UHGV virus genome: UHGV-1720292
DNA length: 10,410 nt
From: a virus
Reading direction: 5' to 3' (one strand)
In this document: one piece after another, positions 1 through 10,410 of the stretch
How the letters are laid out: each line of letters begins with the position of its first letter
How positions within the stretch are numbered: the first letter of the stretch is position 1
Translations under genes and position numbers: made by a program
Notes under the pieces: model-generated
Told to the model about the DNA's origin: nothing
The model's database searches: none
The model's input: the letters and a program-made list of their open reading frames with translations, nothing else

Positions 1-2
1 AT

Positions 3-155
3 CCGAAGGAAGGTGTTGAATACATCACTGGTGCTGATGGTGTGAAAAGGCCAATGGCTTATTACAAAGCGGCTGAAGAGAGGGCAAGAATGGAAAATAC
101 CCCAAAATGCGGATCATTTTTCGACATGCTGAACCTTCAACAATGGAAGTTGTGA
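3..155 (+). CDS. 3' end of an upstream CDS entering from the left window edge; product unknown
   Basis: Frame 3 is open from nt 3 to the TGA at 153-155 (about 50 codons, ...GSFFDMLNLQQWKL*). Not in the ORF track because the start lies outside the window. No recognisable motif. Confidence 0.35.
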   Translation, partial: PKEGVEYITGADGVKRPMAYYKAAEERARMENTPKCGSFFDMLNLQQWKL

Positions 156-164
156 ACAACTAAC

Positions 165-190
165 AGGTCGCTCAGGCGGCCTTTTTTATT
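165..190 (+). terminator. Putative rho-independent terminator after the upstream gene
   Basis: GGTCGC (166-171), loop TCAG, GCGGCC (176-181) forms a 6-bp stem with one G-U pair, followed directly by TTTTTT (182-187). Sits 10 nt after the upstream stop codon. Confidence 0.4.
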
Positions 191-294
191 GCCATCACAA
201 AAGCCATTCCCTACAGAGTGGCTTTGATAATGGCTTATACCCTACACGGGATAACTTAACTGATATCCCTTTTAACGGATAAACGGAGCCAACA

Positions 295-537
295 ATGGCA
301 GAGATTATTCCCATGACTGAAGAACAGAAATTCCAGTTAGAGATTTACAAACTGGTCATGAACCAGAACGCAGCCGCAGAAGAAGCATTTCAATTCATTG
401 GCACTGACGAACTGAAGCTTGAGCTATTCAAAATTCACTTCCAGTCAGGCGGCGCTAATTCAGATATCACGACCCGCACTATCGAAGCGGTGCGTAAATC
501 GAAGGAAGCGTTAGACCTGTTCACTACCGGAGCATGA
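295..537 (+). CDS. Small hypothetical protein, 80 aa, at the position of P22 orf80 upstream of the small terminase gene
   Basis: ATG at 295 with GGAG 8 nt upstream. Same length and position as the orf80 I recall upstream of gene 3 in P22. No functional motif recognised. Confidence 0.7.
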   Translation: MAEIIPMTEEQKFQLEIYKLVMNQNAAAEEAFQFIGTDELKLELFKIHFQSGGANSDITTRTIEAVRKSKEALDLFTTGA

Positions 538-538
538 T

Positions 539-718
539 GTGAGCCGCGTAATAAATTTGGGTAAGGAGAAGAAATTCCCAATTACTCAAGAGCTATACGA
601 GCGGCTTGAAAGCGTTATTCATGATTATGATGGTGAAATCAGTTTATGTGAGGCGATTGGCACACTCGAATTGCTGAAGCAGTCACTGATTGAAAGCGCG
701 AAAGAGTCATCAGCCTGA
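539..718 (+). CDS. Candidate GTG-initiated small ORF, 59 aa, unknown function
   Basis: Frame 2 is open from GTG 539 to TGA 716-718. GGAG at 529-532 lies 6 nt upstream of the GTG. The start sits 1 nt after the orf80 stop, an arrangement typical of translational coupling. Fills an otherwise unexplained 204-bp gap. Missed by the ATG-only ORF track. Translation (VSRVINLGKEKKFPITQELYERLESVIHDYDGEISLCEAIGTLELLKQSLIESAKESSA) is charged and helix-like, not low-complexity. Confidence 0.35.
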   Translation: MSRVINLGKEKKFPITQELYERLESVIHDYDGEISLCEAIGTLELLKQSLIESAKESSA

Positions 719-741
719 AATAACAACTAAGTGAGATGAAT

Positions 742-1230
742 ATGGCAGCACCAAAGGGCAACCGATTTTGGGAGGCCCGCAGTAGTCATGGGCGAAATCC
801 TAAATTCGAATCGCCTGAGGCGCTGTGGGCTGCTTGTTGTGAATACTTCGAATGGGTGGAAGCTAACCCACTTTGGGAGATGAAGGCGTTCTCATATCAG
901 GGTGAAGTGATACAAGAGCCTATCGCCAAGATGCGAGCAATGACCATCACTGGCCTGACTCTATTCCTCGATGTAACGCTTGAAACATGGCGACAATACA
1001 GGGTGAGAGAAGACTTATCTGAGGTCGTTACGCGAGCAGAGCAAATCATCTACGACCAGAAATTCTCCGGCGCAGCCGCTGACCTTCTCAACGCTAACAT
1101 CATCGCCCGCGATTTGGGCCTCAAAGAGCAGTCGCAAGTTGAAGACGTGACACCTGATAAGGGAGATCGCGATAAGCGACGCTCTCGTATCAAGGAGCTA
1201 TTCAACCGTGGAACTGGACGCGATTCTTGA
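742..1230 (+). CDS. 3: Terminase small subunit (P22 gp3-like), 162 aa
   Basis: N-terminus [46 protein letters not shown] matches the P22 gp3 sequence as I recall it. Starting at 742 gives 162 aa, the P22 gp3 length; the track's ATG at 736 is two codons upstream and cannot be excluded. Contains the pac-like 22-mer and overlaps the large terminase start by 23 nt. Confidence 0.9.
1009..1030. other. pac: pac-like site for headful packaging initiation, inside the small terminase gene
   Basis: The 22-mer GAAGACTTATCTGAGGTCGTTA at 1009-1030 matches the P22 pac site as I recall it, which lies within gene 3. Recalled from memory and not verified here. Confidence 0.55.
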
Positions 1231-2707
1231 TAACCTGAGCGACGAAGAGCAAATCGAATTGCTCGAGCTACTCGAAGAAGAAGAGAACTACCGGAACACA
1301 CACCTGCTATATGAATTTACGCCATACAGCAAACAGCGTGAGTTCATCGACGCCGGGCATGACTATCCAGAGCGATGTTTTATGGCTGGTAACCAGCTTG
1401 GTAAGTCATTTACTGGTGCTGCTGAAGTCGCGTTTCACCTTACAGGGCGTTATCCGGGCACAAAAGGCTATCCTGCTGATGGTAAATATGGCGGAGAGTG
1501 GAAAGGTAAGCGTTTCTATGAGCCTGTTGTCTTCTGGATTGGCGGCGAGACAAACGAGACTGTAACCAAAACGACTCAACGCATCCTGTGCGGTCGTATC
1601 GAAGAGAATGGTGAGCCGGGCTACGGTTCCATACCGAAAGAAGACATCATTAGCTGGAAGAAGTCTCCTTTCTTTCCGAACCTTGTTGATCATCTTCTGG
1701 TTAAGCATCACACGACTGATGGTGTTGAAGATGGCATTTCAATCTGCTACTTCAAACCATACTCGCAAGGCCGTGCTCGCTGGCAGGGTGACACAATCCA
1801 CGGCGTGTGGTTTGACGAAGAGCCACCATACAGCATTTATGGCGAAGGGCTTACCCGTACCAACAAATACGGGCAATTCTCGATTCTGACGTTTACCCCG
1901 CTGATGGGGATGTCTGACGTTGTTACCAAGTTCCTGAAGAATCCCAGCAAGTCGCAGAAAGTGGTCAACATGACCATCTATGACGCTGAGCACTATACCG
2001 ACGAGCAGAAAGAGCAAATCATCGCATCCTATCCCGAGCATGAGAGAGAGGCGCGTGCTCGCGGGATTCCTACGATGGGTAGCGGTCGAATCTTCCAGAT
2101 ACCGGAAGAGACGATTAAGTGTCAGCCGTTCGAGTGTCCTGATCACTTCTACGTAATTGGCGGGATGGATTTTGGATGGGATCACCCACAGGCGCAGGTT
2201 CAGCTTTGGTGGGATAAGGACGCAGACACAATCTACGTTTCACGCGTGTGGAAGGCGAAAGAAAAAACAGCCGTTCAGGCATGGGGAGCTGTTAAATCAT
2301 GGGCGCATAAAGTGCCAACCGCATGGCCTCATGACGGAAACCAGCATGAGAAGGGCGGCGGTGAGCAGCTCAAAGGGCAGTATGCAGACGCTGGATTTAT
2401 GATGTTACAGGAGCATGCGACATGGCCTGATGGCGGTAATGCTGTTGAGCCTGGAATCACTGAATTGCGCGACATGATGCTTGATGGTCGCTTCAAAGTA
2501 TTCAACACCTGTGAGCCATTCTTTGAGGAGTTCCGCCTCTATCACCGTGATGAAAACGGGAAGATCGTCAAGCTTAACGACGACGTTCTCTCAGCCGTTC
2601 GCTATGCATACATGATGCGCCGCTTCGCCAAAATGATGCGCGACATCAAAAAACCAAAAGAGAAAAAGATACCAGCCCCAATCAGGCCCATCGCACGGAG
2701 AACTTAA
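1208..2707 (+). CDS. 2: Terminase large subunit (P22 gp2-like), 499 aa
   Basis: N-terminus [37 protein letters not shown] matches the recalled P22 gp2 and has the same length. Walker A-like AGNQLGKS and Walker B-like VWFDEE motifs in the N-terminal ATPase half, with a C-terminal nuclease half. Stop TAA 2705-2707 abuts the portal ATG. Confidence 0.95.
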
Positions 2708-4873
2708 ATGGCCGACGAAAACAGACTCAATTCCATTCTGTGTAAGTTTGACGCGGACTGGATGGCGAGCGATGAAGCCAGAACCGAGGCGACAAATGAC
2801 CTGTATTTTAGCCGAGTGTCGCAATGGGATGACTGGCTATCAAACTACACCACCCTGCAATATCGCGGACAATTCGATGTTGTTCGCCCGGTGGTCAGGA
2901 AGCTGGTCGCAGAGATGCGCCGTAACCCTATCGACGTTCTATTCAGACCAAAAGACGGCGCTAATCCTGATGCTGCCGATGTGTTGATGGGGATGTATCG
3001 TACTGATATGCGCCATAACACGGCAAAAATTGCCGTTAACGTTGGCGTTCGTGAGCAGATAGAGTCAGGCGTTGGTGCATGGCGTCTGGTCACGCAGTAC
3101 GAAGACAACGATCCAACAAGCAACAATCAGGTAATCCGACGCCTGCCAATCCATGAAGCCTGCTCACACGTCATATGGGACGCCAACAGCAAGCAGATGG
3201 ATAAGAGCGACGCTAAGCACTGCACGGTGATTAACGCTTTGTCACGCAATGGCTGGAAAGAGTTCGCAGAGGATTACGGTATTGATCCGGACACCTTGCC
3301 ATCTTTCCAGAATCCGAACGATACATGGCTGTTTCCGTGGGTATCGAATGATGTCGTCTACGTCGCTGAGTATTACGAGGTCGAAGAGAAGAAAGAGAAA
3401 GTCTTCATCTACCGCGACCCGCTGACAGGTGAGCCGGTCAGCTATTACCAGCAGGATATCAAAGACGTCATCGACGACCTGGCTAATCGTGGATTCATTA
3501 AGGTAGCAGAGCGCAAGGTGAAGCGTCGGCGTGTGTATAAGTCGATCATCACCTGCACGCAGATACTGAAAGACCGCGAGAAGATAGCCGGAGAGCATAT
3601 TCCAATCGTTCCAGTGTATGGCGAATGGTCATTCGCTGGTGACAAGGAGTGCTACGAGGGCGTGGTAAGGCTGACGAAAGACGGTCAGCGCCTTCGTAAC
3701 ATGATCATGTCATTCAACGCCGATATTGTTGCTCGTTCACCGAAGAAGAAACCGACCTTCTTCCCTGAGCAAATCGAAGGCTACGAATACATGTACGGTG
3801 GAAATGATGACTATCCGTACTATCTGCAGAACAGGACCGATGAAAACGGTAACGACCTGCCGATTGGTCCAATCTCCTACATGGAAAACCCTGAAGTGCC
3901 GCAAGCCAACGCTTACATGCTTGAGGCTGCCACCAACGCAGTGAAAGAGGTGGCTAGTCTTGGCGTGGATGCGCAGGCGGCAAACTCTCAGGTCGCTTTC
4001 GATACCGTCAATCAACTGAACATGCGGGCGGACCTTGAGACATACGTGTTTCAGGATAACCTGGCTACCGCAATGCGACGTGATGGCGAGATTTATGCCT
4101 CAATGGTCAACGATATTTATGACGTTCCTCGTCATGTAACGCTGACACTTGAAGATGGAAGCGAGAAAGACGTTCAACTCTATGCGCAAGTTGTAGATTA
4201 CCAGTCTGGCAATGTGGTCACACTCAACGACATTCGCGGTCGCTATGAGTGCTATACAGACGTTGGACCATCCTTCCAGAGTATGAAGGAACAGAACCGC
4301 GCAGAGATTCAGGAGTTGCTCACCAAGGTTCCGCAAGGTACTCCAGAGTTCCAGATGCTGATGCTGCAATACTTCACGCTCCTTGACGGTAAAGGCGTCG
4401 AGATGATGCGAGAGTACGCGAATAAGCAACTGGTGATGATGGGGCTGAAGAAACCAGAAACACCTGAAGAGATGGAGATGGTGCAACAGGCACAACAACA
4501 GCCGCAGCAGCCATCAGCAGAGCAAATTCAGGCGCAGGGTATCCTTCTGCAAGGTCAGGCTGAATTGCTCAAGGCAGAGAACCAACAGGCGCAGATTCAG
4601 GTTGAAGCCGCCAAGGTTGAAGCCCAAAACCAACTCAACGCCGCGAAGATTGCAGAAATCTTCAACAATATGGACCTCGACAAGCAGGCAGAACTGCGTG
4701 AGTACCTCAAGCTCGTAGGTCAATTCCAGCAACAGCGCAGCAAAGATGCTCGTGCTAACGCTGAGCTGCTTCTTAAAGATGCAGACCAGACTCATTCACA
4801 ACGCATGGATTTCGCGAATCTTATGCGTCAAGTTCAAATCCCCTCCGGCGGAGTAGCCGAGACACCTCAATAA
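2708..4873 (+). CDS. 1: Portal protein (P22 gp1-like), 721 aa
   Basis: Collinear with the recalled P22 portal (725 aa), including the N-terminus MAD.ENRL and internal [25 protein letters not shown]. Ends in a Gln/Ala-rich helical tail ([50 protein letters not shown]). Confidence 0.95.
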
Positions 4874-4886
4874 GAGAGAGTTAATC

Positions 4887-5798
4887 ATGGACCAAACCAC
4901 CGACATTCAGGCTTCTGAAGAATTAACCCTGCCCGGCAATCATGCAGCGGCATCTGCTGATGGCTTAGTTGTCGATAATGCCAACGACAACGCAGGTCAG
5001 GAAGAAGGCTTCGAGATTGTCCTGAAAGACGATGAGAAACCAAAACAAGACCCGGCAACTAATGCTGAATTTGCCCGTCGCCGCATCGAACGCAAACGCC
5101 AGCGTGAGCTTGAGCAGCAGATGGAAGCGGTTAAGCGTGGAGAATTGCCGGAGCACCTGCGGGTGAACCCTGAGTTACCAAAACAACCAGACCCTAACGA
5201 TTATCTTTCCGAAGATGCACTGGCTAAGTACGACTATGACCAGAGCCGCGCACTGGCTGCCTTCCAGCAGGCAAACAGTGAATGGCAGATCAAGGCTATG
5301 GACGCACGAAGCCAGGCTGTCGCCGAGCAGGGTCGCAAAACTCAGGAGTTCACCCAGCAATCAGCGCAATACGTCGAGGCAGCCCGTAAGCACTACGACG
5401 CAGCGGAAAAGCTCAATATCCCTGACTATCAGGAGAAAGAGGATGCATTCATGCAACTGGTGCCGCCAGCAGTCGGTGCCGACATCATGCGCCTCTTCCC
5501 GGAGAAATCCGCTGCTCTCATGTATCACCTTGGTGCTAATCCTGAAAAAACACGCCAGTTGCTGGCGATGGACGGGCAATCCGCGTTGATTGAACTCACT
5601 CGACTGTCAGAACGTTTAACTCTCAAGCCTCGAGCCAAACCTGTTTCAGAAGCCCCGCTACCTGATGAACCCATTCAGGGACACGCTGTTGCTGCAAATA
5701 TATCTGCGATTGAAAAGCAGATGGAAGCGGCAGCAAACAAAGGGGATGTAGAGACATACCGCAAGCTCAAGGCGCAACTGAATAAAGGAATTCGATAA
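4887..5798 (+). CDS. 8: Scaffolding protein (P22 gp8-like), 303 aa
   Basis: Same length as P22 gp8. Charged, Ala/Gln/Glu-rich helical protein with a C-terminus (...[19 protein letters not shown]) resembling the P22 scaffold coat-binding helix-turn-helix. Sits between portal and coat; GAGAGAG ribosome-binding site upstream. Confidence 0.9.
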
Positions 5799-6320
5799 TT
5801 ATTTCGATATCGTGATGTTGTTTTCCTCGTCAAACTTTCTGATTACTTCTTTCGCCTCTTCGAATGAAGAACATACTTTTTGCACTCTTGCATTAAGCAG
5901 TCGCTTATGAGCGATCCATCTTTTCCGCGTGTTGCAAAAGTAAACTCCAGATATTCCGCTGGAGTTATTTTTAGATAGTTTGATTCTATTCCTTTGGTTT
6001 GCTGATTTTTTCACAAGACGAAGATTTTCAATTCTGTTGTCGTGTCGAATCCCATTTATATGGTCAATTTCCATGCCTTCTGGAATATCTCCGTTAAACA
6101 TTACCCATACGATGCGGTGTGCTAGCCACTTAATGCCGTTAATTCTTATGCGGATATATCCATTGCTTTCTAAAAGACCAGCAACTTTCCCAGCGTGTTT
6201 TGCATTCCAAACGTTGTGATAGTTGCGATTCTTTTTGTTGTTGAAAAATTCAGAGCTTCTGGCTTTCCAAACCAAAGAACCATCGCGGTATTCGAAGTAT
6301 TCATTCAGTTCCATGCTCAT
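5799..6320 (-). CDS. HNH homing endonuclease with NUMOD4-like N-terminus, HNH_3-type nuclease motif and C-terminal AP2-type DNA-binding domain, 173 aa
   Basis: Nuclease motif EIDHINGIRHDNRIENLRLVKKSANQRN. AP2-like segment SGISGVYFCNTRKRWIAHKRLLNARVQKVCSSFEEAKEV. NUMOD4-like N-terminus NEYFEYRDGSLVWKARSS. Antisense to the late operon. My hand count gives about 38-39 percent GC over 5821-6360, against about 50-52 percent in sampled flanking 60-mers. Alternative start at the second Met (6312-6314). Confidence 0.85.
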   Translation of the reverse strand: MSMELNEYFEYRDGSLVWKARSSEFFNNKKNRNYHNVWNAKHAGKVAGLLESNGYIRIRINGIKWLAHRIVWVMFNGDIPEGMEIDHINGIRHDNRIENLRLVKKSANQRNRIKLSKNNSSGISGVYFCNTRKRWIAHKRLLNARVQKVCSSFEEAKEVIRKFDEENNITISK

Positions 6321-6387
6321 AACCCTAATGCGCTATATGTTGATATAACAATAGTATAGCACATAAAGAAAGTAAGGTATTCAATAT

Positions 6388-7683
6388 ATGACTCTCAAAG
6401 AAGGGCAGTTAGTTACTTACGCTATCGATGAAATCATCGAAACCGTCCAGAACCTGACGCCAATGGCGTCCAAAGTGACAAAATACACCCCTCCGGCAGA
6501 ATCCATGCAGCGTTCAAGCAACACCGTGTGGATGCCTGTTGAGCAGGAAGCGCCAACCCAGACTGGCTGGGATTTAACTGGCAACGCAACCGGGATTCTG
6601 GAACTCTCCGTGAAATGCAACATGGGTGATCCGGATAACGATTTCTTCGAGCTTCGTGCAGATGACCTGCGTGATGAGCGTTCTTACCGTCGCCGCATCC
6701 AGGCATCCGCCAAAAAACTGGCGAATAACATTGAGTCAGCGATTGCCAAACAGGCAACTGAAATGGGCTCGCTTGTTGTTCACGATACCCGCGCAATTGG
6801 TCCATCTACTGGCCTGTCTGGCTGGGATTTTGTGTCTGATGCAGAGCGCCTGATGTTCTCCCGTGAGCTAAACCGCGATATGGGCATCAGTTACTTCCTG
6901 AACCCTGACGATTACCGCAAAGCAGGCCGCAACCTGGTAGATGGTGACATCTTCGGGCGCGTTCCTGAAGAAGCGTATCGCAACGGTACTATTCAGCGTC
7001 AGATTGCTGGCTTTGATGAAATTCTTCGCTCGCCGAAACTTCCTGCAGTTACCAAGTCAACCGCTACTGGTGTAACTGTTTCTGGTGCGCAGAAGTTTAA
7101 GCCGCAGGCATACACCCTTGATACCGATGGTAACAAAGAGAACGTCGACAACCGTGTTGCAACGGTGACCGTATCCTCCACCACCGGATTTAAGCGCGGC
7201 GACAAAATCAGCTTCACTGGTGTGAAATTCCTGTCTCAGATGGCGAAGAACGTGCTGACTGATGATGCGACTTTCTCAATCACCCGTGTGATCGATGGTA
7301 CTCACATCGAAATCACGCCGAAACCGATTGCACTGGATGACGCGTCACTGACAAAAGAAGAGAAGGCTTACGCTAACGTAAACACCTCTCTTGCTGATTC
7401 CACTCCGGTAAACGTTCTGAACGTGGCAACAACCACCGCTAACGTGTTCTGGGCTGATGACTCAATCCGCCTGCTGTCTCAGCCGATTCCGGTAACCCAT
7501 GAACTGTTTGCTGGCATGAAAACGTCTTCCTTCAGCATTCCTGGTATTGGTGTTAACGGCATCTTCGCAACGCAGGGTGATATCAATACTCTGTCTGGTA
7601 AGTGCCGTATTGCTGTGTGGTATTCAGCATGTGCTGTACGGCCAGAGGCAATTGGTGTTGGTCTGCCTAACCAGACCGCGTGA
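6388..7683 (+). CDS. 5: Major capsid (coat) protein (P22 gp5-like), 431 aa
   Basis: Near-collinear with the recalled P22 coat protein (430 aa), for example [91 protein letters not shown] and the C-terminus [18 protein letters not shown] ribosome-binding site upstream. Confidence 0.95.
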
Positions 7684-7690
7684 TAACCAG

Positions 7691-7716
7691 AGGGAGCTTC
7701 GGCTCCCTTTTCTATT
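7691..7716 (+). terminator. Rho-independent terminator immediately downstream of the coat gene
   Basis: AGGGAGC (7691-7697), TTCG tetraloop (7698-7701), GCTCCCT (7702-7708), then a T-rich run TTTTCTATT. Begins 8 nt after the coat stop codon. Likely partial, given that essential genes follow. Confidence 0.7.
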
Positions 7717-7726
7717 GGAGATACCA

Positions 7727-8320
7727 ATGAGCGTAATGATTTTTCAGGCTGGCGGAGATACCAAAATCTGGGGACGCAAGCTGAAAACGAAAACCGTTGA
7801 TCCTGATGATGTAGCTGTGCACTTAGCAAATGGCTGGTATAAGCACCCTGACGATGTTCCTGATGATCCTCTTGTTGGTGATCACATTAGGAGTGTTGGC
7901 GTAGGTGAAACTTCCCCAGTTGATATGGGCGAAGTGTCCGACGGTTATCACACTTTTAACGAGCTTTACGCTCACCGAGTGCGCCTCTTCTCATCGCTGA
8001 TGCATGCTTACGCTGAGCTTTCGTGGTGGTCTCGCAAACACAGTGACGGTGAAGAGTGGGATGGCTGGATCATTGCTGGTATCACCACTCCAGAAGGCGA
8101 AATCACTTATCACCTACCTGTTGAAGAAATCGAGTTCCTTCCTGAAGGTACTGAGCTTGAGTTCGGGAAAGAGTGGGATGGTCATGAAGCAAATGATGTT
8201 CTTGGACGACTCCTGAGTTTGCGTCCGGCTATTGCAGAGCCAGAGCCAGAAGAAAAACAGCGTAAAAAGCCTGGTCGAAAACCTAAGGCGGCAGCAGATG
8301 AACCTGACAACGAAGGGTGA
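7727..8320 (+). CDS. Hypothetical acidic protein, 197 aa, between coat and gene 4; function unknown
   Basis: ATG 7727 with GGAG (7717-7720) 6 nt upstream, just past the coat terminator. The track's longer 7547..8320 ORF is the same frame extended back through the coat 3' end and the terminator. D/E- and W-rich, with two EWDG motifs ([11 protein letters not shown] and [11 protein letters not shown]) and a basic C-terminal tail [15 protein letters not shown] content similar to flanks. Overlaps gene 4 by 23 nt. No family recognised. Confidence 0.7.
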
Positions 8321-8798
8321 TTTAGTCCTTGCGGCATTACGTAAGCTCGGTGTGGCATCAAATGCCACGTTAACAGATGTCGAACCGCAGTCTATGGAAG
8401 ACGGCGTCAACGACCTTGAAATGATGATGGCTGAATGGATTGGCGGTGATGCGTCACCTGGTATCAACGTTGGCTACATTTTTGCTGATGCAGATGTTGC
8501 TCCGGATCCGGGCGATGAGCACGGTTTATCAAATAACGCTATCAATGCCGTCATTTTCAACCTTGCCTGCCGCATTGCTCCAGATTATGCGCTGGAAGCG
8601 TCTGCAAAACTTATAACCACTGCCAGATACGGGAAAGAGCGACTCGTCAAACTGTCTGCAATGGACAGAGCAAAAGCCGCTAAATGTAAGTCAGGTTATC
8701 CAAACCGTATGCCTGTTGGTAGTGGTAACCAGTTGGCGAAGTGGAACGGTTGGAATTACTTCCAGCGAAAGGAACCTTGCGATAACGGGAGCGAATAA
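8298..8798 (+). CDS. 4: Head-completion / tail-adaptor protein (P22 gp4-like), 166 aa
   Basis: Starting at ATG 8298 ([32 protein letters not shown]...) gives 166 aa, the recalled length of P22 gp4, with matching N-terminal and [14 protein letters not shown] motifs. The track's 8232 start would add 22 residues inside the preceding ORF. Confidence 0.85.
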
Positions 8799-10217
8799 AT
8801 GCCGATTCAGCAACTTCCGCTTATGAAAGGTGTCGGCAAAGACTTTCGAAACGCCGACTATATCGACTATCTGCCAGTGAATATGCTGGCTACACCAAAA
8901 GAAATCCTTAACAGCAGCGGATATCTTCGCTCATTCCCGGGCATTGCCAAACGTTCTGATGTGAACGGTATATCGCGCGGCGTCGAGTACAACATGGCGC
9001 AGAGTGCTGTATATCGCGTGTGTGGGGGCAAGCTGTATAAGGGCGAAAGCGAAGTCGGTGATGTTGCCGGAAGTGGTCGTGTATCAATGGCGCATGGTCG
9101 GACATCTCAGGCTGTAGGCGTTAATGGTCAACTGGTAGAGTATCGCTATGATGGCACGGTTAAAACCGTCTCAAACTGGCCTGCAGATAGCGGATTCACT
9201 CAGTATGAGTTAGGTTCGGTTCGTGACATTACGCGCTTGCGTGGGCGTTATGCGTGGTCAAAAGACGGCACTGATTCATGGTTTATCACTGACCTTGAAG
9301 ACGAATCGCATCCTGACCGTTACAGCGCACAATATCGTGCCGAGTCTCAGCCTGACGGCATCATCGGCATCGGAACATGGCGAGACTTCATCGTCTGCTT
9401 TGGTTCATCGACGATTGAATATTTCTCCCTGACTGGCGCAACCACCGTTGGTGCCGCTTTGTATGTCGCACAGCCATCACTGATGGTGCAAAAAGGCATC
9501 GCCGGGACTTACTGCAAAACGCCGTTTGCTGATTCGTATGCGTTCATCAGCAATCCGGCAACAGGTGCGCCGTCTGTGTACATCATCGGTTCCGGTCAGG
9601 TATCACCAATCGCCAGCGCGAGCATTGAGAAAATACTACGCTCCTACACTGCTGATGAACTGGCTGATGGCGTGATGGAGTCTCTGCGATTTGATGCGCA
9701 TGAGTTGCTGATTATCCACCTTCCGCGCCATGTCCTCGTGTACGACGCATCTTCAAGCGCCAATGGTCCGCAATGGTGTGTGTTGAAAACAGGCCTGTAT
9801 GACGATGTGTACCGCGCTATCGACTTCATTTACGAAGGCAATCAGATAACGTGCGGCGATAAGCTGGAGTCCGTGACCGGGAAATTGCAGTTCGACATCA
9901 GCAGCCAGTATGGTCTTCAACAGGAACACCTGCTGTTTACTCCTCTGTTCAAAGCGGATAACGCCAGAGTTTTCGACCTTGAAGTTGAATCTTCAACTGG
10001 CGTTGCGCAGTACGCTGACCGCCTGTTCCTCTCTGCAACCACTGACGGAATCAATTACGGACGTGAGCAGATGATTGAGCAGAATGAACCGTTCGTTTAC
10101 GACAAGCGCGTTTTATGGAAGCGAGTCGGGCGCATCAGGAAAAATGTTGGCTTCAAATTGCGCGTTATCACGAAGTCACCTGTAACTCTGTCTGGCTGCC
10201 AGATAAGGATTGAGTAA
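8799..10217 (+). CDS. 10: Tail hub / adaptor protein (P22 gp10-like), 472 aa
   Basis: Same length as P22 gp10 (472 aa) and in the conserved position between gene 4 and gene 26. ATG abuts the gene 4 stop. Confidence 0.85.
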
Positions 10218-10410
10218 TGGCTGATTCGAATCTCAATGAGCCAGTAATCATCCAGGCTACGCGGCTCGATACATCAGTCCTTCCACGCAATATCTTCTCG
10301 CAGTCATATCTGCTGTACGTTATCGCACAGGGTGCTGATGTTGGTAACGTGGCTAACAAGGCCAACGAAGCAGGGAAGGGGGCTTATGATGCACAGGTGA
10401 AGAATGATGA
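10217..10410 (+). CDS. 26: Tail needle protein (P22 gp26-like), N-terminal fragment running off the right edge
   Basis: ATG at 10217 shares its A with the gene 10 TAA stop. Translation [65 protein letters not shown] matches the recalled P22 gp26 N-terminal domain. About 64 codons lie in the window. Confidence 0.85.

Follow-up and report, generated by a model that had tools for sequence, protein, structure and literature searches.

The 589 nt that separate the scaffolding and coat protein genes in the DNA analysed here (a stretch of 10,410 nt, referred to as the window) are a mobile, free-standing HNH homing-endonuclease cassette. The cassette is inserted in reverse, exactly at the one-base TAATG overlap of the scaffold stop and the coat start, in a P22-like (Lederbergvirus-type) phage of E. 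coli. This backwards arrangement is not a product of chance, as it recurs in 20 E. coli genomes, in phages Dewey and Louie, and in three diverged lineages. The first-pass annotation described the layout of the interval correctly but overlooked its cassette nature, the ribosome-binding site that it supplies to the coat gene, and the recoding of the coat 5' end.

The genes for the scaffolding protein (4887..5798, plus strand; PF09306, E 1.7e-179) and the major capsid (coat) protein (6388..7683, plus strand; PF11651, E 1.2e-164) are both intact and full length, and the HNH gene lies between the stop codon of the former and the start codon of the latter, outside any intron or intein. The interval itself spans 5799-6387, the originally assigned 5796-6390 taking in the scaffold stop and the coat start codon, and has a GC content of 37.5% compared with 51.8% for scaffold plus coat. 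On its plus strand there are open reading frames of only 79, 54, and 41 aa. The 79-aa frame (5980-6219) had been suspected to be spurious and is rejected here as a real gene, because it has no Pfam match and its frame is closed by 7-12 stops in the three diverged homologous cassettes. No Shine-Dalgarno-like motif precedes any plus-strand start in the gap upstream of the coat ATG. The earlier picture of two genes on the same strand, about 590 nt apart and separated by AT-rich sequence lacking a credible sense reading frame, is thus upheld. The scaffold stop codon (5796-5798) directly abuts the opposite-strand stop of the HNH gene (TAA followed by TTA), which is also the case in lineages L156 and L151, while in L157 the two stops are 11 nt apart.

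The HNH gene (5799..6320, minus strand) encodes 173 aa from an ATG at 6320, with an HNH_3 domain at aa 66-110 (PF13392, E 3.9e-22) and a weak AP2-like match at aa 121-139 (E 0.019). Among solved structures, I-HmuI (1U3E) comes closest, at E 8e-4 over aa 35-120. The catalytic motif DHINGIRHDN is conserved in all lineages with the cassette, and four lineages, the most distant at 59% identity, have an uninterrupted reading frame. Against the relative at 82% identity, dN/dS is 0.05 with synonymous sites close to saturation; the enzyme is under purifying selection. The Shine-Dalgarno sequence is followed by the first ATG after 2 nt and by the second after 8 nt. The PGAP annotation starts the gene at the second, and translation in this lineage probably begins at this second ATG (6314), giving 171 aa. 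Expression may be very low, because of the 2-nt spacing to the first ATG and because one copy of the gene (P0005) is truncated.

Presence and absence of the cassette are polymorphic at one precise site. It is carried by 20 of the 217 E. coli genomes with a scaffold-coat junction, all 20 being complete genomes, always in a single copy and at an identity of at least 99%. About 200 E. coli prophages that are 95-99% identical are without it, and in them the two genes share a base between stop and start codon (TAATG). The same polymorphism is found among isolated phages, with Dewey and Louie on one side and CurroJimenez and IME10 on the other; these last two, together with HZ41 and APC_JM3.2, are 96-97% identical and shorter by about 590 bp, with the same overlap of scaffold stop and coat start as the cassette-free prophages. 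Nucleotide diversity in 13 carrier loci is 0.0038 for the insert, 0.0107 for the scaffold gene, and 0.0205 for the coat gene, so that the insert is 3-5 times less diverse than its flanks across many flank backgrounds. By flank sequence the carriers are polyphyletic: for 11 of 13 the nearest flank haplotype is that of a non-carrier, and one carrier (L073) differs from cassette-free CurroJimenez at 3 of 2166 flank sites. Because P22-like prophages recombine heavily, the varied backgrounds could also reflect ordinary recombination around a linked marker instead of homing. Our literature search found no paper describing this cassette in P22-like phages, and the genome announcement of Dewey and Louie is silent on it.

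The arrangement extends well beyond these close relatives. HNH relatives with 82%, 74%, and 59% identity are likewise inserted between scaffold and coat and likewise antisense, and the next relatives further out are found at other locations, co-oriented with their neighbours. In a survey of homolog orientation, 1 of 31 loci was opposed to both neighbours, a figure that is indicative only since it comes from a crude longest-ORF heuristic. Four lineages have kept the site and the orientation, together with a -10-like element ahead of the HNH gene.

At the coat-proximal end of the cassette, alignments to empty sites identify a diverged duplicate of the scaffold's final 18 nt (6370..6387, plus strand). 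This copy supplies the coat Shine-Dalgarno AAGG (6374-6377), 10 nt ahead of the ATG, and the coat start is the only start in the gap to be preceded by such a sequence. The block GTAAGG..ATATG is kept in four lineages. A cassette-borne ribosome-binding site for coat has replaced the ancestral TAATG overlap. The adjoining 5' end of the coat gene is recoded (6388..6426, plus strand): its first 13 codons contain 14 mismatches within 36 nt (6391-6426, nt 4-39 of the gene), causing 3 amino-acid changes, compared with about 2% mismatches elsewhere in coat. The recoded patch is strictly linked to the HNH gene, being found in 13 of 13 carriers and in none of 71 non-carriers, all 71 of which have the ancestral form. 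All four lineages with the HNH gene contain GAAGGGCAG and share a GGG-CAG signature in the coat 5' end, whereas both lineages without it contain GAAGGTCAA. Presumably, the recoded coat 5' end is a protected version of the homing target.

Transcription that enters the cassette from the scaffold gene would meet features usually regarded as barriers. In a composition scan, the late-strand RNA of the window is poorest in G, with C>G, at 5781..5900 (plus strand), a stretch that begins at the scaffold stop and contains 25% C and 12% G at its peak. Among 80-nt segments of the gap, 11 of 51 are G-poor with C>G, compared with 1.2% of segments over the whole window, and by its composition this stretch is a candidate Rho-loading region on untranslated read-through RNA. 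In addition, terminator scans of both strands found a bidirectional, intrinsic terminator-like hairpin, preceded by an A-tract and followed by a U-tract (5936..5972), which lies inside the HNH reading frame in codons for NNSSGISGV and folds at -13.4 kcal/mol (z -5.1) on the plus strand. It was rejected as a conserved terminator and is either lineage-specific or incidental, as it weakens with divergence across the four lineages (-14.5, -9.9, -8.1, and -5.4 kcal/mol). Another intrinsic-terminator-like hairpin followed by a T-run (165..182, plus strand; -11.6 kcal/mol, z -3.1) is located in the late operon upstream of the packaging genes and forms a second potential barrier for late transcription. 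The plus-strand terminator-like sites at 165-182 and 5943-5966, both inside the operon, are consistent with a single late transcript that reads through.

Q turns on the late operons of lambdoid and P22-like phages (PMC2629481), and Q-lambda is a polarity suppressor that renders polymerase termination-resistant (PMC12360218). The window ends before the Q region, and the presence of Q was tested in genomes that contain the cassette at 99% identity. Dewey encodes a Q-family antiterminator upstream of its late operon (CDS0064; PF03589, E 1.3e-57), and the carrier prophage of E. coli S10 encodes an 'antiterminator Q family protein'. Since complete cassette-bearing genomes encode a Q antiterminator, read-through by a terminator-resistant polymerase is the economical explanation for coat expression. 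At 207 aa in Dewey and 172 aa in S10, the Q proteins of carriers are not the same, so a specific co-adaptation of Q and cassette is not seen. The interpretation given in the first-pass annotation is therefore partly supported. Its proposals that coat is transcribed either through the antisense endonuclease sequence or from within it, that the untranslated stretch is Rho-prone, that late transcription may be modified by antitermination, and that the endonuclease may be transcribed convergently all agree with these data, the last through the conserved -10-like element. Its statement that the arrangement implies a dedicated coat promoter or temporal regulation of the endonuclease goes too far, because Q antitermination would be sufficient alone and the spacer upstream of coat has no consensus plus-strand promoter.

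This AT-rich divergent spacer, from the HNH start to the coat start (6321..6387), is 67 nt long here and 67, 66, 67, and 60 nt across the four lineages. Its minus strand contains a candidate HNH promoter in the form of an extended -10 element, TGCTATACT (6353..6361), 32 nt upstream of the HNH ATG; the corresponding elements in the other lineages are TGCTATAAT, TGCTATACT, and TATAAT, at 30-34 nt from the ATG. A consensus promoter scan called no promoter upstream of the HNH gene here or in L156, L151, and L157, because a good -35 is absent: three lineages have no usable -35, and the TTGCAT of L157 was rejected as a good one, as it agrees with the consensus at 3 of 6 positions and is uncalled by the scan. 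In L157, an HNH-sense terminator directly follows the HNH gene. The candidate -10 overlaps a weaker plus-strand hexamer, TAGTAT (6352-6357), and the two are placed reciprocally, as in published bidirectional promoters (PMC10268837). An inverted repeat in the spacer (6328..6364) takes the same relative position in the four lineages with different sequences. Single-sequence folds of this hairpin gave z of -2.65, -4.22, -3.10, and -3.13 in the HNH sense and -1.97, -1.92, -1.42, and -3.27 in the coat sense. An extended HNH-sense fold pairs the HNH Shine-Dalgarno sequence, and little weight is given to this pairing because two divergent ribosome-binding sites in a short spacer partly force it. RNAalifold yielded no useful consensus structure of the spacer on either strand, since the MAFFT alignment leaves the lineage-specific hairpins out of register.

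These features together make it probable that the interval is an HNH homing cassette with its own weak promoter, crossed by Q-antiterminated read-through to the coat gene. The enzyme would cut or nick the unrecoded scaffold/coat junction of cassette-free relatives, and repair from a cassette-bearing genome would copy the cassette in (intronless homing), while the recoded coat patch would make the carrier immune. Coat would share its Q-antiterminated late transcript with the other genes of the operon; the Q-modified polymerase would ignore the terminator-like hairpin and any Rho loading over the 589 untranslated nucleotides, and ribosomes would start anew at the cassette-supplied coat Shine-Dalgarno. 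The endonuclease would be transcribed from a weak sigma-70 promoter in the spacer and, because that promoter is its own, would be independent of late transcription; once late transcription is on, its convergence would probably damp the endonuclease.

It is conceivable, though we think it rather unlikely, that the reversed orientation is itself functional and gives a selfish nuclease of temperate phages a temporal switch encoded by orientation. The conserved sigma-70 -10 would then allow the endonuclease to be made while the late operon is off, both from the repressed prophage and early in infection. Cassette-free P22-like relatives entering a lysogen would be cut at the junction of scaffold and coat, and cutting would serve both homing into the superinfecting phage and its exclusion. 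After Q fires, convergent, terminator-resistant late transcription and the antisense RNA that it produces would shut down the nuclease. The recoded copy of the target overlaps the promoter region and might also act as an operator for autoregulation, as has been shown for I-TevI.

A dedicated coat promoter is an improbable alternative to read-through, although several features point to it. Late read-through would be halted by the 5936-5972 hairpin and/or Rho, and coat would be expressed from a promoter in the cassette, the candidates being TAGTAT (6352-6357), as one half of a symmetric -10, and a coat-sense motif, TTGTCG-16-TATGGT (6037..6064, plus strand). The first has the reciprocal -11A/-7T geometry of bidirectional promoters (PMC10268837), and the second has a PWM score of 9.0 and a homologous site called by the promoter scan in L156, L151, and L157. 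The hairpin and rut-like composition lie upstream of both, and T4 offers known cases of endonuclease genes that contain promoters serving essential genes farther down (PMC2988022). However, the consensus scan found no plus-strand promoter in the spacer (6321-6387), and a PWM scan of the same strand returned only TTGATA with a poor -10, or TAGTAT without a -35. This hexamer also has no TG extension, and its counterparts elsewhere are poor (CATTAT, GAGTAT, AATTAT). The internal motif was rejected as a selected promoter: it is antisense to the DHINGIRHDN codons, 9 of 31 homologs in unrelated contexts pass the scan as well, and it most likely arises incidentally from the catalytic peptide motif. 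Furthermore, the hairpin that would halt read-through is not conserved, and with a constitutive sigma-70 promoter lysogens would make coat and the protein most abundant in the virion would escape control by Q. With such unconvincing scans, we retain a spacer promoter for coat only as a low-probability rival.

Equally improbable in our view is a silent passenger, in which the endonuclease is, as has been suggested for T4 segD, essentially unexpressed, the insert is an inert spacer crossed by the late transcript, and both are kept by linkage to essential neighbours. Such a passenger would persist because a clean deletion would need to restore the coat translation signals, and the location of the only coat ribosome-binding site in the cassette would penalise imprecise loss. 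The uncalled consensus promoter, the suboptimal Shine-Dalgarno spacing in this lineage, and the truncated copy fit this scenario, as do the 'vanishingly low' transcript levels published for segD of phage T4 (PMC2988022). Against it stand the dN/dS of 0.05 with near-saturated synonymous sites in a frame intact in four lineages to 59% identity, the -10-like element conserved at a fixed distance from the start codon, the insert diversity 3-5 times below that of the flanks across varied backgrounds, and the tight linkage of the recoded target to the HNH gene.

HNH proteins of the HK97 gp74 type are encoded next to terminase genes in some cos phages. That the present protein is such a morphogenesis cofactor rather than a selfish element is very improbable: its gene does lie within the head-morphogenesis module, and many of its 40% relatives in siphoviruses adjoin 'head morphogenesis' genes, but it is absent from about 90% of the 95-99% relatives with the same terminase, portal, scaffold, and coat genes, is oriented opposite to the operon, is not a conserved, co-transcribed partner of the terminase/portal genes, is of an HNH_3 plus AP2-like type with I-HmuI as its closest structure, and sits in a low-GC, cassette-like setting with a recoded target.

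Read as a homing cassette, the interval has its nearest parallel in segD of phage T4, an antisense gene flanked by the capsid genes 23 (major capsid protein) and 24 (PMC2988022). Both are antisense, free-standing endonuclease genes crossed by flanking late transcription; for segD, too, no obvious strong promoter of its own was found, and just 2 nt separate the AUG from its predicted ribosome-binding site (PMC2988022). The enzymes belong to different families, GIY-YIG for segD and HNH_3 here, and virulent T4 has its own late sigma factor, whereas the present phage is a temperate lambdoid phage with Q antitermination. segD has no known activity or target. The present cassette shows a linked recoded target, has relatives with empty sites, and contains a conserved -10-like element.

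Other free-standing endonuclease genes of T4 and T-even phages share further properties with the cassette. These genes, among them mobE, segF, and segG, move by intronless homing; they are intergenic insertions between conserved genes and have targets in a neighbouring gene, with co-conversion of flanks (PMC2988022, PMC2790892). Their cassettes are adapted so that host-gene expression is preserved, and they include hairpins that sequester the endonuclease ribosome-binding site as well as terminators within the endonuclease reading frames (PMC2988022, PMC2790892). In contrast to the present gene, they share the orientation of the genes around them, and many have no promoter and travel on host transcripts; cleavage by their products can take place hundreds of bases off, whereas the presumed target here abuts the insertion point. 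I-HmuI, the HNH nicking endonuclease of Bacillus phage SPO1 (PDB 1U3E; 174 aa), has the HNH core in common with the present protein and is of similar size but is intron-encoded, only distantly similar, and different in its C-terminal DNA-binding region.

The cassette also resembles the morons of lambdoid late operons, a concept applied to P22-like phages (PMC2629481). Like them, it is a low-GC extra gene between genes that are adjacent in relatives, and it is potentially self-transcribed, having a conserved -10 and, in L157, its own terminator. It differs in that its cargo is a selfish nuclease and not a lysogenic-conversion gene, and in its precise recurrent site, recoded target, and reversed orientation. 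Late transcription of the operon would follow the antitermination of the lambda Q and P22 gene 23 type, which lets one late transcript run past terminators and through untranslated stretches, with Q in this case encoded outside both the cassette and the window.

As a known kind of selfish element, the cassette opens no new category of system. It does provide a clean natural example of a selfish nuclease cassette fitted into an essential operon, in a backwards arrangement repeated naturally in at least four lineages. It further suggests that a Q-antiterminated lambdoid late operon can tolerate 589 untranslated, terminator-bearing, Rho-prone nucleotides before its highest-expressed gene. Dewey, with the cassette, and CurroJimenez, without it, are a tractable near-isogenic phage pair, and a genome announcement ties both to the BASEL phage work.

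The window covers the packaging and head-assembly region of a P22-like phage or prophage of Escherichia coli. On the plus strand, strong Pfam matches identify the small terminase (736-1230), large terminase (1208-2707), portal (2708-4873), scaffold (4887-5798, stop codon 5796-5798), coat (6388-7683), gp4 (ending at 8798) and gp10 (8799-10217). The scaffold stop codon is separated from the coat start codon (6388) by 589 nt with a GC content of 37.5%, versus 51.8% for scaffold plus coat. This interval carries a minus-strand ORF of 173 aa (5799-6320) with an HNH_3 domain (PF13392, E 3.9e-22), followed by a weak AP2-like match. The first-pass annotation had described scaffold and coat on one strand, held apart by about 590 nt of antisense endonuclease sequence, and this layout is right in every particular. 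It had also seen no credible sense ORF in the gap and regarded a 79-aa ORF as spurious, which is borne out: the plus strand offers ORFs of only 79, 54 and 41 aa, the longest has no family match in a Pfam search, and its frame contains 7-12 stops in the homologous cassettes of other lineages. A scan of start codons in the gap before the coat ATG found none preceded by a Shine-Dalgarno-like motif.

Comparison with related phages identifies the interval as an insertion set exactly within a stop/start overlap. Escherichia phages Dewey and Louie match this region at 99.1% identity and have the same HNH gene. IME10, HZ41, APC_JM3.2 and CurroJimenez are 96-97% identical on both flanks but lack the ~590 bp, and there the stop of scaffold shares one base with the start of coat (TAATG). 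A scaffold/coat junction of the window's type occurs in 217 of 5,426 complete E. coli genomes; the insert is present in 20 of these, always as a single copy with at least 99% identity, and the remaining ~200 have the empty site.

A search of a large protein collection recovered HNH relatives at 82%, 74% and 59% identity (lineages L156, L151 and L157), all of which lie between P22-type scaffold and P22-type coat genes, and all of which are reversed. In each lineage the HNH stop abuts the scaffold stop (11 nt apart in L157, the most distant), and a spacer of 60-67 nt separates the HNH gene from the coat start. The next relatives (54-60% identity over partial length) are found in other, unrelated phage settings, where they point the same way as their neighbors, and a crude survey found only one of 31 homolog loci opposed to both neighbors. 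Since relatives elsewhere are co-oriented and the scaffold-coat ones are all reversed, the reversed orientation is uncommon generally but fixed in this clade. In the 40 kb of Dewey (PQ850600), six CDS are annotated as HNH endonucleases, and only the scaffold-coat one is opposed to its neighbors. One of the five co-oriented genes also belongs to the late operon, where the lysis genes and the small terminase gene flank it.

T4 and its relatives provide well-characterized examples of free-standing homing endonucleases that sit between conserved genes and co-convert their flanks. Their regulatory adaptations are documented too: promoters and terminators occur within the endonuclease ORFs, and hairpins cover the ribosome-binding site of the endonuclease (PMC2988022; PMC2790892). 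The sole T4 endonuclease gene opposed to its neighbors is segD, flanked by gene 24 and the gene for the major capsid protein; no promoter has been identified for it, and its ribosome-binding site is 2 nt from the AUG (PMC2988022). By analogy, the cassette is the same kind of thing as segD, a reversed nuclease gene beside a major capsid gene, although the phage group and the nuclease family differ. Beyond segD, the present case has a temperate, Q-antiterminated setting, a visible recoded target, a replacement coat ribosome-binding site and a reversed orientation kept in four lineages. Our literature search found no published description of the present cassette, which goes unmentioned in the Dewey/Louie genome announcement.

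The right-hand edge shows two adaptations. The 18 nt preceding the coat ATG (6370-6387) are a diverged duplicate of the final 18 nt of the scaffold gene and include AAGG, the former coat ribosome-binding site; therefore, the cassette supplies a substitute for the coat translation signals it displaced. In addition, coat nt 4-39 (6391-6426) have 14 differences from empty-site alleles, producing three amino-acid changes, whereas the other 1,257 nt of coat differ by ~2%. Across 84 loci, the recoded patch is found in all 13 carriers (the window and Dewey among them) and the ancestral form, almost invariant, in all 71 non-carriers. Coat codons 5-7 read GAAGGGCAG in all four cassette-bearing lineages and GAAGGTCAA in the two cassette-free lineages, which are of the IME10 and Salmonella P22/L types. 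Within the patch, the window is 83% identical to the 82% lineage (80% over the rest of coat), versus only 60% for the empty-site allele. The recoded patch suggests donor sequence brought in alongside the cassette, and the very start of coat is the presumed recognition site. A 23-nt inverted repeat (5791-5813 and 6419-6441, 18/23 complementary) spans both cassette edges, one arm at the scaffold stop and HNH 3' end and the other at the end of the recoded patch. By a rough, post hoc estimate it is unlikely to fall at both edges by chance; it shows no obvious conservation in L156.

Population data bear on whether the cassette moves. Among the 13 carriers, the insert has a nucleotide diversity of 0.0038, scaffold 0.0107 and coat 0.0205. 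Judged by their flanks, the carriers are not a group: 11 of the 13 have a non-carrier as their closest flank haplotype, and just 3 of 2,166 flank positions differ between the carrier L073 and cassette-free CurroJimenez. This pattern would be expected of recent lateral spread accompanied by a short co-conversion tract. Ordinary recombination around a linked marker might also generate the flank pattern, as P22-like prophages here recombine freely. At the sequence level the enzyme is maintained: the HNH gene has a dN/dS of 0.05 against the 82% relative, with synonymous sites close to saturation, and the nearest solved structure to its product is the phage homing endonuclease I-HmuI. One E. coli genome encodes a truncated HNH protein of 102 aa (P0005; 100% identical over 56% of its length), which suggests decay of the gene in at least one prophage.

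All four spacers contain an HNH-sense -10-like hexamer 30-34 nt 5' of the start codon. The window reads TGCTATACT (6361-6353, minus strand), and the other lineages read TGCTATAAT, TGCTATACT and TATAAT; three of the four elements have the TG extension typical of promoters not needing a -35. This element is only a candidate promoter, because a consensus promoter scan called none of the sites, the -35 being poor. An inverted repeat (6328-6364 in the window) recurs at the matching relative position in the L156, L151 and L157 spacers with a different sequence in each, and one arm contains the conserved hexamer. In HNH sense, the spacer RNA forms a more stable fold than its shuffled controls do (z -2.65 to -4.22), with the HNH Shine-Dalgarno sequence paired; coat-sense folds are weaker. 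We give this pairing little weight, since two ribosome-binding sites that diverge from one short spacer are bound to be complementary. Compared with the other three lineages, the window has lost 5 nt at 6321-6326, just before the first HNH ATG. The HNH Shine-Dalgarno sequence is thereby left 2 nt from that ATG (6320) and 8 nt from the second one (6314); NCBI annotation of the prophage in E. coli strain S10 starts the HNH gene at the second ATG (171 aa). In L157 a tool-called terminator lies right behind the HNH stop, so that the gene there would be a self-contained unit. In the window, a minus-strand terminator-like hairpin (CGCCAGCAACTGGCG plus TGTTTTTT, 5553-5567) lies inside the scaffold gene ~230 nt past the HNH stop and could serve as the end point of HNH transcripts; it also occurs in cassette-free CurroJimenez and is therefore older than the insertion.

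How, then, is coat transcribed? The first-pass annotation argued that coat transcripts from an upstream late promoter must read through the gap and risk Rho-dependent polarity. Both points are reasonable, and the concern has substance: G-poor, C>G (rut-like) 80-nt windows of the 10.4 kb lie nearly all within the untranslated stretch, the strongest directly after the scaffold stop. On the late strand, a hairpin at 5936-5972 (A-tract 5', U-tract 3'; -13.4 kcal/mol, z -5.1) adds to this concern, but it weakens and then disappears in more distant lineages and is thus not a designed feature. Late transcription must also pass a clear intrinsic-terminator-like hairpin and T-run (AGGTCGCTCAGGCGGCCT TTTTTATT, 165-182, plus strand; -11.6 kcal/mol, z -3.1), situated within the late operon after a first ORF and ahead of the DUF2560 gene (295-537).

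The proposal that the arrangement implies a dedicated coat promoter or temporal control of the endonuclease does not follow from these data. Scans of the spacer and the HNH gene found no convincing plus-strand coat promoter in the cassette. The spacer has just TAGTAT (6352-6357) without a -35, poorer yet in other lineages; it is the weak half of a symmetric -10 with the reciprocal -11A/-7T geometry known from bidirectional promoters (PMC10268837). One candidate inside the HNH gene, TTGTCG-16-TATGGT (6037-6064, plus strand), is tool-called at the homologous position in three lineages. It was rejected as a by-product of protein sequence, because its opposite strand encodes the catalytic DHINGIRHDN motif and because 9 of 31 homologs from unrelated settings satisfy the promoter criteria there too.

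Antitermination, which the first-pass annotation had raised, does have a candidate agent: complete cassette-bearing genomes (Dewey, the S10 prophage) encode a Q-family antiterminator just 5' of the lysis and morphogenesis genes (PF03589, E 1.3e-57 in Dewey). Q turns on the late operons of lambdoid and P22-like phages (PMC2629481), and Q-loaded polymerase is highly processive, with Q-lambda a proven polarity suppressor (PMC12360218). The economical reading is that Q-modified polymerase would read through the insert and translation would start afresh at the cassette-supplied coat ribosome-binding site. Convergent transcription from the weak candidate HNH promoter is plausible; strong late transcription would probably prevail over it, as has been seen in studied examples of convergent-promoter interference (PMC5001618). 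In a further reading, the reversed orientation would allow the prophage to make the nuclease and late transcription to shut it off, which seems to us rather unlikely.

A second interval of the operon also differs between genomes. A WDGH-domain ORF (PF25311, E 2.3e-39; 7547-8320, plus strand) occupies the coat-gp4 interval of the window, and L157 likewise has a WDGH gene there; Dewey, IME10 and the S10 prophage have merely a short gap with small hypothetical ORFs. The late operon seems to have a further variable slot at this position.

Follow-up and report, generated by a model that had tools for sequence, protein, structure and literature searches.

Gene Content of the Scaffold/Coat Locus

The window analyzed here, a 10,410-nucleotide stretch of the virus genome UHGV-1720292, a P22-like E. 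coli phage, contains a minus-strand open reading frame (ORF) of 173 residues lodged between the genes for a scaffolding protein and a coat protein (Table 1). The ORF stop codon (TTA on the plus strand, 5799–5801) directly adjoined the scaffold stop codon TAA (5796–5798), and both the ORF and this abutment were as described in the original prediction, which was made from the sequence alone. A second possible start at 6314 gives a protein of 171 residues and is the PGAP call, beginning at the third codon. Pfam matches confirmed that the neighboring genes are of the P22 type, as had been proposed (Table 1). The terminase genes are about 3 kb from the endonuclease gene.

The ORF and a 67-nt spacer together form a block of 589 nt that extends from the scaffold stop to the coat start. 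The GC content of this block was 37.5% and that of the ORF 38.7%, compared with 50.3% in the remaining window, in agreement with an earlier hand count of 38–39% against about 50%. The lowest value for any other 589-nt stretch across the whole window was 43.1%.

A scan of 5400–6800 against Rfam at E<=1 gave no match, and thus indicated no intron and no known RNA element. No convincing terminator of the endonuclease gene's own was found. A terminator-like hairpin at 5943–5966 lies within the ORF; it is generated by the codons for NSSGISGV and is not conserved among the orthologs, and we therefore consider it incidental. In addition, a 23-nt imperfect inverted repeat (5791–5813/6419–6441) flanks the exchanged block. 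It was judged to be a chance occurrence, as these 801 nt also contain a comparable repeat (25 nt, 76%) and visual inspection of lineage L013 showed no conservation of the 23-nt repeat.

Table 1. Features at the scaffold/coat junction, in window coordinates.
Feature	Position	Strand	Remarks
Scaffolding protein gene, P22 gene 8 type	4887..5798	+	Pfam PF09306 (Phage-scaffold), E=1.7e-179
Predicted homing endonuclease ORF	5799..6320	-	173 aa; free-standing gene; ORF call
AP2-like DNA-binding domain, C-terminal, aa 121-166	5823..5960	-	Predicted fold and homologs
HNH_3 (HNN-type beta-beta-alpha-metal) nuclease domain, aa 66-110	5991..6125	-	Pfam PF13392, E=3.9e-22
AT-rich divergent control spacer, endonuclease start to coat start	6321..6387		28.4% GC
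Inverted repeat ATGCGCTATA / TATAGCACAT	6328..6364		Overlaps the -10 element
Predicted sigma-70 extended -10, TGCTATACT	6353..6361	-	32 nt upstream of the endonuclease ATG
Degenerate duplicate of scaffold 3' end, AAGGTATTCAATAT	6374..6387	+	11/14 positions match
Coat (major capsid) protein gene, P22 gene 5 type	6388..7683	+	Pfam PF11651 (P22_CoatProtein), E=1.2e-164
Recoded patch, coat codons 2-13	6391..6426	+	14 substitutions relative to the common empty allele, 11 silent
Candidate recognition-site core (inferred)	6397..6408	+	AAA GAA GGG CAG here, presumed resistant state

Domains and Catalytic Residues of the Endonuclease

The 173-residue protein had been thought to comprise NUMOD4-like, HNH_3-like and AP2-like segments. 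The second of these was strongly supported, as the match to PF13392 scored 78 bits against a cut-off of 24.8 and covered profile positions 2–46 of 46. A match to PHROG_99 (HNH endonuclease) was also obtained (E=1.3e-50). Residues D86, H87 and N108 aligned with D74, H75 and N96 of I-HmuI (alignment to PDB 1U3E) and were invariant in a family alignment of 50 sequences. The AF2 model (pLDDT 89.5) placed the nuclease strands at 83–87 and 100–104, followed by a helix at 105–112.

The AP2-like segment also held up, although its Pfam match was weak (E=0.019 for the whole protein and 0.003 for the isolated C-terminus; 15.7–18.3 bits against a gathering score of 33.3). Its assignment to the AP2 fold is supported by homologs and by the predicted fold, the Pfam score alone being below threshold. 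About a quarter of the homologs listed carry PF00847, and the C-terminal model has a beta-beta-beta-alpha arrangement (strands at 126–129, 134–140 and 145–150, helix at 153–166; pLDDT about 90) that matched AP2 domains in Foldseek (9hqv_Yn, probability 1.0, rmsd 2.8 over 65; 3igm; 6sy0). The NUMOD4-like segment was not substantiated, since PF07463 gave no match at E<=10 with either the whole protein or residues 1–67 alone. No NCBIfam family matched the protein, and matches in PADLOC were confined to generic homing-endonuclease accessory models. The predicted product of the cassette is a monomeric nuclease of the HNH(N) type joined to an AP2 DNA-binding domain.

Control Elements in the Spacer

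In relatives with an empty site, the last 14 nucleotides of the scaffold gene (5785–5798, AAGGAATTCGATAA) hold the Shine-Dalgarno sequence of the coat gene. The degenerate duplicate at the end of the spacer supplies a replacement Shine-Dalgarno sequence (AAGG). The next best match to the scaffold end in the insert was 8/14, and 11/14 was reached in 0 of 2000 shuffles. The same arrangement recurred in the orthologous lineages L013, L014 and L019. The duplicated scaffold end as a provider of a new coat ribosome-binding site had gone unmentioned in the original prediction.

The pattern TGNTATAMT, sought on both strands of the 10.4-kb window, had a single match, the minus-strand element at 6361..6353. 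Elements were present at equal distance in the orthologs of L013 (TGCTATAAT), L014 (TGCTATACT) and L019 (TTGTATAAT). This predicted promoter was recognized solely through the cross-lineage comparison; a generic two-hexamer promoter scan identified nothing in the spacer. Together, the AAGG duplicate and the extended -10 bear out the expectation that the spacer serves both neighbors, with a ribosome-binding site for coat and a promoter for the endonuclease. Only weak promoter candidates had been seen there: one of them, TATACT, does belong to TGCTATACT, but the extended -10 is conserved across lineages and is stronger than had been supposed. Every orthologous lineage also has an inverted repeat in the spacer, with differing arm sequences, and on the endonuclease-sense strand the spacers folded with z scores of -2.7 to -4.2.

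Empty Sites and Distribution

In empty-site relatives the scaffold stop overlaps the coat start as TAATG, with nothing between. Four empty phages about 96% identical in the flanks had this junction, and P22 itself is without the insert. The endonuclease-less relatives that had been postulated therefore exist with an intact site, and set against them the bounds 5799–6387 proposed earlier were those of the exact insert. Empty phages include Bas106, IME10 and P22; Dewey and Louie are carriers.

The insert was present in about 20 of the 217 E. coli genomes having this scaffold/coat junction (about 9%). Among phage records, 51 matched but only 2 had the insert, and it was absent from every P22-like phage of Salmonella in the collection. 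This precise and sporadic insertion supports the proposal of a free-standing HNH-AP2 homing gene at the junction. HNH proteins encoded beside terminase are packaging cofactors of cos phages. The suggestion that the position is unusual for an HNH gene conflated that class with the HNH_3/AP2 homing genes, which are scattered through phage genomes, some of them beside head-morphogenesis genes.

The gene is already annotated as "HNH endonuclease" in GenBank and RefSeq. The element was not described in the literature searched, which covered P22-like homing endonucleases, the epsilon34 genome, the Huey/Dewey/Louie announcement and BASEL; comparisons of the Casjens type in subscription journals lay outside this search. 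Judged by its sequence, it belongs to the known HNH-AP2 class of free-standing homing endonucleases and has so far gone unstudied.

A Recoded Patch at the Coat Gene Start

The most informative feature of the locus, a recoded 36-nt stretch at the 5' end of the coat gene, was absent from the earlier description. The three amino-acid changes in the patch are A2T, N4K and L13I, and the density of substitutions was far above the background divergence of 1.6% (binomial P=2.7e-16). Insert and patch formed essentially one 628-nt block in 17/17 filled alleles examined, one of which had a single patch substitution, and 20/20 filled E. coli genomes matched across the patch at >=98%; the clean comparison of insert/patch linkage is that within the E. 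coli lineage alone. The full recoded patch was found in no empty allele. Within 1500 nt on either side there were 13 fixed differences between filled and empty alleles, all in 6391–6426; the carrier-specific differences sit 4–39 nt from the insert. One pair, the filled contig L081 and the empty phage Bas106, was near-isogenic over about 5 kb: from -2689 to +2519 the two differed by the insert, 14 patch positions and 5 SNPs only.

Filled alleles had a diversity of 0.41% over the insert, compared with 1.06% for the left flank and 1.9% for the right, a 2.6- to 4.7-fold reduction in the insert. By flank distance, filled and empty alleles were interspersed, and spread of the cassette within the E. 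coli lineage looks recent.

A candidate core for the recognition site lies within the patch. In empty sites across P22-like phages this core reads AAY GAA GGT CAA. At coat nucleotide 18 (6405), G was shared by 4/4 lineages with the endonuclease and occurred in 1/20 distinct empty junctions; correspondingly, coat codon 6 was GGG in all four carrier lineages and GGT or GGC in 19/20 distinct empty junctions.

Orthologs, Age and Selection

Orthologs with 82%, 74% and 59% amino acid identity occupied the same junction in the same orientation in diverged P22-like phages, all of them known from metagenome assemblies only. These carrier lineages have diverged to synonymous saturation, and their orthologs are intact. 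The dN/dS relative to the 82% ortholog was about 0.05, similar to that of the coat gene. Phage homologs outside the scaffold/coat junction had at most 49% identity, and a GTDB scan of one genome per species identified no close ortholog (<=49% identity).

The orthologs keep a GC deficit of about 10 points. Low GC had been read as a sign of recent acquisition, a reading we do not follow: since the diverged orthologs at this junction share the deficit under strong purifying selection, it is not evidence of recent arrival. Instead, the shared junction, the retained deficit and the purifying selection indicate an old association between cassette and junction.

Comparison with Known Systems

The HNH(N)-AP2 phage homing family is that of Magnani et al. 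2004. The HNH(N)-AP2 genes of Xanthomonas phages Xp10, OP1 and Xop411 and the IPA-HNH of ICP1 share with our gene the order HNH_3/HNN then AP2, and all are intergenic, sporadic and AT-rich relative to the host phage. Unlike these relatives, the gene studied here belongs to temperate P22-like phages, occupies one fixed junction, lies antisense to the late operon and brings a replacement ribosome-binding site. We know of none of these relatives with a mapped target. The boxes HR..W, DH, DNR and NLR of the Xanthomonas phage proteins are also found in the 173-residue protein (PMC2248197).

The best solved-structure match, and the best Foldseek match of the model, was I-HmuI (1U3E), the HNH nicking enzyme of Bacillus phage SPO1 (sequence E=8e-4, fold probability 0.99), in which the catalytic Asp-His and the metal-binding Asn are conserved. 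I-HmuI is intron-encoded, is only about 23% identical and has a helix-turn-helix C-terminal domain where AP2 is found here; the whole-chain TM-score was low (0.34) because the domain arrangement differs.

The mob (mobA, mobE) and seg genes of T4 likewise encode free-standing endonucleases between conserved genes, with co-conversion of flanking markers and protection of the carrier by target sequence differences, both of which are proposals in our case (PMC2988022, PMC2790892). The T4 genes differ in belonging to a virulent phage, in being mostly co-oriented, promoter-less passengers and in often directing cleavage far from the gene, whereas the gene here is antisense, has its own predicted promoter and has carrier-specific differences close to the insert.

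A Probable Homing Cassette and Its Alternatives

We think it likely that the block of 589 nt represents a cassette for a free-standing homing endonuclease that resides at the P22-like scaffold/coat junction. The gene has an extended -10 of its own, from which host sigma-70 polymerase probably transcribes it against the direction of the late operon, and the enzyme probably acts, by cutting or nicking, close to where the coat gene begins. The population comparisons suggest that the cassette copies itself into relatives without the insert. In the proposed mechanism, a carrier and an endonuclease-less genome would share one cell, through co-infection or as prophage and incoming phage, and the empty allele would be nicked or cut at or near the coat start, the candidate core being AAYGAAGGTCAA (coat nt 10–21). 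The carrier genome would then serve as the template for recombinational repair, by which the cassette and recoded coat codons 2–13 would be copied in. Mutations in those codons and in the duplicated scaffold-end sequence would protect the carrier itself, and the cassette would be harmless to the phage, leaving the scaffold frame intact and replacing the coat ribosome-binding site. We infer in this way the activity of the enzyme, its cleavage site, the kind of cut (a nick or a double-strand break), which way conversion runs and the timing of expression. HNH-AP2 homing endonucleases are known in phages (PMC10448857, PMC2248197), and intronless homing with co-conversion has precedent (PMC2988022).

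Several considerations weigh against this mechanism. In T4, the characterized free-standing enzymes often cleave at a distance of hundreds to thousands of base pairs from their own gene (PMC2988022), so the target could lie beyond the 3 kb compared and the patch could be a mere tightly linked polymorphism. Loss of the insert through recombination with an empty phage would look identical in the isogenic pair, and the single right-hand boundary of the filled E. coli alleles fits one origin plus ordinary recombination equally well. The GGG-CAG of the four carrier lineages may reflect common descent of a linked segment and not selection for immunity. In addition, an efficient gene drive would be expected to exceed a frequency of about 9%.

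The cassette might instead be a retained weapon or exclusion factor, expressed in lysogens in the manner of a moron, that cuts the coat start of incoming or co-induced endonuclease-less P22-like phages. The lysogen would be protected and progeny biased to the carrier (interference competition); this is compatible with homing and adds a benefit to the carrier. We regard it as possible, though rather unlikely. Intact orthologs at one junction despite synonymous saturation, with the low dN/dS, are not what a homing cycle of gain, decay and loss predicts, but such purifying selection is also expected of a homing gene that repeatedly invades empty alleles in a recombining population. The activator-independent extended -10 opposes a late operon that is silent in lysogens, and the block's own promoter, differing GC and location amid late genes are moron hallmarks. 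Lambdoid morons, likewise extra late-operon genes, are usually co-oriented, have a terminator and are lysogen fitness factors, whereas this gene encodes a nuclease with homing signatures. Endonucleases have precedent in competition between co-infecting phages (PMC11620839), as does T-even marker exclusion (PMC2988022). Against these points, PADLOC yielded generic "homing endonuclease" accessory models only, and the gene is carried by only about 9% of prophages. Chimeric empty alleles were present in 8 E. coli genomes; if there is a weapon, these "escape" alleles would be footprints of inter-phage conflict. The fullest version, a long-retained inter-phage weapon with a host-type promoter in the prophage that cuts the deeply conserved 12-nt coat-start motif of relatives that superinfect or are co-induced and excludes or converts them, we consider doubtful.

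An old insertion, inactive or non-homing, could also have been shuffled passively by ordinary recombination, the patch being linked donor sequence. We consider this improbable. P22-like genomes are highly mosaic (PMC11990801), the filled E. coli alleles have one identical block and boundary, as a single origin predicts, their coat 5' end is similar to the one in the diverged lineage L013, and the empty alleles include a chimera. The L014 junction, moreover, is a recombination boundary, its scaffold end being 99% and its coat gene 87.5% identical to L226; this was the nearest empty partner, and no near-isogenic one was found for either L013 or L014. However, decay would be expected of an inactive gene, and the catalytic residues are invariant and the dN/dS is low; the reduced diversity of the insert indicates spread faster than the background, and the conservation of the promoter points to expression that continues. 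All four carrier lineages have also kept GGG at coat codon 6, although nearby silent sites are saturated.

Finally, a packaging cofactor of the terminase-adjacent kind found in cos phages, displaced into the head-gene block, is suggested by an HNH protein encoded inside a morphogenesis operon, with the terminase genes some 3 kb away, but is extremely improbable given the homing-type HNH_3 match and AP2 domain, the opposite strand, the headful packaging of P22-type phages, which needs no HNH cofactor, and the absence of the gene from over 90% of the phages that share these terminase, portal, scaffold and coat genes, near-isogenic ones included, the viable empty Bas106, IME10 and P22 effectively refuting it.

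Implications

Considered as annotation, the finding is ordinary. The element is of a kind already known; what is unusual is how clean a natural experiment it offers here. To our knowledge, nearly all studies of homing endonucleases have dealt with virulent phages (T4, SPO1, T5, ICP1), while this one is found in temperate P22-like phages, at the junction of two of the best-studied assembly genes. Natural controls are at hand in the carriers Dewey and Louie, in near-isogenic empty Bas106, which was isolated on the same E. coli K-12 host in the same laboratory, and in the partly converted alleles of E. coli genomes. With such controls, homing, target-site immunity and possible prophage-mediated exclusion are directly testable in a tractable system. 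The locus also indicates a route by which two translationally coupled genes can harmlessly accommodate a cassette, through duplication of the end of the upstream gene, which recreates a ribosome-binding site. It cautions, too, that low GC content in a cassette of this sort is stable and does not serve as a clock. If the gene were indeed a retained weapon, it would give lysogens a system of superinfection exclusion and gene drive based on a homing endonuclease.

The insert at the scaffold-coat junction

The genes in the window form the packaging and head-assembly operon of an E. coli phage or prophage that is P22-like (Lederbergvirus-type). The nearest deposited phages, Louie and Dewey, were 96.7% identical to it across 88% of its length, and neither was identical. 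Between the coat and gp4-type genes, the segment 7684-8231 differed in size and content among close relatives; in the window it contains the WDGH-domain ORF (Pfam PF25311, E=2.3e-39), and other small ORFs occupied it in the phages Bas106 and Dewey and in E. coli prophages.

Genes flanking the insert in the window
Gene	Coordinates	Strand	Remark
Small terminase	736-1230	+	
Large terminase	1208-2707	+	
Portal	2708-4873	+	
Scaffold	4887-5798	+	
Coat	6388-7683	+	
WDGH-domain gene	7547-8320	+	ORF as listed; real start probably later
gp4-type tail accessory factor	8232-8798	+	
gp10-type stabilisation protein	8799-10217	+	

Four phages whose flanks match the window at ~96% identity (CurroJimenez Bas106, IME10, APC_JM3.2 and HZ41) have a scaffold stop and coat start that overlap (…CGATAATGGCA…), leaving no sequence between the two genes, and the P22 junction is arranged likewise. 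This sets the ends of the inserted block at exactly 5799-6387, the limits that the original prediction had placed on it. Also borne out were the 173-aa ORF on the minus strand (6320 to 5799), whose stop adjoins the scaffold stop without a gap (TAA/TTA), and the AT-richness of the block. The GC content of the insert was 37.5% (ORF 38.7%, 67-nt spacer 28.4%) versus 50.3% for the remaining window, and the lowest value among other 589-nt windows was 43.1%.

The insert was present in 20 of the 217 complete E. coli genomes with the junction, at 98.5-99.6% identity, and IMG/VR held 12 further carriers. Of 51 matching records in the phage collection, just two were filled, Dewey and Louie. A tblastn search with the endonuclease protein matched two places each in Dewey (PQ850600) and Louie (PQ850616), which probably have a second HNH_3-type gene elsewhere in the genome. 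The gene is already labelled “HNH endonuclease” in GenBank and RefSeq; no description of this P22-like junction element was found in the searchable literature.

Domains and predicted fold of the endonuclease

Profile searches supported part of the predicted HNH_3, AP2 and NUMOD4 composition. The Pfam HNH_3 match was strong (E=3.9e-22, aa 66-110), and the protein was assigned to phrog_99, HNH endonuclease (E=1.3e-50). The closest solved structure was I-HmuI (1U3E, E=8e-4), with D86, H87 and N108 aligning on I-HmuI D74, H75 and N96, which are the catalytic residues in the published structure; all three were invariant across a 50-homolog alignment. The AlphaFold2 model made from that alignment was of high confidence (pLDDT 89.5) and contained the beta-beta-alpha nuclease core.

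The AP2 match was weak and below threshold (E=0.019; E=0.003 for the isolated C-terminus), with support from the model, in which strands 126-129, 134-140 and 145-150 against helix 153-166 have AP2 topology. Foldseek against the PDB returned I-HmuI first (probability 0.99) and then AP2 domains of Toxoplasma and Plasmodium (probability 0.85-1.0), and about one quarter of the sequence homologs listed had a precomputed AP2 match. NUMOD4 was absent by Pfam search, even at E<=10. Passages in PMC10448857 (citing Magnani et al. 2004) and PMC2248197 describe HNH(N)-AP2 proteins as a homing endonuclease family of phages, cyanobacteria and protists.

Coat ribosome-binding site and predicted promoter

In empty alleles the coat Shine-Dalgarno sits within the scaffold 3' end (AAGGAATTCGATAATG). 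The 3' end of the insert, AAGGTATTCAATAT, is a degenerate copy of these 14 nt, matching at 11/14 positions (next best match within the insert, 8/14; 11/14 reached by 0 of 2000 shuffles), and it puts AAGG back at the proper spacing from the coat ATG. A pseudo-copy of the scaffold end was also found in all three diverged orthologous cassettes. These comparisons indicate that the cassette spares its host phage by carrying a duplicated coat ribosome-binding site.

On the minus strand, TGCTATACT at 6361..6353 forms an extended -10 element ending 32 nt upstream of the endonuclease ATG, and it is the single match to TGNTATAMT in the entire window. The same element was found in the diverged carrier contig L014, 34 nt from the ATG, and related ones in the carrier contigs L013 (TGCTATAAT, 33 nt) and L019 (TTGTATAAT, 30 nt). 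The spacer had been predicted to hold both the coat ribosome-binding site and the endonuclease promoter, which agrees with the AAGG copy and the conserved predicted -10; the view that only weak candidates were visible does not hold for a motif occurring once in the window and kept in four lineages. Extended -10 promoters work without a -35 element and without an activator, which makes it plausible that the host polymerase expresses the endonuclease from the predicted promoter, possibly in the prophage too.

All four lineages have an inverted repeat across the -10 (6328-6364 in the window), with unrelated arm sequences. The spacers folded better than shuffled controls, above all in the endonuclease sense (z=-2.7 to -4.2), where an outer helix joins the endonuclease Shine-Dalgarno with the complement of the coat Shine-Dalgarno. 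RNA started at the predicted promoter would be without the 5' arm of the repeat. The repeat might act as an operator, silence read-through RNA or form a hairpin in late mRNA.

Two terminator-like hairpins with T-runs were also seen. That at 5943-5966, in the endonuclease ORF, is readable on both strands and stands where late-operon transcription passes; it was not conserved among the orthologs, and the NSSGISGV codons probably give rise to it incidentally. The other, CGCCAGCAACTGGCG at 5553-5567 on the minus strand, is antisense in the scaffold gene ~230 nt past the endonuclease stop and could be the end of the endonuclease transcript; it is probably present in empty alleles too.

A recoded coat patch and a candidate target site

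Directly past the insert, 14 of the 36 positions of coat codons 2-13 (6391-6426) differed from those in the common empty allele, versus a flank divergence of 1.6% (binomial P 2.7e-16). Eleven changes were silent and the other three were A2T, N4K and L13I; beyond this patch, identity was back at the 98-99% background. The same patch was found in 17/17 filled alleles examined, one with a single-base variant, and all 20 filled E. coli genomes matched it at >=98%. The full patch was not seen in any empty allele among the E. coli genomes compared. When the 17 filled alleles were aligned with six common empty alleles, the fixed differences within 1.5 kb on each side numbered 13, all of them in 6391-6426. 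An imperfect inverted repeat (5791-5813 / 6419-6441; 23 nt, 78% complementary) brackets exactly the 628-nt exchanged block of insert and patch. We regard it as probably due to chance, since the region contains another repeat of similar quality, and inspection by eye showed no conservation in L013.

Scans that looked for the empty junction of the diverged lineages yielded 20 distinct coat 5' ends without the insert, belonging to a variety of P22-like phages, in which codons 4-7 were strikingly constant (AAY GAA GGT CAA). In all four carrier lineages, codon 4 was non-Asn and was followed by GAA GGG CAG, and coat nt 18 (6405) was G in 4/4 carrier lineages versus 1/20 empty sequences. Based on this contrast, we suggest that the endonuclease target has its core at coat nt 10-21, the altered form of which (6397-6408) would underlie self-immunity of carriers. 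The carrier lineages may instead share these bases through common descent of a linked segment. Also weighing against a target core at this position, cleavage by free-standing endonucleases can fall far from their own gene (PMC2988022).

Eight E. coli genomes (ECONIH6, L007:1514-1555; PEC301, L008; and six others) had an empty site with a chimeric coat start. Over the equivalent of 6388-6426, codons 1-3 were of the common type and codons 4-13 of the carrier type, and the remainder of the coat gene was that of the ordinary E. coli lineage. The switch lies in the interval from nt 9 to 12, in which just two bases are shared by both alleles. The chimeric allele may be the original one into which the cassette first recombined, in keeping with a carrier patch that resembles L013 at nt 4-8 and, from nt 10 on, does not differ from the chimeric allele. 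Alternatively, these alleles may stem from partial repair of a break near the switch point, and would then be resistant escapees. Both readings point to the first dozen coat codons as the site of interest.

A single further empty site, in E. coli PapM-32-1 (L009:1514-1530; corresponding to 6388-6396 of the window), had one additional codon at the very beginning of the coat gene (ATG GCA TCA TTA ...), inside the region distinguishing carrier from empty alleles, and it may be another target-site variant.

Signs of spread and age of the cassette

The filled IMG/VR contig L081 and the empty phage Bas106 were nearly isogenic: the 2,688 nt left of the junction had no differences, and the right side, as far as +2519, only the 14 patch positions and five scattered SNPs. 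Filled and empty alleles were intermixed by flank distance. Diversity among filled alleles was 0.41% in the insert, 1.06% in the scaffold flank and 1.9% in the coat flank; the common ancestor of the block is therefore younger than its surroundings, as would be expected if the block moves between genomes. The direction of any one exchange is beyond proof from sequence alone.

Proteins 82%, 74% and 59% identical to the endonuclease were encoded on metagenomic contigs, each antisense between P22-type scaffold and coat genes, with coat identities to the window of 89%, 72-74% and 69%, respectively. The divergence of the orthologs parallels that of their flanking genes. Their GC content (42-45%) was ~10 points below that of the flanks (52-55%). 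Low GC is therefore a stable property rather than the mark of recent acquisition for which it had been taken. Synonymous sites were saturated or near saturation, pN was 0.10-0.26, and dN/dS, where estimable, was ~0.05, like that of the coat gene. Together, these comparisons indicate that the association of cassette and junction is old and that the gene is clearly under selection to remain functional.

The carrier L014 and the empty contigs L226 and L222 were 97-99% identical over the 3'-terminal 300 nt of the scaffold gene and just 87.5% identical over the 5'-terminal 400 nt of the coat gene. Judged by these identities, the endonuclease junction in this lineage coincides with a recombination boundary; nuclease genes at such boundaries have been reported in other phages (PMC10448857).

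Relation to known homing systems

In its proposed mechanism, the closest systems are the mob and seg genes of T4, with intronless homing, co-conversion and marker exclusion (PMC2988022). The likeness to I-HmuI is in the enzyme core, and by architecture the protein belongs with the HNH-AP2 homing endonucleases. In contrast to these systems, this cassette is hosted by a temperate phage, lies antisense with its own predicted promoter, keeps to one fixed junction across deep divergence, and has a duplicated ribosome-binding site. With the natural alleles and the phages already isolated, homing and a possible exclusion by prophages can be put to a direct test.

Follow-up and report, generated by a model that had tools for sequence, protein, structure and literature searches.

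A WDGH domain fused to an ORF69-type scaffold between the coat gene and gene 4 of a P22-like phage: a candidate late counter-defence module

The window analysed here is a 10,410-nucleotide stretch of the virus genome UHGV-1720292, and the gene under study is a 197-aa ORF on its plus strand (7727..8320; ATG 7727, TGA 8318-8320) that lies, as originally predicted, between the coat gene and gene 4. The upstream neighbour is a 431-aa ORF of the P22 gp5 type (6388..7683, plus strand), which is identified as the coat gene by the major head or coat annotation at the aligned position in phages Louie, IME10 and P22. Its stop at 7683 directly precedes a stem-loop (7689..7710, plus strand) with a 9-bp stem and a UUCG loop, followed by a U-rich stretch and folding at -20.9 kcal/mol (z -2.5). 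In its terminator features, the hairpin is stable, the base of its stem pairs with some of the U run, and a consensus terminator scan made no call. Across the three phages compared the stems differ while complementarity is kept (GGGGC-tgcg-GCCCC in P22, GGGGC-ttcg-GCCCC in ST64T), and the element could be a terminator, an attenuator or an mRNA-stabilising structure. A Shine-Dalgarno GGAG, read from the sequence at 7717..7720 (plus strand), lies 6 nt before the ATG and is kept in Louie and P22; the ORF indeed has its own ribosome-binding site just past the coat gene. A promoter of its own was considered and rejected: the 43-nt gap between the coat gene and the ORF is filled by the hairpin and the Shine-Dalgarno sequence, and it holds no sigma-70-like site.

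The downstream neighbour is a homologue of gene 4, encoding the head-tail adaptor (8298..8798, plus strand) and annotated as gp4 or Ad3 in P22, ST64T and Louie. Because its ATG lies at 8298, it overlaps the ORF by the 23 nt that had been predicted. This start gives a product of 166 aa, which we take to be the length of P22 gp4 as well. The overlap is comparable in P22 and ST64T (17 nt), and the slot gene runs over the start of gene 4 in all four forms that we looked at closely (P22, ST64T, the short form of Louie and the window). Judged from its position, a TAAGG within the segment encoding the basic tail of the protein (8255..8287) is the likely ribosome-binding site of gene 4. The ORF is an ORF69-type gene of the late operon, translationally coupled to gene 4.

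The encoded protein is rich in acidic residues and Trp, as had been noticed (pI 4.8; 39 Asp or Glu and 7 Trp residues). Against its homologue in ST64T, synonymous sites are saturated (pS 0.88-0.93), and pN rises from 0.16 in the WDGH domain to 0.30 in the N-terminal domain and peaks at 0.52 in the linker. Since pN is far below pS, the ORF is real and is under purifying selection on its amino-acid sequence, and the idea of an untranslated ORF in which only the nucleotides are conserved does not hold. The original prediction could place the protein in no known family, which profile searches now correct: they assign it to Pfam PF25311 and, over its full length, to PHROG 3769 (E 9e-101). A cluster of 1929 member sequences (P0001) is 97% identical to it, and its RefSeq name is 'WDGH domain-containing protein'.

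The gene is a non-core fusion of two parts, an ORF69-type scaffold and an optional WDGH domain. The N-terminal domain (aa 1-47; 7727..7867, plus strand) is a beta-hairpin followed by a helix and carries a GW..HP motif; its AF2 model has a pLDDT of 86-96, with strands at 3-14 and 17-24 and a helix at 26-34. Residues 1-44 match phrog_1175 with an E of 1.7e-14, and the domain scanned alone gives 8.4e-9. In the alignment with P22 ORF69, G9, G16, G36, W37, H40 and P41 are invariant. The window carries a divergent allele of this domain, with 26-34% identity to the short forms described below, and the fold motif is kept across relatives at only 26-47% identity. A profile search with this domain gave small ORF69-family proteins only, and its best 120 matches carried no further kind of cargo. 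The linker that follows (aa 48-66; 7868..7924, plus strand) is disordered (AF2 pLDDT below 50 for aa 49-60) and accounts for most of the variation among the long-form alleles.

The WDGH domain (aa 68-165; 7928..8221, plus strand) matches PF25311 with 134.8 bits against a gathering cutoff of 27 (E 1.3e-39), covers profile positions 1-97 of 97, and is the only domain that a Pfam scan finds in the protein. Its AF2 model (pLDDT 89-98) consists of an 18-residue helix and four strands. The near-invariant residues of the family are D72, H75, E79, Y81, H83, R84, W100, H105, D107, Y128, H129, W150, D151, H153 and R161 in the window protein, which keeps every position that is at least 90% conserved in 149 representatives; position 154 alone deviates, with E where 83% have T. 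The family motifs tested, S-D-G-Y-H-T-F-x-E-L-Y-x-H-R, Y-H, W-D-G-H and a C-terminal R, are all present. The EWDG motif is indeed found twice, at aa 110 and aa 149, but this is no internal duplication: each copy falls in a different conserved motif of the same domain (W..DG, aa 111-113; WDGH, aa 150-153). The domain has a net charge of -13, compared with a family median of -7. Searches of Pfam, PHROG and PDB folds matched neither a structural or assembly family, the result that would have overturned the original prediction, nor any solved fold, and NCBIfam and PADLOC gave no matches for the protein. In the BFVD fold search, matches were limited to uncharacterised WDGH proteins and small look-alikes of the N-terminal domain.

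Behind the WDGH domain stand two copies of GAGCCA, encoding (EP)2 (8237..8248, plus strand). This in-frame hexanucleotide repeat is hypervariable, with 1 to 16 EP units in related phages, and the window gene stands near the low end of that range. The repeat is followed by an 11-aa basic tail around a KKPGRKPK core (8255..8287, plus strand), which is identical in short and long forms and has the variants PRKGRKPK in P22 and KKPGPKPK in ST64T. Together with the putative gene 4 Shine-Dalgarno sequence, it forms the DNA stretch most conserved between long and short forms. The tail is as basic as first described, with PGRKPK at aa 182-187, but its likeness to an AT-hook does not stand: an AT-hook has an R-G-R-P core with basic flanks, and K-K-P-G-R-K-P-K has PGRKP in place of RGRP and lacks the GRP core.

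For P22, the original prediction had gene 5 followed by gene 4. P22 itself has ORF69 in the slot between them, which means that even the canonical phage has a gene there, and an ORF69-family gene occupies the slot in all 79 related phages. The family follows one plan: the N-terminal domain is small, an (EP)n repeat comes after it, and the tail is basic (KKPGRKPK). About 69 of the 79 loci have a short form of 74-104 aa, and nine have the WDGH form of 186-199 aa with the same tails. P22 ORF69 (PHROG 1175) and the window gene share the slot, the upstream hairpin, the Shine-Dalgarno sequence, the N-terminal domain, the basic K/R-P-G-R-K-P-K tail and the gene 4 overlap. P22 ORF69 and the E. coli short forms have 69-104 aa and lack WDGH, whereas the window protein has about 120 aa of linker and WDGH inserted before the tail; its 197 aa exceed the ~70-100 aa of the single-domain family, and PHROGs files it separately as 3769. 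The long form carries an exchangeable cassette of N-terminal domain allele, linker and WDGH (7723..8233, plus strand), which sets long-form apart from short-form phages: in the alignment with Louie, homology ends just past the Shine-Dalgarno sequence (~7722) and returns at the GAGCCA repeat (~8234). Thus the slot is variable in carrying a non-core WDGH form, as originally proposed, and not in being present or absent; an ORF69-family gene is always there, and it is the cassette and the (EP)n repeat that vary.

The WDGH form occurs in about 10-20% of morphogenetic modules that are otherwise 97-99% identical. It is found in 42 of 217 E. coli genomes; among phage records, 215 match the window and 39 span the long form completely. 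The allele of the window is present in E. coli prophages and IMG/VR contigs; within the phage collection, the best identity to the window protein is about 62%. ST64T gp56, ST104 ORF54 and SE1 orf56 (PHROG 3769) have the same architecture in the same slot, with 61% amino-acid identity and all the WDGH motif residues; this Salmonella long form is a different allele from that of the window. Literature searches for orf69 with P22 returned nothing relevant. The epsilon34 genome paper describes the morphogenetic cluster as free of morons except the ant moron and does not discuss the slot, and the accessory-gene screens of Silas et al. make no mention of it.

Beyond P22-like phages, WDGH forms a family of 3657 clusters at 50% identity in phages of Proteobacteria and Firmicutes, and it is present in 198 of 50,697 phage records. 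It stands alone at 100-130 aa, occurs in tandem copies, which hint at dimerisation, and takes N-terminal, middle or C-terminal positions in proteins of 112-570 aa; it behaves as a mobile accessory domain. Literature searches for 'WDGH' returned irrelevant matches only. Fusions among the 149 representatives are to Sequestin (PF21825; six), Lar restriction-alleviation domains (three), an Acb2/Tad1 hairpin (one) and a Tad2-like domain (one), and one protein (P0101) joins Tad2-like, WDGH and Sequestin domains. Named anti-defence domains are fused to about 7% of the representatives, most WDGH proteins having no partner domain, and an RNase_T domain and an Rv2179c-like exonuclease domain were each seen fused once. 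The neighbourhoods are similar: a Tad2-like gene lies directly upstream of WDGH at two loci (L089 and L095), an Acb2/Tad1-hairpin gene directly downstream at a third (L092), where a Tad2-Sequestin fusion belongs to the same same-strand gene run, and a gene for an RyR-domain protein three genes upstream at a fourth (L090). RyR Tad, an RyR-domain protein, has been shown to be a gcADPR sponge (PMC13251945). These four loci come from one related temperate-phage group and are therefore not independent.

Elsewhere, WDGH lies in early operons beside regulators and an integrase, and it recurs in head and packaging modules. In the Streptococcus phage phiARI0378 the order is portal, a 249-nt ORF, WDGH, a 174-nt ORF and a minor capsid gene; WDGH is also found in the head/packaging module of a Citroniella prophage and just upstream of an HNH-terminase at two loci (L096 and L097), both with a MazG gene two genes upstream of WDGH. 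A DNA methylase gene lies upstream at one locus (L088), and a glycosyltransferase gene adjoins WDGH on the P0118 contig.

WDGH is also found on the host side. A Streptococcus suis type III-B cas operon includes a 122-aa WDGH gene, in the order Cmr2-Cmr3-Cmr4-Cmr6, a 575-aa unknown protein, WDGH, a Can2/Card1-like 380-aa protein, Cas2, RT-Cas1 and the CRISPR array. A gap of 6 nt separates the WDGH gene from the gene before it, and it shares 20 nt with the gene that follows; ring nucleases occur at the equivalent operon position (PMC12409355, PMC12830947). Between two such loci, both with real CRISPR arrays and both from this one species, the block from the 575-aa gene through WDGH, the Card1-like gene and Cas2 to RT-Cas1 is 97-100% identical, while identity is 34% for Cmr3, 46% for Cmr4 and 75% for Cmr6. 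The S. suis protein is 62% identical to the copy in Listeria phage P100. A scan of genome contigs with the S. suis WDGH protein gave three loci, and at none of them could counterparts of the S. suis cas genes be recognised.

The nearest parallels are among proteins that handle immune signals. Sequestin, Tad2 (PF11195), Acb2/Tad1 and RyR Tad are, like WDGH, small phage accessory domains that stand alone or are strung together as beads on a string. WDGH is fused to or adjoins each of them, and Sequestin, an experimentally validated 3'cADPR sponge, came to light by the same logic, from its fusions to sponges already known (PMC12265669, PMC13251945). Unlike these sponges, with which it shows no kinship of sequence or fold, WDGH is acidic overall and has enzyme-like invariant His, Asp and Glu residues; Pfam and PDB fold searches placed it in none of the Tad1, Tad2, Acb2, Acb4, Sequestin and Lockin families. 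The ring nucleases Crn2/AcrIII-1 and Crn4 are small like WDGH (~100-130 aa), with a fold that is likewise new and with conserved His and Arg. They are encoded both in phages and in type III CRISPR operons, next to effectors of the CARF type, a setting that for WDGH was seen in the S. suis homologue; the window gene belongs to a phage late operon. Crn4b is associated with Can2 and occurs in phages, where some copies have N-terminal extensions. We found no sequence or fold match to Crn1-4, Csx15/16/20 or AcrIII-1 in PDB libraries stated to run to April 2026, for which inclusion of the Crn4 structures 9SMA, 9QS9 and 9R7B (paper of December 2025) is unconfirmed. We also weighed whether WDGH might be Lockin, Acb5 or Crn4 and dismissed this, judging by their distribution over phages, the residues conserved and the secondary structure: Crn4 is largely beta and has a single short helix, in contrast to the long helix and four strands of WDGH, and WDGH is far commoner in phage records than Crn4, which was found in 11 of 28,137. 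The T4 internal proteins Ip1-3, capsid-targeted and injected as anti-restriction cargo, combine variable cargo with a conserved short N-terminal module and are encoded with head genes, a layout like that of ORF69-WDGH (PMC12373910). They have no sequence relationship to the window protein, and nothing seen in the ORF69 N-terminal domain or tail points to capsid targeting.

We therefore put forward, at a little under an even chance, the reading that the gene provides a counter-defence module, expressed late, that either binds nucleotide immune signals or cleaves them. In a minority of P22-like phages, the present one included, a recombination cassette swaps the allele of the N-terminal domain and adds the ~100-aa WDGH domain, a self-contained accessory module that may recognise an immune second messenger derived from nucleotides. 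WDGH would then be a sponge or a small phosphodiesterase or ring-nuclease-like enzyme; the enzyme option is suggested by the conserved cluster of His, Asp, Glu, Arg and Tyr residues (H75-x3-E79-x3-H83 on one face of the helix, H105, H129, H153, R84 and R161). Produced together with the coat protein, WDGH would blunt late-firing signalling defences such as CBASS, Thoeris, Pycsar or type III CRISPR-like systems. The ORF, the selection on it, its domain anatomy, the cassette polymorphism, the new fold and the associations are what the analysis shows; which ligand it is, whether it is bound or cleaved, and any effect on defence are inferred, all functional evidence being guilt by association. The anti-defence part of the original prediction thus gains ground indirectly, from the fusions to and neighbourhoods with validated sponges and from the type III CRISPR locus, and the suggestion of a DNA mimic does not: apart from overall acidity, the protein shows neither a PDB fold match to Ocr or ArdA nor a conserved carboxylate array. 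Against the counter-defence reading count the acidity of WDGH, as the pockets of known sponges are positively charged (PMC12265669), and the late-only expression of the gene, many anti-defence genes being early. The kinship of the four sponge-adjacent loci, the small share of representatives with anti-defence fusions and the sighting of the CRISPR link in a single species weigh against it too.

Counter-defence or host takeover might instead work by inhibition of a protein or by nucleic-acid mimicry, for example as an acidic decoy against a restriction or defence nuclease or as a binder of a host sensor. The strong acidity of the protein and its family, the optional accessory gene in a hot slot, the three Lar fusions and the neighbouring DNA methylase gene would all fit, but this reading is unlikely. 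The conserved residues are His, Tyr, Arg, Trp and Gly with a few Asp and form no conserved acidic surface; the PDB fold search showed no likeness to Ocr, ArdA or other solved mimics; and partners and neighbours are mostly signal sponges. In addition, the CRISPR copy adjoins a signal-activated effector, a place where a host would hardly be expected to maintain something that inhibits its own nuclease. That WDGH is a small enzyme serving the phage's nucleotide or nucleic-acid metabolism, apart from immunity, such as a nucleotide hydrolase or a nuclease cofactor, seems more doubtful still. Dense invariant His, Asp, Glu, Arg and Tyr residues over ~100 aa, one fusion each to RNase_T and Rv2179c-like exonuclease domains, and the MazG and glycosyltransferase neighbours point that way; these associations are single cases, however, while the recurrent partners are immune-signal sponges. 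The domain is moreover dispensable and patchy among near-identical phages, which is unusual for core metabolism, and the CRISPR-operon setting would be hard to explain.

The position between the coat and head-completion genes, the coupling to gene 4, the basic, AT-hook-like tail and the ORF69 scaffold in every related phage examined suggest an accessory of morphogenesis or packaging: a non-essential helper of head assembly or completion, a minor protein that stays inside the head or is ejected, or a factor that binds DNA and works with gp4 or the portal. WDGH genes in or near the head and packaging modules of unrelated phages (phiARI0378, the Citroniella prophage, L096 and L097) could point to such a role too. 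We consider it quite improbable, as 80-90% of the phages with 97-99% identity in coat and gp4 lack the WDGH part, which therefore cannot be needed for assembly; WDGH also occurs in early operons and in a bacterial CRISPR operon, and profile and PDB fold searches showed no likeness to a structural family. ORF69 is not known to be among the P22 virion proteins. Finally, the ORF might serve mainly as a leader whose translation takes ribosomes beyond the hairpin behind the coat gene and on to gene 4, its protein being unimportant. The gene 4 overlap in all four slot forms and the conservation of the tail DNA with its putative Shine-Dalgarno sequence agree with this, but purifying selection on amino acids despite saturated synonymous sites, a confidently modelled Pfam domain conserved across phyla and an N-terminal fold motif maintained at such low identity largely refute it, and we give it hardly any chance.

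Returning to a module that binds or cleaves immune signals, a wider version of this reading, which is possible but distinctly less likely, would make WDGH a previously unrecognised family with a new fold, a new class of ring nuclease/phosphodiesterase or sponge that serves both sides of the arms race, as a type III CRISPR off-switch and, widely among phages, as counter-defence against CBASS, Thoeris or type III systems. In P22-like phages it would have been grafted onto the ORF69 scaffold, to be made and possibly to travel with the capsid. For P22-like phages themselves, the coat-gene 4 'gap' of P22 is a conserved small gene of the ORF69 family with a hypervariable (EP)n spacer, and near-isogenic prophages that differ only by the WDGH cassette in a defined late-operon slot are a ready natural experiment. 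If WDGH does act on nucleotides of immune signalling, a large family of thousands of clusters, with a fold that has no solved relative, would be added to the phage anti-signalling proteins, and the WDGH encoded with type III CRISPR would parallel Crn2/AcrIII-1 and Crn4.

The ORF between the coat gene and gene 4 runs from ATG 7727 to TGA 8318-8320 on the plus strand and encodes 197 aa. On the same strand, a Shine-Dalgarno sequence (GGAG, 7717-7720) lies 6 nt ahead of its start, and its end overlaps by 23 nt with the gene 4 homologue (ATG 8298 to 8798, 166 aa). The protein is acidic (pI 4.8), contains 7 Trp and carries EWDG twice, at aa 110 and aa 149, and PGRKPK at aa 182-187. We indeed confirmed the original prediction on the extent of the ORF, its ribosome-binding site, the overlap, the acidity and these motifs. 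The gene 4 frame begins at TTG 8232 in a mechanical ORF list (8232-8798); the gp4 annotations and the conserved overlap alike are consistent with a start at ATG 8298. The tail of the ORF likely carries the gene 4 ribosome-binding site, so its conservation may be partly regulatory.

Between the coat stop codon (7683) and the Shine-Dalgarno sequence, a plus-strand hairpin at 7689-7710 has a 9-bp stem and a UUCG loop and is followed by a U-rich stretch. Its folding energy is -20.9 kcal/mol (z -2.5), and a simple terminator scan of the window did not call it as a terminator. The hairpins of the two phages compared, P22 and ST64T, lie in loci L004 (6829-6842) and L001 (3967-3980). Position, loop size and trailing U-rich run are common to the window, P22 and ST64T, a Salmonella P22-like phage, and the stem is GGGGC/GCCCC in the latter two and GGGAGC/GCUCCC in the window, with complementarity kept. 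Because the stems differ yet still pair at the same place, the comparison fits conservation of an RNA element here, possibly an attenuator or mRNA stabiliser. A promoter scan found no promoter-like site that fits the 43-nt gap between the coat gene and the ORF, which is therefore part of the late operon. Elsewhere in the window, a 173-aa minus-strand ORF with an HNH-like motif, DHINGIRHDNRIENL, separates the scaffold gene from the coat gene (5799-6320). It is present in the P22-like phage Louie, where it is annotated as an HNH endonuclease, and missing from IME10 and P22, in which these two genes are directly adjacent. The ORF thus resembles a mobile homing endonuclease that has inserted into the morphogenetic operon. 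The small terminase gene is preceded by two small ORFs, one at 295-537 (80 aa), which aligns with P22 ORF80, and one at 539-718 (59 aa).

The ORF is a genuine gene whose protein product is under selection. It shares 61% amino-acid identity with its ST64T homologue, and the possibility that conservation follows the nucleotide sequence only is excluded, since synonymous sites are saturated (pS 0.88-0.93) while non-synonymous divergence is far lower (WDGH domain 0.16, N-domain 0.30, linker 0.52). The protein had been thought to fit no known family, but it is in fact a member of catalogued families whose function is indeed uncharacterised. Residues 68-165 are the WDGH domain (Pfam PF25311; score 134.8 bits, cutoff 27), and a PHROGs search assigned the whole protein to phrog_3769 and its first 44 aa also to phrog_1175, both annotated as unknown function. 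Identical E. coli prophage genes carry the RefSeq name 'WDGH domain-containing protein'. An AlphaFold2 model built from 51 homologues (mean pLDDT 86) predicts an N-domain with a beta-hairpin (3-24) and a helix (26-34), a disordered linker (49-60), a WDGH domain with helices 77-94, 132-137 and 155-163 and strands 99-102, 114-121 and 124-131, and a tail of lower confidence. Near-invariant WDGH positions are S71, D72, G73, H75, T76, F77, E79, L80, Y81, H83, R84, W100, S102, H105, D107, G108, G118, G124, Y128, H129, W150, D151, G152, H153 and R161. Judging from their i, i+4, i+8 spacing, H75, E79 and H83 would share one helix face.

To place the gene among P22-like phages, we surveyed phage loci and 80 IMG/VR loci with gp4 97-99% identical to that of the window; the two sets together gave 79 scorable loci. 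All 79 hold a single ORF in the slot: P22 ORF69 (69 aa) in one, a short form of 74-104 aa in ~69 and a WDGH form of 186-199 aa in nine. The slot had been described as variable; this holds for the WDGH cassette, which is optional (9/79), but the slot is never empty in these loci, and it is better described as a conserved ORF69-family gene with optional cargo. The long-form share is ~10-20% in the loci survey, in phage records (39 full-length matches versus 215 records matching the window) and in E. coli genomes (42/217) alike. In Louie and IME10, whose flanks are 96-97% identical to the window, the slot gene (74-104 aa) joins a related N-domain to an (EP)n run and a tail like that of the window. 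Alignment to Louie places the exchanged cassette from ~7722, just past the Shine-Dalgarno sequence, to ~8234 at the repeat, so that a divergent N-domain allele was exchanged together with the WDGH domain. The main difference among short forms is the number of EP units, 1 to 16, encoded by an in-frame GAGCCA repeat with occasional ES, EQ and ET variants in otherwise near-identical alleles (loci L002-L087); the window has two units (8237-8248). With its acidic EP run ahead of a K/P-rich tail, this region is reminiscent of the TonB spacer.

Beyond P22-like phages, 1.84 billion representatives scanned with phmmer yielded 3657 WDGH clusters at E <= 1e-3. WDGH can stand alone at 100-130 aa, as it most commonly does in Firmicute phages; tandem copies and proteins of up to 570 aa with an embedded WDGH also occur. 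Pfam scans of 149 representatives revealed as partners Sequestin/PF21825 (6), Lar restriction alleviation (3), an Acb2/Tad1 hairpin, a Tad2-like domain, RNase_T and YodL (1 each), and zinc ribbons, fusions to named anti-defence domains being a minority. One protein, P0101, is a Tad2-like, WDGH and Sequestin fusion. Sequestin is an experimentally validated 3'cADPR sponge, whose own discovery came from its fusions to known sponges (PMC12265669).

Similar company is found in Pavtok-like temperate phages, where WDGH lies within a variable small-gene run between cI/cro-like regulators and the integrase. At ~1000-7000 in loci L089, L090, L092 and L095, this run combines Tad2-like, Tad2-Sequestin, Acb2/Tad1-hairpin, RyR-domain and WDGH genes in varying ways, and it looks like an anti-signalling island. 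A Tad2-like gene directly precedes WDGH in L089 and L095; in L092 an Acb2/Tad1-hairpin gene directly follows it, with a Tad2-Sequestin fusion in the same same-strand run; and in L090 WDGH is three genes past a RyR-domain gene, these four loci being mutually related and forming one phage group. RyR Tad, a RyR-domain protein, is a gcADPR sponge (PMC13251945). No recognised neighbour stands beside WDGH in L093 and L094, of the same phage type.

In one species, Streptococcus suis, a 122-aa WDGH gene (P0384) belongs to a type III-B CRISPR-cas operon, ordered Cas10/Cmr2, Cmr3, Cmr4, Cmr6, a 575-aa protein with an apparently hydrophobic C-terminus, WDGH, a 380-aa protein, Cas2 and RT-Cas1 (loci L098 and L099, 1-10369). 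The WDGH gene starts 6 nt past its upstream neighbour and shares 20 nt with the gene that comes next, and arrays of 17-21 repeats with differing spacers follow RT-Cas1. The 380-aa protein has a below-threshold Card1-like nuclease domain (E 1e-4), and its only PDB match is weak (E 0.0012), to a 387-aa chain named 'DUF1887 family protein', which we take to be the Can2/Card1 nuclease family. Between the two loci, Cmr3, Cmr4 and Cmr6 are 34%, 46% and 75% identical, whereas the block from the 575-aa gene through RT-Cas1 is 97-100% identical, suggesting that effector-complex genes are exchanged as a module while the ancillary and adaptation block stays in place. The typical small genes at this operon position are ring nucleases, among them Crn4, a Can2-associated new-fold enzyme also present in phages and recently found by the same route (PMC12830947, PMC12409355). 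We rejected identity of WDGH with Crn4, as our searches gave neither a sequence nor a fold match; Crn4, unlike WDGH, is mostly beta, has T13/H15/R112 and is rare in phages.

These associations bear on the earlier suggestion of anti-defence cargo, DNA mimicry or a capsid accessory role. DNA mimicry by the ORF protein is a weaker alternative. A capsid accessory role, also weaker, is kept in play by stand-alone WDGH genes of unrelated Firmicute phages, which recur within head and packaging modules or at their borders (L007 4908-5303; L100 5001-5390; L096 5001-5372), for example between two small ORFs in the portal-to-minor-capsid interval, two genes past a Mu-F-like gene, or immediately upstream of an HNH-terminase.

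The fusions and neighbourhoods, by association, strengthen the anti-defence idea and narrow it to nucleotide immune signalling; read most economically, WDGH would be an autonomous module handling a nucleotide immune messenger, by binding or cleavage. Points that weaken this reading are the relatedness of the phage-island loci, the small share of fusions to named anti-defence domains, the single species with the CRISPR link, and the acidity of WDGH across the family (median net charge -7), which is unlike the pockets of known sponges. In P22-like phages it would be made alongside the coat protein because it was probably recombined into an ORF69-family late gene. Production at this stage would suit signalling defences, some of which are reported to be set off late in infection, e.g. 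by capsid proteins (PMC12409355). Under this best explanation, WDGH would be a new family inside a known functional class.
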